Notes under the pieces: generated by a model | The model's input: only the letters and a program-made list of their open reading frames with translations | Told to the model about the DNA's origin: nothing | Databases searched by the model: none | Sequence record: PP400782 | Length of the DNA stretch: 64,000 nt | Source of the DNA: Escherichia phage FL31 | Direction: 5' to 3' (one strand) | In this document: piece after piece, positions 1 to 64,000 of the stretch | Layout: each line of letters begins with the position of its first letter | How positions within the stretch are numbered: the first letter of the stretch is position 1 | Made by a program: the position numbers and the translations under genes

Positions 1-732
1 GAAAAATACCGTCACGGCGTATTTGATATGCGCGGTTCTAATGTATTTGCTGTAACAAGAATTATAAGAACAAACGTTGGCTCTATTACTTCAATGGATG
101 GTAATGCAACTTATCCTTGGTTCACTGATTTCCTTTTAGGAATGGCAGGTGTTTCTGGTGGTATGGGTAGTAATTGTGGTAAATTCTACGGTCCGAACGC
201 TTTTGGTGCCGACCTCGGGTATTATTCTCAATTAGTATCTTATATGGGTATGCTTCAAGATATGATTGCTCCTCTTCCGGATTTTTGGTTTAACTCTGCA
301 AACGAGCAATTAAAAGTAATGGGTAACTTTAGACAGAAAGATGTCATTATCGTTGAATCGTATGTTCGCTCTTATATCGAGACCCATAAGATGGTAGGAA
401 ATACAGTAGGGTACGGTCAGGTCGGTCCTCGTGATTCATGGTCTATTTCTGAACGTTATGATAATCCAGACCATAATTTGGTAGGACGTCGAGTTGGTGA
501 AGATCCTGCAACCAAACAAGGCGCGTATAACAACCGCTGGGTTAAAGATTATGCAACTGCATTAGCTAAAGAGCTTAATGGACAAATTCTTGCTAAACAT
601 CAAGGTATGATGTTACCTGGTGGTGTCACTGTTGACGGTGTTCGATTAATTGAAGAAGCCCGTTTAGAGAAAGAAGCTTTACGAGAAGAGTTATATTTAC
701 TGGACCCTCCTGCAGGTATTTTGGTAGGTTAA
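1..732 (+). CDS. 13: neck protein gp13, 5'-truncated at window edge
   Basis: Frame 1 is open from nt 1 to TAA at 730-732; sits immediately upstream of gp14 as in T4. Only the C-terminal part is present. Confidence 0.7.
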
Positions 733-733
733 T

Positions 734-1498
734 ATGGCAACTTATGATAAAAATCTTTTCGCCAAGCTAGAAAATCGTGGTGGGTATTCTCAGACAAATG
801 AGACCGAAATCCTCAATCCATTTGTCAATTTTAATAACTATGAGAATAGTCAGACATTAGCCGATGTTCTAGTGGCAGAAAGCATACAGATGCGCGGTAT
901 TGAGTGTTTTTATGTTCCACGTGAATATGTTGCCGTGGACCTTATCTTTGGTGAGGACCTTAAAAATAAATTTACTAAAGCATGGAAATTTGCTGCATAT
1001 CTGAACTCTTTTGAAGGTTATGAAGGAGCGAAATCGTTCTTCAGCAACTTCGGAATGCAAGTTCAAGACGAAGTTACATTATCTATTAACCCAGGTCTTT
1101 TCAAACACCAGGTCAACAATCAGGAGCCCAAGGAAGGTGATTTAATATACTTCCCAATGGACAACAGTTTGTTTGAGATTAACTGGGTTGAACCATATGA
1201 CCCATTCTATCAAGTAGGTAAAAATGCGATTCGTAAAATTACTGCAGGCAAGTTTATTTACTCTGGCGAAGAAATCAATCCGGTGCTTCAGAAAAATGAA
1301 GGTATCAATATACCTGAATTTAGTGACTTGGAACTTAACCCTGTTAGAAATCTTGACGGTATCCATGACATTAATATCGATGAATATTCTGAAGTTGAGC
1401 AAATCAATTCAGAGGCAAGTGAATACGTTGAACCGTACGTAGTAGTTAACAACCGTGGTAGACAAAATTCACCATTTGACGATGGGTTTATGAATTAA
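734..1498 (+). CDS. 14: neck protein gp14
   Basis: 254 aa (T4 gp14 about 256 aa); ATG 2 nt after gp13 stop; T4 gene order 13-14-15. Confidence 0.8.
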
Positions 1499-1521
1499 TA
1501 AATAGATAAGATAAAGCAAAC

Positions 1522-1539
1522 ACCGGCCGAAAGGCCGGT
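1522..1539 (+). other. RNA stem-loop (GAAA tetraloop) in the gene 14-15 intercistronic region
   Basis: ACCGGCC-GAAA-GGCCGGU directly 5' of the gene 15 SD; no U-run. Confidence 0.5.
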
Positions 1540-1550
1540 TAGGAGAAATG

Positions 1551-2372
1551 ATGTTTGGCTATTTTTACAACTCGTCGTTCAGGCGATATATCACAATGAT
1601 GGGCGATTTGTTTTCAAATATCCAAGTTAACCGTCAATTGTCTACAGGCAATAAATTAATTAGAGTTCCTATTACGTATGCATCTAAAGAGCACTTTATG
1701 ATGAAACTTAATAAATGGACCTCTATAAACTCACAAGAAGATGTGGCTAAAGTCGAAACTATTCTACCACGTATAAATCTCCAAATGGTAGATTTCGTTT
1801 ATAACCCAACGTTTAAAACGAATATATTGAATAACTCTCTTTTGAGTAAATCGACTAAGGATATTGTAGACCAATACAACCCATCACCAATTAAAATGAT
1901 TTTTGAACTGAGCATCTTTACTCGTTATGAAGATGATATGTTCCAAATCGTTGAGCAAATTATTCCATATTTTCAGCCGCATTTTAATACGACTATGATT
2001 GAGCAATATGGGCAGGATATTCCATTTGAAAGGGATATTAAAGTCGTATGGATGGCAGCAGCAATGGATGAACAAATAGACGGTGATAATTTATCTCGTC
2101 GACGTTTAGAGTGGTCATTAACATTTGAAGTAAATGGATGGATGTATCCTCCGGTAGGCGCAGCAGAAGGCCTTATTAAAACGACTTATCTTGATTTTCA
2201 TGCTAATGAACGAGACCTTCAAACAGCCGCCCACGTTTTTGAATCAGTTGATACAGAAATTAAACCGAGAGACGTTGAAGCACAAGATTGGAATGGTGAA
2301 GTTGAACAAACTTATACTCATGATATTCCAATCCCGACTCCACCAACCCCTCCTGGTCCTAGAAAACAATAA
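1551..2372 (+). CDS. 15: tail sheath stabiliser / tail completion protein gp15
   Basis: Protein MFGYFYNSSFRRY... matches recalled T4 gp15 over its length. Second ATG chosen because AGGAGA lies 6 nt upstream; the ATG at 1548 is an alternative. Confidence 0.85.
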   Translation: MFGYFYNSSFRRYITMMGDLFSNIQVNRQLSTGNKLIRVPITYASKEHFMMKLNKWTSINSQEDVAKVETILPRINLQMVDFVYNPTFKTNILNNSLLSKSTKDIVDQYNPSPIKMIFELSIFTRYEDDMFQIVEQIIPYFQPHFNTTMIEQYGQDIPFERDIKVVWMAAAMDEQIDGDNLSRRRLEWSLTFEVNGWMYPPVGAAEGLIKTTYLDFHANERDLQTAAHVFESVDTEIKPRDVEAQDWNGEVEQTYTHDIPIPTPPTPPGPRKQ

Positions 2373-2381
2373 GAGGTAAAT

Positions 2382-4698
<2,317 letters not shown>

Positions 4699-4725
4699 AA
4701 ATAAAGCAAATTAAGAGGAATTAAA

Positions 4726-6708
4726 ATGGCACTTCTCTCTCCGGGCGTTGAGCTCAAAGAAACTACCGTACAGAGTACTGTAGTTAATAACTCCACTGGT
4801 ACTGCTGCCCTGGCTGGAAAATTCCAATGGGGACCTGCATTCCAGATTAAACAAATCACCGATGAGGTTGCGTTGGTTGATATGTTTGGTACTCCTAACA
4901 CAGACACCGCAGATTATTTCATGTCTGCTATGAACTTCCTTCAATATGGTAATGACCTTCGTGTTGTACGCGCAGTTGATCGTGATACTGCTAAGAACTC
5001 ATCTCCTGTGGCAGGAAACATTAATTTTACTATTTCTTCGGCTGGCACCAACTACAGAGTAGGTGATAAAGTTGTAGTTAAATATTCTACAGATATTATC
5101 GAACCAGACGGTGAAGTTACTTCAGTTGATTCTGACGGTAAAATTTTGAATATCTTTATTCCTTCAGGTAAAATTATCGCTAAAGCGAAAGAAATCGGCG
5201 AATATCCTGAATTAGGTTCAAACTGGACTGCCGAAATGTCTGGGTCTTCTTCTGGTCTGTCTGCAGTAATTACTATTGATTCCGTTGTAATGGATTCTGG
5301 TATTCTGTTGACTGAAGTTGAAACTTCAGAAGAAGCTATTACTTCTCTAACTTTCCAAGAATCTATTAAAAAATATGGTGTCCCGGGTGTAGTTGCTCTT
5401 TATCCTGGTGAACTTGGCGACCAGCTTGAAATCGAAATCGTATCTAAAGCAGACTATGACAAAGGTGCTTCAGCCCAGTTAAAAATTTATCCTGATGGTG
5501 GTACTCGTGCATCTACTGCTAAAGCAGTGTTTGGATATGGCCCACAAACTGATGACCAATACGCAATTATCGTTCGTCGTAACGATGCTGTAGTTCAGAG
5601 CGTAGTTCTTTCTACTAAACGCGGTGAACGAGATATTTATGGTAGTAATATCTTTATTGATGATTTCTTTGCTAAAGGCGCAAGCAATTATATTTTCGCT
5701 ACTGCACAAGGTTGGCCAAAAGGTTTCTCTGGTGTAATCAAACTGAATGGTGGCTTATCATCTAATGAAACGGTTGACGCTGGTGATTTAATGGAAGCTT
5801 GGGATTTGTTTGCTGACCGTGAATCTGTTAATGCGCAGTTGTTTATTGCCGGTTCTTGTGCAGGTGAATCTTTAGAAGTTGCTTCTACAGTTCAGAAACA
5901 TGTTGTAGCAATTGGTGATTCTCGTCAAGATTGCTTGGTTCTTTGCTCGCCTCCACGTGCAGCTGTAGTTGGTATTCCTGTTAATCGTGCAGTTGATAAT
6001 CTGGTTGATTGGCGTACAGCGTCAGGAACTTACACTGATAATAACTTTAATATAAGTTCTACTTATGCTGCTATTGACGGTAACTATAAATATCAATATG
6101 ACAAATATAATGACGTGAATCGTTGGGTTCCATTAGCTGCTGATATTGCTGGTCTTTGTGCTCGAACAGACAATATTTCTCAGCCTTGGATGTCTCCAGC
6201 CGGTTATAACCGTGGACAAATTCTTAACGTTATTAAGCTTGCAATTGAAACTCGTCAAGCACAACGAGATCGTTTGTATCAGGAAGCTATTAACCCTGTT
6301 ACTGGTACCGGTGGTGATGGGTATGTTCTGTACGGCGATAAAACTGCCACTTCTGTTCCTTCGCCATTTGACCGTATTAACGTTCGTCGTTTGTTCAATA
6401 TGGTTAAAACGAACATTGGTTCAGCATCTAAATATCGCCTGTTTGAATTGAACAACGCATTTACCCGTTCTTCTTTCCGTACAGAGACTTCTCAATATCT
6501 ACAGGGTATTAAAGCTCTTGGTGGTGTATATAACTTTAAAGTTGTTTGTGATACTACCAATAACACCCCAGCAGTTATCGACCGTAATGAATTTGTAGCT
6601 ACTTTCTACTTACAACCTGCCCGCTCGATAAATTATATTACGTTGAACTTTGTAGCAACAGCAACTGGTGCTGATTTCGACGAACTGATTGGTGCTGTAG
6701 GTGGTTAA
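4726..6708 (+). CDS. 18: contractile tail sheath protein gp18
   Basis: 660 aa, MALLSPGVELKETTVQSTVVNNSTGTAALAGKFQWGPAFQIKQ... matches recalled T4 gp18; TATAAATA 28 nt upstream. Confidence 0.95.
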   Translation: MALLSPGVELKETTVQSTVVNNSTGTAALAGKFQWGPAFQIKQITDEVALVDMFGTPNTDTADYFMSAMNFLQYGNDLRVVRAVDRDTAKNSSPVAGNINFTISSAGTNYRVGDKVVVKYSTDIIEPDGEVTSVDSDGKILNIFIPSGKIIAKAKEIGEYPELGSNWTAEMSGSSSGLSAVITIDSVVMDSGILLTEVETSEEAITSLTFQESIKKYGVPGVVALYPGELGDQLEIEIVSKADYDKGASAQLKIYPDGGTRASTAKAVFGYGPQTDDQYAIIVRRNDAVVQSVVLSTKRGERDIYGSNIFIDDFFAKGASNYIFATAQGWPKGFSGVIKLNGGLSSNETVDAGDLMEAWDLFADRESVNAQLFIAGSCAGESLEVASTVQKHVVAIGDSRQDCLVLCSPPRAAVVGIPVNRAVDNLVDWRTASGTYTDNNFNISSTYAAIDGNYKYQYDKYNDVNRWVPLAADIAGLCARTDNISQPWMSPAGYNRGQILNVIKLAIETRQAQRDRLYQEAINPVTGTGGDGYVLYGDKTATSVPSPFDRINVRRLFNMVKTNIGSASKYRLFELNNAFTRSSFRTETSQYLQGIKALGGVYNFKVVCDTTNNTPAVIDRNEFVATFYLQPARSINYITLNFVATATGADFDELIGAVGG

Positions 6709-6720
6709 TAAGACGCCTGA

Positions 6721-6740
6721 TGGGCTATTTCGGTAGCCCA
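6721..6740 (+). other. RNA stem-loop after gene 18
   Basis: UGGGCUA-UUUCGG-UAGCCCA immediately 5' of the gene 19 late promoter; a second AUGGGC...GCCCAU pair at 6775-6802. Confidence 0.45.
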
Positions 6741-6748
6741 TATAAATA
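6741..6748 (+). promoter_or_regulatory. late promoter for gene 19
   Basis: Exact TATAAATA in the 18-19 intergenic region, immediately 3' of a hairpin. Confidence 0.7.
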
Positions 6749-6820
6749 TACTATATCGTTTAAAAATTAATTCTATGGGCCTCCGGTTAATCCTAAGCCC
6801 ATATTACTACAGAGGCTAAT

Positions 6821-7312
6821 ATGTTTGTAGATGACGTAACTCGCGCCTTCGAATCTGGTGATTTCGCTCGCCCTAACCTGTTCGAAGTAGAAATCTCTTA
6901 TCTTGGGCAAAACTTTAGCTTCCAGTGTCGTGCTACGGCTCTTCCTGCTGCGATCGTTGAAAAGGTTCCTGTTTCTTATATGAACCGTAAAATTAACGTG
7001 GCCGGTGATCGTACATTCGATGATTGGACTATTACAGTAATGAACGATGATGCTCATAGCATTCGTCAGAAATTTGTTGATTGGCAAGGTATTGCTGCTG
7101 GTCAAGGAAATGAAATTACTGGTGGTAAACCTGCTGAATATAAAAAGTCTGCTATCGTTCGTCAATTTGCCCGTGATGCTAAAACGGTCACTAAAGAAGT
7201 TGAAATTGTCGGCTTGTGGCCTACTAACGTTGGCGAAGTATCTCTTGACTGGGACAGCAATAACGAGATTGAAACGTTCGAAGTAACTCTTGCTCTTGAT
7301 TGGTGGGAATAA
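6821..7312 (+). CDS. 19: tail tube protein gp19
   Basis: 163 aa, the same length as T4 gp19; follows gene 18; own TATAAATA late promoter. Confidence 0.9.
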   Translation: MFVDDVTRAFESGDFARPNLFEVEISYLGQNFSFQCRATALPAAIVEKVPVSYMNRKINVAGDRTFDDWTITVMNDDAHSIRQKFVDWQGIAAGQGNEITGGKPAEYKKSAIVRQFARDAKTVTKEVEIVGLWPTNVGEVSLDWDSNNEIETFEVTLALDWWE

Positions 7313-7318
7313 TCTGGT

Positions 7319-7334
7319 TGGGGAGAAATCCCCA
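7319..7334 (+). other. RNA stem-loop (GAAA tetraloop) after gene 19
   Basis: UGGGGA-GAAA-UCCCCA 7 nt after the gp19 stop. Confidence 0.45.
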
Positions 7335-7360
7335 GCTTCCCGTGATGACGGAGAAGTCCA

Positions 7361-7368
7361 TATAAATA
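7361..7368 (+). promoter_or_regulatory. late promoter for gene 20
   Basis: Exact TATAAATA 29 nt upstream of the gene 20 ATG. Confidence 0.7.
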
Positions 7369-7396
7369 TAACTATAATTCCCATTCGGAGAATACA

Positions 7397-8968
7397 ATGA
7401 AATTTAATATCTTAAGTTTGTTTGCTCCATGGGCAAAAATGGACGAACGTGATTACAAAGACCAAGAAAAAGAAAATTTAGAATCTATCACCGCACCAAA
7501 ATTGGACGACGGCGCTAAAGAATACGAAGTATCTGAAAATGAAGCACAGCAAACATATAATGCTATGTTTCAGAGAATGTTCGGTAGTCAAGAACCAGGG
7601 CTCAAATCAACCCGTGAATTAATCGATACGTATCGAAATTTGATGACGAACTATGAAGTGGATAATGCAGTCTCTGAAATAGTTTCTGATGCTATCGTAT
7701 ATGAAGATGATACAGAAGTCGTTTCTATAAATTTAGACAACACAAAATTTAGTCCAAATATCAAATCAATGATGTTGGATGAATTTAACGAAGTGTTAAA
7801 TCATTTATCTTTCCAACGTAAAGGTTCAGATCATTTTAGACGTTGGTATGTGGATTCTCGAATTTTCTTCCATAAAATTATTGACCCTAAACGCCCTAAA
7901 GAAGGTATTAAAGAGCTTCGTCGTTTAGACCCACGTCAAGTTCAATATGTCCGTGAAGTTATTACAACCACTGAAGCCGGTGTTAAAATAGTCAAGGGTT
8001 ATAAAGAATATTTCATTTATGACACATCACACGAATCTTATGCTTGTGATGGTCGCATATATGAAGCTGGCACAAAAATAAAAATCCCTAAAGCCGCGAT
8101 TGTTTATGCCCATTCTGGTTTAGTTGATTGTTGTGGTAAAAATATCATTGGTTATTTGCATCGGGCTATTAAGCCGGCGAACCAATTAAAACTTCTTGAA
8201 GATGCCGTCGTAATTTATCGTATTACTCGTGCTCCTGATCGTCGTGTATGGTATGTTGATACAGGTAATATGCCTTCAAGAAAAGCAGCCGAACATATGC
8301 AACATGTTATGAATACGATGAAAAACCGTATTGCATATGATGCTACTACAGGCAAGATTAAAAACCAGCAGCATATTATGTCGATGACCGAAGATTATTG
8401 GTTACAACGACGTGATGGTAAAGCAGTAACAGAAGTTGACACATTACCAGGTGCAGATAATACTGGAAATATGGAAGATGTACGTTGGTTCCGTAATGCG
8501 CTTTATATGGCTTTACGTATTCCTATTACCCGTATTCCAAGTGACCAAGGTGGTATACAGTTTGATGCTGGTACTTCTATTACACGAGATGAATTGACAT
8601 TTGGTAAATTTATTCGTGAGCTGCAACATAAATTTGAAGAGATATTTCTAGACCCGCTTAAAACTAATTTAATTCTTAAAGGAATTATTACAGAAGATGA
8701 GTGGAATGATGAAATAAATAATATTAAGATAAAATTTCATCGGGATAGTTATTTCTCGGAATTAAAGGATGCTGAGATTCTGGAGCGTCGCATTAATATG
8801 CTTCAGATGGCCGAACCATTTATTGGTAAATATATTTCTCACAGAACAGCTATGAAAGATATTCTTCAGATGTCTGACGAGGAAATTGAACAAGAGGCTA
8901 AGCAAATTGAAGAAGAGTCGAAAGAGGCTCGTTTCCAAGACCCCGACCAAGAACAAGAGGATTTTTAA
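7397..8968 (+). CDS. 20: portal vertex protein gp20
   Basis: 523 aa, [18 protein letters not shown]... near-identical to recalled T4 gp20. Confidence 0.95.
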
Positions 8969-9198
8969 TGGACGATTTAATTCAAGCTATTAAATCAAAC
9001 GACCTCGTTGCTACTCGAAAGTTTTTTGAAAGTGCAATGGCAGAAAAAACGGTTCGTTTGATTGAAGCACGCAAAGCAGAAATCGCTTCTCAATTTTTGA
9101 TTGAAGGCGAAGAACCCGAAGAAGAAGAGAAAGCTTCGGAAGACGACGCTGATGAAGGCGATGACGACGAAGACGAAGATGATGAGGACGATGAATAA
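8968..9198 (+). CDS. 67: prohead core protein gp67
   Basis: 76 aa with a poly-Asp/Glu C-terminal tail; ATGA overlap with the gene 20 stop; T4 position. Confidence 0.75.
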
Positions 9199-9623
9199 TG
9201 TATCTTATCCCTGAATCTTATGAATTGGTACTCGAAAATGTCGAAGCACTTATTCCTGAAGCACAGGGCCGAATCGATGCATTGTCTTCTGCTCTCGATA
9301 TTGACGATATAAATACTATTATCGAGAACATGCTTGAAACTGAAACGGATTTAGCTGTTGCAATGGCTTCCATTATTAATGAAGAACAGTTAAATGAGTT
9401 TATCGTTAAACATGTTTCTTCTCGTGGTGAAGTCACTCGCACTAAAGACCGTAAAACTCGTGAACGTAACGCGTTCCAAACAACTGGTCTTTCTAAAGCA
9501 AAACGTAGACAAATCGCTCGTAAGGTCGTTAAAGCTAAAAAAGCTAACCCTTCAGGCCAAGTTAAAGGCTTGCGTAAGCGTAAAAAAGCTCTTAAACGTC
9601 GTAAAGCATTAGGATTAAGCTAA
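9198..9623 (+). CDS. 68: prohead core protein gp68
   Basis: 141 aa (T4 gp68 is 141 aa); basic C-terminus; start overlaps the gp67 stop. Confidence 0.75.
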
Positions 9624-10264
9624 TGAATAAACCCGAGTTACTTATTGAAACTTGGGGTCAACCCGGTGAGATTATTGATGGCGTTCCAATGTTGGAATCT
9701 CATGATGGAAAAGATTCTGGCTTAAAACCAGGGCTTTATATAGAAGGTATTTTTCTTCAGGCAGAGGTTGTTAACCGAAATAAACGTTTATATCCTAAAC
9801 GCGTTTTGGAAAAAGCAGTAAGTGACTATATTAAAGAACAAGTCGAAACCAAACAAGCCCTTGGAGAATTAAACCATCCACCTCGTGCAAATGTTGACCC
9901 CATGCAAGCCGCTATCATTATTGAAGATATGTGGTGGAAAGGAAACGATGTATATGGACGTGCTAGAATTATTGAAGGCGACCATGGTCCCGGTGATAAA
10001 TTAGCTGCTAATATACGAGCTGGTTGGATTCCAGGTGTTTCCTCTCGTGGTCTTGGTTCTTTAACCGACACCAATAAAGGGTACCGTATCGTGAACGAAG
10101 GATTTAAATTAACCGTCGGCGTAGATGCCGTATGGGGACCTTCTGCTCCAGATGCTTGGGTTACTCCTAAACAAATATCAGAATCAGAAAATTCGGTGGA
10201 AATCACCAAAAACAGTGCTGATGAAGCATTTAAAGCTCTCGCAGAGAGTTTAAAAGCATTATAA
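9623..10264 (+). CDS. 21: prohead core scaffold protease gp21
   Basis: 213 aa (T4 gp21 about 212 aa); position between 68 and 22; start overlaps the gp68 stop. Confidence 0.85.
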   Translation: MNKPELLIETWGQPGEIIDGVPMLESHDGKDSGLKPGLYIEGIFLQAEVVNRNKRLYPKRVLEKAVSDYIKEQVETKQALGELNHPPRANVDPMQAAIIIEDMWWKGNDVYGRARIIEGDHGPGDKLAANIRAGWIPGVSSRGLGSLTDTNKGYRIVNEGFKLTVGVDAVWGPSAPDAWVTPKQISESENSVEITKNSADEAFKALAESLKAL

Positions 10265-10267
10265 ATA
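10260..10267 (+). promoter_or_regulatory. late promoter for gene 22
   Basis: Exact TATAAATA overlapping the gp21 stop, 31 nt upstream of the gene 22 ATG. Confidence 0.7.
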
Positions 10268-10297
10268 ATAATGTAATCTAAACCACAGGACACTAAA

Positions 10298-11110
10298 ATG
10301 ATCAAAGAACAACTTTTGAAAGAAGCTCAGAATATCGAGACTTCAGTTGCTCTTAATAGTGTTTTCGAATCAGTAGAACTGTCTCCGGACGTTAAAGCTA
10401 ATTTCAGCACTGTATTCGAAGCCACCGTTAAGCAGGAAGCAGTCAAACTAGCTGAATCTCATATCAAAGCTATCGCCGAAAAAGCCGAAGAAGAAGTTGA
10501 AAAGGCTAAAGAAGATGCTGAAGAGAAAGCTGATAAAAAATTGGCTGAACAAGCTTCTAAATTCCTGGACCATCTTGCAAAAGAATGGCTCGCAGAAAAC
10601 CAAATCGCAGTTGATAAAGGCATTAAAGCTGATTTGTTCGAATCCATGCTTGGTGGTCTGAAAGAACTGTTTGTTGAACATAACGTTGTTGTTCCAGAAG
10701 AATCTGTAGATGTTGTAGCAGAAATGGAAGAAGAGCTGGCCGAACATAAAGAAGAAACCGCTCGTTTGTTCGAAGAAGTTACCAAACGTGATGCATATAT
10801 CAATTACGTTCAGCGTGAAACCGCTATTAATGAAAGCGTGAAAGACCTGACTGAATCTCAGAAAGAAAAAGTTATTGGCCTGGTTGAAGGTATGGATTAT
10901 TCTGACGCATTTGGTACTAAGTTAACTGCTATTGTAGAAATGGTTAAAGGTTCTACTAAAGAAGAAGCCGCTATTACCGAAAGTATAAATACAGTTGACA
11001 ATGACGCTGCCGGTCTTAATTTTGTTGCCGAAGCAGTTGACACTACCACAACTCAGGTAGAACAGAATTCTAATGTAAGTTTATATGCGAAAGTCGCATC
11101 TCGTTTCTAA
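10298..11110 (+). CDS. 22: prohead scaffolding core protein gp22
   Basis: 270 aa, highly acidic and helical (Glu/Lys/Ala-rich); TATAAATA at 10260-10267; T4 position. Confidence 0.85.
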   Translation: MIKEQLLKEAQNIETSVALNSVFESVELSPDVKANFSTVFEATVKQEAVKLAESHIKAIAEKAEEEVEKAKEDAEEKADKKLAEQASKFLDHLAKEWLAENQIAVDKGIKADLFESMLGGLKELFVEHNVVVPEESVDVVAEMEEELAEHKEETARLFEEVTKRDAYINYVQRETAINESVKDLTESQKEKVIGLVEGMDYSDAFGTKLTAIVEMVKGSTKEEAAITESINTVDNDAAGLNFVAEAVDTTTTQVEQNSNVSLYAKVASRF

Positions 11111-11127
11111 TTTAAAGGTTAACACAA

Positions 11128-12696
11128 ATGACTACTATCAAAACTAAAGCTCAGCTCGTAGACAAATGGAAAGAACTGCTGGAAGGTGAAGGCCTGCCGG
11201 AAATCGCTAATAGCAAGCAGGCTATTATCGCTAAAATCTTCGAAAACCAGGAAAAAGATTTCGAAGTATCCCCTGAATATAAAGACGAGAAAATCGCTCA
11301 GGCATTTGGTTCTTTCTTGACCGAAGCTGAAATTGGTGGTGACCATGGTTATAATGCTCAGAACATCGCAGCAGGTCAAACCTCTGGTGCAGTAACCCAA
11401 ATTGGGCCGGCAGTTATGGGTATGGTTCGTCGTGCTATTCCTAATCTGATCGCTTTTGATATTTGTGGTGTTCAGCCTATGAACAGCCCGACCGGACAGG
11501 TATTTGCTCTCCGTGCAGTATATGGTAAAGACCCTATCGCTGCTGGCGCTAAAGAAGCTTTCCATCCGATGTATGCCCCAGACGCGATGTTCTCTGGTCA
11601 GGGTGCTGCTAAGAAATTCCCAGCTCTGGCTGCTGACACTACTACTGTTGTAGGTGATATCTATACTCACTTCTTCCAAGAAACTGGTACTGTATATCTG
11701 CAAGCTTCTGCTGTCGTAACACTTGATTCTGGTGCAACTGATGCAGCTAAATTAGATGCAGAAGTTAAGAAACAAATGGAAGCTGGTGCACTGGTAGAAA
11801 TCGCTGAAGGTATGGCTACTTCTATCGCTGAACTCCAGGAAGGTTTCAACGGTTCTACCGATAACCCATGGAATGAAATGGGCTTCCGTATCGATAAACA
11901 AGTTATCGAAGCTAAATCTCGCCAGCTGAAAGCTGCTTACTCTATCGAATTAGCACAAGACCTCCGTGCAGTACACGGTATGGATGCTGATGCTGAACTG
12001 AGCGGTATTCTGGCTACAGAAATTATGCTAGAAATCAACCGTGAAGTTGTTGATTGGATTAACTACTCAGCACAGGTCGGTAAATCTGGTATGACCCTGA
12101 CTCCTGGTTCTAAAGCTGGTGTATTTGACTTCCAGGACCCGATTGATATCCGTGGTGCTCGTTGGGCCGGTGAAAGCTTTAAATCTCTGTTGTTCCAGAT
12201 TGATAAAGAAGCAGTTGAAATTGCTCGTCAAACCGGGCGTGGTGAAGGTAACTTCATTATCGCTTCCCGTAACGTAGTTAACGTACTGGCTTCAGTTGAT
12301 ACTGGTATTTCTTACGCTGCACAGGGCCTGGCTTCTGGTTTTAATACCGACACTACTAAGTCTGTATTTGCCGGTGTACTTGGTGGTAAATACCGCGTAT
12401 ACATTGACCAGTATGCTAAACAGGATTACTTCACCGTTGGTTACAAAGGCGCTAACGAAATGGATGCAGGTATTTACTATGCTCCTTACGTTGCACTTAC
12501 CCCACTGCGTGGTTCCGATCCTAAGAACTTCCAGCCGGTAATGGGCTTTAAAACTCGTTACGGTATCGGTGTTAACCCGTTTGCTGAAAGTTCCCTGCAG
12601 GCTCCAGGTGCTCGCATCCAGTCCGGTATGCCGTCTATCCTGAACAGCCTTGGTAAGAACGCTTACTTCCGCCGTGTATATGTAAAAGGCATCTAA
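11128..12696 (+). CDS. 23: major capsid protein gp23
   Basis: 522 aa (T4 gp23 521 aa); strong SD; codon usage of a highly expressed gene; C(UUCG)G terminator directly downstream. Confidence 0.95.
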   Translation: MTTIKTKAQLVDKWKELLEGEGLPEIANSKQAIIAKIFENQEKDFEVSPEYKDEKIAQAFGSFLTEAEIGGDHGYNAQNIAAGQTSGAVTQIGPAVMGMVRRAIPNLIAFDICGVQPMNSPTGQVFALRAVYGKDPIAAGAKEAFHPMYAPDAMFSGQGAAKKFPALAADTTTVVGDIYTHFFQETGTVYLQASAVVTLDSGATDAAKLDAEVKKQMEAGALVEIAEGMATSIAELQEGFNGSTDNPWNEMGFRIDKQVIEAKSRQLKAAYSIELAQDLRAVHGMDADAELSGILATEIMLEINREVVDWINYSAQVGKSGMTLTPGSKAGVFDFQDPIDIRGARWAGESFKSLLFQIDKEAVEIARQTGRGEGNFIIASRNVVNVLASVDTGISYAAQGLASGFNTDTTKSVFAGVLGGKYRVYIDQYAKQDYFTVGYKGANEMDAGIYYAPYVALTPLRGSDPKNFQPVMGFKTRYGIGVNPFAESSLQAPGARIQSGMPSILNSLGKNAYFRRVYVKGI

Positions 12697-12719
12697 TCTT
12701 AATTGATTAAATCTTATTT

Positions 12720-12751
12720 TGGGAGACTTCGGTCTCCCATTTTTGGTTTTA
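12720..12751 (+). terminator. intrinsic terminator after gene 23
   Basis: UGGGAGAC-UUCG-GUCUCCCA hairpin followed by UUUUUGGUUUUA. Confidence 0.75.
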
Positions 12752-13018
12752 TTTCTGTGCAATTTCGATGTAAGTTTTCAAAATATTTTGCCAATTAGGC
12801 ATACCTTCTTGGACATATGCCGGAGAACCATCTTTGTTTTTGAATGATGCAAGTTTATCAGTGGCCCAATAACCTTTAGCTCGAGCTTCAGAATCAACTT
12901 TCATCCATACTTTGTTGAAGGCATTACCATTAACTTTTGCACCGTATTTTTCTACTAACTTAACTGCTTCAGCTTCCAGAACTTTTAAAGTATCTCGTAA
13001 GAAACGTGCTTTAGTCAT
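12749..13018 (-). CDS. hypothetical early protein (89 aa) lying antisense between late genes 23 and 24
   Basis: ATG start with GAGGAG SD; its own early-type promoter at 13049-13078; no recognisable motif. Confidence 0.5.
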   Translation of the reverse strand: MTKARFLRDTLKVLEAEAVKLVEKYGAKVNGNAFNKVWMKVDSEARAKGYWATDKLASFKNKDGSPAYVQEGMPNWQNILKTYIEIAQK

Positions 13019-13048
13019 TTTGTTTACTCCTCTGTAGTTGATAAGTCT

Positions 13049-13078
13049 ATAGTATCACATACTAAATACGTTGTAAAC
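13049..13078 (-). promoter_or_regulatory. early (sigma-70 type) promoter for the 89-aa ORF
   Basis: Minus strand GTTTAC, 18-nt spacer, TGTGA-TACTAT-AGAC; about 30 nt upstream of the ATG. Confidence 0.6.
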
Positions 13079-13084
13079 AATCTT

Positions 13085-13092
13085 TATAAATA
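13085..13092 (+). promoter_or_regulatory. late promoter for gene 24
   Basis: Exact TATAAATA 28 nt upstream of the gene 24 ATG. Confidence 0.7.
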
Positions 13093-13119
13093 ATCTATAT
13101 CACATAAGGAAAAAATGCA

Positions 13120-14403
13120 ATGAGTAAAATCCAAAAATTATTGCGTGAATCTACAACGTCTACTAGCAACTCAATTGGTCGCCCAAATCTCGTTGCTTTG
13201 ACTCGCGCTACGACTAAATTAATATATTCTGACATTGTAGCAACACAAAGAACTAATCAACCTGTTGCTGCTTTTTATGGTATCAAATATCTTAACCCAG
13301 ATAACGAATTCACATTTAAAACCGGTGCTACTTATGCTGGCGAAGTTGGATATGTAGACCGAGAAAAAATTACTGAGCTCACAGAAGAATCAAAAGTCAC
13401 ACTAAATAAAGGTGATTTTTTCAAATATAATAATATCGTCTATAAAGTGTTAGAAGATACACCATTTGCAGATATTCAAGAAAGTGATCTAGAATTAGCT
13501 CTTCAGATTGCAGTCGTTCATTTAAAGGTACGGTTATTTTCAGATGCAGCGGTAACAAGCAAATTTGAAAGCTCTGATAGCGAAATTTCTGATGCAAGAT
13601 TCCAGATTAATAAATGGCAAACTTCAGTCAAATCTCGCAAACTTAAAACTGGTCTCACGGTTGAATTAGCGCAAGATTTGGAAGCGAATGGATTTGATGC
13701 TCCTAACTTCTTAGAGGATTTGCTTGCTACTGAAATGGCTGATGAAATTAATAAAGATATTCTTCAGTCTTTAATTACTGTATCGAAACGTTATAAAGTT
13801 ACTGGAATTACTGACACCGGATTTATTGACTTGAGCTATGCATCCGCTCCAGAAGCAGGTCGTTCATTATATCGAATGGTGTGTGAAATGGTATCACACA
13901 TTCAAAAAGAGACAACTTATACTGCAACGTTTTGTGTAGCCTCAGCTCGTGCAGCTGCTATTCTTGCTGCTTCCGGTTGGTTAAAACATAAGCCAGAAGA
14001 TGACAAGTATCTTTCACAAAATGCTTATGGATTCTTGGCAAATGGATTACCTCTTTACTGCGATACCAACAGTCCGTTAGATTATGTTATTGTTGGTGTT
14101 GTAGAAAATATCGGCGAAAAAGAAATTGTAGGGTCCATCTTTTATGCTCCATACACTGAAGGAGTAGATTTAGATGACCCGGAACATGTTGGTGCATTTA
14201 AAGTTGTAGTTGATCCAGAAAGCTTGCAACCGTCTATCGGATTATTGGTTAGATATGCTTTATCAGCAAATCCTTACACAGTAGCAAAAGATGAAAAAGA
14301 AGCGAGAGTAATTGATGGCGGGGACATGGATAAAATGGCAGGACGTTCAGACTTGTCTGTTTTACTCGGTGTTAAATTGCCTAAAATTATTATAGATGAA
14401 TAA
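13120..14403 (+). CDS. 24: capsid vertex protein gp24
   Basis: 427 aa, the same as T4 gp24; gp23 paralogue position; TATAAATA at 13085-13092. Confidence 0.9.
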   Translation: MSKIQKLLRESTTSTSNSIGRPNLVALTRATTKLIYSDIVATQRTNQPVAAFYGIKYLNPDNEFTFKTGATYAGEVGYVDREKITELTEESKVTLNKGDFFKYNNIVYKVLEDTPFADIQESDLELALQIAVVHLKVRLFSDAAVTSKFESSDSEISDARFQINKWQTSVKSRKLKTGLTVELAQDLEANGFDAPNFLEDLLATEMADEINKDILQSLITVSKRYKVTGITDTGFIDLSYASAPEAGRSLYRMVCEMVSHIQKETTYTATFCVASARAAAILAASGWLKHKPEDDKYLSQNAYGFLANGLPLYCDTNSPLDYVIVGVVENIGEKEIVGSIFYAPYTEGVDLDDPEHVGAFKVVVDPESLQPSIGLLVRYALSANPYTVAKDEKEARVIDGGDMDKMAGRSDLSVLLGVKLPKIIIDE

Positions 14404-14404
14404 A

Positions 14405-14433
14405 CAAAAAAAGGGACCGTAAGGTCCCTTTTT
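14405..14433. terminator. bidirectional terminator between gene 24 (+) and rnlB (-)
   Basis: A-run, GGGACC-GUAA-GGUCCC, U-run; symmetric, so functional on either strand. Confidence 0.7.
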
Positions 14434-14435
14434 AG

Positions 14436-15434
14436 TTATGATACTAATTCAATCCATGCAGGACGCAGAACATCTTGCACCATTCGGACTAATTCTTTCT
14501 TAACAAGATTCGGATTATCAGATGATGTTAATACAATACCTTCACGAGAAGTTTCTTCCAGAATATCTTGAACAGTCAATCCCATCACTTTGCCAAAATC
14601 TTTTGGCGTTACAGTCCCAATCTTAGAAATCACATTATTAACACGGTTTAATGTAACATAACAAGCTAGGACATCAAGCAAGTTTTTGTCAATTTCGGTT
14701 AATGGAACCTGAGTTTTAATAGGCTTATCAGACTTTTTCTTTTCACTGAATTTAGAGTTCTTACACTTAATAGCTACACGAGTACCGTTTGGCAGCCATT
14801 TAGGGAAACAAGGCTTCAGAACATAACCTTCTGCCGTATTATCGCCAATAACATTAGCATCAAATACACAATTATTTGCTTCTACAAGGTCTTCTGACGC
14901 AGTAGCATTATAAGCGGCTAAAACGGAATCAAGGTCATTTGGAATCATGATAAGAGAATCAAATGTTCCACGACCAAGCATTGGTGCCATTTTAAAACCG
15001 AATTCATTACAGAAATCTTGCATTTCGTAATCGGTCAAATACGTATTATCACCGCTTTCTGTATTGATAAGGATATCGAACACATAAAAATCTTTTTCAC
15101 CGTAGTCAACACCTTTCTGGATTCCACCACCAGCGAATTCACCAAAGACCTGATATGATACAGCTCGAGAACTACCAATTACTTCTTGAACGTTTTTAAT
15201 AGCCTTATCATACTTCTTGAGTACAATTTCATAACCATAAAAATCTTCTGCTGGAAGAATAGGGCCTGTGCGCTTGGCGCATGTGACGTTGTCACGTTCA
15301 ATTATTAACGAGAAGTTAGTCCCATGGATTTTCTCACGTGCTACCCAAACACCAGTAGTCAAACCATTAGTGTAGAGTTTTTCAATAAACTTAGAGTTGT
15401 AGTGGTTTTCAAGACTGCTGTATTTCTTAAACAT
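14436..15434 (-). CDS. rnlB: RNA ligase 2 (Rnl2)
   Basis: 332 aa, [21 protein letters not shown]...[11 protein letters not shown] (nucleotidyltransferase motif I KxHGxN); near full-length match to recalled T4 Rnl2. Confidence 0.9.
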
Positions 15435-15525
15435 AAATCACCATTATAAATAATAATATCAAAATAATTAGCAGAGACTCTATCTCTGACCGGATGTTTA
15501 ATTTGAATGGATAGAACCTAGATTC

Positions 15526-15551
15526 ATTATACCATCAAAAATTGTAAAGCA
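15526..15551 (-). promoter_or_regulatory. MotA-dependent middle promoter for rnlB
   Basis: Minus strand reads TGCTTTA, 13-nt spacer, TATAAT, about 90 nt upstream of the rnlB ATG. Confidence 0.55.
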
Positions 15552-15553
15552 TA

Positions 15554-15805
15554 TTAGAACTTGATTTCTATCCAATGACCATCACGCTGGTCGTGATTAA
15601 TTTTGTACTGAAAGCCGTTATCACGAAGCCATTGACCGACTTGTTCAGTTATAGTTAAATCATTCTTTGACGGATAGTATGTAAATTGTGTCTGGCCTTT
15701 GTCAGCGGCTTTCTCTGCCATCGCAGAGAAGTTAGTAATAAAATCACTCAACAAATTAGCTTTAGTGGCCAGAGCCCTTTCTCTTAATTCCTGTGCAAAA
15801 CTCAT
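15554..15805 (-). CDS. hypothetical protein (83 aa; T4 24.2/24.3 region)
   Basis: ATG start; ATGA overlap with the upstream ORF stop; no motif recognised. Confidence 0.45.
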   Translation of the reverse strand: MSFAQELRERALATKANLLSDFITNFSAMAEKAADKGQTQFTYYPSKNDLTITEQVGQWLRDNGFQYKINHDQRDGHWIEIKF

Positions 15806-15996
15806 TTCTTCACCTTTTTGTTAATCAAACGTTTACGGTATACAACTTTTTCTTTTGCTTTAAACTTTGACCGAGCTATCTCGGCTTTAGTCCATAGTAA
15901 TCCAACTTCTTTAGGTTGTAAACCAATTTTTTGAGCAATTTCTACGAATGAAAATCCCGCCTCATGTAATGTATAAACTTCAACTTCAGCTCTCAT
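15802..15996 (-). CDS. hypothetical small protein with predicted helix-turn-helix (64 aa from first ATG)
   Basis: The track start at 16002 is TTG; first ATG is codon 3. EAGFSFVEIAQKIGLQPKEV resembles a sigma-70 region-4/LuxR-type HTH. Confidence 0.4.
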   Translation of the reverse strand: MRAEVEVYTLHEAGFSFVEIAQKIGLQPKEVGLLWTKAEIARSKFKAKEKVVYRKRLINKKVKK

Positions 15997-16077
15997 AATC
16001 AATCCCGTATTATTTGGTTTGTGCCATTATATACATCAATCTCAAGTTGTGTTTTGTATGCTTTAAAAACGAAGAAA

Positions 16078-16091
16078 GGGGCCGAAGCCCC
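16078..16091 (-). terminator. terminator after hoc
   Basis: Minus-strand GGGGC-UUCG-GCCCC followed by UUUCUUCGUUUUU. Confidence 0.65.
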
Positions 16092-16097
16092 TTACGA

Positions 16098-17228
16098 TTA
16101 TGGATATGTATAGATGATACCAGTTTCCAAAGCAGTTTTATGGATGATGTATCCATTACGTGATTCTTGAACATCAACTTCCGGATAGTCTTTCATCATC
16201 TTCTGAAGAGTGTAACGATGCAGGTAGTATTTACTATCTGGATCTTCAGTTTTCCAATCTTTACCTTCTTCAGTCATTTTTTGGATTTCATCCATAACCC
16301 ACCAACCGCACCAGATGTAAGCTGAAGTACGATGTGGAAGAGGATGAACATAAGGTAGTTCACCTTCTGGTTCTGGAGCAACTTTATCAGTTACCTGAAC
16401 TTGACCTTCTGCTGTAATAGTTTTGCTATCGTAATCAGTTGCAGTAATAGTTGCAGTAACTTCAATAGTTTGACTTCCAATAGATGAGGTATCAACGGTA
16501 TATACATTAGTTGACCCTTCTACAGGAGAAGAATCTTTCTTCCATGAATACGCAATTTGCGCTTCTTCTGGAGCATCCGTAACATTAGCGGTAAATGTAG
16601 CTGAAGCATCTTGCTGAACGTTAATAGAAGGAGGAGTCAATGTAACCTGTGGATTCATTGTCTTCTTATTAACCGTTAATGATACTTCATTCGAAGTAAC
16701 TTCCTTTGCATCATAATCTGTCGCAGTTACTTGGGCTACACATTTAATTCTTTTTACTCCATTTGTAGTTGGAGTATAATTAAATGTAGAGTTAGTTTCT
16801 CCACTAACTTGAGAACCGTCAACATACCATTGGTACGTAGCAGATGCGCCTGACGGTTGAGAAGCTAAAGCCGCAGTAAATTTAACAGCTGTTCCAATTA
16901 CTCCAGCAGCAGGGCTATCAGGAGTTATAGCCAGAGTAGTTGACTGAGTTTTATTTTTAACCGTGATAGTCGTAGTAATTTCTGCTGTTTCAGCTTCAGC
17001 TTCTGGAACTGTATTTGTTGCAACTACTTTAATAGTCTTTTGACCGGCAGGTCCCTTTAGTATATAACTAAAAGTTGCTTCAGCTCCATCTTGTGGAACA
17101 TCATCCACAGTCCAAGCATATGTAATAGTTCCACCTTCAGCCTGACCACTGGGTGTGGCAGTAAACTGCTGAGTCTGTCCTATAACTCCAGTAGGTGTTT
17201 TAGGAGTTATATTAACTGTAAAAGCCAT
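16098..17228 (-). CDS. hoc: highly immunogenic outer capsid protein Hoc
   Basis: 376 aa, the same as T4 Hoc; Thr/Val-rich beta-sandwich-like repeats; lies between rnlB and inh as in T4. Confidence 0.8.
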   Translation of the reverse strand: MAFTVNITPKTPTGVIGQTQQFTATPSGQAEGGTITYAWTVDDVPQDGAEATFSYILKGPAGQKTIKVVATNTVPEAEAETAEITTTITVKNKTQSTTLAITPDSPAAGVIGTAVKFTAALASQPSGASATYQWYVDGSQVSGETNSTFNYTPTTNGVKRIKCVAQVTATDYDAKEVTSNEVSLTVNKKTMNPQVTLTPPSINVQQDASATFTANVTDAPEEAQIAYSWKKDSSPVEGSTNVYTVDTSSIGSQTIEVTATITATDYDSKTITAEGQVQVTDKVAPEPEGELPYVHPLPHRTSAYIWCGWWVMDEIQKMTEEGKDWKTEDPDSKYYLHRYTLQKMMKDYPEVDVQESRNGYIIHKTALETGIIYTYP

Positions 17229-17237
17229 AAGTTATCC

Positions 17238-17906
17238 TTATTTTAATGTTATGAAAGAAGAATTACGAGTTTCACGAATTAGAACTGATCCATCGCGATT
17301 AATATAATAAATTAAGCTAAATAATGTTTGGTGAGCAGAAGCATGTACAAAACTAGTTGGGCGAGATTTCCAATCTGGGGTTTCGGCTATCCATTGATAA
17401 ATCCACCAAGGAACAGTAACATATCCTGGGGCTTTGCCTAATTTAATGAGTGTAGGACTAAAATTTTCAGGCAGAACAAATTTTACTTCTTTATTTACCT
17501 CTGACTCAGGCTCTTTTTCAGATTCAACAACCTGAGTAATTGCTTCTTCGAATTTATCATGGTCGAATTCTTTTTCTTGTTCGACAACTTCTAATACTTC
17601 AACTTGTTCTGTTGGAGAATCAAACAACAGAATAGCTTCTTCTTTAACTTCTTCGTTGGTGAAATTAACACCGTCCACATCATCTGCGGCAGTAATTAAA
17701 TCAGTGATAGATAATCCATCAGTTTCAGGTAATGGTTCATCAGCCAGTGCGTTAAGAGCTTCTTCGATATCAATAACAATATTATCGAATGATTTTGTTT
17801 TCTTAACACTAATGCCAAATTGTTTCGCATATTCGAACAGTTTAGCTTTGGCTTCCTTTTTATCAGAAAGAGCACGTAACTCTTCAATATAGTCTTTATC
17901 GATCAT
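17238..17906 (-). CDS. inh: prohead protease inhibitor Inh
   Basis: 222 aa (T4 Inh 226 aa); position immediately upstream of hoc; acidic protein. Confidence 0.65.
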   Translation of the reverse strand: MIDKDYIEELRALSDKKEAKAKLFEYAKQFGISVKKTKSFDNIVIDIEEALNALADEPLPETDGLSITDLITAADDVDGVNFTNEEVKEEAILLFDSPTEQVEVLEVVEQEKEFDHDKFEEAITQVVESEKEPESEVNKEVKFVLPENFSPTLIKLGKAPGYVTVPWWIYQWIAETPDWKSRPTSFVHASAHQTLFSLIYYINRDGSVLIRETRNSSFITLK

Positions 17907-17919
17907 GGTATTTCCTCAT

Positions 17920-17927
17920 TATAAATA
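17920..17927 (+). promoter_or_regulatory. late promoter for uvsW
   Basis: Exact TATAAATA 30 nt upstream of the uvsW ATG. Confidence 0.65.
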
Positions 17928-17956
17928 TAACTATATTTATTACATGGTAATTTGAC

Positions 17957-19471
17957 ATGACTGACATTAAAGTACATTTTTATGATTTTAGTCACGTGCG
18001 CATTGAATGCGACGAAAGTACGTTTTACGAACTTCGTGACTTTTTTAGCTTTGAAGCTGACGGGTATAAATTTAACCCAAAATATCGCTATGGGCAATGG
18101 GATGGTAGAATTCGACTTTTAGATTACAACCGTTTGTTACCATATGGACTTGTAGGACAAATAAAAAAGTTCTGTAGCAATATGAGTTATTCTGTATGGA
18201 TTGACCCTAAAATCTTTGAGACCGAAGACCTTACCAGAGAAGATTTTGACGCATGGCTTTCTAAACAAGAAATTTATTCGGGCAACGCCAAAATCGAACC
18301 ACATTGGTATCAAAAAGATGCAGTATATGAAGGACTAGTTAATCGTCGTCGAATTTTAAACCTTCCGACATCAGCAGGTAAATCACTAATCCAAGCACTT
18401 TTAGCTCGATATTATCTAGAGAATTATGAAGGTAAAATTCTCATTATCGTCCCTACAACAGCATTGACAACCCAGATGGCTAATGATTTTGTTGATTATC
18501 GCTTGTTTAGTCATTCGATGATTAAGAAAATTGGCGGTGGTGCTGATAAAGCAGACAAATCTAAAAACGACGCTCCAATTATTGTTGGCACATGGCAAAC
18601 GGTAGTTAAGCAGCCTAAAGAATGGTTCTCTCAGTTCGGTATGATGATGAACGATGAATGCCACTTAGCAACAGGTAAAAGTATTTCTTCAATCATCTCA
18701 GGATTAAATAATTGCATGTTTAAATTCGGTTTATCCGGCTCATTAAGAGACGGAAAAGCCAATGTAATGCAGTACGTAGGAATGTTCGGTGAAATCTTCC
18801 GTCCTGTTAGCACGTCTAAATTAATGGAAGACGGTCAAGTAACTGAGCTTAAGATTAATAGTATTTTCCTTCGTTATCCGGACGAATTCACCGTTAAATT
18901 AAAAGGTAAAACATACCAAGAAGAAGTTAAAATTATTACCGGACTAAAACGTCGTACAAAGTGGATTGCTCAACTTTCGGTCAAATTGGCTAAGAAAGAC
19001 GAGAACGCCTTTGTAATGTTTAAACATGTTACACATGGTAAAGAAATATTTGAAGCTATTAAAGAGCTTGGATACGAAAAAGTTTATTACGTATCAGGTG
19101 AAGTTGATACTGAAACACGTAACGCGCTTAAAGTCATGGCAGAAAATGGTAAAGGCATTATTATTGTCGCATCATATGGAGTATTCTCTACCGGTATTTC
19201 AGTCAAGAATCTTCATCATGTTATTTTTGCCCATGGTGTTAAATCAAAAATTATCGTACTTCAAACAGTAGGTCGTGTGCTTCGTAAGCATGGTTCTAAA
19301 GCCGTTGCTACAGTTTGGGATCTCATCGATGACGCAGGTGTAAAACCTAAATCATTAAATACTAAAAAGAAGTATACTCATCTTAATTACTTGTTAAAAC
19401 ACGGTATTGATCGTATCCAGCGTTACGCTGATGAGAAATTTAACTATGTAATGAAAACAATTAATTTATAA
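17957..19471 (+). CDS. uvsW: UvsW SF2 DNA/RNA helicase
   Basis: 504 aa; Walker A PTSAGKS and DECH box (MMMNDECH); TATAAATA at 17920-17927. Confidence 0.9.
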   Translation: MTDIKVHFYDFSHVRIECDESTFYELRDFFSFEADGYKFNPKYRYGQWDGRIRLLDYNRLLPYGLVGQIKKFCSNMSYSVWIDPKIFETEDLTREDFDAWLSKQEIYSGNAKIEPHWYQKDAVYEGLVNRRRILNLPTSAGKSLIQALLARYYLENYEGKILIIVPTTALTTQMANDFVDYRLFSHSMIKKIGGGADKADKSKNDAPIIVGTWQTVVKQPKEWFSQFGMMMNDECHLATGKSISSIISGLNNCMFKFGLSGSLRDGKANVMQYVGMFGEIFRPVSTSKLMEDGQVTELKINSIFLRYPDEFTVKLKGKTYQEEVKIITGLKRRTKWIAQLSVKLAKKDENAFVMFKHVTHGKEIFEAIKELGYEKVYYVSGEVDTETRNALKVMAENGKGIIIVASYGVFSTGISVKNLHHVIFAHGVKSKIIVLQTVGRVLRKHGSKAVATVWDLIDDAGVKPKSLNTKKKYTHLNYLLKHGIDRIQRYADEKFNYVMKTINL

Positions 19472-19486
19472 GGGCTTCGGCCCTTA
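19469..19486 (+). other. intercistronic C(UUCG)G hairpin between uvsW and uvsW.1
   Basis: UAAGGGC-UUCG-GCCCUUA overlapping the uvsW stop and abutting the uvsW.1 SD (AGGAG). Confidence 0.55.
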
Positions 19487-19496
19487 GGAGATAAAA

Positions 19497-19730
19497 ATGG
19501 TACTTGAATTTAAACAATTTTTATACGAAGCATCTATTGACGAATTCATGGGTAAAATTGCTAGTTGTCATACCTTAGAAGGGCTTGAAGAATTGGAAGC
19601 TTATTATAAGAAACGTATAAAAGAAACGGAATTAAAAGATACAGATGATATTTCTGTCAGGGATGCCTTAGCAGGTAAGCGTGCCGAACTTGAAGGCGAC
19701 GATGATGAGGATGTGGAAGAAGACTTCTAA
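19497..19730 (+). CDS. uvsW.1: UvsW.1 small acidic protein
   Basis: 77 aa with acidic C-terminus; follows uvsW after a C(UUCG)G hairpin, as in T4. Confidence 0.65.
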   Translation: MVLEFKQFLYEASIDEFMGKIASCHTLEGLEELEAYYKKRIKETELKDTDDISVRDALAGKRAELEGDDDEDVEEDF

Positions 19731-19738
19731 TTAAAAAA

Positions 19739-19761
19739 GGCCCGACCTTTTCGGAAGGGCC
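19739..19761. terminator. terminator between uvsW.1 (+) and the minus-strand uvsY cluster
   Basis: Imperfect GGCCC...GGGCC hairpin flanked by A-run and T-run; the U-run is on the minus-strand side. Confidence 0.5.
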
Positions 19762-19786
19762 AAAAACCATAGGCAAAAAGGTAACA

Positions 19787-19954
19787 CTATAGTAAAAGTT
19801 GGGTTTCGTTCAATTGCTCTTCTGAACTTTCTGAAACCGGCAATTGTTGGACATAGTTATAACAAGGACCAGGATGTGCTGGACCTTTGTCTGTTTCAAC
19901 AACCAATGCAGAATCGATTGGAGTTTTACAGACAACACAAATCTTATCTGACAT
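19787..19954 (-). CDS. small Cys-containing protein (55 aa; T4 uvsY.-2 position)
   Basis: Below the track's 60-aa cutoff; ATG to TAG, translated by hand as MSDKICVVCKTPIDSALVVETDKGPAHPGPC..., with CxxC plus a distal Cys. Confidence 0.45.
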   Translation of the reverse strand: MSDKICVVCKTPIDSALVVETDKGPAHPGPCYNYVQQLPVSESSEEQLNETQLLL

Positions 19955-19986
19955 GATTGCCTCCTAAGTTGAAATTACATATCTAT

Positions 19987-20211
19987 TTATACAACTCTCA
20001 TATGCATATCAATGCCCATATCTTTAGAATAAAAATATTCATCAAGATATCCAGCAAATTTTCCTTTAATATAAAGGACATCTTCACCACACGGGTGGTC
20101 GGCCAGGATACGAATATCCTGACGACGTAGACGATACTTTTCCATTAAGAATTTAATTTCAGTTTCAAATTCTTCGTCATTATTAAAGGCATCTTCAATT
20201 GAATAACGCAT
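19987..20211 (-). CDS. hypothetical protein (74 aa; T4 uvsY.-1 position)
   Basis: ATG overlaps the uvsY stop as TAATG. Confidence 0.55.
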   Translation of the reverse strand: MRYSIEDAFNNDEEFETEIKFLMEKYRLRRQDIRILADHPCGEDVLYIKGKFAGYLDEYFYSKDMGIDMHMRVV

Positions 20212-20624
20212 TATTGCCCCGCTTCAAATTCTCGCATATCCTGGATATGTTTAAGTGCAAAACTACGAGACTTAACTGCGTCAAGTGCACCACTACAGAA
20301 CTCAAGTAAAATTCCCCAGTATTGTAAAGTAGTCTCTATTTTAAGCACATCTTTATCTGCAGCCAGGACAGTTTTCATTTCAGATTTCTCGTATCGGTCC
20401 ATACTGAATTCATCACCGTCACCTCGTCCCGAGTAGTAGTCTAATCTTGCTTTTAGAGCAGTTTTCTTCTGAGTCTCTATACGCAACATTTCTTTACGAA
20501 TAAATGAGTGCTTACGTAGCCATTTGCTGTATAACTTAACATTATTCGCCGTCTCATATTGCAACTTTGTCATATCAATAGCTAAGTCCGCGTCTAACTC
20601 TTCCTGTAAATCTTCCAGCTTCAT
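20211..20624 (-). CDS. uvsY: recombination mediator UvsY
   Basis: 137 aa, the same as T4 UvsY; MotA-box middle promoter immediately upstream. Confidence 0.9.
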   Translation of the reverse strand: MKLEDLQEELDADLAIDMTKLQYETANNVKLYSKWLRKHSFIRKEMLRIETQKKTALKARLDYYSGRGDGDEFSMDRYEKSEMKTVLAADKDVLKIETTLQYWGILLEFCSGALDAVKSRSFALKHIQDMREFEAGQ

Positions 20625-20678
20625 AATATTCTCTCTTTAACTAATAATCTCCCGGCTGTATCGGAAGGACCTAAAACC

Positions 20679-20703
20679 ATTATACATAGGTCGCCTTGAA
20701 GCA
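20679..20703 (-). promoter_or_regulatory. MotA-dependent middle promoter for uvsY
   Basis: Minus strand reads TGCTTCA (MotA box), 12-nt spacer, TATAAT, about 55 nt upstream of the uvsY ATG. Confidence 0.65.
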
Positions 20704-21102
20704 TTACACTCTATTGCTTGACGCTAACTGAAGTTTAATTTGTTCAATATCGTCAGGGTTGTCTACGACCGAAAATCTAATCTCTACTATAACCGTATAG
20801 TCATCATATACTGGCGTTACACTTACAGAAAGTTTGTCGATGCGTGGCTCATAGTTACGAACAGCTGCCTGGATATTACGCTCAATCGTATCGGCTGTAA
20901 GTGGTGTCATGTTCTCGAAAAGTTCATCAACCAAATCGCATCCAAATTCAGGGTCGAAGGGGCGTGAGCCTTTTCTAGTTGTCACTATGCCAAGAAGACT
21001 ATTTTTAATAGAACGAAGTCCTACAGAACGAGCAACGTCCTTGTTCCAATCCATACGCATTTCTGGGTCGATATCTGAATAAAGTTTATTGATATTAGAC
21101 AT
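20704..21102 (-). CDS. 25: baseplate wedge protein gp25
   Basis: 132 aa, the same as T4 gp25; downstream of gene 26 on the same strand. Confidence 0.9.
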   Translation of the reverse strand: MSNINKLYSDIDPEMRMDWNKDVARSVGLRSIKNSLLGIVTTRKGSRPFDPEFGCDLVDELFENMTPLTADTIERNIQAAVRNYEPRIDKLSVSVTPVYDDYTVIVEIRFSVVDNPDDIEQIKLQLASSNRV

Positions 21103-21728
21103 TATAGTAACTCAAAGAATTCTTTGAGGCCTCGTATTGTGTGAACGTGTGACGCCCCACATTTGGGACATTTAATAGGGGTTGCCAGATAAATTGATGG
21201 CGACACCAAAAGATTTTTAATATTGATCATATCATCTTCTGTTATAAGGCCGTAAAGGTCGTTTATTTCTGCTTCAGTTAAATCTTCAACAGGGATGGAC
21301 TCTCCATTGACAAAAACGGCCTCAATACATGAAGCAATCATTAATGCGATATTTTTATCGTCAAATAATTTAGGTTGACGGAACTTAATTTTAATACCAC
21401 TAAACGAATACCAGGGATCGGCCTGTCCATCTAATTGAGTGTGCAATAAATTCATATAGACTTGAAATGAATGCCCACAGGAACAATTCCAGGTGTGTTC
21501 TTGATTCACTTCACCTAATGAATGTGCCCACAGATTTACCAACAATAACTCGGCTTCTTGTTTAGTCAAGTTTTTAGCATTAGAGCAATTAGTGATAATA
21601 TTGTTCACTGCGGATTCAATAGTACCGGTAGCCCGCGCACCTATGAGTCCTAAATATTCTTTTAAAGTAAAGGCTCTACAATTCACTTCTTTATCGCCTA
21701 AACGTACTGTAAACGTATATTTGTACAT
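21102..21728 (-). CDS. 26: baseplate hub protein gp26
   Basis: 208 aa, the same as T4 gp26; divergent from gene 51 with a shared late-promoter region. Confidence 0.85.
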   Translation of the reverse strand: MYKYTFTVRLGDKEVNCRAFTLKEYLGLIGARATGTIESAVNNIITNCSNAKNLTKQEAELLLVNLWAHSLGEVNQEHTWNCSCGHSFQVYMNLLHTQLDGQADPWYSFSGIKIKFRQPKLFDDKNIALMIASCIEAVFVNGESIPVEDLTEAEINDLYGLITEDDMINIKNLLVSPSIYLATPIKCPKCGASHVHTIRGLKEFFELL

Positions 21729-21746
21729 GTTAACTCCTTTATTGTG

Positions 21747-21754
21747 TATTTATA
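21747..21754 (-). promoter_or_regulatory. late promoter for genes 26-25, overlapping the divergent gene 51 promoter
   Basis: Plus-strand tatttata is TATAAATA on the minus strand, 19 nt upstream of the gene 26 ATG; the two divergent late cores overlap by 4 bp. Confidence 0.65.
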
Positions 21755-21758
21755 AATA
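21751..21758 (+). promoter_or_regulatory. late promoter for gene 51 (operon 51-27-28-29-48-54)
   Basis: Exact TATAAATA 18 nt upstream of the gene 51 ATG. Confidence 0.7.
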
Positions 21759-21775
21759 ATAGAAAAGGAGTAATT

Positions 21776-22528
21776 ATGGCTAATATAATTCGTTGTAAAT
21801 TACCGGATGGTGTTCATCGTTTCAAGCCGTTCACCGTAGCGGATTATAGAGACTTTTTACTAGTTAGAAATGATATCGAACATCGTTCGCCACAAGAACA
21901 AAAAGAAATAATTGCCGATCTGATTGATGATTATTTTGGCGAGTATCCTAAAACATGGCAACCATTTATATTCCTGCAAGTTTTTGCAGGCTCTATAGGC
22001 AAAACAAAAGTTCCCGTTATTTTCACTTGCCCTAAATGCTCTAAAGAAAAAACTGCACCATTTGAGATATATCAAAAAGAACTAGTCGAACCTGAACTTG
22101 ATGTTGCTGGTATAAAAATACGTTTTTCTTTCCCTGAAAAGTTTTATGACAACAAGGCATTAATGATAAGTGAAAACATAAAAGAAATATATTATAATGA
22201 CGAATGGTACCCATGGAATGATTTGACTGAAGAGAACCAAATCCAAGTAATAGAAGCAATAGACATTGACTCGCTCGAGAAGGTTATTGCTTCTATGAAT
22301 CCTATTAATTTGACCCTTAGATTAGGTTGTTGTGAACGACATGTTAAAACATATACCGATATCTTAGAGGTTTTTAAATTGTTAGTTAACCCTGATGAGA
22401 TTTTTACATTCTATCAGATAAACCATTCACTAGTAAAGAGTCAATACACATTGGATTCTATTATGCAAATGATTCCTGTTGAACGTGGTATTGCTTTAAC
22501 ATTAGTAGAAAAGGACCATAAAAAATGA
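21776..22528 (+). CDS. 51: baseplate hub assembly catalyst gp51
   Basis: 250 aa (T4 249 aa); Cys-rich CPKC...CCERH; TATAAATA at 21751-21758. Confidence 0.85.
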
Positions 22529-23697
22529 AAGTATTCCAACGTCCAGGATATCCTAACTTAAGCGTTAAATTATATCAAGATTATTCGGCTTGGCAAGAAA
22601 ATAGATACGTTGAACTCGCGGCAACAATAACAACTTTAACCATGCGAGATTCGCTATATGGAAGAAATGAAGGGATTCTTCAATTTTATGACACTAAAAA
22701 CATCCACACTAAAATGGACGGTAGACAGATAGTTCAAATCTCTGTTTCAAATTCAAACACACCTCTCCAAGTTAGAACTCGAATTTATGGATGTAGACAT
22801 TATTCTGTGTCTGTGGACTCAAAAGGTGACAATATTATTGCAATTGAGCTTGGAACAATACATTCTATAGAGAACCTTAAATTTGGGCGTCCATTCTTCC
22901 CGGACGCAGGCGAATCTATACGTGAAATGTTAGGTGTCATATACAAAGACCGTGCGTTAATTACTCCGCCAATAAACACTATTAATGCTTATGTTCCTGA
23001 TATCCCTTGGACAAGCACATTTGATGATTATTTGGCATATGTCAGAGAATTAGGACTTGCTACAGCGAGTGATAAGTTCGTATTCGTATGGCAAGATATT
23101 TTAGGCGTAAACATGATTGACTACGATACTCTTATTGGACAGGAAGGCATTAAGATGATTGTAGGTGAGCCAAATACTGTAGGTCAGTATATTCAAGAGC
23201 TTGAGTATCCATTAGTATGGGATTTCACCTGGATGACTAAAGCTAACCAATTTACAAGAGACCCTATTAAAAACGCCACGATATTCGCTCATTCATTTTT
23301 AGATACATCTATTCCGGTTATTGTTACAGGCGATGGTGATAATGCTATTCTTGTGTCAAGATCCGGTGGATATTCCGAAATGACCTATCGTAATGGATTT
23401 GAAGAAGCAAGTCGTCTTCAGACAATGGCTCAATATGACGGATATGCTAAATGCACTACTACAGGCAATTTTAACATAACGCCTGCTACTAAAATTATAT
23501 TTGTTGACCAAAAGAACCAATTCAAATCCGAATTTTACGTAGATGAAGTTATTCATGAGTTATCAAATAACAACTCACAAACTCATCTGTACATGTTTAC
23601 CAACTCAATGGTGTTAGAACCTGTTAACCCAGTTAAGGTTAAAAATGAACTTAAATCTGATTCTACCTCTAAAGAAAATAATTCTACCACAGTCTAA
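22525..23697 (+). CDS. 27: baseplate hub protein gp27
   Basis: 390 aa (T4 391 aa); ATGA overlap with the gp51 stop. Confidence 0.9.
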
Positions 23698-24178
23698 TAA
23701 AAAGGTAATGATTCCTAAATTAGGGCTCAAACATTATAATCTTTTAAAGGACGTTAAAGGTCCTGATGAAAACATGAAAATCTTAGCTGATTCTATTTGT
23801 AAAAATATGAGTCCCGCAGATTTTGATTTTGCATGTCTACACATATTGGAATTTAATAACAAACTTAAGTCTGAAGTTGAAAAAGATGGATTCACTTATA
23901 AACTAGATGACGTCTATGTATGCCAACGAACAGAATTCCAATTCCAAGGTAATACTTTTTATTTTAGACCACCAGGCAAATTTGAACAATTCGCTACAAT
24001 CAGTGAAATGCTATCAAATTGCTTAATAAAAGTTAATGACGAAGAGAAAGAAATTTCTTTCCTTGAGATGCCTGCTTTTGTAATCAAATGGGCAGAAGAC
24101 CTTTCGACAACTATTGCTATTCCAGGCCCTAATGGTCCTATTAAGGGTATAGCAGAAATTATTGGATTGCTTGAATGA
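23645..24178 (+). CDS. 28: baseplate hub distal subunit gp28
   Basis: 177 aa, the same as T4 gp28; overlaps the gp27 3' end. Confidence 0.8.
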
Positions 24179-25947
24179 AACCTGAAGAAATGAAATCCAT
24201 GCGTAGAAATAAGGTCATTGCCGATAATAAACCACAAAAAGTAGCTGCAACAGCAGCTACCGATTCATTAGAAGCATTGAATGATATTTCATCAAAACTA
24301 GACGATGTCCAAGCTGCGTCTGAACTCACATCACAAAGTGTAGAAGATAAAGGCAATGGAATTATTGAATCAATTGGAGACTTAAAGAATTCGACAGATA
24401 ATACTGCTGAAGGCACAGAGCTTATCGCAGAAGTTATTGAAAAACAAACTGAAGTCACTAAAAGTATAAACGAAGTTTCTAGTGCAATAAGCTCTAAGTT
24501 AGACCGATTAGCTACATTATTAGAGCAAAAATTACAAACATCTACCGCTATTCAAAATACAGGAGGCACCTCTCTTGAAGTAATTGAGAACGCAATACCT
24601 GTTAAAGTGGTTGAGAATGAAACTTCTGATGAGTTGTTTAAAGCATTCCCTACACCTGAAAAGATTGATAATAAGCCAGACGAAGATTTCTTCCCAGCAC
24701 CGGTTCAAGAAAGTGCTAATTCTACTTCCGATTCTAAAGGCGGAATTAGCTTTAAATTGAGCGATAAAATTGCAATGCTCACCAAAACAGTTCAAACCGG
24801 GTTTAATAAATCAATATCAATTTCAGACAGAATTGCTGGAATGCTTTTCAAATACACTATAACGGCTGCTATTGAAGCAACAAAAATGGCCGCACTTATT
24901 CTTGGTATTGTTATCGGTATTGATTTATTGATAGTCCATTTCAAATATTGGACAGACAAGTTCACTTCTGCCTGGGATTTATTTGATGAAAACTTTACTA
25001 AATTCTCCGATGAAGCTAAAGAGTGGGGTAAATTCTTAAGTGATATATTCACTTCTATTGACTCGATAAAACAATTGTGGGAAGCTGGAGACTGGGGTGG
25101 TTTAACCGTTGCTATTGTCAAAGGTGTAGGAACAGCATTAATGAACTTAGGTGAACTAATTCAATTAGGAATGGCTAAACTCTCCGCGTCTATATTGCGT
25201 GCTATAGGTTTTGGCGATACCGCGGACGAAATAGAAGGACGTGCTTTAGAAGGATTCCAAGAAACTACTGGGAACAAATTAAAGAAAGAAGACCAAGAGA
25301 AAGTCGCTAAATATCAAATGAAGCGTGACGATGGGGAATTAGGAACCGTTTCTAAAGGTCTTGATATGTTACAACGCGGCAAAACATTCGTTACTAACTG
25401 GGTTCGTGGTAATGACAATAAAGAAGAGTTTAGTACAAGCGATGAGCGTGCTGCGGAATCAGCAAAATTAAAAGAGTTACCTGAAGAGGAACGTAAAGAG
25501 GCATACATAAAAGCGAATGAAACTCGTGCGGCACTGGTTAGATTTGAAGATTATATCGATAAAATCGATATGACTAATCCGGAAAATGCTAAAAACGTCG
25601 AGAAGTCTTATGCTGATTTAAGTAAACTTATTAAAGACCCTGAACTTAATAAAACTCCTGTTATTAAAAAGGAATTAGATGCTAGATTTGAAAAGCTAAA
25701 TAATAAAATGGCTGAAGCCAAAAAGGCTCAGACAACAGTTAAGCCTGAATCTTCGTCTAAATCTCCGGAAGCAAAACAAGTTCAGTCAATAGAGAAAGGA
25801 CGTGCTTCTGAATCTAAACAACAGCAACCGGTAGCGGCGATTAGTAACACAAATAATGTCGTCAAAAAGAATACCGTAGTCCAGAATATGACCCCTGTAA
25901 CAAGTACAACGGCTCCTGGAATTTTCCATGCCACCGGTGTTAATTAA
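24175..25947 (+). CDS. 29: tail tube length determinant (tape measure) gp29
   Basis: 590 aa, the same as T4 gp29; extended helical, low-complexity protein. Confidence 0.85.
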   Translation: MKPEEMKSMRRNKVIADNKPQKVAATAATDSLEALNDISSKLDDVQAASELTSQSVEDKGNGIIESIGDLKNSTDNTAEGTELIAEVIEKQTEVTKSINEVSSAISSKLDRLATLLEQKLQTSTAIQNTGGTSLEVIENAIPVKVVENETSDELFKAFPTPEKIDNKPDEDFFPAPVQESANSTSDSKGGISFKLSDKIAMLTKTVQTGFNKSISISDRIAGMLFKYTITAAIEATKMAALILGIVIGIDLLIVHFKYWTDKFTSAWDLFDENFTKFSDEAKEWGKFLSDIFTSIDSIKQLWEAGDWGGLTVAIVKGVGTALMNLGELIQLGMAKLSASILRAIGFGDTADEIEGRALEGFQETTGNKLKKEDQEKVAKYQMKRDDGELGTVSKGLDMLQRGKTFVTNWVRGNDNKEEFSTSDERAAESAKLKELPEEERKEAYIKANETRAALVRFEDYIDKIDMTNPENAKNVEKSYADLSKLIKDPELNKTPVIKKELDARFEKLNNKMAEAKKAQTTVKPESSSKSPEAKQVQSIEKGRASESKQQQPVAAISNTNNVVKKNTVVQNMTPVTSTTAPGIFHATGVN

Positions 25948-25955
25948 GGATTATT

Positions 25956-27065
25956 ATGATTAGTGTAAAAGAAATAGTAGTAGATGCAAAGGATTTAAAT
26001 AAAGCAATCCCAGTCTCAGAAAGTGCCGGGCAAAGCACTAAAACCGAAACAACTACTAAAACTTATGTTGCTCAATTTCCTACAGGAAGAGCAGCCGGAA
26101 ATGACTCCACAGGAGACTTCCAGGTAACAGACCTTTATAAGAATGGATTATTATTTACCGCGTACAATATGTCTGCACGCGATTCAGGATCCCTCAGGAA
26201 TTTACGTCCGGCGTATGCCGGGACTTCATCTAATGGTATCATATCAGATTTAACTGATAACGTGAAAGATGCAGTGACTAAATTCTCAAATGGCTTGCTT
26301 CCTGCCGGAGCTAATAAGTCTACTATAAACAAAACTCCTGTTGCTAATATACTTTTGCCACGTTCCAAATCTGATGTTGATACAACTTCACATCGTTTTA
26401 ATGATATCGGTGATAGCCTTATTACTAAAGGTGGAGGTACTGCTACAGGTGTTTTAAGTAACATTGCTTCTACTGCAGTTTTTGGTGCATTAGATTCTAT
26501 TACTCAAGGGCTTATGGCTGATAATAACGAGCAGATTTATACGACTTCTCGTAGTATGTATGGCGGTGCCGAGAACCGTACTAAAGTCTTTACATGGGAT
26601 TTAACTCCGCGTTCAACTGAAGACCTTATGGCTATTATAAACATTTACCAGTATTTTAACTATTTCTCATATGGTGAGACCGGTAAATCACAGTACGCCC
26701 AAGAGATTAAAAGTTATTTAGACGAATGGTACCGTTCAACGTTTATTGAGCCTATGACGCCAGATGATGCAGTAAAAAATAAGACATTGTTTGAAAAGAT
26801 TACTGCGTCATTAACAAATGTATTAGTTGTAAGCAACCCTACAATTTGGATGGTTAAAAACTTTGGTTATACATCTAAATTTGATGGATTAACTGACGTA
26901 TTTGGTCCATGCCAAATTCAAAGCGTACGTTTTGATAAAACTCCAAATGGACAATTTAATGGTCTTGCTGTTGCTCCTAACTTACCGTCAACATTTACGT
27001 TAGAGATAACAATGCGAGAAATTATTACATTAAACCGTTCTTCACTTTATGCGGGGACTTTCTAA
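25956..27065 (+). CDS. 48: baseplate-tail tube junction protein gp48
   Basis: 369 aa (T4 364 aa); position 29-48-54. Confidence 0.85.
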   Translation: MISVKEIVVDAKDLNKAIPVSESAGQSTKTETTTKTYVAQFPTGRAAGNDSTGDFQVTDLYKNGLLFTAYNMSARDSGSLRNLRPAYAGTSSNGIISDLTDNVKDAVTKFSNGLLPAGANKSTINKTPVANILLPRSKSDVDTTSHRFNDIGDSLITKGGGTATGVLSNIASTAVFGALDSITQGLMADNNEQIYTTSRSMYGGAENRTKVFTWDLTPRSTEDLMAIINIYQYFNYFSYGETGKSQYAQEIKSYLDEWYRSTFIEPMTPDDAVKNKTLFEKITASLTNVLVVSNPTIWMVKNFGYTSKFDGLTDVFGPCQIQSVRFDKTPNGQFNGLAVAPNLPSTFTLEITMREIITLNRSSLYAGTF

Positions 27066-28027
27066 TGTACTCTTTAGAAGAATTTAATAACCAAGCTATA
27101 AATGCAGATTTCCAACGAAACAATATGTTTAGTTGTGTATTTGCTACTACACCATCGACTAAATCATCTTCACTAATTTCGTCAATTGGTAGTTTTGCTT
27201 ATAGTAACTTAGGGTTGGATTCCGATTGGCTAGGATTGTCTCAAGGTGATATCAATCAGGGCGTAACAACCCTGATTACAGCAGGAACACAGAAATTAAT
27301 TCGAAAATCAGGTGTAAGTAAATATCTGATTGGAGCAATGAGTCAACGTACGGTACAAAGCTTGTTAGGTGAGTTCACAGTAGGAACTTATCTGATAGAC
27401 TTCTTCAATATGGCATATAATAATACAGGTTTAATGATTTATTCTGTAAAAATGCCTGAGAACCGATTATCTTATGAAACGGATTTCAACTATAACTCCC
27501 CGAACATCCGAATTACCGGCCGTGAAATGGACCCGTTAGTAATAAGCTTTAGAATGGATTCTGAAGCATCTAACTTTAGAGCAATGCAAGACTGGGTAAA
27601 CTCAGTCCAAGACCCTGTAACAGGTCTTCGTGCTTTACCACAAGACGTCGAAGCAGATATTCAGGTTAATTTACATGCACGAAATGGTTTACCACATACC
27701 GCTGTTATGTTCACCGGATGTATTCCTGTTAGCGTCTCTTCTCCTGAGTTAACGTATGATGGTGATAATCAGATAACAGTTTTTGATGTAACATTTGCTT
27801 ATCGTGTTATGCAATCAGGTGCTGTAAATAGACAGGCTGCTTTAGAATGGCTGGAATCAGGACTTATTAGTAGTGTTTCAGGAATGTTTGGAAATAATCA
27901 GAATGATTCTGGACTAGGAAGTGCAGTATCAAGACTTTCTAGATTAGGTGGGACTGCTGGTGGTGTGTCTAATATAAACACATTGACAGGTGTGGTGAAT
28001 TCTGCGTCAAGAGTTTTAGGACTATAA
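27065..28027 (+). CDS. 54: baseplate-tail tube initiator gp54
   Basis: 320 aa, the same as T4 gp54; start overlaps the gp48 stop. Confidence 0.85.
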   Translation: MYSLEEFNNQAINADFQRNNMFSCVFATTPSTKSSSLISSIGSFAYSNLGLDSDWLGLSQGDINQGVTTLITAGTQKLIRKSGVSKYLIGAMSQRTVQSLLGEFTVGTYLIDFFNMAYNNTGLMIYSVKMPENRLSYETDFNYNSPNIRITGREMDPLVISFRMDSEASNFRAMQDWVNSVQDPVTGLRALPQDVEADIQVNLHARNGLPHTAVMFTGCIPVSVSSPELTYDGDNQITVFDVTFAYRVMQSGAVNRQAALEWLESGLISSVSGMFGNNQNDSGLGSAVSRLSRLGGTAGGVSNINTLTGVVNSASRVLGL

Positions 28028-28033
28028 GAAAAA

Positions 28034-28050
28034 GGGAGACGTTGTCTCCC
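28034..28050. terminator. bidirectional terminator between gene 54 (+) and the alt cluster (-)
   Basis: GGGAGAC-GUU-GUCUCCC flanked by AAAA and UUU. Confidence 0.65.
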
Positions 28051-28059
28051 TTTAGGGGT

Positions 28060-28353
28060 TTATTTACGGAATGAAAGGAATGCTGGTGCTCGGAATGGAG
28101 TATCATCTTTAGAGTATTTAACTAATACGACCATTGGTACCTCTGTTTCTAAATGACCTGTCACTACACCGATAAAAATTTGATCAGTGTGCTCAGGGTC
28201 ACGAAAGTTTTTAAGAGGTTCCATAGCAATATGGAATGCACCTGGGAATACTCGATTCAATTCGTCAATCACAGCTTCGTTAAAAACATCATCCGCTGGG
28301 ATAGCATCTTCAACTACTAGTTCTTGACCATTAAAGCGAAGCATAGATTTCAT
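28060..28353 (-). CDS. hypothetical early protein (97 aa; T4 alt.-1 region)
   Basis: The track ORF starts at a TTG upstream of its own promoter; re-set to the first ATG (codon 25), which has a GAGGAAA SD and lies downstream of the early promoter at 28383-28412. Confidence 0.5.
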   Translation of the reverse strand: MKSMLRFNGQELVVEDAIPADDVFNEAVIDELNRVFPGAFHIAMEPLKNFRDPEHTDQIFIGVVTGHLETEVPMVVLVKYSKDDTPFRAPAFLSFRK

Positions 28354-28382
28354 AACGTTTTCCTCATGTTGTTGATGGGACA

Positions 28383-28412
28383 ATAGTATCACACATCCAT
28401 GTGTTTGTAAAC
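28383..28412 (-). promoter_or_regulatory. early promoter downstream of alt
   Basis: Minus strand GTTTAC, 18-nt spacer, TGTGA-TACTAT; the -35 overlaps the alt stop. Confidence 0.6.
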
Positions 28413-30499
28413 TATCCTTGGACAAATTTAAACGGAACTGATTCTAAATCCATTAAAGATGCTAACAATTTCAAACCTTTAGGTGCACTAGTTTTTTCTA
28501 CAAATGAGGCAAAAGATACCGGCTCATCTGATTCGATTTCACCCGTCATAGCAACTACCTCGCCTGTTTCCATGAGAACATCACCATCGTAAATGACAGC
28601 TTCGTCCAACTGGTCCGATGACATGACTTCAGCTTGAATAAATTTAAGGTTGGATTCTAAACCTGCACCAGTGTCAGATGACGCATCTGTAATTTTATTT
28701 ATCTGTAAGAGAATGCCTCTAGGCAAAATAATTTCTTGCTCATTAGGGTGATTACTCAACTGCCCCGGATAAATCACGTTAACTTTATGAGCGCCATCAA
28801 TAGCCCATCCAACATTAACACGAATTTGTTCTGGCGCATGCATAGCGGTACGCACCAGGCTAGGAGAAATAGTAACACCTTCGTCATTATTGTCAATGTT
28901 AAGCTCTTTGCGAACTTCTTCAGGAGCAAGTCCAAGGGCAACGTTCTCTTTAAACCCACCGAAAATAATAGGAGCTAGTGAAGTGGAAACATAGTTTCTG
29001 AAGTAGAATACCTTATTTTTAACCATTGCTTCGTAAATAGGCATTCTGATAGACTGAGCTCTATATAACGTTAGTCCTTCAGGTAAACGATCTCCATTTA
29101 AAAACGCTGAATCAAGACCATCAATAGCGCGTTTAACTTCATCTTCATCTGCAACATCGTAAAAATCTGGTTTATAACGACCTAACAACATATTATTGAT
29201 ATCGGTATACGCAGAAGAGGCATATTCACGAATAGCTCGTTTTTCAGCAACAGAGTATTGTTTAGGGTCCCGATTCATTGTTATATTAAAGGTGCCTCTA
29301 GCCGATTCTCGTGCATAAGTATACATCACATTAGACAAGAACGCTGATTTACGTTGTTTCCAAGTTTTTTCAGATACTTCAGCCAAAACATCGTCTGCCA
29401 GTTGGAAATTATCTCGTCTAAAATCTTCAAACCATTCGTCTCTAATAGAGTCTGCAATTTCATTTGCAGCTTCAACAAAAGCAGCTAATGCTTTAACAGA
29501 TGTTGTTTTTTCGGTTTTAATTTTCTTAGCAAACTTTTCTAAAGTTGGCTTAATAACACTACCATAAGAAACTTCATCAGCAAATCTAAAGGATTCATCA
29601 ATACGATTATAAATCTTATTTTCGATATCAGCAACTAAAGTGCCTTTTGCTGTGGATGATGCTTGGGCTAGTACGATTTCATATGCTTCAGGAAGTAATT
29701 CGGCTGTAGCCGGGCCACTAACTTCTTTAGCAGAATTTTCGTATTTCTGGAATAACTCACCTTCTTGGCGGTCAGCTTCTAAAGATTGGCTTGCGGCAAT
29801 AGCGCGCCGAGAAATTTTAGTACGAGCAATAACAGGCTTATCTTTACGTTTTTCTTCTACAGCAGCAATAGAACCAGCGATAGCCGTTTCTTTGGTGACC
29901 GTTTCGCCAGTCTTTTTACTCACATAAACTTCGCCAACATCAGAATCTACTTTCGTGTACAACTCTGTGTTAATGTTAGGGATGCCTTTAATATCTTCAA
30001 TGTTGGCATTTTTACGAACCATCATCACATAAGTGTGTTTACCTGTGAATTGATACATTGCCGACAATACTTTAAAACGACCACCGGTTTTAGTAGAAAC
30101 TAAACGAGCAAGAAGAGTTTGAAGTTGCTGTCCACGTCCTTTCAATTTCTTGGTAGGGAATCGGAACAGAACTGCATCCATACGAAGAGCTTTAACCTGT
30201 TCATACACTGTATTGAAAATGGTGTTGATTGCATCAATAGGAGCAGGGCCAAGGCCATTTTTCAATTCAGCTAGATTACCCTTTTCAGACAGACTCATAA
30301 TAACAACATGAGCGTATTTGTCGCCAAGTTTAACTTGTTTTACAGCGTCGCCTTCGGAAAGGTAAGAGAATAAACGAACTACAATATTTGTATCGATATC
30401 ACCAATTTTCCAGACTTGTGGAACTTTAGCTTTAGGGTTCAAATTGACGACAGGAAGACTGCCTTCAGATTCAAACACTTCATTTAATTGTTCAGACAT
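28412..30499 (-). CDS. alt: Alt-like capsid-packaged ADP-ribosyltransferase
   Basis: 695 aa (T4 Alt 682 aa) located between gene 54 and DNA ligase as in T4; assigned by size, position and recalled similarity, motifs not verified. Confidence 0.75.
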   Translation of the reverse strand: MSEQLNEVFESEGSLPVVNLNPKAKVPQVWKIGDIDTNIVVRLFSYLSEGDAVKQVKLGDKYAHVVIMSLSEKGNLAELKNGLGPAPIDAINTIFNTVYEQVKALRMDAVLFRFPTKKLKGRGQQLQTLLARLVSTKTGGRFKVLSAMYQFTGKHTYVMMVRKNANIEDIKGIPNINTELYTKVDSDVGEVYVSKKTGETVTKETAIAGSIAAVEEKRKDKPVIARTKISRRAIAASQSLEADRQEGELFQKYENSAKEVSGPATAELLPEAYEIVLAQASSTAKGTLVADIENKIYNRIDESFRFADEVSYGSVIKPTLEKFAKKIKTEKTTSVKALAAFVEAANEIADSIRDEWFEDFRRDNFQLADDVLAEVSEKTWKQRKSAFLSNVMYTYARESARGTFNITMNRDPKQYSVAEKRAIREYASSAYTDINNMLLGRYKPDFYDVADEDEVKRAIDGLDSAFLNGDRLPEGLTLYRAQSIRMPIYEAMVKNKVFYFRNYVSTSLAPIIFGGFKENVALGLAPEEVRKELNIDNNDEGVTISPSLVRTAMHAPEQIRVNVGWAIDGAHKVNVIYPGQLSNHPNEQEIILPRGILLQINKITDASSDTGAGLESNLKFIQAEVMSSDQLDEAVIYDGDVLMETGEVVAMTGEIESDEPVSFASFVEKTSAPKGLKLLASLMDLESVPFKFVQG

Positions 30500-30538
30500 A
30501 GTGTTTTCCTTTTAGTAATAATTTATATTTATGCCAAA

Positions 30539-30556
30539 AAGAGCCCGAAGGCTCTT
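30539..30556 (-). terminator. terminator-like hairpin upstream of alt
   Basis: Minus-strand AAGAGCC-UUCG-GGCUCUU followed by UUUUGG. Confidence 0.55.
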
Positions 30557-30743
30557 AATCCACAATCGGAAGCAAAGTACGATAAACTTCAAAATTAGGG
30601 CCTTTTTCATACCCATTAACGTTATCTACGAAAACCCGATACGAATTTTCATTAGGAAAATCTAATATAATCTGAGAGCAAGAGGTGGAAACATCTCCAC
30701 CATCCTTCTTAGCTACAATAACTGTTTCTAAATAAGCTTTCAT
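30555..30743 (-). CDS. hypothetical protein (62 aa; T4 alt.1 position)
   Basis: The track start is GTG; first ATG (codon 8) overlaps the gene 30 stop as TAATG. Confidence 0.45.
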   Translation of the reverse strand: MKAYLETVIVAKKDGGDVSTSCSQIILDFPNENSYRVFVDNVNGYEKGPNFEVYRTLLPIVD

Positions 30744-32236
30744 TATAAACCTGTCTGGGACCACGGTCCAAATACGTCTTCAAATGAATCCGCTTCTGTT
30801 TTATCAAAACGGAACCCTTTAATAATTGGAAGGAAAATACCTACAGTACCTTCACGGCCTTTAGAATGAACCCAACCATTGCATTCACAATCAGCAATAC
30901 GTCCAATCAATTTACCTTCACGAGCTTCGGTCATTAATCGTTCACGGTCCAAATCATGACGCTCATCTAAAGGAATAAGAACCTTTACACCATCAACTGT
31001 TTTATGAGTTGTATCTTTAAACCCTGAACCACAATCAGTTGTAATACGACGACAACGTGATACGAGTTCGACACCACCTAATTTGTTAGGGTCTTTAGAG
31101 TGTTCATAGTATCCTACAACTTCTAAAGCGATATCAATAACTTCTTTAAATTTAATTAGGTTCTTAGAGCGTTTGTTTTCCCAGTATGAATCACGGTTTT
31201 TAAGGATAATACCTTCAAGACCTTGGTCAACATATTTTTTATAAACCACTTTAGCTTCATCAAGATTACGAACTAACTGGTTTTCGATAGGTTCAATTCG
31301 TTTAAAGCCTTCAGCCATATTTTCAAGAGCAGCAAAACGAACATCGTATTTCTGACCTTTAATTTTGCCGTCAGAATAGACTTCATCTAAAGGAACATAG
31401 TCCCAGGCTTGAAGAACCATACCTTCCGCTTCTTTAGGAGAAATAGTCCCTTGAAGAGATTTATTTGCTAAACCGTTTGAAGTGCTACGGTCTGCAACTT
31501 GTACTTCTTCGGATTCTTCATTATCACCAAATAAGAACGACAAGTCATTTCCTGAGCTCACAGCCTTTTTAATATCAAATGAATGATAAACTAATTCACC
31601 GTCGATTAAAACCCCATTAGGGTGTCTTTCACGAGCTTCTTTAGTCATTTCCATTAGTTCATCCGCTAATAGAGTAAGACCATGGTATTCATTACCAGCA
31701 CGAGAAAAGAATTGAACACCATCATCGCGAACTTCAGCGAAACAACGAGCACCATCTGCTTTTAATTGGGCAAATGCAGGCCATTTAATATTTTTAGTAA
31801 TCAATTTCTCGTCATATGCAGATGCTAACATCTGTGGTTGCAATTGAATAAGTCCAGGCCACACCTTATTCGCGATAGACACTGAAGCACCTACTTCAAG
31901 GTCGCGCATCATTACACGACGAAGGACTTCTACATCATCAGGTTTACCGTCAGCGATATAACCCATGAGCTCTTTAATTGCAGCATTACCAGTGAGTTTA
32001 CGAGTGGCTAATGTGAACTCAATAAAATCCAACATGTCATCTAATTCAAGAAGACCATACGCTTGAGACCTTTCACCTGGTCCTGGCCATTTCTTAATAT
32101 AATACTGGATACCACGTGCATATGTTAAACGATACACACGTTCAAGTAATTTGTTGTCCTTATTTTTCTTAAGGATTTCCTGTTTTGTTTTAGTAGAACC
32201 GATCGCAGCTATTTGGTTTAAAATATCTAAAATCAT
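30743..32236 (-). CDS. 30: ATP-dependent DNA ligase gp30
   Basis: 497 aa; adenylation motif KADGAR; MILDILNQIAAIGSTKTKQEILKKNKDNKLLERVYRLTYARGIQYYI... matches recalled T4 DNA ligase. Confidence 0.95.
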   Translation of the reverse strand: MILDILNQIAAIGSTKTKQEILKKNKDNKLLERVYRLTYARGIQYYIKKWPGPGERSQAYGLLELDDMLDFIEFTLATRKLTGNAAIKELMGYIADGKPDDVEVLRRVMMRDLEVGASVSIANKVWPGLIQLQPQMLASAYDEKLITKNIKWPAFAQLKADGARCFAEVRDDGVQFFSRAGNEYHGLTLLADELMEMTKEARERHPNGVLIDGELVYHSFDIKKAVSSGNDLSFLFGDNEESEEVQVADRSTSNGLANKSLQGTISPKEAEGMVLQAWDYVPLDEVYSDGKIKGQKYDVRFAALENMAEGFKRIEPIENQLVRNLDEAKVVYKKYVDQGLEGIILKNRDSYWENKRSKNLIKFKEVIDIALEVVGYYEHSKDPNKLGGVELVSRCRRITTDCGSGFKDTTHKTVDGVKVLIPLDERHDLDRERLMTEAREGKLIGRIADCECNGWVHSKGREGTVGIFLPIIKGFRFDKTEADSFEDVFGPWSQTGL

Positions 32237-32502
32237 TTGATGTCCTCGATTTTGGTTACGGTTCTATTATAAGCCACTTCATCTAGAAGCGATTTCAGCG
32301 TTTTCTGATAAGTGGTAATCCATTTACCGAGACCTTCAACATAGTATTCTGAAATGTAGATGAACCCTTGTTCAACACACTCTTTAAATATTTCTGCGTC
32401 TTTTACTAAACGAAACAACGGCCAGTCTCGAAAGAACATGTTAACGTGACCGTAGTCACGCGTTGTGTTTTTGCCATCTGTAATATCATGAACTACAAAC
32501 AT
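32233..32502 (-). CDS. hypothetical protein (89 aa; T4 30.1 position)
   Basis: ATG start; overlaps the gene 30 start. Confidence 0.5.
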   Translation of the reverse strand: MFVVHDITDGKNTTRDYGHVNMFFRDWPLFRLVKDAEIFKECVEQGFIYISEYYVEGLGKWITTYQKTLKSLLDEVAYNRTVTKIEDIK

Positions 32503-32511
32503 AATTAACCC

Positions 32512-33327
32512 TTAACAATTTATAGACCAAGTCCATTTGGACGAATCTAAAGGAAAGTTTTGAATCGTCCACCATGGCTGCATATCGGTTGGTCCTGGAG
32601 TTCGCCAGGTATACGGATTCGACGGAGCGCCGATTTGATTAGGCCATGCGCCTGGACTTGTTGCACCAGATTCTTTAAGCAAATCCGCCAATCGTTTTAA
32701 AAGGTCTTCACGATCTGAATCTGAATTATGCTCAGGTGGAACCAAACGAGATTCAATATCATCCCACGTGTGTACACGTTGTGCAGTACGAGGAATGGCA
32801 TCACGTTCACCACGAGCCAACCAATAAATCGGTACATTAAGAATTTCTGCCGCATGGTCACAGTGATGAGCTAAATCGTCAACGTAACAAATCACGTTAT
32901 ATTTTGTTTTAGCTAGTTCAAATAATTGTTCCTTTGACGAATCATGACCACACATCATTACTTCAGAAAAAGCGCCTGGGAACAAAGCATTCAAATTAAA
33001 TTGTCTATTCAATCGAGCATCAATTGAATCACCTAGCGCCGTCACGGCTACAAAATTATAGTCTTCTTTTAGTTTATTGATAACTCGAAGAGCATCAGAA
33101 TAAGGCGCTAAGTAACGAATAAAATCAGAGCTATTATATTTTTCTATTAATTGTTTACCAAGGTTATCGTCGGTATTGAACAGTTTACCAGGAGAAATAA
33201 ATTTTTCGTCCTGAATCATTTTTAAAATATGTTCTAATGGAAGGTTATATTTTTGGGCAAAATAAGGAAGTCCAGATTGCCAGCTTAAACATACACCATC
33301 AATATCAGTCAAAATAGTAGGCTTCAT
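32512..33327 (-). CDS. predicted HAD-superfamily phosphatase (271 aa; T4 30.2 position)
   Basis: N-terminal LTDIDGV (HAD motif I DxD) and CYVDDL (motif IV-like); function inferred from motifs only. Confidence 0.5.
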   Translation of the reverse strand: MKPTILTDIDGVCLSWQSGLPYFAQKYNLPLEHILKMIQDEKFISPGKLFNTDDNLGKQLIEKYNSSDFIRYLAPYSDALRVINKLKEDYNFVAVTALGDSIDARLNRQFNLNALFPGAFSEVMMCGHDSSKEQLFELAKTKYNVICYVDDLAHHCDHAAEILNVPIYWLARGERDAIPRTAQRVHTWDDIESRLVPPEHNSDSDREDLLKRLADLLKESGATSPGAWPNQIGAPSNPYTWRTPGPTDMQPWWTIQNFPLDSSKWTWSINC

Positions 33328-33782
33328 AAAGAGTCTCTTAATAGGTTTAACACGTCAATAAATTCATCTTCAGTTAGTATTGTATCATCTTTTGTTAGGT
33401 GGCTGGCCATGCTGTGCTTCAAAATTTTTCCTTTAGAGGCTTGTAAGGCATCACGAAACCCCTTGTTTTGGATCGCGGCTTCAAAATATGCATTTGTGTA
33501 TAATTCTTTCCACGCTTCAGAGTATCTTGAAAATGGAACTCCTAACCAGAAGAGAGTCCCACGGTCCTGAGCTCTTGCGTAAGACCTTCCAGCTTGCTGT
33601 GCAGCCAATCCAGACAACCCAAATATACGTCTTTGTTGTTCAACATTTTTCACCTTACATCCTTGGAGAAATCCTTCAAGACCTCCGAATTGAATACCAT
33701 CCATAACAAAAGGCCATTGAGCAAAGTTACTTAATGCACATGATGGCCATTTGAAATTACTTCTTATTTCTAATTCAGACAT
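33324..33782 (-). CDS. hypothetical protein (152 aa from first ATG; T4 30.3 position)
   Basis: The track start at 33791 is GTG; first ATG is codon 4. Confidence 0.5.
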   Translation of the reverse strand: MSELEIRSNFKWPSCALSNFAQWPFVMDGIQFGGLEGFLQGCKVKNVEQQRRIFGLSGLAAQQAGRSYARAQDRGTLFWLGVPFSRYSEAWKELYTNAYFEAAIQNKGFRDALQASKGKILKHSMASHLTKDDTILTEDEFIDVLNLLRDSL

Positions 33783-33993
33783 CTTTAACACTTATAATTT
33801 CAACATCAGCCCAATGACCGTATCCAGGTATACGGTCTTCGATAGATAAATTTCTGTCATTTTTAGGCATTTTAATTGACGTAACGTATGGTTCTAAACG
33901 GTTTTCCGCGTAATATGGAAAAACGTCGGTTACACGATAAGTAACTTCAATCATTTCCGTACCAAACAATTTCTGCATCAGTTTCTTAAACAT
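33775..33993 (-). CDS. hypothetical protein (72 aa)
   Basis: ATG start; tandem early-gene array. Confidence 0.45.
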   Translation of the reverse strand: MFKKLMQKLFGTEMIEVTYRVTDVFPYYAENRLEPYVTSIKMPKNDRNLSIEDRIPGYGHWADVEIISVKDV

Positions 33994-33994
33994 A

Positions 33995-34189
33995 TTATCC
34001 TCGCTTTAAACATTTGATTACAGACAGTTCTTGGCTCATGCGGACGTCTTCAGTTCCATCAACCCACAGGACTGCATAGGCTTCTTTAATTAAATTACCG
34101 TTAATTTTAAAAGCAGGTAAAACCTTTGAAATCATTCCGGGGATACCTATACCTTTTAACTGGACAGTTTGTGATAAGAATAGTTGCAT
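33995..34189 (-). CDS. hypothetical protein (64 aa)
   Basis: ATG overlaps the upstream stop as TAATG. Confidence 0.45.
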   Translation of the reverse strand: MQLFLSQTVQLKGIGIPGMISKVLPAFKINGNLIKEAYAVLWVDGTEDVRMSQELSVIKCLKRG

Positions 34190-34476
34190 TAGAACCTCAT
34201 CTGAAATCCGTGTGATTTAACATTACCGCCATAGATGTCAGAGGTATTGACTTCACGAGCGTCGCTAGGGTCGATGTTAATATCATGGTTGAGCTTAGTG
34301 ATTGCTAGGGTGTCACGACCATTGACTGTACGGAATTCTACTGGACAAACCACATCAGCATAAGCCTTAATGGATTCACGGGTGGGCTGTTTGTCGGCAG
34401 GAACATCTTTACCTGCTTTAGAGAAAACAACTTCACAGAAATTTTTACGAGTATCGAAATAAGTGGTCATAAACAT
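34189..34476 (-). CDS. hypothetical protein (95 aa from internal ATG)
   Basis: The track ATG at 34507-34509 is buried in the stem of a C(UUCG)G hairpin; codon 12 ATG at 34474-34476 has a GAGGAAA SD 5 nt upstream. Confidence 0.45.
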   Translation of the reverse strand: MFMTTYFDTRKNFCEVVFSKAGKDVPADKQPTRESIKAYADVVCPVEFRTVNGRDTLAITKLNHDINIDPSDAREVNTSDIYGGNVKSHGFQMRF

Positions 34477-34489
34477 AATATTTTCCTCA

Positions 34490-34509
34490 ATGGAGGCCGA
34501 AGCCTCCAT
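34490..34509 (-). other. C(UUCG)G hairpin between early ORFs
   Basis: Minus-strand AUGGAGGC-UUCG-GCCUCCAU, whose 5' arm contains the AUG used by the ORF track. Confidence 0.5.
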
Positions 34510-34517
34510 TTTTAAGA

Positions 34518-34883
34518 TTAGATATCGAATTCATTCAGAACTACATCAAAGATTGCTTCCAGGTGTTCAGGTTTAGCTCGGTTGCTCAGGATGTGACGAA
34601 TCCAAGTTTTAACCAGAAGCTTACGATTAACACCGTTCCAGCAAGGATGAGTACCTAAATCACGTTGACGGAAATCGTCATCTAATGCAATTTTGAAGTT
34701 GGAACCTTCCATCGTGATTGAAACCGTGATGCCATTTTCAAATCGCATATAAACGTAGTTAGGAGTCATGCACTGTTCGATTTCACAAACTGTACCATTT
34801 TCGTGTTTCCATAAGCAAATAACTTCAGAAGAACCAGCGATACCGTTAGAAACATATTTACGTTCGAAGTTGATGTAGTTCAT
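34518..34883 (-). CDS. hypothetical protein (121 aa)
   Basis: ATG start; early promoter at 34925-34953 just upstream. Confidence 0.5.
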   Translation of the reverse strand: MNYINFERKYVSNGIAGSSEVICLWKHENGTVCEIEQCMTPNYVYMRFENGITVSITMEGSNFKIALDDDFRQRDLGTHPCWNGVNRKLLVKTWIRHILSNRAKPEHLEAIFDVVLNEFDI

Positions 34884-34924
34884 TTTATTCTCCAGATGTT
34901 TAAGTTATTTGTTGGTACAGGACT

Positions 34925-34953
34925 ATAATAACATAACCTGTACCAAAGTAAAC
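34925..34953 (-). promoter_or_regulatory. early promoter
   Basis: Minus strand GTTTAC, 17-nt spacer, TATTAT-AGTC; upstream of the ORF starting at 34883. Confidence 0.55.
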
Positions 34954-34957
34954 ATTT

Positions 34958-35329
34958 TTATTTGATTTTTGTCCACTTAGCTGAATCAATAACACCTTTT
35001 GCTTTAATCTTCTCAATTAATGACTCTGCGCGATTTCTGGCATTTTCGTACCATACAACATCTTCAGAGTAACCAGTTTCTTCATCTTCGTAAGTTTTAG
35101 AACGAATACAGCCATAAACTGTAGAATTCAGACGGTAAATTTCACCAGTGAAAAAGTTTTCGATTTCGATATGATAACAAAAATCGTCTGAAGGGCCGTC
35201 AGGAGTTGTACAATAAACCACATCACCTTGAACTGAACGAACCATCCACTGTAACTCGTTAACAACTTGAGATTTATATCCATCATGGTCACGGCATTTA
35301 ATTGTAGCATTTAAATTGATAGTGTTCAT
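34958..35329 (-). CDS. hypothetical protein (123 aa)
   Basis: ATG start with GGAG SD; early promoter at 35371-35399 upstream. Confidence 0.5.
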   Translation of the reverse strand: MNTINLNATIKCRDHDGYKSQVVNELQWMVRSVQGDVVYCTTPDGPSDDFCYHIEIENFFTGEIYRLNSTVYGCIRSKTYEDEETGYSEDVVWYENARNRAESLIEKIKAKGVIDSAKWTKIK

Positions 35330-35370
35330 TTTATTCTCCGGTTGTTTTATTGATTAGGTGGTACAAGTCT

Positions 35371-35399
35371 ATAGTAACACATCCTACAGGAGAGTAAAC
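35371..35399 (-). promoter_or_regulatory. early promoter
   Basis: Minus strand GTTTAC, 17-nt spacer, TGTGT-TACTAT-AGAC; upstream of the ORF starting at 35329; directly 3' of a C(UUCG)G terminator. Confidence 0.6.
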
Positions 35400-35435
35400 A
35401 TCTTTTTAAACTTTTTCTGCCCTAAACGCACAAAA

Positions 35436-35453
35436 GGGAGACCGAAGTCTCCC
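35436..35453 (-). terminator. terminator after the 59-aa basic protein gene
   Basis: Minus-strand GGGAGAC-UUCG-GUCUCCC followed by UUUUGUGCGUUU; 23-nt identity with the gene 32 terminator. Confidence 0.7.
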
Positions 35454-35458
35454 TAAAA

Positions 35459-35638
35459 TTATGCAACAACCTTTCCAAAACGAGAAGCATCATCTCGAAG
35501 AACTGCACGTGCTCTGCGCATGATCTTCTCAACTGTTTGATTAATACGAGAGTTCGACCCACGCTTGTATCCAGCGCGTTTAGAGGTACCATCAACTTTC
35601 TTTTCAACTGCTTTCTTTGCTTTAGCTTGTTTTGCCAT
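35459..35638 (-). CDS. small highly basic protein (59 aa), absent from the ORF track
   Basis: Hand-translated ATG to TAA, 60 codons: MAKQAKAKKAVEKKVDGTSKRAGYKRGSNSRINQTVEKIMRRARAVLRDDASRFGKVVA; followed on the minus strand by a C(UUCG)G terminator. Confidence 0.45.
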   Translation of the reverse strand: MAKQAKAKKAVEKKVDGTSKRAGYKRGSNSRINQTVEKIMRRARAVLRDDASRFGKVVA

Positions 35639-35902
35639 TATAAATTCTCTTTAAATGAAAATGCAGGACTTATTGACATTGCCTGCGCAAGCCCTCAAGG
35701 GGAACATAGGTTTTGGATATTTAACGACAGGATAACCATAAACCTCGTCATCATACCAACCACGTCTTAGACAGATAACCTTTTTCTGACGCGTGATAGT
35801 ACAAAATACATTCAAGAGGTACACCGTAAAACTGCCGGGGACTTAAAACTATAATGATTCGCAAATCATTAATCAGACAGTTCGACGGCTCCTCGATTTA
35901 AC

Positions 35903-36151
35903 TTACTTTAGGGTAATAACAAAATGACGAACTGCTTTACGTGCGGCAGAAGCCAAAGGCTTAGCATATTTCAGTTCATCTTTTGCTTCCAGTTCAGAGG
36001 CCAAAGCTGCCTGGACCGGGTTCAGATGTTTGAAATATCGCAGGATTTCAAGAGCTTCGGCTTCAACATCGATAGATGCGCCATAGTTTTCGTGACCATT
36101 ATTCCATGCGTTACGTTGCAGTTCAAGAGCGTGTTGTAATTGTTTAATCAT
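35903..36151 (-). CDS. rIII: rIII lysis-inhibition accessory protein
   Basis: 82 aa, the same as T4 rIII; MIKQLQHALELQRNAWNNGHENYGASIDVEAEALEILRYFKHLNP... matches recalled T4 rIII. Confidence 0.8.
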   Translation of the reverse strand: MIKQLQHALELQRNAWNNGHENYGASIDVEAEALEILRYFKHLNPVQAALASELEAKDELKYAKPLASAARKAVRHFVITLK

Positions 36152-36244
36152 TTTAAATTCTCAATTCGAGATAATATTTAGTAACCACGTTTGTCTGAAT
36201 TTCACCTTCTTTCGACAAGTCTCTCAGTTGTAGGCTACCGCTTA

Positions 36245-36260
36245 GAAGAGTGTTCTCTTC
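36245..36260 (-). other. hairpin between gene 31 and rIII
   Basis: GAAGAG-(4 nt)-CUCUUC perfect 6-bp stem, just 3' of the candidate rIII late promoter. Confidence 0.35.
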
Positions 36261-36267
36261 ATATAGT

Positions 36268-36275
36268 TATTTATA
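36268..36275 (-). promoter_or_regulatory. candidate late promoter upstream of rIII
   Basis: Minus-strand TATAAATA abutting the gene 31 stop, about 115 nt upstream of the rIII ATG. Confidence 0.4.
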
Positions 36276-36608
36276 TCACTTATAAAGACACGGAATAGCT
36301 TTATAGTGGCATGTTACGAATTTCTGTTTAATTTCTTTAGGTTGTTTAAGTCCCAAAGCCACAAATGGATGTGGAACATTTCGAATTTGTCCAACCGGTA
36401 GTGGAGTCAAATCACCGACTTCAACAAAACCTTCAGGAACATCAGGACCTACAGAATGAACTACACATAGTTCAGGAACTTCACCTTGAACACGTTTACC
36501 AATCACAAGTCCTGATTCGGTAACTTCTTCATCACCTGCTTGAGCGGGTTCAGAAACCAGAATAACATATTCACCAACAGCACGAATTGGGAGTTGTACT
36601 TCAGACAT
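36276..36608 (-). CDS. 31: gp31 co-chaperonin (GroES analogue for capsid folding)
   Basis: 110 aa (T4 gp31 111 aa), [21 protein letters not shown]...; MotA-box middle promoter upstream. Confidence 0.85.
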
Positions 36609-36638
36609 CTTATTTCCTTGTTGTTTGACGATAGATTA

Positions 36639-36663
36639 ATAATACCATACTATTCGTAAAGCA
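36639..36663 (-). promoter_or_regulatory. MotA-dependent middle promoter for gene 31
   Basis: Minus strand reads TGCTTTA, 12-nt spacer, TATTAT, about 30 nt upstream of the gene 31 ATG. Confidence 0.55.
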
Positions 36664-36665
36664 TA

Positions 36666-36962
36666 TTACATAAGAAGCAAACGTTCTACCGGAGTACCAT
36701 CAACCGAAATTACTTTATCAAGACGGAAAGAACGCCACTGACCTAACTTGGTATCGAATGCTCGAACTGATTCACGAGGTTCATAACGAACTTCTGTTGC
36801 CGGATTGTTATTTTCATATTTGACTTCAAGTTCATCGCGGGAAGCAAACATAGTACGAACATCACCGTTAGCCTTTTCAAATACAACACAATGAACGCCT
36901 ACAGACAGAATAGTTTTAATACGTTCACGAAGAACCATAGTTTCTTGTTCAGTTAAAATCAT
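36666..36962 (-). CDS. hypothetical protein (98 aa from first ATG; T4 31.1/31.2 region)
   Basis: The track start is GTG overlapping cd; first ATG lies 1 nt after the cd stop. Confidence 0.45.
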   Translation of the reverse strand: MILTEQETMVLRERIKTILSVGVHCVVFEKANGDVRTMFASRDELEVKYENNNPATEVRYEPRESVRAFDTKLGQWRSFRLDKVISVDGTPVERLLLM

Positions 36963-36963
36963 A

Positions 36964-37545
36964 TTATTCACCACAAAAGTTTCGGATTTGTTCCCAATTC
37001 AGAGAACGAAGATTATTACGAGAGTACTGAATTACTTCAATACCAGCTTGTTTAAGAATGTCTGCCCAATTTTCAGGAGACCGGTCATATAATTCTGCAT
37101 ATACAACCTTTTTAATGCCTGACTGTGTGATAGCTTTAGTGCAATCAGGACATGGAGAAAGTGTCGTATACAACGTAGCACCTTCAATAGAATTACCTTT
37201 GCGAGCTGCAAATAAAATTGCATTCAGTTCCGCATGGATTTCGTTATTAGCAGACCATGCACTATGAGCGGCCCGATGTTCTTTAGCCAAAACAAAATTA
37301 TCTGCCCGTCCAAATGCTGTAGTGCCTTCTTTATGACCAACAACGATGACCGGGCTTGGTTTATTCTTCAACCAGCCGTTTTCGGATGCATGTTCGCAAC
37401 AGTTAACGCCACCTGAAGGAGAGCCATTATAACCTGTAGAAATAATGCGTCCATCTTTTTCAATGACTGCGCCAACTTTCCATGAACAACATTTTGATTC
37501 TTGAGAAATCAGATATGCAATCTGAAGGTATGTGCTAGCTTTCAT
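36964..37545 (-). CDS. cd: dCMP deaminase
   Basis: 193 aa; zinc-binding HAELNAI and PCPDC motifs; near-identical to recalled T4 Cd. Confidence 0.95.
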   Translation of the reverse strand: MKASTYLQIAYLISQESKCCSWKVGAVIEKDGRIISTGYNGSPSGGVNCCEHASENGWLKNKPSPVIVVGHKEGTTAFGRADNFVLAKEHRAAHSAWSANNEIHAELNAILFAARKGNSIEGATLYTTLSPCPDCTKAITQSGIKKVVYAELYDRSPENWADILKQAGIEVIQYSRNNLRSLNWEQIRNFCGE

Positions 37546-38537
37546 TATTGAACCTTATTAATATAAGTTAACAGCTCTTTAGTTTGTTCCCAACTGATGC
37601 ACGCATCGGTAACGGAAACGCCATAGGACATATTATCAGAAATTTTTTGATTTCCTTCATGTAGGAATGATTCTATCATAATTCCTTTGACCAAATCATT
37701 AGCTGCTAAATTTTTACCAATACCAATTTGATTGCTATAATGCCCAGCAGCGTTTGCATGGCTACAGTCAACCATTACATAATGATTCAGACCTACTGCC
37801 CTTGCTTTGTTAGAAGCTTCTTGAATATCAGAAGAATGATAGTTCGGACCGTTGGTCCCACCACGCAATACGATATGCGTATTCTGATTACCTTCAGCTT
37901 CAACAATGCCTACAGTACCATCGACGTCCATACCCATATACCGATGAGGCCAGGCGGCACTATACATCGCGTCTGTAGCTACTTTAATAGAACCATTGGT
38001 TGCGTTCTTGAAGCCTACGCACATCGGTAGACCTGAAGCAATTTCACGATGTGTCTGGCTTTCAGTAGTACGGGCGCCAATAGCAACCCATGAGAAAATA
38101 CCAGAAAGATACTTAATCGTGAATGGGTCTAATACTTCAGTTGCTAATGGAAGTCCCATACGTAGAAGTTTACGACACAATGTTCGTGCAACTATAAGAC
38201 CGTGGTTCATATCAAAACTTCCGTCAAGATATGGATCATTTACAAGACCTTTCCAACCTACGGTAGTTCGAGGCTTTTCAAAATAAACGCGCATCACTAA
38301 CAGAACATTAGGAAGACGAGTTTGAAGTTCAGCCAGACGTTTGCCGTATTCAACAGCAGCAATAGGGTCATGAATTGAACAAGGACCTACAACAATAAGT
38401 TTGCGTGGGTCTTCACCGTTCATAATCGAATTAACTTGTTCGCGATGAGAAGCCACTTGTGATGCGTAAGCTTCCGACAAAGGAATAATCTCAGCCAGTT
38501 CTTTTGGAGAAATAAGTTTTCCGACGACAGGTAACAT
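37545..38537 (-). CDS. 3-deoxy-D-arabino-heptulosonate-7-phosphate (DAHP) synthase, class I (AroF/AroG/AroH family)
   Basis: 330 aa; conserved blocks GPCSIHD, MRVYFEKPRTTVGWKGL, AIGARTTESQTHRE, CVGFKN, VLRGG, VDCSHAN, ESFLHEGNQ, YGVSVTDACISWE align by eye with E. coli AroG and AroF over the full length; AAGGA SD; stop overlaps the cd ATG as TAATG. Confidence 0.9.
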   Translation of the reverse strand: MLPVVGKLISPKELAEIIPLSEAYASQVASHREQVNSIMNGEDPRKLIVVGPCSIHDPIAAVEYGKRLAELQTRLPNVLLVMRVYFEKPRTTVGWKGLVNDPYLDGSFDMNHGLIVARTLCRKLLRMGLPLATEVLDPFTIKYLSGIFSWVAIGARTTESQTHREIASGLPMCVGFKNATNGSIKVATDAMYSAAWPHRYMGMDVDGTVGIVEAEGNQNTHIVLRGGTNGPNYHSSDIQEASNKARAVGLNHYVMVDCSHANAAGHYSNQIGIGKNLAANDLVKGIMIESFLHEGNQKISDNMSYGVSVTDACISWEQTKELLTYINKVQ

Positions 38538-38657
38538 AACAATCCTTAGGAGATATAAACAGATTCTGATTCAACAATACCTTTAACCGGATTAGACAGG
38601 CTAAGTTGGTAGTGCTCAGATTTATGACCATTCTCGATAGTAATGAGATAGCTCTCA

Positions 38658-38894
38658 TTATAGTGTTCCATATACTCGAGTTGCTTCAACAAGACCATCA
38701 CTGCCTAATTTAAGATTAGTAATTTGGTCACCATCTTTAGGATTAACGATTATGAGAAAAGAACGTGGAGATTCTTGAATAACTCGTAATGTTGCATCTT
38801 GGAAACGTTCAGACACTTTATTGATGAGTGCTTGAGCAAATTCTTTTACTTTAATCTGAAATTCGTGTACTGTAATTGGGTTTTCACTTAGCAT
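38658..38894 (-). CDS. hypothetical protein (78 aa; cd.x region)
   Basis: ATG with GAGGAAA SD; early promoter at 38921-38950 upstream. Confidence 0.5.
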   Translation of the reverse strand: MLSENPITVHEFQIKVKEFAQALINKVSERFQDATLRVIQESPRSFLIIVNPKDGDQITNLKLGSDGLVEATRVYGTL

Positions 38895-38920
38895 TTCTAT
38901 TTCCTCATTTTGGTAGAGTC

Positions 38921-38950
38921 ATCATATCACAACTCTACGGTGTTGTAAAC
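38921..38950 (-). promoter_or_regulatory. early promoter for the cd.x-DAHP synthase-cd transcription unit
   Basis: Minus strand GTTTAC, 18-nt spacer, TGTGA-TATGAT-GACTC; upstream of the ORF starting at 38894; no promoter found closer to the DAHP synthase gene. Confidence 0.55.
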
Positions 38951-39226
38951 TTAAATTGCAAAACATTTAATTTCTTGTGAATCGAAATCAACTTCGCACT
39001 GAATTACTAGTTCAGCATCAAGTCCAAACACAACAATCACATGAGCCGAGCTGGGCAACAGTGTAACGGACACAGAATCCACTTGGTCAGGCACCAGCGT
39101 ATTCAAAACGTAGAGTAGTTCAGAGTGGATCTTAAGCTCTGTAGCCGTGTCCAGCTTATCAAAGAAATGATTTGCGATAATCTGACTAAAAACGACCTTT
39201 ACAATTTCAGAATATTTAGGGAACAT
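38951..39226 (-). CDS. hypothetical protein (91 aa; cd.x region)
   Basis: ATG start; tandem small early ORF. Confidence 0.45.
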   Translation of the reverse strand: MFPKYSEIVKVVFSQIIANHFFDKLDTATELKIHSELLYVLNTLVPDQVDSVSVTLLPSSAHVIVVFGLDAELVIQCEVDFDSQEIKCFAI

Positions 39227-39233
39227 AATTACC

Positions 39234-39458
39234 TCAGTGTACAGTATTTACTTTAACTCGAACAACAAATTGCTCGGTCGGTTCGCCTACAGGAACAAAC
39301 TCTACATGATATTCACCTTTGTAACGAGTATTCAGATCATTACGAATTCCTGCGAGTTTGTTGATTAATGTAGGACTCATATTAAGTCCCACTAGTTTAC
39401 GAAGCATTTTGTATGCTTCATCTTCGATTTCATGATGTTTATCGTACATAGTTTTCAT
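39234..39458 (-). CDS. hypothetical protein (74 aa; cd.x region)
   Basis: ATG start; tandem small early ORF. Confidence 0.45.
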   Translation of the reverse strand: MKTMYDKHHEIEDEAYKMLRKLVGLNMSPTLINKLAGIRNDLNTRYKGEYHVEFVPVGEPTEQFVVRVKVNTVH

Positions 39459-39629
39459 TTAACCATTCAATTGCCTGGTCGACGTTATCAAATATACCGC
39501 CGTCCAAACGTTCTTCATGCTCATAGTCCAGCACATCAATATCGAACTGTCCATTTACTAAAGGCCAGGCTACAAACAAATATTCTTTATGATGTTCGAT
39601 GGCCTCAATCACTTCATATAATCGTTTCA

Positions 39630-39630
<1 letters not shown>
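39439..39630 (-). CDS. hypothetical acidic protein (63 aa; cd.x region)
   Basis: ATG overlaps the pseT stop. Confidence 0.45.
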
Positions 39631-40716
<1,086 letters not shown>

Positions 40717-40717
<1 letters not shown>

Positions 40718-41016
40718 TATTTTATTCCTAAGAAAGTTTCAAGAATACGAATGTTATGCTCGCGCCGGTCTTTATTAATTTCAGCAACGTTTTTATTAAT
40801 TGACGTACTTCTAACGTTTGAAGAAATAAATTTAATCATATGACTTTTGAGTTGTTGCAAATCCAACCCTTTTTCTTTAGCAGCTTTACGAAGAGCTTTA
40901 CCTGCTTCATCTAGTGCCTTTGCTGCATCTTTGTCATAATTGACAAGTGACATTCCACGGCAGATATCAATATACTCATCAGACCGTTTGATGTAATTCT
41001 CTAGTAATGTTTTCAT
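40717..41016 (-). CDS. hypothetical protein (99 aa)
   Basis: ATG with GAGGAAA SD; its own early promoter at 41045-41074. Confidence 0.5.
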
Positions 41017-41044
41017 CTAGATTTCCTCAATTATCCATAGGAGC

Positions 41045-41074
41045 ATTATACTCTGCTCCCGAGAGTTTGTAAAC
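41045..41074 (-). promoter_or_regulatory. early promoter
   Basis: Minus strand GTTTAC, 18-nt spacer, TATAAT; upstream of the ORF starting at 41016. Confidence 0.55.
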
Positions 41075-41298
41075 TATTTTACTAAAGATTCAATATACTC
41101 ATGAAGAGCTTTAGTAGCTACTGCCCACTTATTCTGATATTCATTTTTCAGATTAGCACGAGACTGAACTAACAAGCTGTCATTAGTCGGAGGCAAAGAT
41201 TCTAATCGTTGAATCTGGCGCCCATAAATCATAGCCGCCATTTCAGATTCATAGATAAGCCCTTTAATGTGTTCAAGCTGTTCTTTAGTCATTGGCAT
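41074..41298 (-). CDS. hypothetical protein (74 aa)
   Basis: ATG start overlapping the o-spanin 3' end. Confidence 0.45.
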   Translation of the reverse strand: MPMTKEQLEHIKGLIYESEMAAMIYGRQIQRLESLPPTNDSLLVQSRANLKNEYQNKWAVATKALHEYIESLVK

Positions 41299-41579
41299 TT
41301 TTCCTCTTTTAAACCACTACGATAATAACATAACATAGTCTTCTGGTCATGTACATATCTTTTTACGTCGTTTAACCAGATACGAAATTCTTGAGAGTCT
41401 TCAAATGGCATTCCAACCCACGGATTACCATCAATAACCTTTACTTGCCATTTCTGGTTGTATTCGGAAATAGGCGTAGGCCATGAAGGATGTAAAGTTT
41501 CTTTAGGGCTTACTGGCACATCCTGGGTACATCCAACTAGGAGACCAATAGATAATACAACTGCGGTTAATTTAATCAT
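41289..41579 (-). CDS. outer-membrane spanin lipoprotein (Rz1-like o-spanin)
   Basis: 96 aa; signal peptide with lipobox LLVGC; Pro-rich mature region; ATGA overlap with the i-spanin stop. Confidence 0.7.
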   Translation of the reverse strand: MIKLTAVVLSIGLLVGCTQDVPVSPKETLHPSWPTPISEYNQKWQVKVIDGNPWVGMPFEDSQEFRIWLNDVKRYVHDQKTMLCYYRSGLKEEKCQ

Positions 41580-41932
41580 TCTGAGAGCTTCCTGAGGTCT
41601 TCTGCAAAGGAATCGAAGGACCTGTTGATTTGTTTTTCGACCAATCCTGGTTTACTTGCCACCACGTTCTTCTTCTTCGAATCCTTACGGAGCTTTTCAT
41701 TTTCAGCCTTAAGTTGGTCAACTAAAACACGGTTCTTATAAGTCATTTCTTCGATTGACTGATATTGAACCTTGAAGTCGTCTAATACTTTAGCATTGTT
41801 TTTAGCAGTCTCTTTTACTGTAGCCAATTCAGTATTCAGCGAATCGACTTTATGGTTCAGAAATGCTATTGTTACAGTAGCAACAACCGCAAAAGCTGCC
41901 ACTACAATATATGATGCATTTACTTTAAGCAT
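41576..41932 (-). CDS. inner-membrane spanin (Rz-like i-spanin)
   Basis: 118 aa; N-terminal transmembrane helix (YIVVAAFAVVATVTIAF) followed by charged coiled-coil; immediately upstream of the o-spanin. Confidence 0.7.
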   Translation of the reverse strand: MLKVNASYIVVAAFAVVATVTIAFLNHKVDSLNTELATVKETAKNNAKVLDDFKVQYQSIEEMTYKNRVLVDQLKAENEKLRKDSKKKNVVASKPGLVEKQINRSFDSFAEDLRKLSE

Positions 41933-42420
41933 GTTTGAATAATCTCAATGATTTCGTCTCGGGATAATCCATTGATAAGAACTGTTTTAGGCCCGTCAGT
42001 TTGGATTTTGTATGATTCAAACAATACACACAACTCTTCTGCTGTATGATATGGGCTTGAGATTCCGAGACGGTTGAATTTGTCGGTAAGAGGGTCGCAA
42101 ATGATGTAGAATTTGATACCTGCGATATGTACGTTTGGTTGACTAATATTAATGAACACATTAGCGTCATATTTAGTCAAATTGTTTTGAAGAAATTCTA
42201 CCATAGCATTAACTGCTTCCGGCATCGCTTCGCGTTTCTCTTCAGCGTATCGGGTGGAATACTCTTTTTGTTTTACTTTCTTTTTAAGATTTTTGGCCAG
42301 TGTAACACGTAGGTCAGTAAGATAACCAACTGGACGTCCTTTCTTAAAGACCCGGATTCCGTCAGTTGTGTCTCCAAAAGCGGTTACGACCATATCGTTA
42401 GTAATCAATTGCATATTCAT
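41920..42420 (-). CDS. alc: Alc-like host transcription inhibitor
   Basis: 166 aa from the internal ATG (T4 Alc 167 aa). The track start at 42483 would put the early promoter at 42451-42480 inside the ORF; the chosen ATG has a GAGGAG SD. Identity by position and size. Confidence 0.6.
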   Translation of the reverse strand: MNMQLITNDMVVTAFGDTTDGIRVFKKGRPVGYLTDLRVTLAKNLKKKVKQKEYSTRYAEEKREAMPEAVNAMVEFLQNNLTKYDANVFINISQPNVHIAGIKFYIICDPLTDKFNRLGISSPYHTAEELCVLFESYKIQTDGPKTVLINGLSRDEIIEIIQTCLK

Positions 42421-42450
42421 AATTTTCTCCTCGTATTGTTGATAAAAGCC

Positions 42451-42480
42451 ATAGTAACACCTTCCTTGGTGTTTGTAAAC
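42451..42480 (-). promoter_or_regulatory. early promoter for alc
   Basis: Minus strand GTTTAC, 18-nt spacer, GGTGT-TACTAT; lies inside the 5' extension of the track ORF, supporting the internal ATG at 42420. Confidence 0.6.
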
Positions 42481-42482
42481 CA

Positions 42483-43616
<1,134 letters not shown>

Positions 43617-43632
43617 TCAGTTAGTTTTTTAA

Positions 43633-43662
43633 ATTGTACCACAATCCTTGTGGTATGTAAAC
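43633..43662 (-). promoter_or_regulatory. early promoter for rnlA
   Basis: Minus strand GTTTAC, 18-nt spacer, TGTGG-TACAAT; the -35 overlaps the denA stop. Confidence 0.6.
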
Positions 43663-44072
43663 TACTTTTTCTTATGTTGGATATTCCAAGGCGGGTTGAA
43701 CTTTTTGATAAAAAGCGGTTCTTCAAGGTCCATTGTTGCGATGGTCATTGAACCAAGTTCGTTGGTGACTGAAAGGTCAAAACATTGGCGGGCCCAGAAT
43801 TCAACCTTTTTGCCTTGCATTAAGGCATCCAAAATCATAAGTGATTTTCTTGAATCTGAAGTCTGGTCTTTTCGATTTATGGCTGTTCGATAATAGTTAA
43901 TGCGTTTCTTTAAATTCTTGGTTTTACCAATATACACAAGTTCGTCATCTATAGCAATAGCATATATGACATTTTTCTTATTAGGGACATCAACTGTTTT
44001 AATTGTTGCATCTTCTAATAGCTCCAATTCTGTATATTTAATAAAGGAATATTCGGCGGCGATATCTTTCAT
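43662..44072 (-). CDS. denA: endonuclease II (GIY-YIG)
   Basis: 136 aa, the same as T4 EndoII; GIY-YIG block VIYAIAIDDELVYIGKT. Confidence 0.85.
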   Translation of the reverse strand: MKDIAAEYSFIKYTELELLEDATIKTVDVPNKKNVIYAIAIDDELVYIGKTKNLKKRINYYRTAINRKDQTSDSRKSLMILDALMQGKKVEFWARQCFDLSVTNELGSMTIATMDLEEPLFIKKFNPPWNIQHKKK

Positions 44073-44080
44073 AATAAAGT

Positions 44081-44094
44081 GGGACCGAAGTCCC
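44081..44094 (-). other. C(UUCG)G hairpin between nrdB and denA
   Basis: Minus-strand GGGAC-UUCG-GUCCC 5 nt after the nrdB stop and 8 nt before the denA ATG. Confidence 0.5.
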
Positions 44095-44098
44095 GTCC

Positions 44099-44601
44099 TT
44101 AGAAATATTTTTTGTATGAATTGATTACATTTTGGTCTACATCATTATCAATTTGTGCGACAAGATAAGAACTGATTTCAACTTCCTGAGGAGCTGCTTG
44201 AACTAAATCAGAGTTCAGATATTCACGAATCCAAGGATACGGATGCTTGGTCGGAGCATCAGTAATTGGACATGGCAAACCACACTGTTTCATACGAGAC
44301 ACAGTCAAGTAATCAACAAAAGCACACATACTCTGCGTATTGATACCTGGACATGTACCATCTTTAAAGAGGTGTGCAGCCCATTCCTTCTCTTGACTAT
44401 TTACTTCCATAAAAATGTCAACTGCTTCTTGTTCACATTCTTTAGCAATTTGAACCCACTCATCACCGTCAGTACCAGATTGAAGTTGACGGATAATGTA
44501 CTGAGTACCCTTGAGATGGAGTTGTTCGTCACGAGCAATGAACTTCATAATCTTTGCATTACCTTCCATAATTTCCATGTTCTTATGGAAGTTAAAGGTA
44601 C
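44099..44601 (-). CDS. nrdB: ribonucleotide reductase small subunit NrdB, exon 2
   Basis: Encodes ...MEGNAKIMKFIARDEQLHL... (diiron ligands E..H) through the C-terminus. The 5' boundary is inferred so that the splice restores conserved FAC-TFNF and gives 393 codons in frame. Confidence 0.75.
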
Positions 44602-44737
44602 CGTTATGTTCGATTGAGCTCGCTAATTCTCAACCCGTTCTCTTATGAACTGCTACATATTACTATGCAGACCAGACTATATCACAATCCCAGAGGGATT
44701 CTCCCCATTTCGAGTCGCTTGACCCTACGTCCGAAGA

Positions 44738-45547
44738 CTAGTCGTTGAACCTTGCTTTGCAATTGTCGCCGTGCCATCGTTTATATGTTGATGGTGATAA
44801 ATCTTTCTTATCACAATATGGACAATTCAATTGAATTCTATTTGGATTTAATTTACATCTATCATTATGTTTTAGATAAAATCCAGGACCTTTACCAATG
44901 TGACCGCAGAAATCACATGTGATTTCTTTTTGTGCAGGATGGGTTCCGTTCTTAACCATTTCTAATGTTTTTGCTGATGTTCTTTTCTTATGGTCTTCTG
45001 ACAAGAAATGATGTGAACCGTCATTTACCCGTTTTGATTGAGTTTCTGACTGCATTTTACCACCGCAAAATACATGAGTACCTTCTTTTATAGCTGCAAT
45101 ATTGCGTTCTTTAACTTTTGCAATATGCTCAGCTTGTTGAAAATTATGTATACCTAATGCAACTCTATTTAAATTAGATTTACGCTGTATTTCACCGTCT
45201 AAAAGATGAAATGTACCATTTTCTATCTTAGATTTAATAGAGGCAATATTTTTAGCTCGTACTTCAGGGATATTAAAAATCTGGATTTCTCTAGATTTTG
45301 CGGCTTTAGAAGCTAATTCAGAAATTTCTTCAGGAGAATATTTCATTCTAAGCTTTATAGCGTGACAAGCCTGGTAATCTTTTTGAGCTAAATGTATATC
45401 ATAATGTTCCTGTATAGAAAGGCACATCAAATTATCTAAATCATTATTTTCACGGTTACCGTCTTTATGATGGATTTCGTATGTTCTTCCATCAGAATCT
45501 TTAGGTATAGGTCCGTTAGCATCTATCCAAATTTTTCTATAGTTCAA
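44738..45547 (-). CDS. intron-encoded HNH homing endonuclease (I-TevIII-like), intact
   Basis: 269 aa; HNH motif EIHHKDGNRENNDLDNLMCLSIQEHYDIH; C-terminal Cys clusters (CDFCGH...CPYC...C) suggesting zinc fingers; apparent TTG start with AAGAGGA SD; TATAAATA 28 nt upstream. Confidence 0.75.
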   Translation of the reverse strand: MNYRKIWIDANGPIPKDSDGRTYEIHHKDGNRENNDLDNLMCLSIQEHYDIHLAQKDYQACHAIKLRMKYSPEEISELASKAAKSREIQIFNIPEVRAKNIASIKSKIENGTFHLLDGEIQRKSNLNRVALGIHNFQQAEHIAKVKERNIAAIKEGTHVFCGGKMQSETQSKRVNDGSHHFLSEDHKKRTSAKTLEMVKNGTHPAQKEITCDFCGHIGKGPGFYLKHNDRCKLNPNRIQLNCPYCDKKDLSPSTYKRWHGDNCKARFND

Positions 45548-45574
45548 TTGTGCATCCTCTTAAAAGTATAATCA

Positions 45575-45582
45575 TATTTATA
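45575..45582 (-). promoter_or_regulatory. late promoter inside the nrdB intron driving the homing endonuclease ORF
   Basis: Minus-strand TATAAATA 28 nt upstream of the endonuclease start. Confidence 0.55.
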
Positions 45583-45692
45583 TTATACTAATTAAAGGTG
45601 CAAGCAAAACCTTGGCTGCTAGTTTTCCTATAAAGGACTTTCCAGCAATTAAAGGAGTTTTCGATAAACGTTACCGTTTAAAGGCGCATTTT

Positions 45693-46368
45693 ACGCAAAA
45701 GATACATAAAAACGAATAGCTTCTAAGGCATTAATAACGTGTAAACAGAGGTAAAGAGATTTCATTAAAGCACGTTTAGCTTCGGCTTCTTGTTTAATAG
45801 CTCGGTTTAAACGAAAATCAGCATCAGGAGATTCTTTAGCTAGTTCTACAAATTCTTTAGCATTTTCCCAATAACGAGTTTTAACCAGAACATCATCGTA
45901 ATATTTACCTATTGATTCAGCTCGTTTCATGATTGCTTCGTCTAATACAATCTCATCAAATACCTTAGATGGATCGGTATAAAGATTTCGCATAATATGA
46001 GTGTACGAACGAGAGTGAATAGTTTCACTGAATGTCCATGTTGCAACCCACGTATCTAATGAAGGGTCGGAAATCAGTGCCATAAGTACCGCAGATGGGG
46101 CCCTGCCTTGGATAGAATCTAATAATGATTGATACTTAAGATTGTTTGTAAAGATGTCCTGTTGGAACTGAGGAAGCTTATTGAACTGCGCAGAGTCCAA
46201 CATCAAGTTTACCTCTTCTGGGCGCCAGAAAAACGACAATTGCTTTTCAATAAGTTCTTCAAAAACTTTATGTCGCTGAATATCATAACGTGCGAGGCCA
46301 AGACCAGAACCAAAGAACATTGGTTCATTCAAAACATCGACTTGTTGTGTGTTAAAAACTGTACTCAT
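45693..46368 (-). CDS. nrdB: ribonucleotide reductase small subunit NrdB, exon 1
   Basis: Starts MSTVFNTQQVDVLNEP... at the first ATG (the track start 46380 is GTG); R2 fold motifs; ends at the inferred 5' splice site. Confidence 0.75.
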
Positions 46369-46406
46369 TATATTTCTCACTTAGTTATTAACTCATCCAT
46401 GAGTAA

Positions 46407-46430
46407 ATTATAATCAAAAGTCTTAAAGCT
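46407..46430 (-). promoter_or_regulatory. candidate middle promoter for nrdB
   Basis: Minus strand reads AGCTTTA, 11-nt spacer, TATAAT, overlapping the nrdA stop region. Confidence 0.3.
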
Positions 46431-48705
46431 TACAAGCAGAACAATCTTCAGCTTTAGGTGTTTCTAATTCATAGTCATCTGTACCTGACCCATCACGGGT
46501 GTTATGATAGTAGAGGTTTTTTCCGCCAAAGTACCAGAAGTAAAGCAGATCGTCAAGCATTACTGACATTGGCACTTTACCTTTCTCAAATACTGCAGGG
46601 TCATAGTAAGTATTAGCAGAAGCAGATTGGCACACCCATTTCAACATGATAGCAACTTGGGTCAAATAAGGTTTATTACCTTTCTTAGCAAGTTTCCACG
46701 CGTAGTCGTAAAGACTCATGTTATGTTCTATATTAGGAACAACCTGTCGGAAGTTGCCTTCTTTAGATTCTTTAATACTTACTGGACCACGTGGGGGCTC
46801 AATCCCGTTTGTAGAGTTCGATACTTGACTGCTTGACTCACAAGGCATGAGTGCAGACAACGTTGAGTTACGAATTCCATGTTCTTTGAGTTCAGCTCGA
46901 AGTTCTTCCCAGTCACAGACATAGTTCGGGGCTGCGATTTGGTCAATCTTTTTATTGTACCAGTCGATAGGTAATTCGCCTCTAGACCATTTAGTGTCTG
47001 AATAATACTCACAAGGTCCTTTTTCTTTGGCGAGTTTGATTGATGCTTTGATAAGGCCATATTGCAATCTCTCGAACAATTCATGGGTCAAATCGTTAGC
47101 GTCTTCATATGAAGCAAAGTTAGAAGCTAACCATGCAGCATAGTTCGTCACACCAACACCAAGATTACGACGCTTTTTAGCTTTTAAAGCTTCTGGAACC
47201 GGATAATCTTGATAGTCTAACAGGTTATCAAGTGCACGTACTTGTACTTCAGCAAGTTCATTAATTTTATCTTGGTCTTGCCAATCAAATTTATCTAATA
47301 CAAAAGCAGATAATGTGCATAAACCAATTTCAGCATCAGGACCATTCACATCATTAGTTGGAATAGCGATTTCACAACATAAGTTACTCTGACGAATTGG
47401 AGCTTTTTCACGAATAAACGGAGTGTAGTTATTCGTGTTATCAACAAACTGTGGATAAATTCGAGCAGTGCCAGAACGTTCAGTCATGAACAATTCAAAG
47501 AGTTCTAGTGCTTTGATTCTTTTCTTTCTGATTGTTGGGTCTTTTTCAGCTTTCTCATAAAGCTCACGGAATTTATCTTGATCTTCAAAGAACGAGTAGT
47601 ATAGTTCGCCTGACATTTCGTGAGGGCTAAATAAAGTAATATAATCATTTTTACCAAGGCGTTCCATCATAAGGTCATTAATCTGAATTCCGTAGTCCAT
47701 ATGTCGAATACGGTTTTCATCCACGCCTTTGTTATTTTTCAGAACTAATAGGTTCTCTACTTCTAAGTGCCACATCGGATAATACGCTGTAGCAGCACCA
47801 CCACGAATACCGCCTTGAGAACAAGATTTTACTGCAGTTTGGAAATGTTTCCAGAATGGAATAACACCTGTATGTCGAACTTCACCCATACCGATCTTAG
47901 AACCTTCTGCACGAAGCATACCAACGTTGATACCAATACCAGCTCGTTTAGAAATATATTCAATAATTGATGCTGAAGTTTTGTTAATAGATTTTAACGA
48001 ATCACCGGCTTCAATAACTACACAACTAGAGAACTGGCGAGTCGGAGTACGAGCACCTGCCATAATTGGAGTTGGCAATGAAACTTGATGAGTAGAAACG
48101 GCATCATAAAAACGAATAATATGTTTCAAACGGTCATGAGTTTCGTCTTGGTGTAAGGCCATACCAATAGCCATGATAGCAAACTGCGGAGTTTCATAAA
48201 TCTTACCAGTTGTTTTATCTTTAACCAGGTATTTTTCTTTAAGCTGCATAGCACCAGCATAAGTCAGGTCAAAGTCTCGTTCATGTTTAATCTGTGAATC
48301 GAGATAAATGATTTCTTCTGCTGAATATTGAGACAACAGCTCAGGGTCATATTTGCCTTCATTAACACAGTAAGAAATATGGTCGATAAAAGCAGGTGGT
48401 TCAAACTGCTCATATACATCTTTACGAAGTGCAAACATTAGACCTTTGGCGGCGACATACTGATAATCAGGTTCTTCGACAGAAATCGAGTTAGCTGCAA
48501 CTTTAATACAAATCTTCTGAATATCTTTGGTGCTCATCCCATCAACCAGATGAGTCTTAATTTCTTCATACAATTCGTATGGGTCAATTTGTGTTCCTTC
48601 ACATTGCCAAGTTAAGACTTGAATAATTTTCTGTGCATCAAAATTTTGTGATACACCACTGCTCTTAGTTACTTGCATATATTCCTCGGATAGATTGATA
48701 GACAT
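46423..48705 (-). CDS. nrdA: ribonucleotide reductase large subunit NrdA
   Basis: 760 aa; active site SNLCCEIAIPT; C-terminal redox pair CSACKL; long collinear match to recalled E. coli NrdA. Confidence 0.95.
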   Translation of the reverse strand: MSINLSEEYMQVTKSSGVSQNFDAQKIIQVLTWQCEGTQIDPYELYEEIKTHLVDGMSTKDIQKICIKVAANSISVEEPDYQYVAAKGLMFALRKDVYEQFEPPAFIDHISYCVNEGKYDPELLSQYSAEEIIYLDSQIKHERDFDLTYAGAMQLKEKYLVKDKTTGKIYETPQFAIMAIGMALHQDETHDRLKHIIRFYDAVSTHQVSLPTPIMAGARTPTRQFSSCVVIEAGDSLKSINKTSASIIEYISKRAGIGINVGMLRAEGSKIGMGEVRHTGVIPFWKHFQTAVKSCSQGGIRGGAATAYYPMWHLEVENLLVLKNNKGVDENRIRHMDYGIQINDLMMERLGKNDYITLFSPHEMSGELYYSFFEDQDKFRELYEKAEKDPTIRKKRIKALELFELFMTERSGTARIYPQFVDNTNNYTPFIREKAPIRQSNLCCEIAIPTNDVNGPDAEIGLCTLSAFVLDKFDWQDQDKINELAEVQVRALDNLLDYQDYPVPEALKAKKRRNLGVGVTNYAAWLASNFASYEDANDLTHELFERLQYGLIKASIKLAKEKGPCEYYSDTKWSRGELPIDWYNKKIDQIAAPNYVCDWEELRAELKEHGIRNSTLSALMPCESSSQVSNSTNGIEPPRGPVSIKESKEGNFRQVVPNIEHNMSLYDYAWKLAKKGNKPYLTQVAIMLKWVCQSASANTYYDPAVFEKGKVPMSVMLDDLLYFWYFGGKNLYYHNTRDGSGTDDYELETPKAEDCSACKL

Positions 48706-48712
48706 TACTCCA

Positions 48713-48735
48713 AACGGGATAGTATTTATCCCGTT
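48713..48735 (-). other. stable hairpin in the nrdA 5' leader, abutting the SD
   Basis: Perfect 9-bp stem AACGGGAUA/UAUCCCGUU with a 5-nt loop, ending 3 nt before GGAG and 11 nt before the AUG. Confidence 0.5.
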
Positions 48736-48740
48736 AATTT

Positions 48741-48764
48741 ATTATACACTTTTAAACTGAAGCG
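48741..48764 (-). promoter_or_regulatory. candidate middle promoter for nrdA
   Basis: Minus strand reads CGCTTCA (one mismatch to the MotA box), 11-nt spacer, TATAAT. Confidence 0.3.
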
Positions 48765-49019
48765 TTAATTATTCTTAGCAATAATTTCTTTGTATTCTTT
48801 AGGAGTCAAGACCGTAATATCGAAATAAACCAATGGTTCTTTTTCCATACCGTAACCACCACAAAATTCGCGATATTCATAAATTCGTTCGTGTGAATGG
48901 CAAATGAATCGTTCACCTTTAACTGTGATTTCACTATTTGGTGAAGGGATATCCAGTTCACTTGGATTTTTCATTTCAAAAATTGTGGTGCCATATGAAT
49001 TAATAAAACGTAAAATCAT
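48765..49019 (-). CDS. hypothetical protein (84 aa) between td and nrdA
   Basis: ATG start 2 nt downstream of the td stop. Confidence 0.45.
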   Translation of the reverse strand: MILRFINSYGTTIFEMKNPSELDIPSPNSEITVKGERFICHSHERIYEYREFCGGYGMEKEPLVYFDITVLTPKEYKEIIAKNN

Positions 49020-49020
49020 T

Positions 49021-50716
<1,696 letters not shown>

Positions 50717-50778
50717 TTTATTCTCCTTCACTTTTGATTTGATAGGGCTACTATAACATAACCCTATCTGATTATACA

Positions 50779-51171
50779 CTACTTTTTAAAAGTTTTTTGC
50801 AAAAGTTTGATGATTTCGTCGACGTTGGTTTCATCTACGATACAATGGATTTTTGTTACACCTAAAGTTATACCTTCGTTAGTAGGTTGAGGCTTTACTA
50901 AATCTACCTCAGTAAAGTATTTGAACTCGTCATGATAAATCTCAAAATAAGTTTCAATTTCACCACCGGCAGAACATACCGTACCGTCTTCCATAGTTAC
51001 ACTTACTACGTTTGACGTATCGCTATCATAATCAGGTTCCATTCCGTTTACAACAAAACTAGGCCCGTGGAGTTCAATCAATTTTAACATCTTAGCGTTA
51101 TTGTGTGGTGCTTCTTGAACAAAGTCGTCTTTAAATAAAGGGTTAATGATATAAGATTTTCCGATTTTCAT
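50779..51171 (-). CDS. hypothetical protein (130 aa; frd.2 position)
   Basis: ATG start; early promoter at 51201-51229 upstream. Confidence 0.5.
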   Translation of the reverse strand: MKIGKSYIINPLFKDDFVQEAPHNNAKMLKLIELHGPSFVVNGMEPDYDSDTSNVVSVTMEDGTVCSAGGEIETYFEIYHDEFKYFTEVDLVKPQPTNEGITLGVTKIHCIVDETNVDEIIKLLQKTFKK

Positions 51172-51200
51172 TTTGATTTCCTCATGTTGTTGATAGGTCT

Positions 51201-51229
51201 ATACTAACACATCCAGGTAAGAAGTAAAC
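51201..51229 (-). promoter_or_regulatory. early promoter for the frd.2-frd.1-frd-td unit
   Basis: Minus strand GTTTAC, 17-nt spacer, TGTGT-TAGTAT-AGAC; directly 3' of the gene 32 C(UUCG)G terminator. Confidence 0.6.
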
Positions 51230-51260
51230 AACTTTTTCGGCAATTTACAGATACTCAAAA

Positions 51261-51278
51261 GGGAGACCGAAGTCTCCC
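51261..51278 (-). terminator. terminator after gene 32
   Basis: Minus-strand GGGAGAC-UUCG-GUCUCCC followed by UUUUGAG. Confidence 0.7.
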
Positions 51279-51284
51279 AATTTA

Positions 51285-52184
51285 TTATAGACCAGCTAAC
51301 AGGTCATCGAGGTCGCCATCGTCAGAAGACGAGGAACTCATGAAGTCATCTTCAGTTTTTGCAGAACCAAAGGCTTCCATGTCTTTATCAAAATCGTCAA
51401 GGTCAGAAGCAACTTTATCTGCAACAGAAGCTGCTGCGGCTGCTGCACCACCAAGAGCGGCAGTACCAAGAACTTGATTAAATTTAGTATTCAATTCTTC
51501 AAACGATTTGAACTTATCTTTAGAAGTCATTTCAGAAAGGTCAACCATTTGTTCGAACAATTCTTTCTGGAAAGATTCATCATCAATGTTTGGAATCGCA
51601 GATTGATTCAGGAATTTAGATTCGTCGTAGTTACTGAAACCAGAAACCTGTTTAACTTTCAGCACAAAGTTAGCACCTTCCCATGGGCAAGTTACATCAA
51701 CAGGAGTTTCACCCATTTCAGTATCGACTGCAATCATTGCATTGATTTTGTCCCAAATCTTTTTACCGAAACGATATTTGAATACTTTACCTTCATTATC
51801 TGGAGCTTGAGGGTCTTTAACAACCAGAATATTAGCCCAATAAGAAGTTTTACGTTTCAGTTGAGAATATTCAGTTTTGTTGGTATTGTACAGGTCATTT
51901 TTACTAATGTACTGACATACAGGACAAGAGTCATAATCGCCGTGTGTAGATGAACAGGTTTCAATATACCATTTACCATTTTTCTTGAACCCGTGGTTAA
52001 CAAGAATTGTAAACGGAAGTGCGTCATCTGTTTTTGCCGGCAGGAAACGAATTACCGCTTGACCATTACCGGATGCATCGAGTTTCAGCTTCCATTCACC
52101 TTTATCTTCTGAAGAGAAACCTTTGTTACCATTCAGTTTAGCCATCTGAGCTGCGAGGTCTGCGGTACTTTTACGTTTAAACAT
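51285..52184 (-). CDS. 32: single-stranded DNA-binding protein gp32
   Basis: 299 aa; zinc-binding H...C...CPVC block ([14 protein letters not shown]); acidic C-terminal tail; near-identical to recalled T4 gp32. Confidence 0.95.
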
Positions 52185-52254
52185 TTTATTTGCCTTTATT
52201 TAGATTATTAATTAAATTTTACAGTTGGTTGCTACGACACTTATACCTCGTAGC
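52185..52254 (-). promoter_or_regulatory. gene 32 mRNA leader: stem-loop plus AU-rich unstructured tract (candidate gp32 autoregulatory operator)
   Basis: 7-bp stem GCUACGA/UCGUAGC with a 10-nt loop (52231-52254), then AAAAUUUAAUUAAUAAUCUAAAUAAAGGCAAAUAAA-AUG with repeated UUAAA/UAAA motifs. Confidence 0.4.
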
Positions 52255-52264
52255 TGGTATGTTT

Positions 52265-52272
52265 TATTTATA
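52265..52272 (-). promoter_or_regulatory. late promoter for gene 32
   Basis: Minus-strand TATAAATA about 80 nt upstream of the gp32 ATG, upstream of the structured/AU-rich leader. Confidence 0.55.
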
Positions 52273-52301
52273 CGGTAATTCTAACACAGATAAAATAAAG
52301 C

Positions 52302-52955
52302 TTAATACTTACATGATTTGATTGTTTCTATGAACAATTTCTTAGCAGCATTTCCATCGATTTGAAGTATTTTTCGATATGCCTTTAATTTGATAGAATA
52401 ATTTTGCCAGACTAAGTTATCGGTGAGTTCGTCGTGCTTATCTATAATATTCAAAAATGAGTCCAACAATAAGAAAGTCTCAAATGAAATTATATTGCTT
52501 TGTAGCAATTTGAATATGTAGCTCGACTGAACGTTGTTATTATAATCAAATATCTCTTGAAGCGCACTAACTTCAACTTTCTTACTGAAATAGTAGATGT
52601 TACGTACGTCTTCAGCAAACGTCTCTTTAGCTTGTTTGAGACGTCCAATATATTCCCTATAGAAAACTAATGCATCAGCGTCTGATATCTCACCAATCCA
52701 TGCGTCTTGGTTAGCAACTAAGTTGCTTATGAATATCAAGGTGAGTTCCTTCAATTTATATTTCTCTGCTAGTTTTTCAAAGAAATATTTATCTCGGCGT
52801 TTTTGATACGCATTATCCGAAACACGCATGCACCAGTTATATTTGATTACGTCATACCGACCATTAAAATGTTGTTTGCACATCAAGTATAGTTTGTATA
52901 CCGATTTTCCGTTAATATAACGTTCTCCATCAGGAGGCATGCGTATTTTAATCAT
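52302..52955 (-). CDS. 59: gp59 helicase loader
   Basis: 217 aa, the same as T4 gp59; position 32-59-33. Confidence 0.85.
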   Translation of the reverse strand: MIKIRMPPDGERYINGKSVYKLYLMCKQHFNGRYDVIKYNWCMRVSDNAYQKRRDKYFFEKLAEKYKLKELTLIFISNLVANQDAWIGEISDADALVFYREYIGRLKQAKETFAEDVRNIYYFSKKVEVSALQEIFDYNNNVQSSYIFKLLQSNIISFETFLLLDSFLNIIDKHDELTDNLVWQNYSIKLKAYRKILQIDGNAAKKLFIETIKSCKY

Positions 52956-53290
52956 AATAAGAAATCTAACGTATTAGTTTTTTCACCACGAGCAACTGAC
53001 GGGCGAAGCATGTTTTCGTCAATTGCTTCGCTTGTAATTTTTTCAACAATTCCTGTAGGAATAAATTTAGCAAATTGTGTTTCCGGAATAGAATTTTCTT
53101 CCAAGAAAGCAGTTGTTGCTTCTAAATAAGACATACCAAATTGTTCAACCATAGATTCGATAATGAATCCGTTTTCTTGCCGGTCAAGCAATTTAGCGAT
53201 ATCATCTTTATCGTGTTTTACTGCTAATTCTTGTTCAGATAAACCGGCCTCATCAACCGGTTTAATATCACTTAGTGAAAACTGTGTCAT
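52952..53290 (-). CDS. 33: gp33 late-transcription co-activator
   Basis: 112 aa, the same as T4 gp33; ATGA overlap with the gene 59 start. Confidence 0.85.
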   Translation of the reverse strand: MTQFSLSDIKPVDEAGLSEQELAVKHDKDDIAKLLDRQENGFIIESMVEQFGMSYLEATTAFLEENSIPETQFAKFIPTGIVEKITSEAIDENMLRPSVARGEKTNTLDFLL

Positions 53291-53537
53291 AAAGCTCGAC
53301 TACCTCTTCGTTTTCAGCTTCAAATTGGTCACGAGCGTCTTTATGATAAAGAGCTAACAAACGATTAAACATTTTTCCATCGACACCAAGCTCTTCTTTA
53401 GCACGAGTACGAATGTCTTTAATCAGTTCATTATAACCAGAAATTTTAAGTTTGTTATCGGAAGCTTCCTTGACTAGTTTAGCCAGTTCTTCACCGTGCA
53501 CATCTTGATTAAATTCAACTGCTTCTTTCTTAGCCAT
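53268..53537 (-). CDS. dsbA: double-stranded DNA-binding protein DsbA
   Basis: 89 aa from the ATG at codon 7 (GAGGT SD), matching recalled T4 DsbA MAKKE...; the longer track ORF would overlap rnh. Confidence 0.8.
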   Translation of the reverse strand: MAKKEAVEFNQDVHGEELAKLVKEASDNKLKISGYNELIKDIRTRAKEELGVDGKMFNRLLALYHKDARDQFEAENEEVVELYDTVFTK

Positions 53538-53544
53538 GTTTACC

Positions 53545-54462
53545 TCAGAATTCATTAATTACACTTGTTAATTTAGAAAGACCAGATTTTACAAAATATG
53601 AATAAATCTTGCCTTTAGGTTGTTGTTTATATGAGTTATAATACTCTATAATGGTTGAAGCAATATTATCAGGGATATAATCAAAATCAATGAGAACCAA
53701 ATTTTCTTGATACCGTTTATATTCTTCTGCACTTAATAATACTTCAGCTTGAGAACGATCGTTGGCAATTGCTTCAATAATCGTTGTTTTCATGCTCGGA
53801 GTTCGTTCACCATCAACTCTGGTAAACCAGAAATCGCCACGAACTCGAACAGATGCAACACCATCCTTACGGTCGCCTTTAAGAATTTTAGTCATGCAAT
53901 CAATTTCAGCAGAACCGTTCTTAATTTTAACCCATTTTTTCTGTGGTGGCGACCACTGTTTAACGTTAGGATATTTGTGTAATTGTGTAAAGTCACCATC
54001 TGATGCAACAATACATACCTTATGACCAGCTAATGACAAATATTTAGTTAATACACCGATATGGTCGTCCGCTTCATACTTGTCAATATCCATTACAACG
54101 TATGGCATGTATTTCTTAATCTCATCAACAACTTGATGGAGTGCAGTAAAATATCCTTCCCAATCCCACTTTGAAGCTTCACGATCGGTTTTACGATTTT
54201 TCTTATAATAGTAAGCAAAGTCACGACGCCAATAACCTGAAGTAGCATTATCCATACACAATACAAATTTTGTATAGCCTTGCTTACGGAACATCACTAC
54301 GTTTTTACGAATTGAATTCAAGATTACATGTCGAACCATTGGAACAGTAATTTTATCACCGTCTTCAAAGTTGTTTAATGCGGCTGCTAATGCAATGTTA
54401 CTAAAGTCAGCAAGTGCAATACCTTCTTTGTAATCTTCATCCAACATCATTTCTAAATCCAT
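53545..54462 (-). CDS. rnh: RNase H (5'-3' exonuclease, FEN family)
   Basis: 305 aa, the same as T4 RNase H; MDLEMMLDEDYKEGIALADFSNIALAAAL... matches recalled T4 Rnh. Confidence 0.9.
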   Translation of the reverse strand: MDLEMMLDEDYKEGIALADFSNIALAAALNNFEDGDKITVPMVRHVILNSIRKNVVMFRKQGYTKFVLCMDNATSGYWRRDFAYYYKKNRKTDREASKWDWEGYFTALHQVVDEIKKYMPYVVMDIDKYEADDHIGVLTKYLSLAGHKVCIVASDGDFTQLHKYPNVKQWSPPQKKWVKIKNGSAEIDCMTKILKGDRKDGVASVRVRGDFWFTRVDGERTPSMKTTIIEAIANDRSQAEVLLSAEEYKRYQENLVLIDFDYIPDNIASTIIEYYNSYKQQPKGKIYSYFVKSGLSKLTSVINEF

Positions 54463-54495
54463 ATGAACCTCTTGTTCAGTTAGTCAACTTGGACT

Positions 54496-54525
54496 ATAGT
54501 AACATACTAGTTCGAAAGCGTAAAT
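54496..54525 (-). promoter_or_regulatory. early promoter for rnh
   Basis: Minus strand ATTTAC, 18-nt spacer, TATGT-TACTAT-AGTC; divergent from the gene 34 late promoter. Confidence 0.5.
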
Positions 54526-54540
54526 AGTCTTTTACTCATT

Positions 54541-54548
54541 TATAAATA
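54541..54548 (+). promoter_or_regulatory. late promoter for gene 34
   Basis: Exact TATAAATA 35 nt upstream of the gene 34 ATG. Confidence 0.7.
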
Positions 54549-54582
54549 GTAAAATAGAACACATAATGATAAGAGGACTACC

Positions 54583-57500
54583 ATGGTTGACATCAAACGT
54601 AAGTTCAGGGCCGAAGATGGTCTTGACGCAGGCGGTGATAAGATAGTTAACGTTGCGCTTGCTGACCGCACAGTTGGCACCGATGGCGTGAACGTTGACT
54701 TTTTGGTGCAAGAAAACACCGTACAGAATTATGACGATACGCGCGCGTATACAAAAGATTTTATTGTTCTTTATGATAATCGTTTTTATCAAGCTTTAAG
54801 CGATATTCCAGCTCCGGCAGGCCCTTTCTCTTTGGGTAAATGGAAGGCAACTCGTACAGATGCAGATTGGATTACAGTTCAAGGCGGAGATTTCCAATTA
54901 TCAGTAGGTAACTCTATTGCGGTTGATACTTCAGCTGGCACTGATATTAATTTCACTTTGCCTCAAAATCCTTTAGATGGCGATACAGTTATTTTGTCTG
55001 ATATTGGCGGTAGAGTAGGCTATGTAAAAGTTCAAATTACTGCAGCGGCTCAAAGTATTGTAAACTTTAGAGGACAACAGGTTCGTTCAGTTTTAATGAC
55101 GCACCCAAAATCTAAAATGGTCTTCATTTTTAGCAACCGCCTATGGCAAATGTATATTTCTGATTATGAACGTAATGCAGTCACAGTAACTCCTGCTAAG
55201 CCGTATCAGGCGCAACCTAACGATTTTATCATTCGTCGTTTTACATCAGCCGCTCCTATTAATATTACATTGCCTCGCAATGCTAATAATGGCGATATTA
55301 TTAATTTAGTTGATTTAGACAAATTAAACCCGTTATATCACACAATTGTCAAAACTTACGATGATACAACTTCTATACGAGAAGCTGGTGTTCATGTAGC
55401 AGAAGGACGTAATACTGCGGAAGCGTTCTTTGTTTATGATTCTGCTAATAGCTTATGGCGTGTTTGGGAAGGTGACCAGAAATCTCGTTTACGTATAGTT
55501 CGTAATGATACTGATTTACGCCCTAATGAAGAAGTTCTTGTGTTTGGAACTAATAATGATACAATCTCGACGGTAAATCTTACTTTGCCTACAGATATTT
55601 TGTCTGGCGATACTGTTAAAATATCGTTGAATTATATGCGTAAAGGGCAAACTGTAAAAATTAAAGCTGCTGAAGGCGATACAATTGCTACCAGTATTTC
55701 TTTATTACAGTTCCCAAAACGTTCAGAGTATCCACCTGATGCACAATGGGTTTCTGTTAGTGAGCTGGAATTTAATGGCGATACTTCGTATGTACCTGTA
55801 CTTGAGTTAGCTTATATAGAAGATTATTCATCTGAAACAAAATATTGGGTAGTTCAACAAAACACTGTAACCGTCGAACGAGTCGATGCATCGAGCAATA
55901 CAACTCGAGCTCGTTTAGGTGTTATTGCTCTTGCTTCTCAAGAGCAAGCAAATGTTGATTTAGAAAATGCTCCTGGTAAAGAACTGGCTATTACTCCGGA
56001 AACATTAGCAAATCGTACAGCAACTGAAACTCGTCGTGGTATTGCTCGTATTGCAACAACTGCACAAGTTAACCAGAATACCGATTTTGCATTCCAGGAT
56101 GATTTGATTATTTCTCCTAAGAAATTGAACGAACGTACAGCAACTGAAACCCGTAGAGGTGTTGCTGAAGTTGCAACTCAGGCTGAAACTAATGCTGGCA
56201 CAGATGATACCACTATTATTACTCCTAAGAAATTGGATGCCCGTCAAGGTTCTGAAGTTTTATCCGGTATTGTAAAATACACATCTACGACTGGTACTAC
56301 AGCTGCTACTATTCGTGGTAATGCTGGGACTAACGTTTATAACAAATCCGTAGATAATTTAACTATTTCTCCAAAGGCTCTTGACCAGTATAAAGCTACC
56401 CCTACTCAACAGGGCTCAGTAATTCTTGCTATTGAAAGCGAAGTTATCGCTGGCGAATCACAAGCTGGTTGGGCTAATGCTGTAGTGACCCCTGAAACTC
56501 TGCATAAGAAAACTTCTACTGATGGACGTATTGGTTTAATTGAAATTGCTACGCAAGCAGAAACTAACACTGGAACTGATTATACTAGAGCAGTAACGCC
56601 TAAGACGTTAAATGATAGGAAAGCTACGGAAGGATTATCTGGTATAGCCGAAATTGCTACGCAAGTTGAATTTGATACTGGAACTGATGATACTCGTATC
56701 TCAACTCCACTGAAAATTAAAACTCATTTTGATTCTTCTGACCGTACCAGTGTTAATTCTGATTCCGGACTTATTGAAGAAGGAACCTTGTGGAACCATT
56801 ATACTCTTGATATTTCTAAAGCAAATGAAACACAACGTGGTACACTTCGTGTAGCGACCCAAGCTGAATCTAATGCAGGAACTTTAGATGACGTTCTTAT
56901 TACTCCTAAAAAGCTTTTAGGGACTAAGTCCACTGAAACATCTGAAGGTGTAATTAAGGTTGCTACTCAAGATGAAACTGTAACGGGAACTTCCACTAAT
57001 ACTGCTGTATCACCTAAGAATTTAAAATGGATTGTTCAATCAGAACCATCATGGACTGCTACTACAGCAATTCGTGGATTCGTTAAAACTTCGTCTGGTT
57101 CTATTACATTCGTTGGTAATGATACAGTTGGTTCAACACAACCTTTAGAATCATATGAAAAAAATAGCTATGCTATATCTCCATATGAATTAAACCGTGT
57201 ACTTGCTAACTATTTGCCATTAAAAGCAAAAGCAGCTGATAGTAATTTGTTAGATGGTCTAGATTCTCTTCAGTTCATCCGTAGAGACATCGACCAGACG
57301 GTTAATGGTTCTTTAAGTCTTACTAAACAGACCAACCTGAGTGCCCCTTTGGTATCTACAAGCACCGCTTCTTTTGGTTCCGAAGCATCTGTTACTCGTA
57401 GATTAACTCTTAATGACTCTAGCGGTTCCGAAATAGTTTTCACTAAAGGAACCCAATCTCTTAGTAATAAAGAGAATTTCGTTGTTAGAGTATGGGGTAA

Positions 57501-58416
57501 TAGCGCTACAGATGGTGCCCGCGATACAGTATTTGAAGCGGGTGACGAAACCGGATACCATTTCTATTCTCAGCGCGCTGCTGATAATAAAGTATCATTT
57601 AATATTAATGGAACACTTTATTCAACAGGTATTGTTTCTACAAATGGATTAAATGTTACAGGTGTTTCTACCTTTACCGGGTCTATTAGTGCTACAGGCG
57701 AAATTGTTTCTAGTTCTCCTATTGCATTCAGAGCTATTAACGGTAACTATGGTGTTATGCTTTATAACGCTGGTAACAGTTCTTATATTGCATTAACTAA
57801 CTCAGGTGACCAGACCGGGACGTTTAATAACTTACGCCCGATCACGATTAACAACGCCACAGGCTTAGTTCGTCTTGACAATGGTGTTCAAATCACAAGT
57901 GGTGCAACAATAACTACCGGCGGGTTAACTGTAAATAACAGAATTATTTCTAACGGCGTTAAAACTGCCACGGTTTATACCGATAAACCAACAGCTTCTA
58001 CTGTAGGTTTTTGGTCTATTGACATTAACGATTCTGCTGTATATAGCCAATTCCCTGGATACTGGACGCGTGATAACAAAGGTAACCGTGACCAAGAAAT
58101 TAAATATCCTGGTACTTTGACTCAATTCGGCAATAGCTTAGATTCGCTTTATCAGGATTGGATTTGTTATCCTACGGGTGCAAATGGTGGTAGTATTCGT
58201 TATACTCGTACCTGGCAGAAAAATAAAGATGCTTGGACTTCATTTGCAATGGTATTTGATAGTGGCAACCCACCTTCACCTAGCGATGTCGGTGCTATCC
58301 CATCTGATAATGCTGTTATTGGAAACCTTACTGTTCGAGACTTCTTACAATTAGGAAATGTGAGAATTGTTCCAGACCCGGTTAACAAAACAGTTAAATT
58401 TATATGGGTTGAATAA
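54583..58416 (+). CDS. 34: long tail fiber proximal subunit gp34
   Basis: 1277 aa (T4 1289 aa); internal roughly 35-40 aa repeats; TATAAATA at 54541-54548. Confidence 0.9.
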   Translation: MVDIKRKFRAEDGLDAGGDKIVNVALADRTVGTDGVNVDFLVQENTVQNYDDTRAYTKDFIVLYDNRFYQALSDIPAPAGPFSLGKWKATRTDADWITVQGGDFQLSVGNSIAVDTSAGTDINFTLPQNPLDGDTVILSDIGGRVGYVKVQITAAAQSIVNFRGQQVRSVLMTHPKSKMVFIFSNRLWQMYISDYERNAVTVTPAKPYQAQPNDFIIRRFTSAAPINITLPRNANNGDIINLVDLDKLNPLYHTIVKTYDDTTSIREAGVHVAEGRNTAEAFFVYDSANSLWRVWEGDQKSRLRIVRNDTDLRPNEEVLVFGTNNDTISTVNLTLPTDILSGDTVKISLNYMRKGQTVKIKAAEGDTIATSISLLQFPKRSEYPPDAQWVSVSELEFNGDTSYVPVLELAYIEDYSSETKYWVVQQNTVTVERVDASSNTTRARLGVIALASQEQANVDLENAPGKELAITPETLANRTATETRRGIARIATTAQVNQNTDFAFQDDLIISPKKLNERTATETRRGVAEVATQAETNAGTDDTTIITPKKLDARQGSEVLSGIVKYTSTTGTTAATIRGNAGTNVYNKSVDNLTISPKALDQYKATPTQQGSVILAIESEVIAGESQAGWANAVVTPETLHKKTSTDGRIGLIEIATQAETNTGTDYTRAVTPKTLNDRKATEGLSGIAEIATQVEFDTGTDDTRISTPLKIKTHFDSSDRTSVNSDSGLIEEGTLWNHYTLDISKANETQRGTLRVATQAESNAGTLDDVLITPKKLLGTKSTETSEGVIKVATQDETVTGTSTNTAVSPKNLKWIVQSEPSWTATTAIRGFVKTSSGSITFVGNDTVGSTQPLESYEKNSYAISPYELNRVLANYLPLKAKAADSNLLDGLDSLQFIRRDIDQTVNGSLSLTKQTNLSAPLVSTSTASFGSEASVTRRLTLNDSSGSEIVFTKGTQSLSNKENFVVRVWGNSATDGARDTVFEAGDETGYHFYSQRAADNKVSFNINGTLYSTGIVSTNGLNVTGVSTFTGSISATGEIVSSSPIAFRAINGNYGVMLYNAGNSSYIALTNSGDQTGTFNNLRPITINNATGLVRLDNGVQITSGATITTGGLTVNNRIISNGVKTATVYTDKPTASTVGFWSIDINDSAVYSQFPGYWTRDNKGNRDQEIKYPGTLTQFGNSLDSLYQDWICYPTGANGGSIRYTRTWQKNKDAWTSFAMVFDSGNPPSPSDVGAIPSDNAVIGNLTVRDFLQLGNVRIVPDPVNKTVKFIWVE
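56014..56030 (+). repeat. direct repeat copy 1 inside gene 34
   Basis: 17-mer cgtacagcaactgaaac, repeated 120 bp downstream; encodes the RTATETRRG start of a repeated structural unit. Confidence 0.5.
56134..56150 (+). repeat. direct repeat copy 2 inside gene 34
   Basis: Identical 17-mer cgtacagcaactgaaac, in frame with copy 1. Confidence 0.5.
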
Positions 58417-58424
58417 GAGGTTAT

Positions 58425-59549
58425 ATGGAAAAATTTATGGCAAGGTTTGGACATGGATACGTCCAAACGCCGTTTTTATCGGAAAGCAATTCAGTTAGAT
58501 TTAAGCTAAGTATAGCGGGTTCATGCCCGCTTTCAACAACTAATCCGTATATTTTGTTCCAAAACGAGCCTTTAGGGTTGCAGTCTTTTGGTATTGGACT
58601 AAATGTTAGGGTGATAAATCCTGAAAATGGAACTATAGTTGATAGTAAATTATACAATTTTGCGCCTACAAATAATGCAACTTCGGCAGCGTTTATTTCG
58701 TTTGTTAATACATACGCGGATAATTTCATTTTCGCATTTATTTCTAATAACAAATTTAATTTGCCACCAGAAATAATTGAATGGTTTAAAGCTGCTGGGA
58801 GTTCAGTTATACCGTCAATTGAAGTTGCTAGTCTTGTTGATATTTCATATTCAGCGTTTTATGTTTCAGGTAAAAATACTATTGCATTAGAACACATAAA
58901 ATACAGTAATAAGAAAACAATTTCTGATTACGCAACTCCATTAGATATTGTATATGACTCTATTGCTGATATAGGTGCTACCGGCTATCCTAGACGCACA
59001 TATGAAGCTCTAGAAACGTTTTTATCTCCTGTTGGAGGAACTAACAATGAAATAAAAAGGATGCCTACATCATCCCTTGTTACTCCTATCGCAAACTATG
59101 GATTAAAGCCTACAGATTTTCTTTATTTGAAATTTCAATTAATGGCTGATGAAGAATTATTAGAGGAAGGAACCACAAGACTTTCAATTCGTTTCTTTAA
59201 GTCTCCATCTAGCTCTCCTATATCATCTAAAGATATAAACTTTGATGGAACTGCTGGTGAATGGAAGTTATACGAAGAATATGTTGAAATACCAGCCGAA
59301 GCTGATGGCTTTACGGTATATTGTTACCGTACGGCCCCAGTCGGTCAAGGTGGACTAAGAAATGTTATTTTCACTGAAGTATCATGTAACGGAAGTATAG
59401 CAAAACCTGCCGAGTTTGGTATAAACGGTATTCGTGTTAATTACATTGATGAATCATTAACCGGTAATGATATAATGGACTTGCCTACTCAGTTATCTAA
59501 CGACACAGGTAAGGTATTTGGGCAGGAATTTAAAGAGTACACAGAATAA
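58425..59549 (+). CDS. 35: long tail fiber hinge (knee) protein gp35
   Basis: 374 aa (T4 372 aa); position 34-35-36. Confidence 0.85.
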   Translation: MEKFMARFGHGYVQTPFLSESNSVRFKLSIAGSCPLSTTNPYILFQNEPLGLQSFGIGLNVRVINPENGTIVDSKLYNFAPTNNATSAAFISFVNTYADNFIFAFISNNKFNLPPEIIEWFKAAGSSVIPSIEVASLVDISYSAFYVSGKNTIALEHIKYSNKKTISDYATPLDIVYDSIADIGATGYPRRTYEALETFLSPVGGTNNEIKRMPTSSLVTPIANYGLKPTDFLYLKFQLMADEELLEEGTTRLSIRFFKSPSSSPISSKDINFDGTAGEWKLYEEYVEIPAEADGFTVYCYRTAPVGQGGLRNVIFTEVSCNGSIAKPAEFGINGIRVNYIDESLTGNDIMDLPTQLSNDTGKVFGQEFKEYTE

Positions 59550-59570
59550 AGGAGACTTCGGTCTCCTTTT
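59549..59570 (+). terminator. terminator after gene 35
   Basis: AAGGAGAC-UUCG-GUCUCCUU then UU; overlaps the gp35 stop codon. Confidence 0.65.
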
Positions 59571-59574
59571 CGCG

Positions 59575-59582
59575 TATAAATA
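59575..59582 (+). promoter_or_regulatory. late promoter for gene 36
   Basis: Exact TATAAATA just 3' of the gene 35 terminator hairpin, 27 nt upstream of the gene 36 ATG. Confidence 0.7.
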
Positions 59583-59608
59583 CTTTAATATTAATAAGGA
59601 GACACGAA

Positions 59609-60265
59609 ATGGCCGATTTAAAAGCCGGAAGTACAGTTGGTGGTTCCGTCATATGGCATCAAGGCAATTTTCCTTTAATGCCAGCTGGCGATGACATCCT
59701 ATATAAAACATTTAAATTATACACCGAATATAACAAGCCAAAAGCGGCTGATAACGATTTCGTATCTAAAGCAAATGGTGGGACATATCTCAAAAAGGTA
59801 ATCTTTAACGAAGGTGTTGCAGTCAAAACAGCAGATGACCAAACGAATGGCATTTTTTCTGGCGGTGGTGACGCCGCGACATTCGACCAAACAAACATGG
59901 ATATTGTTTCGTGGTATGGTATTGGGTTTAAATCATCTCAAGGTACAGGTGAAAGAACTGTTGTAATTGATACTCGCACCGGTAATATAAGTTCTAAAGG
60001 CGTTATTGAAGCATCTCAATTCAGAGCCACAACGTTAGCACCTTTAAATAATTACGACCTTACTCGCAAAGATTATGTTGATAGTCAAATAAATACAGTT
60101 AATGCTAATGCAAACAGTCGTGTACTCCGTTCAGGAGATACGATGACCGGCGCGCTAACCGCCCCAAACTTTTTCTCACAGAATCCTGCATCTCAACCCT
60201 CGCATGTTCCACGATTTGACCAAATTGTTATTAAGGATTCTGTTCAAGATTTCGGCTATTATTAA
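59609..60265 (+). CDS. 36: long tail fiber distal connector gp36
   Basis: 218 aa (T4 221 aa); TATAAATA at 59575-59582. Confidence 0.85.
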   Translation: MADLKAGSTVGGSVIWHQGNFPLMPAGDDILYKTFKLYTEYNKPKAADNDFVSKANGGTYLKKVIFNEGVAVKTADDQTNGIFSGGGDAATFDQTNMDIVSWYGIGFKSSQGTGERTVVIDTRTGNISSKGVIEASQFRATTLAPLNNYDLTRKDYVDSQINTVNANANSRVLRSGDTMTGALTAPNFFSQNPASQPSHVPRFDQIVIKDSVQDFGYY

Positions 60266-60273
60266 GAGGACTT

Positions 60274-64000
<3,727 letters not shown>

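Follow-up and report, generated by a model that had tools for sequence, protein, structure and literature searches.

The DNA analyzed here, hereafter the window, is a 64,000-nucleotide stretch of the genome of Escherichia phage FL31 (record PP400782). By its sequence, the phage is an RB69-like T-even phage of the genus Mosigvirus. A 601-base query covering the locus matched 241 phage records; the best 40 of the 241 were 99.2–99.7% identical to it and included PhAPEC2 (classified as Mosigvirus), APCEc01, O157 typing phage 3 and NicPhage. According to the ORF list and the annotations of PhAPEC2 and RB69, the genes 21, 22 and 23 on the plus strand are followed by an 89-amino-acid (aa) ORF on the minus strand, by gene 24 on the plus strand, and by rnlB, 24.2, 24.3 and hoc on the minus strand. 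Gene 23 (11128–12696) encodes the 522-aa major capsid protein, is annotated as such in PhAPEC2 and RB69, and forms the left flank of the slot between the two capsid genes; its product shares 94.8% amino acid identity with T4 gp23. The right flank is gene 24 (13120–14403, plus strand; identified from the ORF list and the PhAPEC2 annotation), which encodes the 427-aa capsid vertex protein and whose product shares 95.1% identity with T4 gp24. The two capsid proteins, about 95% identical to those of T4, are only 84% and 70% identical to gp23 and gp24 of JS98.

A sequence-only reading of the window had described a minus-strand ORF between the late genes 23 and 24, equipped with a GAGGAG Shine-Dalgarno sequence and a consensus early promoter. 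All three elements were found. The ORF starts with ATG and occupies 12749–13018 on the minus strand, stop codon included. The GAGGAG motif, read directly from the sequence, lies at 13027–13032, 8 nt 5′ of the ATG. A T4-type early (sigma-70) promoter was located by pattern scan at 13049–13078 on the minus strand and has a counterpart in RB69 (Pe:109605). The cassette is enclosed by two plus-strand signals. On its left lies the intrinsic terminator of gene 23 (12720–12739), predicted by a terminator scan and by RNA folding, and in RB69 by TransTerm. On its right lies the gene 24 late promoter TATAAATA (13085–13092), identified by a motif scan, by the RB69 counterpart Pl:109573 and by an alignment of eight phages.

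The early promoter consists of a −35 element GTTTAC(A) at 13073–13078, a spacer of 17 nt counted from TTTACA, and an extended −10 element (TG-a-TACTAT) with TG at 13056–13057 and TACTAT at 13049–13054. It is preceded by the A-rich stretch ttataaagatt, and transcription is expected to start near position 13042. In its −35 element, spacer, −10 element, A-rich upstream stretch and orientation towards a ribosome binding site, the sequence agrees with a T4-type early promoter. The pattern GTTTAC-N16–18-TANNAT occurs ten times in the window against 0.9 expected, and none of 100 shuffled sequences reached ten. Every one of the ten sites is on the minus strand. Nine, including that of the ORF itself, are located a few tens of nucleotides 5′ of an AG-rich ribosome binding site and an ATG; the leader motif atcaac is common to several. 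The site at 13049–13078 is a typical member of the phage's own early-promoter set. A generic sigma-70 scan, which returned 13 sites with 13.7 expected, was uninformative because the DNA is AT-rich. The sole match of the ten without a close ribosome binding site and start codon, at 15894–15923 on the minus strand, lies inside a 24.3-like ORF (15802–16002) and upstream of a 24.2-like ORF (15554–15805), an area for which middle promoters have been reported in T4. Promoter-like similarity to the segment 13043–13090 recurs at 35365–35410 and 28361–28419 of the window.

Only 6 nt separate the early −35 element from TATAAATA, so that the early and the late promoter stand back to back. The late-promoter box occurs 18 times in the window, with 7.35 occurrences expected. 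In the eight-phage alignment, the −35 element, which reads TGTAAAC on the plus strand and TGTAAAT in T4, keeps a constant distance to the late promoter in occupied slots, namely in the window, RB69, JS98, VR7, L008 (a metagenomic contig) and T4, and the empty slots are devoid of the −35 element. JS98 and the metagenomic contigs L013 and L014 have a conserved early promoter 5′ of the homologous ORF; in L008 its −35 element is degenerate, and in VR7 its −10 element is altered.

At the other end of the cassette, the gene 23 terminator reads on the plus strand TGGGAGAC-TTCG-GTCTCCCA, followed by TTTTTGG. Its hairpin folds with −19 kcal/mol (z = −5.1) and lies 9 nt past the stop codon of the ORF. 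On the minus strand the hairpin is followed by AAAAUAAG and has no U-tract, which is also the case in JS98, L008 and L014, and the ORF of VR7 has a proper bidirectional terminator downstream. The stem GGGAGAC-loop-GTCTCCC is identical in JS98, L008, L013 and L014. The hairpin stem and the junction of the two promoters are nearly constant, and the coding sequence between them varies. A scan of the region against Rfam gave nothing above threshold. Near-copies of the hairpin (GGGAGAC-TTCG-GTCTCCC with flanks) are present in the window at 35423–35457, 51257–51280 and 59551–59566.

The gene is not new: it is already annotated in GenBank as a hypothetical protein, and its signals have been predicted before. 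The supplement of the study of Nolan et al. 2006 (PMC1524935) lists for RB69 the minus-strand early promoter Pe:109605 with a promoter-HMM score of 29.9, the plus-strand late promoter Pl:109573, and the TransTerm terminator "23-><-RB69ORF188c" at RB69 109234–109251. These are the three elements found in the window, since the window and RB69 are 97% identical in DNA across the locus. The ORF of PhAPEC2 (PhAPEC2_170) is annotated as "similar to RB69ORF188c". RB69ORF188c and RB69ORF189c (NP_861878, NP_861879), PhAPEC2_170, JS98 orf173 and VR7ORF190c represent the same gene in the same slot and orientation as in the window. In the RB69 reference sequence (NC_004928; L007 5292–5532), however, two 1-bp indels split the frame into RB69ORF189c, the 29-aa N-terminal part, and RB69ORF188c, a 41-aa ORF that starts at the internal Met39. 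The unbroken 89-aa form of the window is therefore the intact gene. Either the gene is a pseudogene in the RB69 laboratory strain, or the split goes back to errors of the old sequencing. Truncated forms of the ORF are also found in the phages mogra and 310Ecol104PP. The gene, its ORF being broken there, is dispensable in at least mogra and 310Ecol104PP and, if the split is not a sequencing error, in RB69. Searches of the literature for the locus names, for gene expression in Mosigvirus, Dhakavirus and JS98, and for accessory-gene screens returned nothing on this gene beyond Nolan et al. 2006 and a review by Edgell et al. 2010, which is discussed below.

We regard the 89-aa ORF as a real gene because it matches a phage protein family, is present in 240 phage records, shows pN far below pS, and yields a confident AlphaFold2 model. 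The family is PHROG 6003, a phage family without assigned function; its profile matches residues 1–89 of the protein over positions 1–90 of 90 with E = 2.1e-45 and 153.6 bits. The value of pN is well below pS in all pairs compared, and dN/dS is about 0.10 for the window versus L008 and for JS98 versus VR7, the two pairs that have diverged least, although dS is saturated. The protein evidently evolves under purifying selection. At the same time, it diverges far faster than its neighbors. Between the window and JS98 the ORF products are 34% identical, compared with 84% for gp23 and 70% for gp24; between JS98 and VR7 the corresponding values are 64%, 97% and 89%. Seven residues (M1, K3, F6, G31, N32, N35 and Q70) are invariant in 13 diverse members with identities down to about 30%. 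The protein is basic and soluble, with no hydrophobic segment; its pI is 9.62, and 12 of the 13 members have values of 9.2–9.9.

Profile searches of Pfam, NCBIfam and PADLOC with the window protein placed it in no family. A partial Pfam match to DUF4859 (17.9 bits, E = 0.0029) stays under the gathering threshold of 22.6 bits and was rejected. Among the PADLOC profiles of anti-phage defence components the window protein had no match, and two of its relatives gave weak partial matches with E = 0.002 and 0.012. A profile search of the PDB returned nothing under E = 0.025. A word-indexed search of 5.8 billion proteins gave 8 matches with the single sequence and 20 with the profile, and all inspected contigs were T-even-like. 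HMMER, run exhaustively with the profile on 1.84 billion representatives, gave 10 matches. Two full-length matches, P0021 (87 aa, 83 bits) and P0023 (84 aa, 63 bits), are true distant members of the family. P0021 is encoded among small same-strand ORFs on a 35-kb contig with patchy similarity to large Klebsiella and Serratia myoviruses, which has the appearance of a myovirus-like early region. P0023 is encoded on a siphovirus-like contig, just 3′ of a GpJ-type tail-tip gene. The neighbors of both genes are small ORFs without known function and are uninformative. A 160-aa match looks like a chimeric or misassembled ORF and was set aside. Two giant surface proteins of the Big_2 repeat type, P0022 (1347 aa, E = 5e-15) and P0024 (3916 aa, E = 2e-6), were discarded as artefacts, because weak scores of 2–12 bits per repeat were summed over near-identical repeats; the value of 5e-15 arises from eight or nine of them. 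The region matched to the Big_2 repeats is predicted to be helical in the window protein. With a profile of 90 positions, summed repeat scores can evidently mimic homology.

The AlphaFold2 model of the protein, built from an alignment of 15 sequences, has a pLDDT of 88.5 and a pTM of 0.76. It consists of three helices (residues 3–25, 31–48 and 76–88) and a β-hairpin (56–60/66–70), and the invariant G-N-x-x-N motif is located at the loop between helix 1 and helix 2. A Foldseek search of the PDB gave no match under E = 0.5, and the only return from BFVD was an 88-aa homolog of the second allele class (class B, see below), 31% identical with a TM-score of 0.78. The fold gives no support for an HU/IHF-like or winged-helix DNA binder, and in these searches no structural similarity to solved phage proteins for host takeover or anti-defence was found. 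A membrane or secreted protein was rejected for want of a hydrophobic segment; a virion protein was rejected in view of the early promoter and of the PhAPEC2 annotation, which carries no virion flag for the ORF. The family is best described as an orphan whose predicted fold has no placed relative.

The sequence-only reading presented the antisense early cassette within the capsid operon as a trait of the locus. The cassette is present as described, but it is not peculiar to the phage of the window. A tblastn search found the protein in 240 phage records; in 238 of them a single place accounts for 80% or more of the query. About 120 records contain near-identical versions (at least 80% identity), for which the taxonomy of PhAPEC2 was checked (Mosigvirus). 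A further 120 or so contain versions below 60% identity (30–38%); here JS98 (Dhakavirus) and VR7 (Gaprivervirus) were checked, and most of the remaining records listed are Escherichia phages. Eight T-even-type loci were opened (PhAPEC2, RB69, JS98, VR7 and the metagenomic contigs L008, L009, L013 and L014), and in each of them the ORF occupies the 23–24 interval and runs against both genes. A scan of IMG/VR for the family gave matches only in genomes of about 155–172 kb, the T-even size range.

Other T-even phages have a different occupant or none. T4 lacks the ORF despite the 95% identity of its capsid genes to those of the window, and its slot, like that of 52 other records, contains segD. 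In a spread sample of relatives, the slot is empty in most T4/T2-like and Klebsiella phages, including many Tequatrovirus members (T2, RB7, RB27) and Klebsiella phages such as Jiaodavirus KPV15; the junction then measures about 470 bp, compared with 1201 bp in T4, and consists of the terminator and the late promoter with nothing but a short spacer between them. The spacer between terminator and late promoter, TTTAGTTGTTTT[T/A]ATGG, is nearly identical in T2 (L005 510–598) and KPV15 (L006 508–594), and for this reason the empty slot looks like the ancestral state, as the junction sequences suggest.

The alleles fall into two deep classes. Class A includes the window, L013 and L008; class B includes JS98, VR7 and L014. 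The products of JS98 orf173 and VR7ORF190c are only 34–37% identical to the window protein, while gp23 is 84% identical. In one contig, the class of the allele does not agree with the backbone. L008 is a 173-kb metagenomic T-even contig whose gp23 is 92–93% identical to those of JS98 and VR7 and whose gene 24 is duplicated, as in these phages. Its ORF (3001–3273) is nevertheless a class A allele, 62% identical to that of the window and only 29–30% identical to those of JS98 and VR7. A class A allele on a JS98/VR7-like backbone indicates that the cassette has been exchanged between backbones and genera.

The statement in the sequence-only reading that T4 has a seg-type homing endonuclease gene at this position proved accurate, as did its statement that the occupant of the window is a different, small protein. 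T4 segD encodes a 223-aa GIY-YIG protein on the minus strand between genes 23 and 24; the 89-aa gene is not in the T4 interval. The window product has no GIY-YIG motif, belongs to no Pfam, NCBIfam or PADLOC family, and is annotated without a function. Seg-type GIY-YIG enzymes combine a catalytic with a DNA-binding domain in about 200 aa or more, and the 89-aa protein does not qualify as one. The T4 cassette has the same slot and the same antisense orientation, but SegD is a nuclease and the window product is an unrelated helical protein without a nuclease motif. The similarity of the two cassettes lies in their 5′ regions, in each of which the −35 element adjoins the late promoter of gene 24. 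When T4 NC_000866 (L004) 7234–7300 is aligned with window 13016–13084, 44 of the 58 T4 bases between the segD start codon and the late promoter are identical to bases of the corresponding 69 in the window, and the alignment score is above that of all 2000 shuffles. The segD gene is preceded by ATTTAC-18-TATTAT, that is, by a −35 element ATTTAC with an 18-nt spacer, as opposed to GTTTACA and 17 nt in the window. In the review of Edgell et al. 2010 (PMC2988022) it is stated that a segD-specific promoter could not be identified. The simplest reading of the alignment would be that segD replaced cargo of the RB69ORF188c type behind a resident promoter and leader. Less probably, the similarity may be due to the promoter consensus that both regions follow.

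The slot could be viewed as a recombination hot spot and the ORF as its selfish passenger, which disrupts a homing-endonuclease target or is carried along in exchanges during co-infection and has no action on the host. The free-standing segD in the T4 slot, the alignment of its 5′ region with the promoter and leader of the cassette, and the disagreement of allele class and backbone in L008 would all be expected of such an element. We nevertheless consider this explanation unlikely. The protein has neither a nuclease motif nor a nuclease fold, it is conserved as a protein with dN/dS near 0.1, it is encoded in about 240 records, and its relatives occur elsewhere in phages that are not T-even. 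Blocking of a target site would also not require a conserved 89-aa protein with invariant residues.

A second explanation, which we hold to be improbable, assigns the role to the transcript and not to the protein. Early RNA would read through the weak minus-strand hairpin into the antisense of gene 23; alternatively, occupancy of the promoter next to TATAAATA would dampen expression of the genes 23 and 24 that is premature or due to read-through. Read-through into the antisense strand of gene 23 is conceivable, since the hairpin past the ORF, followed by AAAAUAAG in the window, has no minus-strand U-tract there or in JS98, L008 and L014; promoter interference would also fit the fixed distance between the early −35 element and the adjoining late promoter of gene 24, which is seen in the window, RB69, JS98, VR7, L008 and T4. 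However, selection acts at the level of the protein, for which a confident fold is predicted. The T2-like and Klebsiella junctions have neither the cassette nor an opposing promoter, and the VR7 ORF is followed by its bidirectional terminator. It is also well established that T4-type phages keep early transcription apart in time from late transcription. An antisense effect on the late genes, which the sequence-only reading had raised, is thus possible but unsupported. Although the ORF has the same place in the 23–24 interval of each of the eight T-even-type loci examined, a function as an accessory of head morphogenesis, such as a chaperone or regulator of gp23 or gp24, is highly improbable, since the gene has an early promoter that points against the late capsid genes, is replaced by segD in T4 and missing from the empty slots of the sampled T2-like phages although T4 gp23 and gp24 are 95% identical to those of the window, has neighbors that are flagged as virion proteins in PhAPEC2 while it is not, and has distant homologs that are not located beside capsid genes.

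We propose instead that the product of the ORF is an early accessory protein which the phage can dispense with and which binds a host component, in the service of host takeover or counter-defence, and we assign this reading a probability of about 0.5. The gene would form a monocistronic early cassette, inserted with the terminator of gene 23 on one side and the late promoter of gene 24 on the other. Within the first minutes after infection, the sigma-70 RNA polymerase of the host would initiate at GTTTACA-17-TGaTACTAT, and the leader, about 24 nt long and equipped with the strong GAGGAG site, would direct the synthesis of a basic cytoplasmic protein of 89 aa, predicted to consist of three helices and a β-hairpin. 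This protein would bind a host macromolecule; because its positive charge is conserved, a nucleic acid or an acidic protein would fit as the partner. It may thereby either aid the takeover of the host or counter a host defence. Since early promoters of the T4 type fall silent ahead of late transcription, the backwards orientation within the capsid operon should be harmless and not regulatory. The early expression, the cytoplasmic location, the binding role and the purpose are inferred features of this proposal, in which "host interaction" denotes a functional class and not a mechanism.

The accessory character of the gene is argued for by the broken ORFs, the empty slots, the exchange of alleles and the distant members outside the T-even phages. 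Fast divergence, exchanged allele classes and a scattered presence among unrelated enterobacterial phages usually mark an accessory gene of this kind. Against it may be held that about 99% of the matching records contain a nearly full-length gene, as an optional gene might be lost more often. The ORF resembles the "novel ORFs" of the T4-like phages in Nolan et al. 2006 in its early promoter, small size, phage-only homologs and variable presence. Those ORFs are mostly located in same-strand early clusters, whereas the ORF in the window stands alone and backwards between late structural genes. In RB69, 13 of the 57 predicted early promoters precede such "novel ORFs" (PMC1524935). A more specific version of our proposal can be put forward only tentatively. 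The product may be an early effector with a small fold not seen before, such as one that inhibits a host defence or a host protein that handles nucleic acids; its two allele classes may be ancient and have been exchanged between T-even genera through the flanking genes 23 and 24, and the slot may be a site of cargo swapping whose resident promoter and leader were taken over by T4 segD.

The ORF is an ordinary T-even accessory gene and not a new kind of element or system. Its significance is at present small, as it adds one more early accessory gene that is annotated in many genomes. The slot contains it in three genera of coliphages, among them candidates for therapy and phages of model collections. 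A fast-diverging yet constrained pattern of this kind is typical of proteins in phage–host conflict. Two features are of modest interest, namely the cargo-swapping slot, which segD occupies in T4, and the exchange of two allele classes. The common 5′ region provides a concrete candidate for the missing segD promoter, and if segD did replace the resident gene, the slot is an example of a homing-endonuclease gene displacing resident cargo. The two allele classes lie between nearly identical flanks, which would make allele swaps easy. Next to the slot, gene 24 is present as a tandem duplication in JS98, VR7, L008 and L014.

Follow-up and report, generated by a model that had tools for sequence, protein, structure and literature searches.

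The stretch of DNA analysed here, hereafter the window, comprises 64,000 nucleotides of Escherichia phage FL31 (sequence record PP400782) and is a region of an RB69-like T4-type phage of the genus Mosigvirus. We are concerned with two intergenic junctions, A and B, around which all of the genes lie on the minus strand and where the same strand carries the sequence GGGAGAC-UUCG-GUCUCCC followed by UUUU, at 35453-35432 (A) and at 51278-51257 (B). At locus A the stop codon of the 59-aa gp30.9 homologue (35461-35459) is followed, 5 nt further on, by the hairpin GGGAGACTTCGGTCTCCC (35453-35436, GGGAGAC-UUCG-GUCUCCC) and by its U-tract, UUUU and then G (35435-35432), which is short, and termination here may therefore be partial. 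Next come an A-rich, UP-element-like stretch, GCAGAAAAAGTTTAAAAAGAT (35420-35400), and the early promoter P30.8, whose -35 element GTTTAC (35399-35394) and -10 element TACTAT (35376-35371), both found by pattern matching, are separated by 17 nt, the last three of them TGT (35393-35377), with transcription predicted to start near 35364. The SD sequence GGAG (35339-35336) and the ATG (35329-35327), which together mark the 3' end of the conserved cassette, belong to gene 30.8 (34958-35329, minus strand, 123 aa), which was assigned on the basis of Pfam (PF06019, Phage_30_8, E 1.3e-74) and the RB69 annotation. The initial annotation had placed this cassette between a 59-aa gene and a 30.7-like gene; the former is gp30.9, but the gene that follows is 30.8, the module lying between cassette A and the 30.7 promoter. 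Gene 30.7 (34518-34883) has an early promoter of its own at 34953, GTTTAC..TATTAT (34925-34953, minus strand), without a hairpin.

Locus B has the same order of elements. The stop codons of gene 32 (51287-51282) are followed after 3 nt by the hairpin GGGAGAC-UUCG-GUCUCCC (51278-51261) and its U-tract TTTT (51260-51257), and then by the frd.2 early promoter, made up of the A-tract GCCGAAAAAGTT (51241-51230), a -35 element GTTTAC (51229-51224) located by pattern matching, a 17-nt spacer with TGT (51223-51207) and a -10 element TAGTAT (51206-51201), from which transcription is predicted to start near 51194. The SD sequence GAGG (51183-51180) and the ATG (51171-51169) lead into an frd.2-like gene of 130 aa (50779-51171, minus strand; Pfam FRD2, PF03197, E 2.6e-35), confirming the original placement of cassette B between gene 32 and the frd.2-frd-td unit. 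Between hairpin and -35 element there are 36 nt in cassette A and 31 nt in cassette B, which corrects the figure of about 35 nt first given for hairpin to promoter.

In order to gauge chance occurrence we compared the counts of both elements with those in shuffled sequence. The promoter pattern matches three times in the window and in none of 100 shuffles, and the hairpin 18-mer, with three mismatches or fewer allowed, matches four times and again in none of 100 shuffles; neither is a product of chance, and the arrangement claimed at the outset, a minus-strand hairpin and then an early promoter at both loci, is borne out. A strict scan for a hairpin together with a promoter returns cassettes A and B only in the window, and five or six cassettes in RB69. 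Scans with generic consensus sequences, whose counts taken alone are uninformative, gave promoters and terminators at numbers not above shuffles in one region and promoters modestly above shuffles in the other (79 vs 57.7, sd 7.3), and an Rfam scan of the whole window at the gathering threshold returned no family match.

The hairpin has the features of an intrinsic terminator, namely a stem of 7-8 bp with five G-C pairs, a UUCG loop and a UUUU tract, albeit a short one. Folded with its flanks, hairpin A reaches -19.2 kcal/mol (z -5.3) and hairpin B -13.6 kcal/mol (z -3.4), and every copy of the hairpin is stable, with values between -12.7 and -19.2 kcal/mol and z between -3.4 and -5.3. A search for the cassette elsewhere in the window turned up the hairpin at three more sites, with no early promoter after any of them: a third exact copy follows gene 23 on the plus strand (12721-12738, -14.8 kcal/mol), a variant, AAAGGAGAC-UUCG-GUCUCCUUU, lies on the plus strand between genes 35 and 36 (59548-59569) and is followed by the late promoter TATAAATA, and the same stem with another loop, AAAGGGAGAC-AAC-GUCUCCCUUU, is found on the minus strand at the gene 54/alt.-3 junction (28053-28031). 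RB69 has a matching set, together with copies at the 8/9 junction and ahead of the early promoter at 20957. The full GGGAGAC/GUCUCCC stem is found in RB69 and the window at 8/9, after gene 23, at 54/alt.-3, at 30.9/30.8 and after gene 32, and a shortened stem, GGAGAC/GUCUCC, at 35/36 and upstream of the RB69 promoter at 20957. A comparable C(UUCG)G hairpin, at 34510-34489, shares bases with a start codon and is not at the end of a unit. The exact 18-mer is present in at least 120 stretches of highly diverse viral contigs in IMG/VR; among the matches listed, a T-rich tail follows in 107 of 122 occurrences and an early promoter in a single one of the 122, which is the locus A orthologue. Because of this wide distribution, mostly with a T-rich tail and almost never with an early promoter among those matches, we conclude that GGGAGAC-UUCG-GUCUCCC is a generic terminator sequence, used again and again.

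The promoters of both cassettes belong to a class with a long shared consensus, aaaaA..gTTTACat...TaTGtTAttATag.CcTAtcaA, that begins at the A-tract and continues into the start of the transcript. Searching by pattern we find 9 minus-strand members in the window and, with a strict pattern, about 33 in RB69, and in five or six of the latter a hairpin lies no more than about 90 nt upstream; Nolan et al. (2006, PMC1524935) list 57 early promoters for RB69 and describe them by GTTTAC and an A-rich region at -40 to -44. Early promoters of T4 are described as consisting of UP, -35, TGn and -10 elements plus extra consensus positions (Hinton 2010, PMC2988021). The A-rich UP-like tract, GTTTAC, TGn, TAnnnT and the extra conserved positions are common to the T4 'uber' promoters (PMC2988021) and to A and B, and the RB69-type promoters, unlike the T4 ones, add a conserved initial transcribed sequence, AGnCCTATCAA.

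This long consensus bears directly on the initial proposal that A and B are near-identical copies of one duplicated cassette. Their pairwise alignment consists of three good blocks with poorly aligned, indel-containing sequence between them, and near-identity thus holds within the blocks and is lost outside them. Block 1, the hairpin with its U-tract, is identical at 23/23 positions, block 2, AAAAAG.TGTTTACT around the -35 element, at 14/15 and block 3, the extended -10 region GGATGTGTTA.TATAGAC, at 17/18. Blocks 2 and 3 are consensus features of the early promoters of this phage, and the spacer between hairpin and -35 element differs in length as well as in sequence. When promoter pairs are compared after anchoring on the -10 element, A and B share 27/44 identities in the core and 40/80 in a longer frame, to be set against means of 27.0 and 40.6 for pairs with the same spacer, with the best of the other early-promoter pairs reaching up to 40/44. 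The nearest relative of promoter A is the 30.7 promoter at 34953 (54/80), with which it forms a 111-nt repeat of 73% identity. Similarity of the whole unit above the level of the class, as in a segmental duplicate, was not found: the sole exceptional identity between A and B is the 23-nt hairpin and U-tract, beyond which the two are as similar as any pair of early promoters, which is in essence the outcome that the initial proposal had named as its refutation. Duplication of the whole cassette was rejected on the basis of the pairwise alignment and the comparison with all early-promoter pairs. The resemblance of A and B exists because early promoters share a long consensus and because the genome reuses one favoured hairpin, and the case for common descent of the hairpin itself is weakened by the presence of the exact 18-mer in so many diverse viral stretches.

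Comparison with relatives points in the same direction. Identity to RB69 over locus A (34800-36000) is 98%, locus B (50600-51800) matches members of the mar005p1 group, AV116 and G2469 among them, at 98-99%, and over 30000-54999 the best records are about 96-97% identical. In T4 the hairpin AGGACUCC-UUCG-GGAGUCCU and a GTTTAC..TAGTAT promoter lie between 30.9 and 30.8, and the hairpin GGGGACC-CUAGA-GGUCCCC with a GTTTAC promoter follows gene 32. A hairpin, mostly with a UUCG loop, is found downstream of gene 32 in 28/29 T-even-like contigs and a GTTTAC-type promoter match in 25/29, and at least eight different genes come first past the gene 32 promoter among these 29 loci. Upstream of 30.8 the relatives that keep 30.9 have both hairpin and promoter, and where the upstream gene differs there is a promoter only. 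Since T4 carries a terminator and an early promoter at both of the orthologous junctions, neither junction was copied from the other, and both are older than the split between T4 and RB69.

The same elements had been predicted independently in RB69, where the supplementary files of Nolan et al. (2006, PMC1524935) contain early promoters Pe:132117, orthologous to that of A, and Pe:146013, at the position of B, as well as TransTerm terminators '30.8<--30.9' (132140-132157) and 'RB69ORF245c<--32' (146032-146049), each with a confidence of 100. In the same paper terminators are predicted after gene 23 and at 35/36 in 6/6 T4-like genomes, and after gene 32 in 5/6. These predictions concern sequence that is 98% identical in the A region and, at B, nearly identical through the end of gene 32, hairpin, spacer and -35 element; the window differs at B by having another -35/-10 spacer and no RB69ORF245c. 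Nolan et al. (PMC1524935) give the elements separately and do not treat them as paired cassettes. The orthologues of both hairpins are annotated as terminators in G2469. A literature search for maps of transcription starts or termination in T4 or RB69 found none. With hairpins that fold, full early promoters and independently predicted RB69 orthologues, the view that these are punctuation modules of early transcription units holds up well.

A further suggestion had been that near-identity makes the cassettes candidate sites of exchange between related phages. Alignment of the window with G2469 shows about 100% identity across 30.9, all of cassette A and the ATG; divergence sets in right after the ATG so that the 30.8 ORF is about 65% identical over 35324-34962, and identity resumes just before the -35 element of the 30.7 promoter. 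The allele of 30.8 in the window is of the RB69 type. Because the genes around it differ from those of G2469 by only 0-3%, we read 30.8 as an allele replacement, with its ends inside the two conserved regulatory cassettes. At B, the window and RB69 are identical through gene 32, hairpin, spacer and GTTTACTT, and TATAGACyTATCAACA is common to both, but the window is without a block of about 243 nt that carries RB69ORF245c (75 aa). The ends of this indel fall within the -35/-10 spacer and within a repeated 5'UTR, ATCAACA.ATGAGGAAA, the flanks being marked by the repeated 5'UTR/SD motif ATCAACA.ATGAG(A)GGAAA. The gene frd.3, which in T4 is found directly after the gene 32 cassette, has its RB69 homologue in the e.6-e.8 region. 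Between the window and G2469 over 30000-54990, 4/17 edges of diverged blocks fall in early-promoter footprints where 0.62 would be expected (P ~0.006), an enrichment that comes from one genome comparison and small numbers and that conserved regulatory DNA beside fast-evolving ORFs would give equally well by any mechanism. The exchange suggestion is supported in the form of cassette-bounded swaps and indels among relatives, for which a model has been published (see below). Recombination between A and B themselves was considered as well, and was set aside by reasoning as a viable event, in that it would delete 15.8 kb containing gene 31, cd, pseT, rnlA, nrdAB, td and frd.

The published model is that of the PeSL (promoter-early stem-loop), in which a sigma-70-like early promoter is immediately preceded by a stem-loop terminator and accompanied by AT-rich sequence upstream and by the SD sequence and ATG of the following gene (Arbiol 2010, PMC2839356; Comeau 2014, PMC4122927). 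We consider it very probable that A and B are two separate, anciently placed PeSL-type junctions, each serving to stop and restart transcription, and that their likeness comes from the promoter class and the favoured hairpin. The anatomy of the sequence, the conserved position of the junctions, their likeness at the level of the promoter class and the mosaic bounded by the cassettes are observed; from these and from the T4 and RB69 predictions we infer the following course of events for termination, initiation and recombination at the two loci. An intrinsic terminator, with a 7-8 bp G+C stem, a very stable C(UUCG)G tetraloop and four U, would close the upstream transcript (rIII-30.9 in the case of A, gene 32 in that of B), and the hairpin probably also shields the 3' end of that transcript. 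Some 30-36 nt further on, a strong sigma-70 promoter of the T4 early class (A-rich UP-like tract, GTTTAC, 17-nt spacer, TGn and TAnTAT) would restart transcription and give immediate-early expression of 30.8 at A and of frd.2-frd.1-frd-td at B, a short 5'UTR with its SD sequence leading into the ATG. The favoured terminator hairpin is used at five or six junctions of the genome. The cassettes would insulate the modules downstream of them and be conserved among relatives while the ORFs diverge, and would therefore be natural sites for the resolution of homologous recombination, so that recombination between co-infecting relatives would tend to resolve within cassettes and produce allele swaps and single-ORF indels.

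Other explanations have been weighed against this one. A true duplication, in which a module of about 80 nt comprising terminator and promoter is copied or transposed between the loci as a mobile regulatory cassette, could draw on the identical 23-nt block, the 17/18 match in the extended -10 region and the 14/15 match around the -35 element, as well as on the mobile cassettes and mini-circles proposed in the PeSL literature. We nonetheless judge it very improbable, given that the similarity of the promoters is the class average, that the spacers between hairpin and -35 element are 36 and 31 nt long and unlike in sequence, that T4 has both junctions with other hairpins, and that the hairpin is found at other sites without an early promoter. 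Moreover, the -35/-10 spacer of the B promoter is of another kind in RB69 (AAACATGATAC type), and the likeness between A and B is therefore not constant even within the genus. A reading that we also find improbable, if less so, holds that the hairpins are mainly RNA-level elements, such as exonuclease barriers, RegB/RNase E-related signals or protein-binding sites, and are mostly read through by the polymerase. C(UUCG)G hairpins of T4 mRNAs were reportedly identified as stability elements by Tuerk and colleagues in 1988, a similar hairpin in the window covers a start codon as described above, and the U-tracts are only 4 nt long; with UUUUG tracts this short, termination may be weak or the hairpins may chiefly stabilise 3' ends. 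Against a mainly RNA-level role, the hairpins at A and B sit between a stop codon, 3-5 nt away, and a promoter, they are called terminators by TransTerm and in the annotation of G2469 alike, the T-rich tail accompanies 107 of the 122 listed occurrences of the 18-mer, and the stem-loops of RB49 PeSLs, when tested, terminated transcription (Arbiol 2010, PMC2839356).

Copying restricted to the terminator, in contrast with duplication of the whole cassette, would leave the promoters untouched and can supplement the reading of A and B as separate PeSL-type junctions but not displace it. T4 has a different stem at each of the five orthologous sites compared, whereas the GGGAGAC stem is found at all five in RB69 and the window. 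One hairpin at five or six junctions, against five stems in T4, goes beyond what function alone would give and hints that the hairpin has been copied from site to site. Concerted evolution in which some 23-30 nt of hairpin and U-tract are transferred by short-patch gene conversion or palindrome template switching is in our estimate a serious possibility, though not the one we would favour. It finds an echo in contig 2974496990, from another genus, whose loci A and B share one hairpin, UGGGAACC-YUAGU-GGUUCCCAUUUUUGUU (GGGAACC-YUAGU-GGUUCCC), with the same U-tract; this hairpin is present in only 4 IMG/VR stretches, all from one clade, and relatives of this contig keep the stem at B with a different loop. 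A recent conversion of B from A in this contig is accordingly supported only in part, since the relatives already share the B stem with another loop. There are also reasons for caution: the T4-like stems all fit GGGRRNC, a space small enough for matches to arise if selection favours a handful of optimal stems, GGGAGAC-UUCG-GUCUCCC is common in unrelated viruses, which argues for convergence, GGGAGAC is found after genes 32 and 23 in several genera, so that part of the sharing is old, and no conversion tract is visible past the hairpin. The more specific proposition that the Mosigvirus hairpin of about 23 nt is a small repeat, homogenised among five to seven unrelated junctions whether an early promoter, a late promoter or none follows, seems to us somewhat more doubtful still. 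If true, it would mean concerted evolution of the terminators of one genome, while the orthologous T4 terminators have drifted apart, and it would also explain the rare GGGAACC-YUAGU hairpin at both A and B of another genus.

For annotation purposes, the label terminator/early-promoter junction (PeSL type) suits both sites, A as a boundary of the 30.8 module and B as one of the frd.2-td unit. They contribute Mosigvirus examples, with breakpoints at the level of single bases, to the published model in which T4-type phages swap small early genes at such cassettes. The importance of the result beyond annotation is slight, and the uniformity of the hairpin within the genome is a minor point.

That A and B are PeSL-type junctions is supported by a comparison element by element, and the elements, together with the idea of exchange, are already known from the literature. 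The hairpin ends 36 nt (A) or 31 nt (B) before the -35 element, as expected for the stem-loop of a PeSL. With respect to the T4/PST promoter consensus TTTACW-N17-TAYWAT, A (GTTTACT-N17-TACTAT) fits fully and B (GTTTACT-N17-TAGTAT) fits save for one -10 position, where G replaces Y. Both have the AT-rich region before the -35 element (GCAGAAAAAGTTTAAAAAGAT at A, GCCGAAAAAGTT at B), and both end in an SD sequence and start codon (GGAG..ATG at 35339-35327 and GAGG..ATG at 51183-51169). Indels or replacements between close relatives are found nearby, in the form of the 30.8 swap, the RB69ORF245c indel, the placement of frd.3 and the enrichment of edges, and the counts from RB69 establish that there are several related copies per genome. 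In the two PeSL papers (PMC2839356, PMC4122927), PeSLs are described as clustering beside variable small, non-essential ORFs, modular shuffling is proposed and in part shown, and crossovers are mapped between the -10 element, the SD sequence and the ATG. PeSLs have been published for RB49/phi1, T4/PST and KVP40/nt-1 and not specifically for Mosigvirus. Their stems also differ: those of T4/PST are variable and of the form AGNA-loop-TCNT, and the A/B stem is GGGAGAC with a UUCG loop. Finally, A and B are recognised as PeSLs by their sequence, whereas those of RB49 are known through reporters and mini-circles.

Two other systems invite comparison. The C(UUCG)G hairpins of T4 mRNAs are said to have a UUCG loop closed by a C-G pair, a G+C stem and an intercistronic location, and in these respects the hairpins of A and B are ordinary examples. 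In bacteria, promoter-coupled terminators place a terminator close to the next promoter between tandem genes (Fletcher et al. 2026, bioRxiv 10.64898/2026.08.19.745784). There the sites of termination and initiation overlap, with sequence in common, whereas at A and B the two lie 31-36 nt apart and are separable.

Allele differences bounded by early promoters are also found elsewhere in the window. The block at 38960-39176, which shares ∼65% identity with RB69 and likewise with G2469, is a further difference of this kind, with the -35 element of the early promoter at 38950 starting 10 nt downstream of the end of the diverged block. Window positions 54509-54975 are 98-100% identical to RB69 and only ∼69% identical to G2469, and here the divergence from G2469 starts at the junction of rnh with gene 34, from a point within the early promoter (54525-54496). 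The small gene frd.3 is shifted from one early-promoter context to another between RB69 and T4, its homologue lying in the e.6-e.8 region of RB69 (L214, RB69 72055-72282) and directly 3' of the gene 32 cassette in T4 (L003, T4 146575-146802).

A 1.1-kb block (37549-38654) that is found in G2469 and missing from RB69 carries a DAHP synthase I family gene (37545-38537, minus strand, 330 aa; PF00793, E = 5.7e-75), a shikimate-pathway metabolic gene that adjoins the dCMP deaminase gene. Relative to RB69, nrdB is interrupted by an insertion at 44594-45856 that includes an HNH_3 endonuclease ORF (44738-45547, E = 6e-13) and has the appearance of an intron or of a homing-endonuclease element, with short diverged patches on either side (44234-44387 and 45768-45925).

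In other genera the gene 32 terminator is separated from the early promoter by inserted long perfect palindromes, which lie ∼40-110 nt past the gene 32 stop codon at loci L140, L145 and L224-L226 and occur also at L130-L133; one example reads GGCACATATAAGTTACATTA...TAATGTAACTTATATGTGCC and a second consists of repeated GTAACTTATACGTTAC. In the T4-like contig 2974787500 (L128) the gene 32 terminator is deleted and the gene 32 stop codon abuts the -35 element of the frd.3 promoter (TAAAACAGTTTAC...).

A C(UUCG)G hairpin, AAUGGAGGC-UUCG-GCCUCCAUU, is located 7 nt past the 30.7 stop codon (34489-34510, minus strand). The beginning of the next ORF downstream (34189-34509, 106 aa), with its AUG and first codons, falls within this hairpin, so that the start codon is in the stem. 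This ORF gave no Pfam match, and its region (33912-34517) diverges strongly from RB69 and G2469 alike.

Genes 30.7 and 30.8 resemble one another in their promoters, 5'UTRs, Shine-Dalgarno sequences and first codons (MNYIN... and MNTIN..., respectively), and these segments are more alike than are cassette A, the hairpin and early promoter between 30.9 and 30.8, and cassette B, its counterpart between gene 32 and frd.2. On the minus strand a direct repeat of 111 nt with 73% identity relates 34867-34977 to 35313-35423. The 30.7 and 30.8 copies are in tandem, 446 nt apart, which is the geometry proposed for the mini-circles of the promoter-early stem-loop (PeSL), the published composite element of T4-type phages.

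Follow-up and report, generated by a model that had tools for sequence, protein, structure and literature searches.

Escherichia phage FL31, a T4-like (Mosigvirus) coliphage, carries a gene for a type I-alpha 3-deoxy-7-phosphoheptulonate (DAHP) synthase whose active site is intact and whose inhibitor pocket bears six substitutions specific to a clade of phage enzymes. The reading that we favour, with modest confidence, is that this is an early-expressed, probably feedback-insensitive and catalytically competent enzyme that would feed the host shikimate pathway. DAHP synthase is the flux-controlling step of that pathway, and amino-acid biosynthesis genes are unusual cargo in virulent coliphages. 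A 64,000-nt stretch of record PP400782 (hereafter, the window) was analysed, in which the gene and its immediate surroundings are arranged as follows.

36964..37545, minus strand: dCMP deaminase gene (cd), 193 aa, with its start codon inside the TAATG shared with the DAHP synthase stop
37545..38537, minus strand: DAHP synthase gene (3-deoxy-7-phosphoheptulonate synthase, type I-alpha, AroF-like), 330 aa, ATG start
38538..38657, minus strand: leader of 120 bp from the cd.2 stop to the DAHP synthase start, part of a 1,113-bp cassette
38543..38547, minus strand: Shine-Dalgarno sequence AAGGA, read from the sequence, 5 nt 5′ of the DAHP synthase ATG
38658..38894, minus strand: cd.2 homologue (DUF7320, phrog_1504), first gene of a likely cd.2-DAHP synthase-cd transcription unit

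The junction between the DAHP synthase gene and cd reads ...GTTCAATAATGAAAGCT..., where the stop codon TAA (37547-37545) shares bases with the cd ATG (37545-37543) to give TAATG. The initial annotation of this DNA had described the 330-aa minus-strand frame and its overlap with cd, and both were found as described. In phage ST2, a 41-aa ORF is annotated within the leader region between cd.2 and the DAHP synthase gene. T4 has only the small ORFs cd.1-cd.5 at the same locus and no gene of the DAHP synthase type, as had also been stated. T4 cd.1 occupies the equivalent slot between cd.2 and cd, but encodes an unrelated 112-aa hypothetical protein; because of this lack of relationship, the slot is regarded as a variable insertion point.

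Profile searches assigned the protein to the DAHP synthase family. The Pfam DAHP_synth_1 profile (PF00793), the search proposed in the initial annotation, matched far above chance with E = 5.7e-75 and 252 bits (cutoff, 25.5), and the scores for NCBIfam TIGR00034 (aroFGH) and NF009395 were 427.5 bits against a cutoff of 173.2 and 455 bits against 343, respectively. The NCBIfam equivalog cutoffs for AroG (364 versus 568) and AroH (386 versus 463) were not reached by the phage protein. Its best solved relative was E. coli AroF (6AGM, 353 bits), and the identities to AroF, AroG and AroH were 51%, 47% and 43%. Thus, the earlier comparison with AroG and AroF had recognized the family correctly but missed that AroF, not AroG, is the closest E. 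coli isozyme. The phage enzyme shares its family, fold and active site with the Tyr-sensitive AroF (PDB 6AGM/6AGL), and then with AroG and AroH, and has Gly at AroG position 211 as in Tyr-type enzymes; it differs by two small internal deletions. The AF2 model (pLDDT 92.3) was superposed on AroG 8e0u by Foldseek with a TM score of 0.96 and an rmsd of 1.7 Å, and the predicted structure has the type I-alpha architecture, namely a (beta/alpha)8 barrel with an N-terminal extension and an extra beta-hairpin formed by strands 198-203 and 209-214.

The metal ligands of the phage protein are C53, H260, E289 and D311, corresponding to AroG Cys61, His268, Glu302 and Asp326, and the KPRTT loop comprises residues 88-92. 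In a MAFFT alignment of E. coli AroG, AroF and AroH with four phage homologues, C61, H268, E302, D326, R92, K97, P98, R99, T100, R165, K186 and R234 were invariant, so that the catalytic Cys, His, Glu and Asp stayed aligned under a rigorous method. The PEP and erythrose-4-phosphate (E4P) ligands (R92, K97, the KPRT(T/S) loop, R165, K186 and R234) were kept, and across 24 phage-clade and 95 cellular sequences no metal, PEP or E4P ligand varied. Every class-I motif block listed in the initial annotation was present, with profile, alignment and AF2 model in agreement on an intact active site. The most likely reading of the sequence is that the ORF encodes a catalytically competent DAHP synthase, which would convert PEP and E4P to DAHP and Pi. 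It is very improbable that the specificity has instead shifted to arabinose-5-phosphate (A5P) or another phosphosugar, as in KDO8P synthase, with a different 3-deoxy-ulosonate as the product, to be used in modifying DNA or the surface. PF00793 includes KDO8P synthase as well as DAHP synthase, the phiC120 genome paper loosely ties the domain to lipopolysaccharide synthesis (PMC8022965), and the gene co-occurs in part with a phage A5P isomerase. However, neither the DAHP synthase-type KPRTT loop nor any E4P or PEP ligand varies, the aroFGH equivalog cutoff is passed, the predicted fold matches AroG at the TM score given above, and none of the six clade-specific changes described below (0/6) is in the active site.

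When a fixed difference was defined as at least 90% on each side, the phage clade differed from its 95 cellular relatives at only six positions: P150I, Q151K, D155G, S180P, F209Y and T223A (AroG numbering). AroF, AroG and 88-95 of the 95 cellular relatives have P, Q, D, S, F and T at these positions (AroH has Gly at 150), whereas the phage residues are I, K, G, P, Y and A, located at I141, K142, G146, P171, Y200 and A214 of the FL31 protein. The Ile and Pro assigned in the initial annotation to the AroG P150 and S180 positions are therefore confirmed as Ile141 and Pro171. The six residues are fixed or nearly so (23-24 of the 24 sequences) over a range of 56-100% identity, and the neighbouring pocket positions 215 and 221 vary within the clade. 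Four of the six coincide with the ten feedback positions known from the literature (hypergeometric p = 5e-6; 1e-4 in a restricted universe).

In AroG, P150L is fully resistant to feedback, S180F and F209A/S are resistant, Gln151 has a role in inhibition, the side chain of Ser180/181 binds the inhibitor, and the D155/D156 salt bridge stabilises the inhibitor site (PMC9529685). Yeast ARO4 Q166K is also feedback-resistant (PMC7513737; PMC5879953); Q166 aligns ungapped with AroG Q151 and phage K142, and Q151K is the same change as ARO4 Q166K. Compared with the engineered or selected alleles AroG P150L, D146N, S180F and F209A/S and ARO4 Q166K, the phage clade is naturally substituted at 150, 151, 180 and 209; unlike the laboratory alleles, its changes are several, combined and naturally fixed, with Ile and Pro in place of Leu and Phe. 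For Ile, Lys and Pro at 150, 151 and 180, a direct precedent exists for Q-to-K only, in yeast, and this difference from the engineered Leu/Phe alleles counts against a simple transfer of their phenotype. The distant homologue of Aeromonas phage HJ05 is also altered at 150, 151, 155, 180 and 209.

The N-terminus ahead of Cys61 has 48-52 residues in the phage clade and 58-63 or more in the cellular enzymes, a shortening by 8-12 residues (approximately 9 relative to the E. coli isozymes), and because of this the region of AroG Asp6/Asp7 is lost. In feedback-regulated enzymes of the AroF/AroG type, P150, Q151, D155, S180 and F209 and an N-terminal lid are conserved in the inhibitor site, whereas the phage clade throughout has I, K, G, P, Y and a truncated N-terminus. 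The extreme N-terminus (AroG Asp6/Asp7, AroF N8/I11) is presumably part of inhibitor-site function, and a 2014 study by Zhang et al., going by its title, is said to concern its role. The literature searches found no citable text on AroF N8K or on deletion of I11. From the six pocket substitutions and the missing N-terminal strand, we infer that the phage enzyme most likely ignores feedback by Tyr, Phe and Trp, that is, it is probably feedback-insensitive. The initial annotation had raised escape from aromatic feedback as a possibility, and the six-position signature, the match to ARO4 Q166K and the N-terminal loss strengthen it considerably.

Strict conservation of the pocket, rather than drift, fits retuning to another ligand as well as a lock in the active state. 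If the pocket were retuned, I141, K142, G146, P171, Y200 and A214 would bind a different effector, such as a phage nucleotide or sugar metabolite, chorismate or prephenate, or a phage protein, and DAHP synthesis would be tied to the infection programme. We consider this unlikely, although drift would be expected in a lost site, whereas the six residues are fixed next to variable positions; in addition, Lys at 151 places a positive charge where the inhibitor carboxylate is normally located, and the regulatory beta-hairpin is retained in the predicted model. Weighing on the other side, no candidate ligand is known, the clade lacks the N-terminal lid by which the site is completed across the dimer, and the conservation is equally explained by holding the active conformation, several of the residues being near the catalytically important 144-165 segment. 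Feedback insensitivity remains our preferred reading of the pocket.

The gene is already known and catalogued: it matches phrog_5045 and is present in 212 deposited phage records, in many of which it is named aroF or aroG. Phage vB_EcoM-172859UKE1 encodes a protein 100% identical to that of FL31, and many other copies are at 99.7% identity. The phage proteins formed one monophyletic clade with a bootstrap of 96/100, the order pseT-DAHP synthase-cd is conserved in at least four genera (Mosigvirus, Winklervirus, Bragavirus and Marfavirus), and divergence of the gene tracks that of the flanking core genes. GC is 0.412 and GC3 0.29, like the neighbours cd and pseT and unlike E. coli aroF at 0.518. 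A monophyletic clade at one conserved locus, between pseT and cd, in four or more genera indicates that the acquisition was old and AroF-like, in agreement with the earlier view that the gene was an old acquisition and not contamination, for which the ameliorated composition also speaks. A recent donor was ruled out, since even the closest cellular proteins share only 52-54% identity and come from scattered taxa. Candidates for independent acquisition by other phages were rejected as well: the contig named Acinetobacter phage MD-2021a is bacterial and contains cobS/T/U, and the two 'Bacteriophage sp.' scaffolds from the gut, which are unverified, fall in a different subfamily. Aeromonas phage HJ05 is the only credible second phage context. 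A host-type gene in a virulent phage, with this number of records, conserved synteny, phage-like GC3 and clade support, qualifies as an auxiliary metabolic gene.

The proposal that the gene plays no part in infection, whether as a neutral passenger, as a decaying remnant or as an assembly contaminant, draws on its absence from T4 and from several Mosigvirus phages (listed below), but it is hardly tenable and was already disfavoured. The gene is intact in approximately 139 Mosigvirus records at ≥95% identity and in at least four genera, its catalytic residues are kept, its composition is phage-like and its locus syntenic, and no variation was seen at 119 of 350 positions in a phage clade whose members span 56-100% identity. 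Within Mosigvirus, dN/dS was 0.12 in the comparison with phage ST2, a value of low power based on only 7 differences.

The 1,113-bp cassette is bounded by a 13-nt direct repeat and is absent from RB69 and approximately 10 other Mosigvirus records. The two copies of the repeat are located as follows.

38649..38660, minus strand: upstream copy TAATGAGAGCTA, containing the cd.2 stop and a cd-like start
37536..37547, minus strand: downstream copy TAATGAAAGCTA, 1,113 bp away from its upstream counterpart, containing the DAHP synthase stop and the cd start that it overlaps

The gene was absent from RB69, JK36, JK42, moha, ECO111 5-P and several mar005P1-named assemblies; it is dispensable and accessory, a point that the initial annotation had missed. 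Phages that lack it, among them T4, RB69 and other members of Mosigvirus, do well. Spontaneous loss within one isolate was considered for mar005P1, a name under which some records have the gene and others lack it, but identity in the flanks is only 97.8%; the records are therefore different strains and provide no evidence for deletion in a stock.

The gene had also been described as lying beside nucleotide-metabolism genes. This holds for cd but not for nrdB, approximately 5.6 kb upstream, or for td and frd, approximately 10-11 kb upstream, although the direction of transcription is shared. Adjacency to cd is thus the sole basis for coupling DAHP synthase to nucleotide metabolism. It would fit a role in substrate removal, in which an irreversible drain on E4P (and PEP), rather than the DAHP made, would matter, drawing the non-oxidative part of the pentose-phosphate pathway towards pentose phosphates that supply nucleotides and the ribulose-5-phosphate to arabinose-5-phosphate branch for arabinosyl-hmC (ara-hmC) DNA; we regard such a role as quite improbable. 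The ara-hmC pathway begins from the pentose-phosphate pathway (PMC13326640; PMC6024577), the gene is in the early nucleotide-metabolism region, and most lineages with DAHP synthase (Mosigvirus, Winklervirus, Bragavirus, and Enterobacter, Erwinia and Kanagawavirus phages) also encode the ara-hmC arabinose-5-phosphate isomerase. However, the flux logic is hypothetical, DAHP synthase is lacking in approximately 57 Acinetobacter phages that have the isomerase and the arabinosyltransferase, and approximately 25 Klebsiella Marfavirus records have DAHP synthase while Klebsiella accounts for at most 3 records among the isomerase matches (outside the ten commonest names). RB69, itself a phage of the ara-hmC type, lacks the gene. 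The carriers of DAHP synthase had resembled the set of ara-hmC phages. Obligatory membership of the ara-hmC pathway (Aat, A5P isomerase, NTP-transferase) was nevertheless rejected, because tblastn with the RB69 isomerase and arabinosyltransferase showed each gene set without the other, and because of the absence from RB69; the link is therefore kept only as a weak, flux-level alternative. A broader version, in which the six substitutions mark a re-engineered regulatory site, or an E4P/PEP drain, that ties shikimate entry to the nucleotide and ara-hmC economy of the phage under a virus-specific allosteric logic, is likewise doubtful in our judgement.

Expression was considered from two candidate signals upstream of the gene.

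38921..38949, minus strand: sigma-70-like promoter candidate TTTACA-17-TATGAT (with TG) between cd.3 and cd.2, by consensus match only
39913..39937, minus strand: MotA-box/-10 middle-promoter-like site inside pseT, upstream of the run cd.4...DAHP synthase...cd, by pattern match only

The first coincides in position with the T4 early promoter Pe133295. Sigma-70 promoter and terminator scans gave counts no higher than the shuffle expectation, and the sigma-70 scan was therefore used only for positional comparison with the annotated T4 early promoter. The MotA-box pattern was observed 15 times against 3.7 expected, and an Rfam scan of the whole window gave no matches.

The favoured reading, a feedback-insensitive enzyme serving the host shikimate pathway, can be outlined as follows. 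An ancestor of several T4-like genera would have acquired an AroF-like gene once, with vertical inheritance at the pseT-cd locus thereafter. The gene would be transcribed with the early/middle genes cd.2 and cd and translated from its own ribosome-binding site, its stop overlapping the cd start. The enzyme would make DAHP from host PEP and E4P, and a remodelled pocket together with loss of the N-terminal strand closing the inhibitor site would let it ignore Tyr, Phe and Trp. Carbon would then keep flowing into the remaining host shikimate enzymes after shutoff of host gene expression, and Tyr, Phe, Trp and possibly chorismate-derived cofactors would be sustained for the burst of phage protein synthesis. 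The window ORFs encode 3.95% Tyr and 4.24% Phe, both exceeding the values of the E. coli proteome. As an accessory gene, it would be useful in some conditions and non-essential. One entry enzyme raises flux only when the downstream host enzymes and the E4P supply are not limiting.

Cyanophage auxiliary metabolic genes of central carbon metabolism, such as transaldolase talC and CP12, are likewise host-derived, reside in lytic T4-like phages and during infection redirect flux around the pentose-phosphate pathway; they concern other enzymes and other hosts and, unlike the phage DAHP synthase, are experimentally supported. The DAHP synthase of Klebsiella phage KLB31 has been proposed as an auxiliary metabolic gene for aromatic amino acids (PMC11845039). 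Given this discussion, phrog_5045 and the 212 phage records, the novelty of the gene had been overrated in the initial annotation. phiC120 ORF64, KLB31, Shf125875 'AroG', 'aroF' of the O157 typing phages and phrog_5045 are the same gene family at the same locus, with no difference at the gene level. Our literature search found no functional, biochemical or genetic study of any phage DAHP synthase, and the published mentions contain no analysis of the allosteric site, of presence and absence or of origin. What is new here is the residue-level regulatory inference, together with the monophyly, the fixed substitutions and the dispensability.

Presence/absence polymorphism (RB69, JK36, JK42 and moha against approximately 139 carriers) and a defined 1,113-bp cassette make the question of fitness directly testable. 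If the enzyme is naturally feedback-insensitive, it would be an evolution-tested deregulated DAHP synthase for metabolic engineering, and a clear example of end-product control in a host anabolic pathway being overridden by a virus.

The type I-alpha DAHP synthase ORF (hereafter DAHPS), a member of the enzyme family responsible for the first step of aromatic amino-acid synthesis, occupies 37545..38537 (minus strand) and encodes 330 aa. It ends in a stop codon overlapping the start codon of the downstream dCMP deaminase gene cd (Pfam dCMP_cyt_deam_1, phrog_174) as TAATG in the sequence, and upstream lie homologues of T4 cd.2, cd.3 and cd.4, followed by the polynucleotide kinase gene pseT. The initial annotation had described the ORF, the overlap and the upstream cd.x genes accurately. 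DAHPS belongs to a long minus-strand early region holding frd, td, nrdA, nrdB, denA, rnlA, alc, pseT, cd.x, DAHPS and cd. Directly downstream of cd, the gp31.1 homologue (36666-36974, minus strand) matches Pfam WYL_2, an Sm-like SH3 beta-barrel (E = 3.7e-9); the name 'tail fiber protein' that it bears in some relatives looks wrong.

The gene and its reading as an auxiliary metabolic gene are already known. DAHPS matched phrog_5045, 'phospho-2-dehydro-3-deoxyheptonate aldolase' (E = 5.9e-182), in the category 'moron, auxiliary metabolic gene and host takeover'. By tblastn, 212 deposited phage records carry it, many annotated as aroF, AroG or DAHP synthase; identity is at least 95% in 139 and 100% in one, vB_EcoM-172859UKE1. 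A DAHPS domain in phiC120 ORF64 has been mentioned in passing (PMC8022965), the copy in Klebsiella phage KLB31 has been put forward as an auxiliary metabolic gene serving aromatic amino-acid supply (PMC11845039), and no experimental work on a phage DAHP synthase was found in the literature searched. The window is of Mosigvirus type (RB69/JS09-like), with 97% identity over 7 kb to phage ChristianSchoenbein. The ST2 record (OM982647), a 171-kb T4-like genome 97% identical to the window, carries the taxonomy line Guernseyvirinae; Kagunavirus, and looks misclassified.

The protein matched Pfam DAHP_synth_1 (E = 5.7e-75) and passed the NCBIfam aroFGH equivalog (427 bits, cutoff 173) and the subfamily NF009395 (455, cutoff 343); it fell below the cutoffs of the isozyme-specific AroG and AroH NCBIfam models. 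The nearest solved structure by sequence is the Tyr-sensitive E. coli AroF (6AGM, 353 bits), with Neisseria DAH7PS and E. coli AroG ranking behind it. An AlphaFold2 model (mean pLDDT 92.3, input alignment of 32 sequences) superposed on AroG structures with TM 0.96 and 1.7 A, and has the additional beta-hairpin that is usual in type I-alpha enzymes. In an alignment of DAHPS with E. coli AroG, AroF and AroH (all full-length) and with four homologues from phages, there was no variation at the metal ligands C61, H268, E302 and D326 (AroG numbering), at the PEP ligands R92, K97, R165, K186 and R234 or in the KPRT loop. These residues were also invariant over a larger set of cluster representatives, 24 from the phage clade and 95 cellular. 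Profile matches, modelled fold and invariant ligands thus bear out the annotation as a DAHP synthase with an intact active site, and argue that the enzyme is very probably active.

The feedback-inhibition pocket was compared between the 24 phage-clade representatives and the 95 nearest cellular proteins, a position being counted as fixed at ≥90% on each side. Only 6 of 350 positions showed fixed differences, P150I, Q151K, D155G, S180P, F209Y and T223A in AroG numbering (phage I141, K142, G146, P171, Y200 and A214). According to a review of feedback-resistance engineering (PMC9529685), AroG P150L and D146N give full Phe resistance, Gln151 participates in inhibition, inhibitor binding involves the side chain of Ser180/181, a D155/D156 salt bridge stabilises the inhibitor site, and S180F, L175D, L179A, F209A/S and V221A are resistant alleles. 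Four of the six differences fall among ten literature feedback positions (hypergeometric p = 5e-6; p = 1e-4 when the universe is limited to the 105 positions that are conserved in both sets), and D155 is a fifth with a literature role at the inhibitor site. The yeast ARO4 allele Q166K is a feedback-resistant allele in use, and since ARO4 aligns ungapped through this region as AroG + 15, it equals the phage Q151K exactly. In addition, the phage-clade N-terminus is 8-12 residues shorter than that of the cellular enzymes; the missing segment is presumably the one that contributes Asp6/Asp7 to the neighbouring subunit's inhibitor site in the AroG-Phe structure. The six pocket-biased changes, the ARO4 match and the shorter N-terminus substantially strengthen the proposal, made from the first reading, that the enzyme may escape feedback inhibition. 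Because the new pocket residues are strictly conserved, there is room for an inhibitor site that is retuned rather than dead.

Positions 150, 151, 155, 180 and 209 are likewise altered in a distant homologue from Aeromonas phage HJ05, and HJ05 may represent another lineage of phages in which these pocket positions have changed convergently. HJ05 is a non-T4-like phage of 79 kb and 60% GC; its DAHP synthase (387 aa, at 3899-5062, among unannotated genes) has a long N-terminal extension and the pocket residues A150, H151, P155, P180 and V209.

Mosigvirus, Winklervirus (Serratia X20), Bragavirus (Proteus phiP4-3) and Marfavirus (Klebsiella PWKp18) share one conserved gene order: pseT, small ORFs, DAHPS, 0-2 small ORFs, cd, gp31, rIII. 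The phage proteins are monophyletic (96 of 100 NJ bootstraps), and their between-genus identity of 59-68% parallels the divergence seen in cd, pseT and gp31 on either side. Composition resembles that of the neighbours (GC 0.41, GC3 0.29; E. coli aroF GC 0.52), and the closest cellular proteins, just 52-54% identical, are scattered taxonomically. Together these features indicate that an AroF-like (Gly211) enzyme was acquired once, long ago, and has been passed on vertically since then. In T4, the slot is occupied by the unrelated gene cd.1. A contig labelled 'Acinetobacter phage MD-2021a' (CAKLQH020000056), in which aroF lies beside cobS, cobT and cobU, is evidently bacterial chromosome, and makes DAHP synthase look more widespread among phages than it is.

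In RB69, cd abuts cd.2 and DAHPS is missing; the difference from the window is a 1,113-bp segment, the cassette, consisting of a 120-bp leader and the gene. An imperfect direct repeat of 12-13 nt marks its edges:

38660-38649, minus strand: upstream repeat copy, TAATGAGAGCTA, cassette boundary
37547-37536, minus strand: downstream repeat copy, TAATGAAAGCTA, cassette boundary

A second, independent pair, LR027391 and OZ035759, differs by this indel and has the repeat too, so that the boundaries are common to two independent carrier/empty pairs. The empty junction occurs in about 11 Mosigvirus records (RB69, JK36, JK42, moha, ECO111 5-P and several mar005P1-named assemblies) versus about 139 carriers, and the gene is therefore accessory. 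The upstream repeat copy continues to resemble the cd 5′ end for about 24 nt (about 15 of 24 matches, counted manually), as if the cd start were duplicated there. Two small minus-strand ORFs are found at this edge: 51 aa from GTG at 38546-38701, in and upstream of the leader (phage ST2 has a 41-aa version annotated), and 55 aa at 38491-38658, which begins at the cd.2 TAATG, overlaps the DAHPS start and has a cd-like N-terminus (MRAIS...). As for RB69 cd, NC_004928 annotates 169 aa, versus 193 aa in the window and the same length (582 bp) in T4; relative to the window, its 3′ end (about 5668-5760) switches frame and back, probably a Sanger-era sequencing error like that detected by Thomas et al. 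in ORF053c/052c.

Candidate expression signals are as follows:

5 nt upstream of the DAHPS ATG, minus strand: ribosome-binding site AAGGA, read from the sequence
38949-38921, between cd.3 and cd.2: candidate promoter TTTACA-17-TATGAT, pattern match only
39937-39913, minus strand: MotA-box/-10 pattern inside pseT, pattern match only
36639-36663 and 41906-41931, minus strand: other examples of the MotA-box/-10 pattern, pattern matches only

T4 has an annotated early promoter at the place matching 38949-38921. The T4 middle-promoter-like pattern TGCTTNA-N11-13-TANNNT matched 15 times in the window versus 3.7 expected, a count reached by 0 of 100 shuffles, and 14 of the 15 matches are on the minus strand. 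No Rfam family reached its gathering score in the window (1-64000).

Many DAHPS carriers are phages of the type with arabinosyl-hmC (ara-hmC) DNA modification, a pathway that draws on ribulose-5-P. A5P isomerase matched 275 records and arabinosyltransferase 211. About 57 Acinetobacter phages have both without DAHPS; DAHPS occurs in about 25 records of Klebsiella Marfavirus, and Klebsiella lies outside the ten commonest names among the A5P isomerase matches, hence at most 3 records. These mismatches, and RB69 without DAHPS, rule out DAHPS as a required member of the ara-hmC module. A flux-level tie, in which the E4P drain by DAHPS pulls carbon into pentose phosphates, has a low probability.

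We propose an active DAHP synthase, expressed in the early/middle phase and probably insensitive to feedback, through which PEP and E4P would continue to enter the shikimate enzymes already present in the host after host shut-off. This flux would serve the need of an AT-rich phage proteome for Tyr, Phe and Trp (3.95% Tyr and 4.24% Phe in the window ORFs), and possibly chorismate-derived cofactors, making the gene conditionally beneficial and dispensable. Confidence is high for the identity of the enzyme, moderate for its deregulation, and moderate to low for aromatic supply during infection as its purpose; we lean slightly towards the whole chain from enzyme through deregulation to aromatic supply. 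What is added here to a known gene is its allosteric signature at residue level and the polymorphism of the cassette, and together they make a clean experiment possible.

Follow-up and report, generated by a model that had tools for sequence, protein, structure and literature searches.

The window analyzed here is a 64,000-nucleotide stretch of DNA from Escherichia phage FL31 (sequence record PP400782). Its minus strand carries a T-even-type gene order of rnlA (42483-43607), denA (43662-44072), nrdB, and nrdA (46423-48705), and the nrdB gene is present as two exons separated by an insertion (Table 1). The first nrdB frame opens with the ATG at 46368 and extends to ...RFYVSFA before it terminates at a TAA (45693-45691). 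The second exon restarts at 44601 with GU ACC UUU AAC UUC CAU AAG, and joining U45693 to G44601/U44600 creates a UGU cysteine codon within a 1179-nt CDS. The predicted spliced junction reads UUUGCGU from exon 1 followed by GUACCUUU from exon 2. The spliced NrdB aligns with Escherichia coli R2 (1piy and others) with E = 1.5e-127, and the AIRFYVSFAC-TFNF segment of the phage protein pairs with AIRFYVSFAC-SFAF of the bacterial protein without a gap at the junction. The conserved host frame is intact after intron removal, and the resulting gene has the same length as the intronless nrdB of phage mar005P1 (1179 nt). A preliminary description prepared from the sequence alone had proposed two in-frame nrdB segments about 1.09 kb apart, a cysteine codon remade by joining U45693 to the GU at 44601-44600, and an intron that follows an exonic U and ends in G. 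The alignment with R2 and the boundaries determined here agree with each of these proposals and place the intron at exactly 44602-45692. Its count of 393 codons has the correct CDS length and includes the stop codon; the NrdB protein is 392 amino acids long.

Table 1. Features of the nrdB locus in the window. Positions are numbered from the first nucleotide of the window.
Feature	Position	Strand	Sequence or pairing	Basis
nrdB exon 1, 676 nt	45693..46368	-		Ends in U before the 5' splice site; aligned with RB3 and T4 nrdB
nrdB exon 2, 503 nt including stop codon	44099..44601	-		Junction-spanning alignment of the spliced protein with E. coli R2
Group I (IA2-type) nrdB intron, 1091 nt	44602..45692	-	AAAAUGCGCC at start, ...AACAUAACG at end	RB3 identity, RF00028, paired structure
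5' ribozyme segment	45600..45696	-	P1, P2, P3, P4, P5, P6, 5' strand of P6a	Hand pairing versus MFE fold; RF00028; pair counts
3' ribozyme segment	44602..44760	-	P6a', P6', P7, P7.1, P7.2, P3', P8, P7', P9, P9.1, P9.2, terminal G	RF00028; fold; pair counts
P1			Exon GCGU with intron G6-C9 (GCGC); U(-1).G6 pair at splice site	Hand-assigned
P2			AAACG/CGUUU, GUAA loop	Hand-assigned
P3			CUCCUU/GGGGAG	Hand-assigned
P4			UGCUGG/CUAGCA	Hand-assigned
P5			UCCU/AGGA	Hand-assigned
P6			GCC/GGU	Hand-assigned
P6a			UUGCUUGC/GCAAAGCAA, carries ORF	Hand-assigned
P7			GACUA/UAGUC	Hand-assigned
P7.1, P7.2, P8, P9, P9.1, P9.2			GUAA loop on P9	Hand-assigned
I-TevIII gene, 269 aa	44738..45547	-	TTG start; predicted to loop out of P6a	HNH_3, RB3 identity
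T4 late-promoter consensus	45575..45582	-	TATAAATA	Last base 28 nt upstream of TTG
Candidate MotA-type middle promoter	45582..45606	-	TGCTTGCA box, then TATAAT at 45582-45587	Overlaps late promoter
Predicted RNA hairpin	45551..45602	-	Shine-Dalgarno AAGAGGA (45555-45561) paired with upstream CCUUU	Fold; model of PMC2988022
Intron copy of homing site, putative I-TevIII operator	45592..45609	-	TTTTGCTTGCACCTTTAA versus TTTTGCGT|GTACCTTTAA	Sequence match
RB3-type patch in Mosigvirus-type nrdB	44558..45862	-	Intron with ~170 nt upstream (exon 1) and ~44 nt downstream (exon 2)	Site-by-site comparison

The insertion was compared column by column with the nrdB intron of phage RB3, and 1087 of the 1091 positions are identical. 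The four substitutions all fall within the ORF; three are silent, and the fourth gives Y23 in the window in place of the D23 of RB3. The non-ORF 5' ribozyme segment matches RB3 at 145/145 positions. Over the 3' segment, whose 176 nt take in the final 40 nt of the ORF, the match is 176/176. The 598-nt T4 intron is the same sequence shortened by 493 nt, with 491 of the missing nucleotides removed from the ORF by one deletion, and its ribozyme portions are 100% (5') and 96.6% (3') identical to those of the window. The alignment with RB3 and T4 proposed in the preliminary description thus reveals the same element in all three phages, and T4 does carry a truncated form of the endonuclease ORF, as that description stated. 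The insertion is almost certainly the mobile group I intron of T-even nrdB in its full-length RB3-type form, which encodes I-TevIII.

A 1301-nt query consisting of the intron and ~100 nt of each flanking exon was searched with megablast against 50,697 phage records. The search matched 577 records, and in 84 of them the alignment extends over 80% or more of the query; RB3, RB5-RB10, and many recent isolates are among them. These phages have the ORF annotated as I-TevIII or 'intron-like DNA endonuclease', and in one database genome the whole query aligns with 99.8% identity. A tblastn search detected full-length I-TevIII in 87 records, T4-like truncated copies in ~30, and distant relatives only in 9. 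The element is found in Tequatrovirus, Gelderlandvirus (S16), and Dhakavirus (Bp7), and in truncated form in Mosigvirus (AV114). The S16 copy is the most diverged, with ribozyme segments that are 96.6-97.2% identical to those of the window and an ORF that is 86.6% identical at the DNA level. The higher conservation of the ribozyme over the ORF is consistent with constraint on the RNA. The element in the window is therefore already known: it has been in the literature since 1991, its biochemistry was worked out in 2007, and dozens of database genomes carry it. The first description of the RB3 nrdB intron with I-TevIII is reportedly that of Eddy and Gold (1991, Genes Dev 5:1032), with the sequence in GenBank X59078.

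Ribozyme core and predicted splicing

Rfam covariance models run over the whole window at gathering thresholds returned no match. With E-value thresholds, RF00028 (Intron_gpI) matched the 3' half of the intron with 35.4 bits (E = 4.9e-7) compared to a gathering score of 50, and the alignment encompasses J6/7-P7 (GUUCAACGACUA), P3', P8, J8/7-P7' (GAUAUAGUC), and P9. The 5' 128 nt searched alone in truncated mode aligned with model positions 1-125 (22.5 bits, E = 3.4e-4) across P4, P5, and P6, with the AAUUGCUGGAAA and CUAGCAGCC elements aligned. The two matches together account for the conserved catalytic core (P3-P8, with the P4/P6 and P3/P7/P8 domains and the P/Q/R/S elements). The T4 nrdB intron, which is proven to self-splice, was used to calibrate these scores and reaches 35.7 bits with RF00028, which is also below the gathering score. 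Because the proven T4 intron falls short too, the sub-threshold score is explained by the large ORF insertion and does not mean that the core is absent. The RF00028 model does not handle an 800-nt ORF insertion in P6a, which makes a score below gathering uninformative, and the gathering-threshold miss was rejected as evidence against an intron.

Helices were assigned by hand (Table 1), and an MFE fold of the ORF-less mini-intron independently recovered 53 of the 63 hand-assigned pairs. The pairs that the MFE fold misses are five in P7, which form a pseudoknot beyond the reach of the method, and five in P1 and in P2, which is refolded in the MFE structure. The hand structure was judged only by its pair overlap with the MFE fold, because the energy computed for it is meaningless: a single bracket type has no notation for the P3/P7 pseudoknot. 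Seven introns from four genera were aligned, and the 71 pairs are standard in 99.8% of the cells; all core pairs are standard in 7/7 introns. The same alignment contains two compensatory pairs and two one-sided changes with 66/71 pairs invariant, a modest covariation signal that 13/500 shuffles equal. The compensatory changes convert A-U to G-C in P2 of S16 and in P9 of T4, and the one C.A mismatch is in P6a of T4. The last ~23 nt of the I-TevIII ORF, including the UAG stop codon, lie within the P6a', P6', and P7 strands. The folding and Rfam checks suggested in the preliminary description accordingly yield assigned P1-P9 helices and a detectable group I core in both ribozyme halves, with a score below gathering as for T4.

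The mechanism proposed for splicing follows from published work on the RB3 and T4 introns. The pre-mRNA would fold as an IA2-type ribozyme with a 5' part that contains P1-P6, a 3' part that contains P6'-P9.2, and a P3/P7 pseudoknot, and the I-TevIII ORF would loop out of P6a. An external guanosine would attack after the exonic U, which P1 holds in a U.G pair; docking of the terminal G and ligation of the exons would follow and produce the mRNA for the 392-residue NrdB. The T4 nrdB intron self-splices (Gott et al. 1986, cited in PMC2790892), and the 96.6-100% identity of the ribozyme segments to those of T4 predicts guanosine-dependent self-splicing of the intron in the window.

An alternative interpretation is that there is no spliced intron, and that a free-standing endonuclease gene splits nrdB into two separately translated halves or a pseudogene. 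This arrangement would fit the many GenBank records that annotate two nrdB CDSs ('beta subunit x2') and a homing endonuclease, the in-frame ATG inside exon 2 at 44578, and the lack of an Rfam match that reaches the gathering score. The boundaries, however, carry the U.G pair (U(-1).G6 in P1) and the terminal G (G44602 as the last intron base) that group I splicing requires, and the ribozyme halves are identical to those of RB3 and 96.6-100% identical to those of the self-splicing T4 intron. Removal of the intron also restores the conserved FAC-TF segment of R2, and both the curated T4 record and the RB3 reference genome annotation give a joined nrdB CDS, in RB3 with I-TevIII inside and again with a TTG start. 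A split nrdB is extremely improbable on this evidence. For annotation, nrdB is a single joined CDS with I-TevIII and not the two 'beta subunit' fragments found in many related GenBank records; beyond correct annotation, the finding has little consequence.

The I-TevIII gene and its expression signals

The Pfam HNH_3 domain matches residues 4-48 of the intron ORF with 48.7 bits (E = 6e-13), and the encoded protein is identical to RB3 I-TevIII at 268/269 residues. Both reading frames begin at the same TTG and share a stop codon located within P7. Residues H26, H27, N39, and H48 are catalytic in RB3 I-TevIII (PMC1865063), and all four are present in the window protein. The RB3 enzyme acts as a dimer and has two CX2CX12-13HX3C zinc fingers (C211/C214 and C242/C245) that bind zinc and DNA (PMC1865063). 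Both fingers are found in the window protein at residues 211-231 and 242-263, and the eight residues mutated by Robbins et al. (H26, H27, N39, H48, C211, C214, C242, and C245) are all retained. I-TevIII has its HNH nuclease domain at the N terminus, and its C-terminal domain, with the two zinc fingers, serves in DNA binding and dimerization. A PDB sequence search with I-TevIII found no relevant solved structure, and the sole match (E = 0.29) is unrelated. A Pfam FlgM match in the middle of the protein (26.2 bits, cutoff 25) is most likely a chance hit to a helical charged stretch. The RB3 intron is mobile and its homing depends on I-TevIII (PMC1865063, Robbins et al. 2007), and by analogy the FL31 enzyme is predicted to cleave intronless nrdB.

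It is very unlikely that the intron splices but encodes an inactive or decaying endonuclease that leaves the element immobile like that of T4. Only residue 23, three positions before the catalytic H26, differs from the RB3 enzyme that was assayed; it is Tyr in the window and Asp in that enzyme. Decay of the ORF does occur in nature; T4 and AV114 have large deletions, and U5 has a 2-nt deletion together with a partial loss of the late promoter. The window ORF nonetheless has its full length and has lost none of the tested catalytic and zinc-binding residues, and phage PTE-Eco05 encodes a protein 100% identical to it in the Y23 form. The presence of the identical protein in at least one other phage makes Y23 an unlikely mark of a defective enzyme. 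The best of the 87 full-length tblastn matches are 99.6% identical, a difference of one residue that may come from nothing more than the TTG start codon, and the S16 ORF has remained open and full length despite 89.2% protein identity over 268/269 residues and the DNA divergence noted above. The RB3-type patch in the exons (Table 1) also shows that the element moved into its present nrdB background, and an intact I-TevIII remains the preferred reading.

The expression signals of I-TevIII are clustered upstream of its start codon. A Shine-Dalgarno GAGG (45556-45559) is located 8 nt upstream of the TTG and is preceded by an exact match to the T4 late-promoter consensus. The late promoter is identical in the window, RB3, T4, S16, and Bp7, is altered to AATAAATA in AV114, and is partly deleted in U5. 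The octamer occurs 18 times in the window compared to ~7.4 copies expected by chance, which is weak evidence on its own. The middle and late promoters of all three T4 intron endonucleases have been located by primer extension (review PMC2988022). A candidate MotA-type middle promoter overlaps the late promoter, and the homologous stretch in phage fPS-2 is annotated as a 'predicted middle promoter'. A sigma-70 promoter scan of the region found 8 sites compared to 10.4 expected from shuffled sequence, and T4 late and middle promoters are outside the scope of that tool.

Regulation of intron endonucleases by a hairpin that sequesters the ribosome-binding site is a published model (PMC2988022), and the corresponding RNA segment in the window folds with dG = -17.9 kcal/mol (z = -3.45), a stability that 0/200 shuffles attain. 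The late promoter sits inside the hairpin, and late transcripts would therefore be without its 5' arm. In early and middle read-through transcripts, the hairpin would hide the I-TevIII ribosome-binding site, whereas transcripts from the internal TATAAATA promoter would begin inside the hairpin and leave the site free. I-TevIII is probably made late in FL31, as the published RB3 and T4 work indicates for those phages. The same region contains an 18-nt copy of the sequence across the insertion site that is identical at 16/18 positions, and 0/500 shuffles reach that level. An autorepression operator for I-TevIII has been proposed and not demonstrated (PMC2988022), and the insertion-site copy is a putative operator of this type.

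The preliminary description is supported by these features in its intact HNH endonuclease ORF of 269 residues with C-terminal Cys clusters, which correspond to the two zinc fingers, in its TTG start with a good Shine-Dalgarno sequence, and in its late promoter 28 nt upstream, which RB3 and T4 share. Its reading of the ORF as the intact form was also correct, and what it missed is the identity with the published RB3 form (PMC1865063) that is present in dozens of sequenced phages.

The RB3-type patch in nrdB

The relationship of the window nrdB to RB3 changes abruptly along the gene. Identity to RB3 is 81% over CDS positions 1-495, 96.7% over the 181 nt adjoining the intron, and 99.6% over the intron. 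Exon 2 is 100% identical to RB3 over its first 31 nt and 78.8% identical after that point. Outside this region, the window nrdB is 99.5% identical to the intronless Mosigvirus allele, and Mosigvirus-type phages match the distal exon sequence at 99-100% identity. The boundaries of the patch were mapped from the positions that distinguish the intronless mar005P1 allele from RB3. The window is of the mar005P1 type up to CDS position 498, with an isolated RB3-type site at 405, and again from 723 on. Over CDS 507-720 it is of the RB3 type at every such position but 708. Through the patch, 21 amino acids of NrdB have been replaced between residues 172 and 200. Phage mar005P1 has an intronless nrdB and no mobE, and its nrdA-nrdB spacer is that of the window apart from a 1-nt indel; mobE is likewise absent between nrdA and nrdB of the window.

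The sharply bounded patch has the form of a co-conversion tract. Repair of a cut allele from an intron-bearing allele would copy the intron and flanking exon sequence into the cut allele, and the RB3-type patch may be read as the footprint left when the intron homed into a Mosigvirus-type allele that lacked it. Compared with the canonical target, the intronless allele has synonymous changes at -38, -32, -14, -8, -2, +20, and +23. It appears reasonably likely that an RB3-type Tequatrovirus intron homed between genera into a mobE-less Mosigvirus-type nrdB that differed at -14, -8, and -2, and that the converted tract replaced the 21 residues. If this is true, I-TevIII tolerates target variants at -14, -8, and -2, and homing reshapes the protein sequence of NrdB, an essential enzyme. 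The mosaic thus suggests that I-TevIII is able to invade alleles with synonymous target differences.

The intron could instead have arrived by ordinary homologous recombination or by MobE-driven trans-homing and not by I-TevIII cleavage. MobE mobilizes the defunct T4 intron in trans (PMC2790892), RB3-type donors have mobE adjoining nrdB, and a recombination patch alone does not tell which nuclease cut. However, mobE was not co-transferred, and both the spacer and exon 1 up to the patch boundary have retained their mar005P1-like sequence. The patch is also short and centered on the I-TevIII cleavage and insertion sites, and the I-TevIII gene is intact. These features make arrival without I-TevIII unlikely, and homing by I-TevIII is the favored origin of the patch. 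The patch is a natural example of exon co-conversion with intron homing that is mildly useful, and the co-conversion mosaic and the mobE-less context are only small points beyond a known element.

Comparison with known systems

The window intron and the RB3 nrdB intron have in common the host gene, insertion site, 1091-nt length, TTG start, late promoter, hairpin, and 269-residue HNH/zinc-finger protein. The two phages differ in the surroundings of the element. In RB3, mobE separates nrdA from nrdB and the nrdB is of the Tequatrovirus type; the window is without mobE and, outside the patch, its nrdB is of the Mosigvirus type. The T4 nrdB intron shares the insertion site, the splice-site sequences, and the promoter, Shine-Dalgarno, and start region with the window. 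It differs by the 491-nt loss from the ORF, through which I-TevIII is frameshifted, without its HNH domain, and defective, and by the compensatory change in P9 and the mismatch in P6a described above. The T4 intron is immobile by itself and depends on MobE for mobilization in trans (PMC2790892).

The td and nrdD (sunY) introns of T4, which encode I-TevI and I-TevII, are likewise phage group I introns in genes of nucleotide metabolism with a looped-out endonuclease ORF; the td gene of the window has no intron. These two T4 introns also share internal middle or late promoters, a hairpin that sequesters the ribosome-binding site, and a proposed operator (PMC2988022). The endonucleases themselves are distinct: I-TevI and I-TevII are monomers of the GIY-YIG family, whereas I-TevIII is an HNH enzyme that acts as a dimer (PMC1865063, PMC2988022).

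The nrdB mosaic and its flanks

The FL31 nrdB gene is a mosaic in which an RB3-type patch surrounds the group I intron. The remaining nrdB backbone is ~99.5% identical to that of mar005P1, a Mosigvirus with an intronless nrdB, and the patch alters 21 NrdB residues (172-200). RB3 and T4 carry the free-standing HNH endonuclease gene mobE (or nrdB.1) between nrdA and nrdB, whereas mobE is absent from this interval in FL31. The 54-nt spacer is the same as that of mar005P1, which also lacks mobE, except for a 1-nt indel.

The last codons of nrdA contain a TTGTAA-17-TATAAT arrangement with a GCTT motif ahead of it. The nrdB middle promoter is retained at the nrdA 3' end in mobE-less phages (PMC2790892), and the motif fits this description as a candidate nrdB middle promoter. 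At the other end of the gene, the interval between the nrdB stop codon and the denA start holds a GC-rich hairpin, capped by a UUCG loop and with a T-run after it, that looks like a candidate intrinsic terminator. In the fPS-2 record, an annotated terminator extends from the end of nrdB into the beginning of denA.

Coordinates of features in FL31 (PP400782) and in comparison phages
Feature	Source	Position
nrdB-denA hairpin	FL31	44081-44094
RB3-type patch in nrdB	FL31	44558-45862
FlgM match in I-TevIII	FL31	45206-45328
Mini-ORF	FL31	45545-45555
nrdA-nrdB spacer	FL31	46369-46422
Promoter motif	FL31	46407-46435
td	FL31	49021-49881
Split nrdA	PTE-Eco05 (L003)	1188-1898
nrdA 3' fragment	fPS-2 (L004)	1-581
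Annotated terminator	fPS-2 (L004)	2896-2934
Late-promoter and I-TevIII ORF deletions	U5 (L006)	alignment A3 columns 139-151 and 342-343

Interruptions of td and nrdA

The td gene is one unbroken 286-aa ORF that covers the full Thymidylat_synt profile, and therefore FL31 lacks the td intron and I-TevI despite having the nrdB intron. FL31 nrdA is also a single ORF (760 aa). PTE-Eco05 has the same nrdB intron as FL31, and its nrdA is annotated in two pieces with another homing endonuclease gene between them. The fPS-2 nrdA annotation is a 990-nt 3' fragment only, which suggests that this gene is split similarly; the interrupting gene would lie beyond the stretch retrieved.

The I-TevIII reading frame and its decay in other phages

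A three-codon mini-ORF (AUG CAC AAU UGA) directly follows the Shine-Dalgarno sequence of I-TevIII, the intron-encoded HNH endonuclease. Its UGA stop overlaps the I-TevIII TTG start (AUUGA), and the mini-ORF stretch is identical in all seven aligned nrdB introns (FL31, RB3, T4, S16, Bp7, AV114 and U5). Residues 74-114 of I-TevIII match the Pfam FlgM (anti-sigma-28) family with a score barely over the cutoff (26.2 bits versus 25); the hit probably arose by chance from a helical, charged linker.

Phage U5 lacks 9 nt in its copy, including part of the T4 late-promoter consensus TATAAATA upstream of the TTG, and a 2-nt deletion frameshifts its I-TevIII ORF. In U5, I-TevIII has decayed independently, by a different route from the large deletions in T4 and AV114.

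Follow-up and report, generated by a model that had tools for sequence, protein, structure and literature searches.

The gap between nrdA.2 and nrdA carries a compact, single-copy cassette in which a middle-type promoter is followed, 6 nt after its -10 element, by a stable 9-bp hairpin. The hairpin is most likely an ordinary transcript-boundary element of known kinds rather than a translational switch. We lean, with modest conviction, towards a dual-role stem-loop, active at the RNA level on the sense strand, that would close the RNA arriving from td and nrdA.2 and cap the nrdA message starting beside it. Both the promoter and a terminator were predicted earlier, computationally, in the supplementary listings for RB69 (Nolan et al. 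2006, PMC1524935).

On sequence grounds the window (the whole 64,000-nt stretch that was analysed) comes from an RB69-like T4-type phage of the genus Mosigvirus. Its minus strand reads frd (50465-49878), td (49881-49021), nrdA.2 (49019-48765), nrdA and nrdB; the stop codon of nrdA.2 (TAA, 48767-48765) overlaps the start of the promoter cassette, and the hairpin lies inside a 59-nt gap between open reading frames. A 701-nt query around the hairpin matched 154 phage records, RB69 among them, at 90 to 99% identity; relatives with the same arrangement are called type A. The features of the locus are:

48765..49019, minus strand: nrdA.2 (Pfam DUF5496, E = 6e-14), named from the RB69 annotation
48741..48768, minus strand: promoter part of the cassette, with Mot-box-like TAACGCTTCA, an 11-nt spacer and the -10 element TATAAT
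48734..48735, minus strand: predicted transcription start, A48735 or A48734, from the -10 spacing and analogy with T4 PnrdA
48713..48735, minus strand: hairpin, RNA AACGGGAUA/UAUCCCGUU with loop AAUAC and a perfect 9-bp stem
48703..48711, minus strand: GGAG (48711-48708), UA and upstream AUG (48705-48703), invariant in type-A relatives
48688..48702, minus strand: hypervariable spacer forming the body of a mini-ORF; roughly every second alignment column here is variable, compared with 1 of 65 for the cassette
48683..48687, minus strand: nrdA Shine-Dalgarno sequence GAGGA, 4 nt ahead of AUG 48678
46423..48678, minus strand: nrdA coding sequence from the conserved start, 751 aa plus stop, equal in length to the annotated RB69 nrdA (2256 nt)

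On the minus strand the upstream part runs ...AATAAT TAA CGCTTCAGTTTAAAAGTG TATAAT AAATT AACGGGATA AATAC TATCCCGTT, and the stem is followed by T GGAG TA ATG TCT ATC AAT CTA TCC GAGGA ATAT ATG CAA GTA ACT AAG. The perfect 9-bp stem that a sequence-only reading had reported in the nrdA leader is present: AACGGGATA (48735-48727) pairs with TATCCCGTT (48721-48713) around the loop AATAC (48726-48722). Folded alone, the hairpin reaches -11.2 kcal/mol (z = -3.45, with none of 200 shuffled sequences as stable), with only three G-C pairs, and it is kept in both the minimum free energy and the centroid structures of longer contexts. Stem length by itself is not rare in 64 kb: counting perfect hairpins with stems of 9 bp or more, the window has seven distinct ones where Markov simulations give about 2.5, and the rest are mostly AAAGGG...CCCTTT terminators of the classic kind. 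The hairpin/promoter cassette has no second copy in the window at up to three mismatches, is unrelated in sequence to the window's other cassettes, and occurs at one place per phage record.

Several known element types were considered and rejected. No Rfam family was found in the whole window at gathering thresholds, and around the hairpin there was only noise at E values up to 10. NrdR boxes have the 16-bp consensus acaCwAtATaTwGtgt, and none lies near the locus within three mismatches. A late promoter within the hairpin (GATAAATA, from the 5' arm and loop) lacks its first T, and none of the RB69 late promoters, as far as these are listed in the source, falls in the 1432xx range. As a strong site for the RegB endoribonuclease (consensus GG*AGRAYARAA; PMC3014915), GGAGUAAUGUC fits two of the seven downstream positions.

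The hairpin had been described as ending 3 nt before a GGAG taken to be the nrdA Shine-Dalgarno sequence. The actual gap is 1 nt, and that GGAG is not the one that serves nrdA. Alignment places the conserved NrdA start at AUG 48678 (MQVTK...), where the RB69 annotation and the homologues from T4, Dhakavirus and S16-like phages coincide, and GAGGA precedes the shared MQ(V/L) start in T4, RB69, Dhakavirus and S16-like phages (NrdA begins MQLINVIKSSG in T4 and MQVQKSSG in Dhakaviruses). The longest open reading frame opens at AUG 48705, 2 nt past GGAG, from which the protein would begin MSINLSEEYMQVTK... if this codon were used. By the same alignment AUG 48705 is not the conserved start, and its 2-nt spacing argues against efficient initiation; no other long ORF in the window truly shares it (spacings are typically 4 to 8 nt, and in the sole other apparent 2-nt case there is also an ATG with a spacing of 5 nt). 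The nrdA call based on the longest ORF (760 aa from AUG 48705) is thus probably nine codons too long, which matters mainly for annotation. It was this mis-called start that made the hairpin look like a regulator adjacent to the ribosome-binding site; because 25 nt separate it from the true Shine-Dalgarno sequence, it does not abut that site.

The reassigned start bears directly on translation control, either through hindrance of the 30S subunit at GGAG/AUG 48705 or through coupling of mini-ORF termination to reinitiation at nrdA. Such control finds some encouragement in GGAGUAAUG, which is invariant in 12 of 12 type-A sequences, and in the fact that, in every variant, initiation at the upstream AUG would bring ribosomes to the region where nrdA starts. 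Yet the stem ends at 48713 and contains no Shine-Dalgarno sequence and no AUG, the upstream GGAG/AUG and the nrdA pair all lying outside it. Folding of the leader, which had been proposed as a check, left the nrdA Shine-Dalgarno sequence unpaired whether the 5' arm was present or absent, and gave no alternative fold that sequesters it. The spacing at AUG 48705 also speaks against the idea, as do SSE1-type phages, in which GGAG/AUG is replaced while the hairpin is kept.

Nor is the mini-ORF itself conserved. In RB69 it reads ATG TCT ATC AAC CTA TAC TGA (MSINLY*, six codons), with a UGA that overlaps the nrdA Shine-Dalgarno sequence. Across 12 type-A sequences its frame, length and sequence vary; it is a separate 6-codon ORF in most, and nine have the UGA at the nrdA Shine-Dalgarno sequence. 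A 1-nt deletion in the window joins it in frame to nrdA, adding nine codons; NHEP11 has a 2-nt insertion that likewise fuses the two in frame, and in ESh27 it has 13 codons and overlaps nrdA, extending beyond the nrdA AUG. The spacer of 15 to 30 nt is a hotspot of substitutions and 1- to 2-nt indels in phages that are otherwise 95 to 97% identical (loci L001, L031 and L033-L037), and the window's own spacer length occurs in no full-length BLAST row among the matches listed. As the true Shine-Dalgarno sequence and AUG are 25 nt downstream and predicted to be unpaired, and the upstream AUG is out of frame in most relatives, control of nrdA translation initiation by the hairpin, the first role suggested for it, is very unlikely.

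The candidate MotA-type promoter reported just upstream held up well. The Mot box retains GCTT (48763-48760) and the site as a whole reads TAA-CGCTTCA, 11 nt, TATAAT (48746-48741), which fits the middle-promoter consensus of a Mot box (a/t)(a/t)(a/t)TGCTTtA, 11 to 13 nt and TAnnnT. This is the consensus given for T4 and RB69, and RB69 encodes motA and asiA, according to PMC1524935. The same site can be read as sigma-70-like (TTAACG-16-TATAAT, a 10/12 match). The whole stem lies past the -10 element. In T4 the mapped start of PnrdA is 142726, with the last T of its -10 at position -6; this geometry puts +1 at A48735, while the classical -7 spacing puts it at A48734. The predicted +1 therefore falls on the first or second stem base, with 0 to 1 nucleotides unpaired and a stem of 8 to 9 bp, and we infer that the hairpin would also be 5'-terminal in the middle transcript. 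A literature search on transcript mapping in RB69 or Mosigvirus found nothing relevant.

Middle promoters here do not in general place a hairpin at +1. RNA folded from the predicted +1 gives -11.3 kcal/mol at this locus versus 0 to -7.6 kcal/mol at about 13 other good Mot-box sites in the window, and since those sites lack a stable +1 hairpin the feature is locus-specific.

The RB69 listings contain this very sequence (Nolan et al. 2006, Virol J 3:30, Additional files 4 and 6), as computational predictions in a supplement. The predicted middle promoter Pm:143278 (143239-143278) has a score of 17.4, which ranks 12th highest among 32 sites under the authors' HMM, and spans the Mot box, the -10 element and the first three bases of the stem. 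The TransTerm terminator 'nrdA<--nrdA.2' (143221-143239, 7 bp, confidence 100) corresponds, when mapped through locus L001, to the inner 7 bp of the stem and the loop. From the nrdA.2 stop codon to the upstream ATG the cassette is identical in the window and RB69. In the available parts of Nolan et al. 2006, no discussion of the promoter/terminator overlap, the mini-ORF or the alternative modules was found.

In the dual role, read-through RNA from frd, td and nrdA.2 would fold the hairpin 30 nt beyond the nrdA.2 stop codon. Because the hairpin is followed by UUU only, intrinsic termination or attenuation there would be weak, and the structure left at the 3' end would slow 3' exonucleases. In transcripts from the MotA-type promoter the same hairpin would form the extreme 5' end of the nrdA(-nrdB) middle mRNA. 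Stable 5'-terminal structure in E. coli hinders 5'-end-dependent decay by RppH and RNase E, and a terminal stem-loop here would be expected to do the same. The hairpin would act in both settings without gating nrdA translation by occlusion of the ribosome-binding site. If this is correct, a single stem-loop ends one transcript at its 3' side and caps the following one at its 5' side, a neat addition to the designs known from T4-type phages. The hairpin's structure and position, its conservation, the start-codon assignment and the earlier listings are observed, while the start site, termination and stabilisation are deduced.

For the terminator half, a stable stem-loop (-11.2 kcal/mol) does stand on the coding strand 30 nt past TAA. 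There is no U-rich tract: the tail is UUUGGAGU after the 7-bp core and UGGAGUAA after the 9-bp stem, with three U, and a simple consensus terminator scan did not call the hairpin on the minus (sense) strand. With a d'Aubenton-type formula, implemented for this analysis with ViennaRNA energies so that scores are approximate, the hairpin scored -26, the T4 mobE terminator -27 and the window's canonical terminators +4 to +8. As the score resembles that of the verified T4 mobE terminator, a partial attenuator or 3'-end hairpin for td-nrdA.2 RNA is plausible. Counting against the dual role, a terminator placed after its own promoter would attenuate that promoter's transcripts too; a still poorer U content in the tail of relatives with an endonuclease gene (described below) counts against the terminator role, and Moha-type relatives that lack the cassette count against the dual role as a whole.

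A rival reading is a pure 5'-terminal stabiliser, in which the hairpin would shield the MotA-dependent nrdA transcript from RppH/RNase E decay and have no terminator activity. The predicted +1 on the first stem base with 0 to 1 unpaired nucleotides, a U-tract too short for a good terminator and the retention of the hairpin where the downstream tail loses U all suit this reading. It is nevertheless rather unlikely, since the start site is a prediction, the window's other predicted middle promoters have no 5' hairpins, and the analogues in other genera are terminator-like or so placed that their own transcripts would lack the hairpin. A 5'-cap role thus has no class-level support, as the other Mot-box sites of the window lack a +1 hairpin. 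Within the dual role, protection of the nrdA mRNA 5' end, the second option of the sequence-only reading, may still plausibly operate on the modelled start and fold.

Conservation is strongest exactly over the cassette. Together with GGAGUAAUG it has 1 variable site in 65 nt among 12 type-A sequences, these 65 nt running from the stop codon through GGAGTAATG, whereas about 12% of positions vary in flanking coding DNA and about 50% in the next 27 to 30 columns. So few variable sites have a probability of about 0.002 by a binomial estimate, and across 14 Mosigvirus sequences the promoter part is invariant and the cassette as a whole nearly so. The lone stem variant, in metagenomic contig L038, is an A to G change that turns A-U into G-U on the sense RNA and into C-A on the antisense RNA. 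Distant BLAST, an IMG/VR scan and a metagenome pattern scan gave no diverged copies of the cassette, only this single G-U variant.

This pattern also bears on the view that the hairpin does nothing for nrdA expression, being either an inverted repeat that arose by chance or a terminator for the plus (antisense) strand. Two to three perfect 9-bp hairpins are expected in 64 kb, and the plus-strand version does fit the simple terminator pattern, with the tail AATTTATTAT. But a single variable site in 65 nt beside a hypervariable spacer is hard to reconcile with chance, the neighbouring genes are all on the minus strand, and the L038 variant pairs only in the sense RNA. The plus-strand terminator was rejected on these last two grounds, and the view overall is highly improbable.

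Three alternative modules were found at the nrdA.2-nrdA junction within Mosigvirus. Type A, the cassette, is present in about 115 of the 154 records, or some three quarters of RB69-like phages. Type B, with no match to the cassette, accounts for about 27 (roughly a sixth); in moha, the one type-B record that was read, the junction carries nrdA.1 (DUF4326) with a T4-type internal promoter and no cassette. In type C (about 12 records, for example SSE1 and AV109) the cassette is followed by a homing endonuclease gene:

L030 887-1522: endonuclease gene of Shigella phage SSE1, between hairpin and nrdA
L032 988-1623: the corresponding gene of phage AV109, between hairpin and nrdA

The type-C endonuclease (211 aa, with an I-TevI DNA-binding domain and NUMOD3) starts 24 nt past the hairpin. 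Homology to the window ends exactly at the last base of the stem, and the tail after the hairpin is GAUACUAC, with even fewer U. In SSE1 the N-terminus of NrdA is MYNFKVVKNSG versus MQVTKSSG, a change that looks like co-conversion or a change of target site. In AV109 td is also split, with its own endonuclease gene. The junction modules form a small, tractable case of module swapping beside an essential nucleotide-metabolism gene.

Type C raises the question of a DNA-level or mobile-element feature, in which the cassette would mark a recombination boundary or be a regulatory remnant of a free-standing homing endonuclease gene that cycles in and out, with the hairpin throttling endonuclease expression and the hypervariable spacer as a scar or a selected target site. 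The position of the endonuclease gene in SSE1 and AV109, the end of homology at the last stem base, the altered NrdA N-terminus in type C and the presence of three modules at one junction speak for it. Moreover, PeSL cassettes have been proposed as recombination sites (PMC2839356), and the T4 mobE terminator has been interpreted as an endonuclease brake (PMC2790892). Against this, the cassette occurs once in the window, its sequence is not related to that of the other cassettes, and most cassette phages have no endonuclease gene there. The reading is quite improbable, and it would sit alongside the RNA roles more than replace them. A more specific form, in which the invariant promoter-hairpin-GGAGUAAUG unit and its spacer would be a landing pad, the footprint of a homing endonuclease repeatedly entering and leaving, is improbable too. 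There the hairpin could brake the endonuclease, and the spacer, under diversifying selection, could be the site that the enzyme cuts or the scar that its gene left on excision; the longer NrdA N-terminus in the window would be one by-product.

The cassette resembles PeSLs, the promoter-early stem-loop composite cassettes of T4-type phages (Arbiol et al. 2010, PMC2839356; Comeau et al. 2014, PMC4122927), whose stem-loop is proposed to stop transcription arriving from upstream, as was demonstrated in one case (PMC2839356). Like them it runs through a stop codon, an AT-rich gap, a promoter, a stem-loop, a Shine-Dalgarno sequence and a start codon; in placing the stem-loop just past the -10 element it matches one PeSL subclass. 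It also adjoins insertions, deletions and replacements between close relatives. It differs in having a Mot-box (middle) promoter and not the GTTTAC early type, and membership of a repeated PeSL family by sequence was rejected because it is single copy and unrelated to the others. If the dual role is true, it extends the PeSL idea to a MotA-type promoter.

Many minus-strand gaps elsewhere in the window are PeSL-like, at 28354-28411, 34884-34957, 38895-38950, 41017-41073, 43608-43661, 50717-50778 and 20625-20703. Most have a GTTTAC/TTTACA -35 element and an inverted repeat that brackets or precedes the -10, with GAGGA ahead of the start codon; the promoter's own transcript would, in the majority, begin within the 3' arm and hence lack the hairpin. 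In contrast to most of these cassettes, where the repeat brackets the -10, nrdA transcripts should contain the whole stem.

A functional parallel is the internal terminator of T4 mobE, a 9-bp hairpin with a short poly(U) for which 30 to 50% termination was measured (Wilson and Edgell 2009, PMC2790892). It shares with the nrdA hairpin the nrd neighbourhood, a 9-bp stem, a 4- to 5-nt loop, three U and a similar score, and it has a partner middle promoter by which nrd expression is restored downstream, much as the nrdA hairpin is promoter-paired. However, the mobE terminator lies inside coding sequence with the promoter downstream of it, and its stem is GC-richer (-16 versus -11 kcal/mol).

A second comparison concerns leader hairpins. 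Those of T4 e, soc and I-TevI are reported to sequester the ribosome-binding site (McPheeters et al. 1986; Gott et al. 1988). Shared features are a leader hairpin near a promoter, a T4-type gene and, in relatives, homing endonuclease genes at the locus; unlike those hairpins, the nrdA stem includes no Shine-Dalgarno sequence or AUG, and no late promoter is predicted inside it. For the 5'-cap half of the dual role there is a likeness to ompA. The E. coli ompA 5' UTR hairpin is said, from work by Emory, Bouvet and Belasco in 1992, to be a 5'-terminal stabilising stem-loop. The nrdA hairpin would likewise be a stable structure with at most one unpaired nucleotide at the predicted 5' end of the mRNA.

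Comparison with the T4 nrdA leader, another check that had been proposed, is impossible because T4 has no intergenic leader; nrdA.1 overlaps the nrdA start and contains PnrdA. Other T4-type genera do have hairpins before nrdA, unrelated to the cassette hairpin and some of them with U-rich tails. In S16-like phages it is GGCAGCC-UUCG-GGCUGCC-AUUUUAG, and in one Dhakavirus group GGGGUCAUG...CAUGACCCC-AUUUUAU. The other Dhakavirus group (loci L006 and L009) has GGUUCUAUGAUA...UUGUAGAACC with a candidate -10 in the loop, some 45 to 75 nt upstream of position 1501. Between L006 and L009 this hairpin shows a two-sided A-U to U-A swap and a U-A to U-G change, which suggests that the structure itself is maintained. 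A stem-loop at the boundary from td or nrdA.x to nrdA is thus recurrent, and it is often terminator-like.

It had also been suggested that NrdA expression must be matched to NrdB made from a spliced transcript. The split nrdB is real (46368-44099, minus strand): exon 1 (46368-45694) corresponds to RB69 NrdB residues 1-223 and exon 2 is 44599-44099. The proposed tuning is weakened, because about a sixth of Mosigviruses have no cassette and RB69 has the hairpin but an intronless, uninterrupted reference nrdB. The insertion (45693-44600, about 1.1 kb) holds a 269-aa HNH ORF (45547-44738) that looks like full-length I-TevIII, and a Mot-box/-10 site ending at 45582 lies ahead of this ORF; Rfam gave no group I intron in the insertion at gathering threshold. 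Just past nrdB (44072-43662, minus strand) an ORF of 136 aa encodes a GIY-YIG catalytic domain; it is probably a free-standing homing endonuclease gene, either seg-like or truncated.

Two further hairpin-like sequences were noted in the window. On the plus strand at 1522-1553, the stable stem-loop ACCGGCC-GAAA-GGCCGGT stands 2 nt ahead of AGGAG and a double ATGATG start, without a U-tract, where two late genes meet that are annotated in relatives as tail sheath stabilizer and neck protein. In the nrdA-nrdB gap (46369-46422, minus strand), the Mot-box/-10 site GCTTTAAGACTTTTGATTATAAT, which is Pm:140943 in the RB69 listing, is directly followed by the palindrome ACTCATGGATGAGT; at about 0 kcal/mol this is too weak for an RNA hairpin, and its placement echoes the nrdA cassette.
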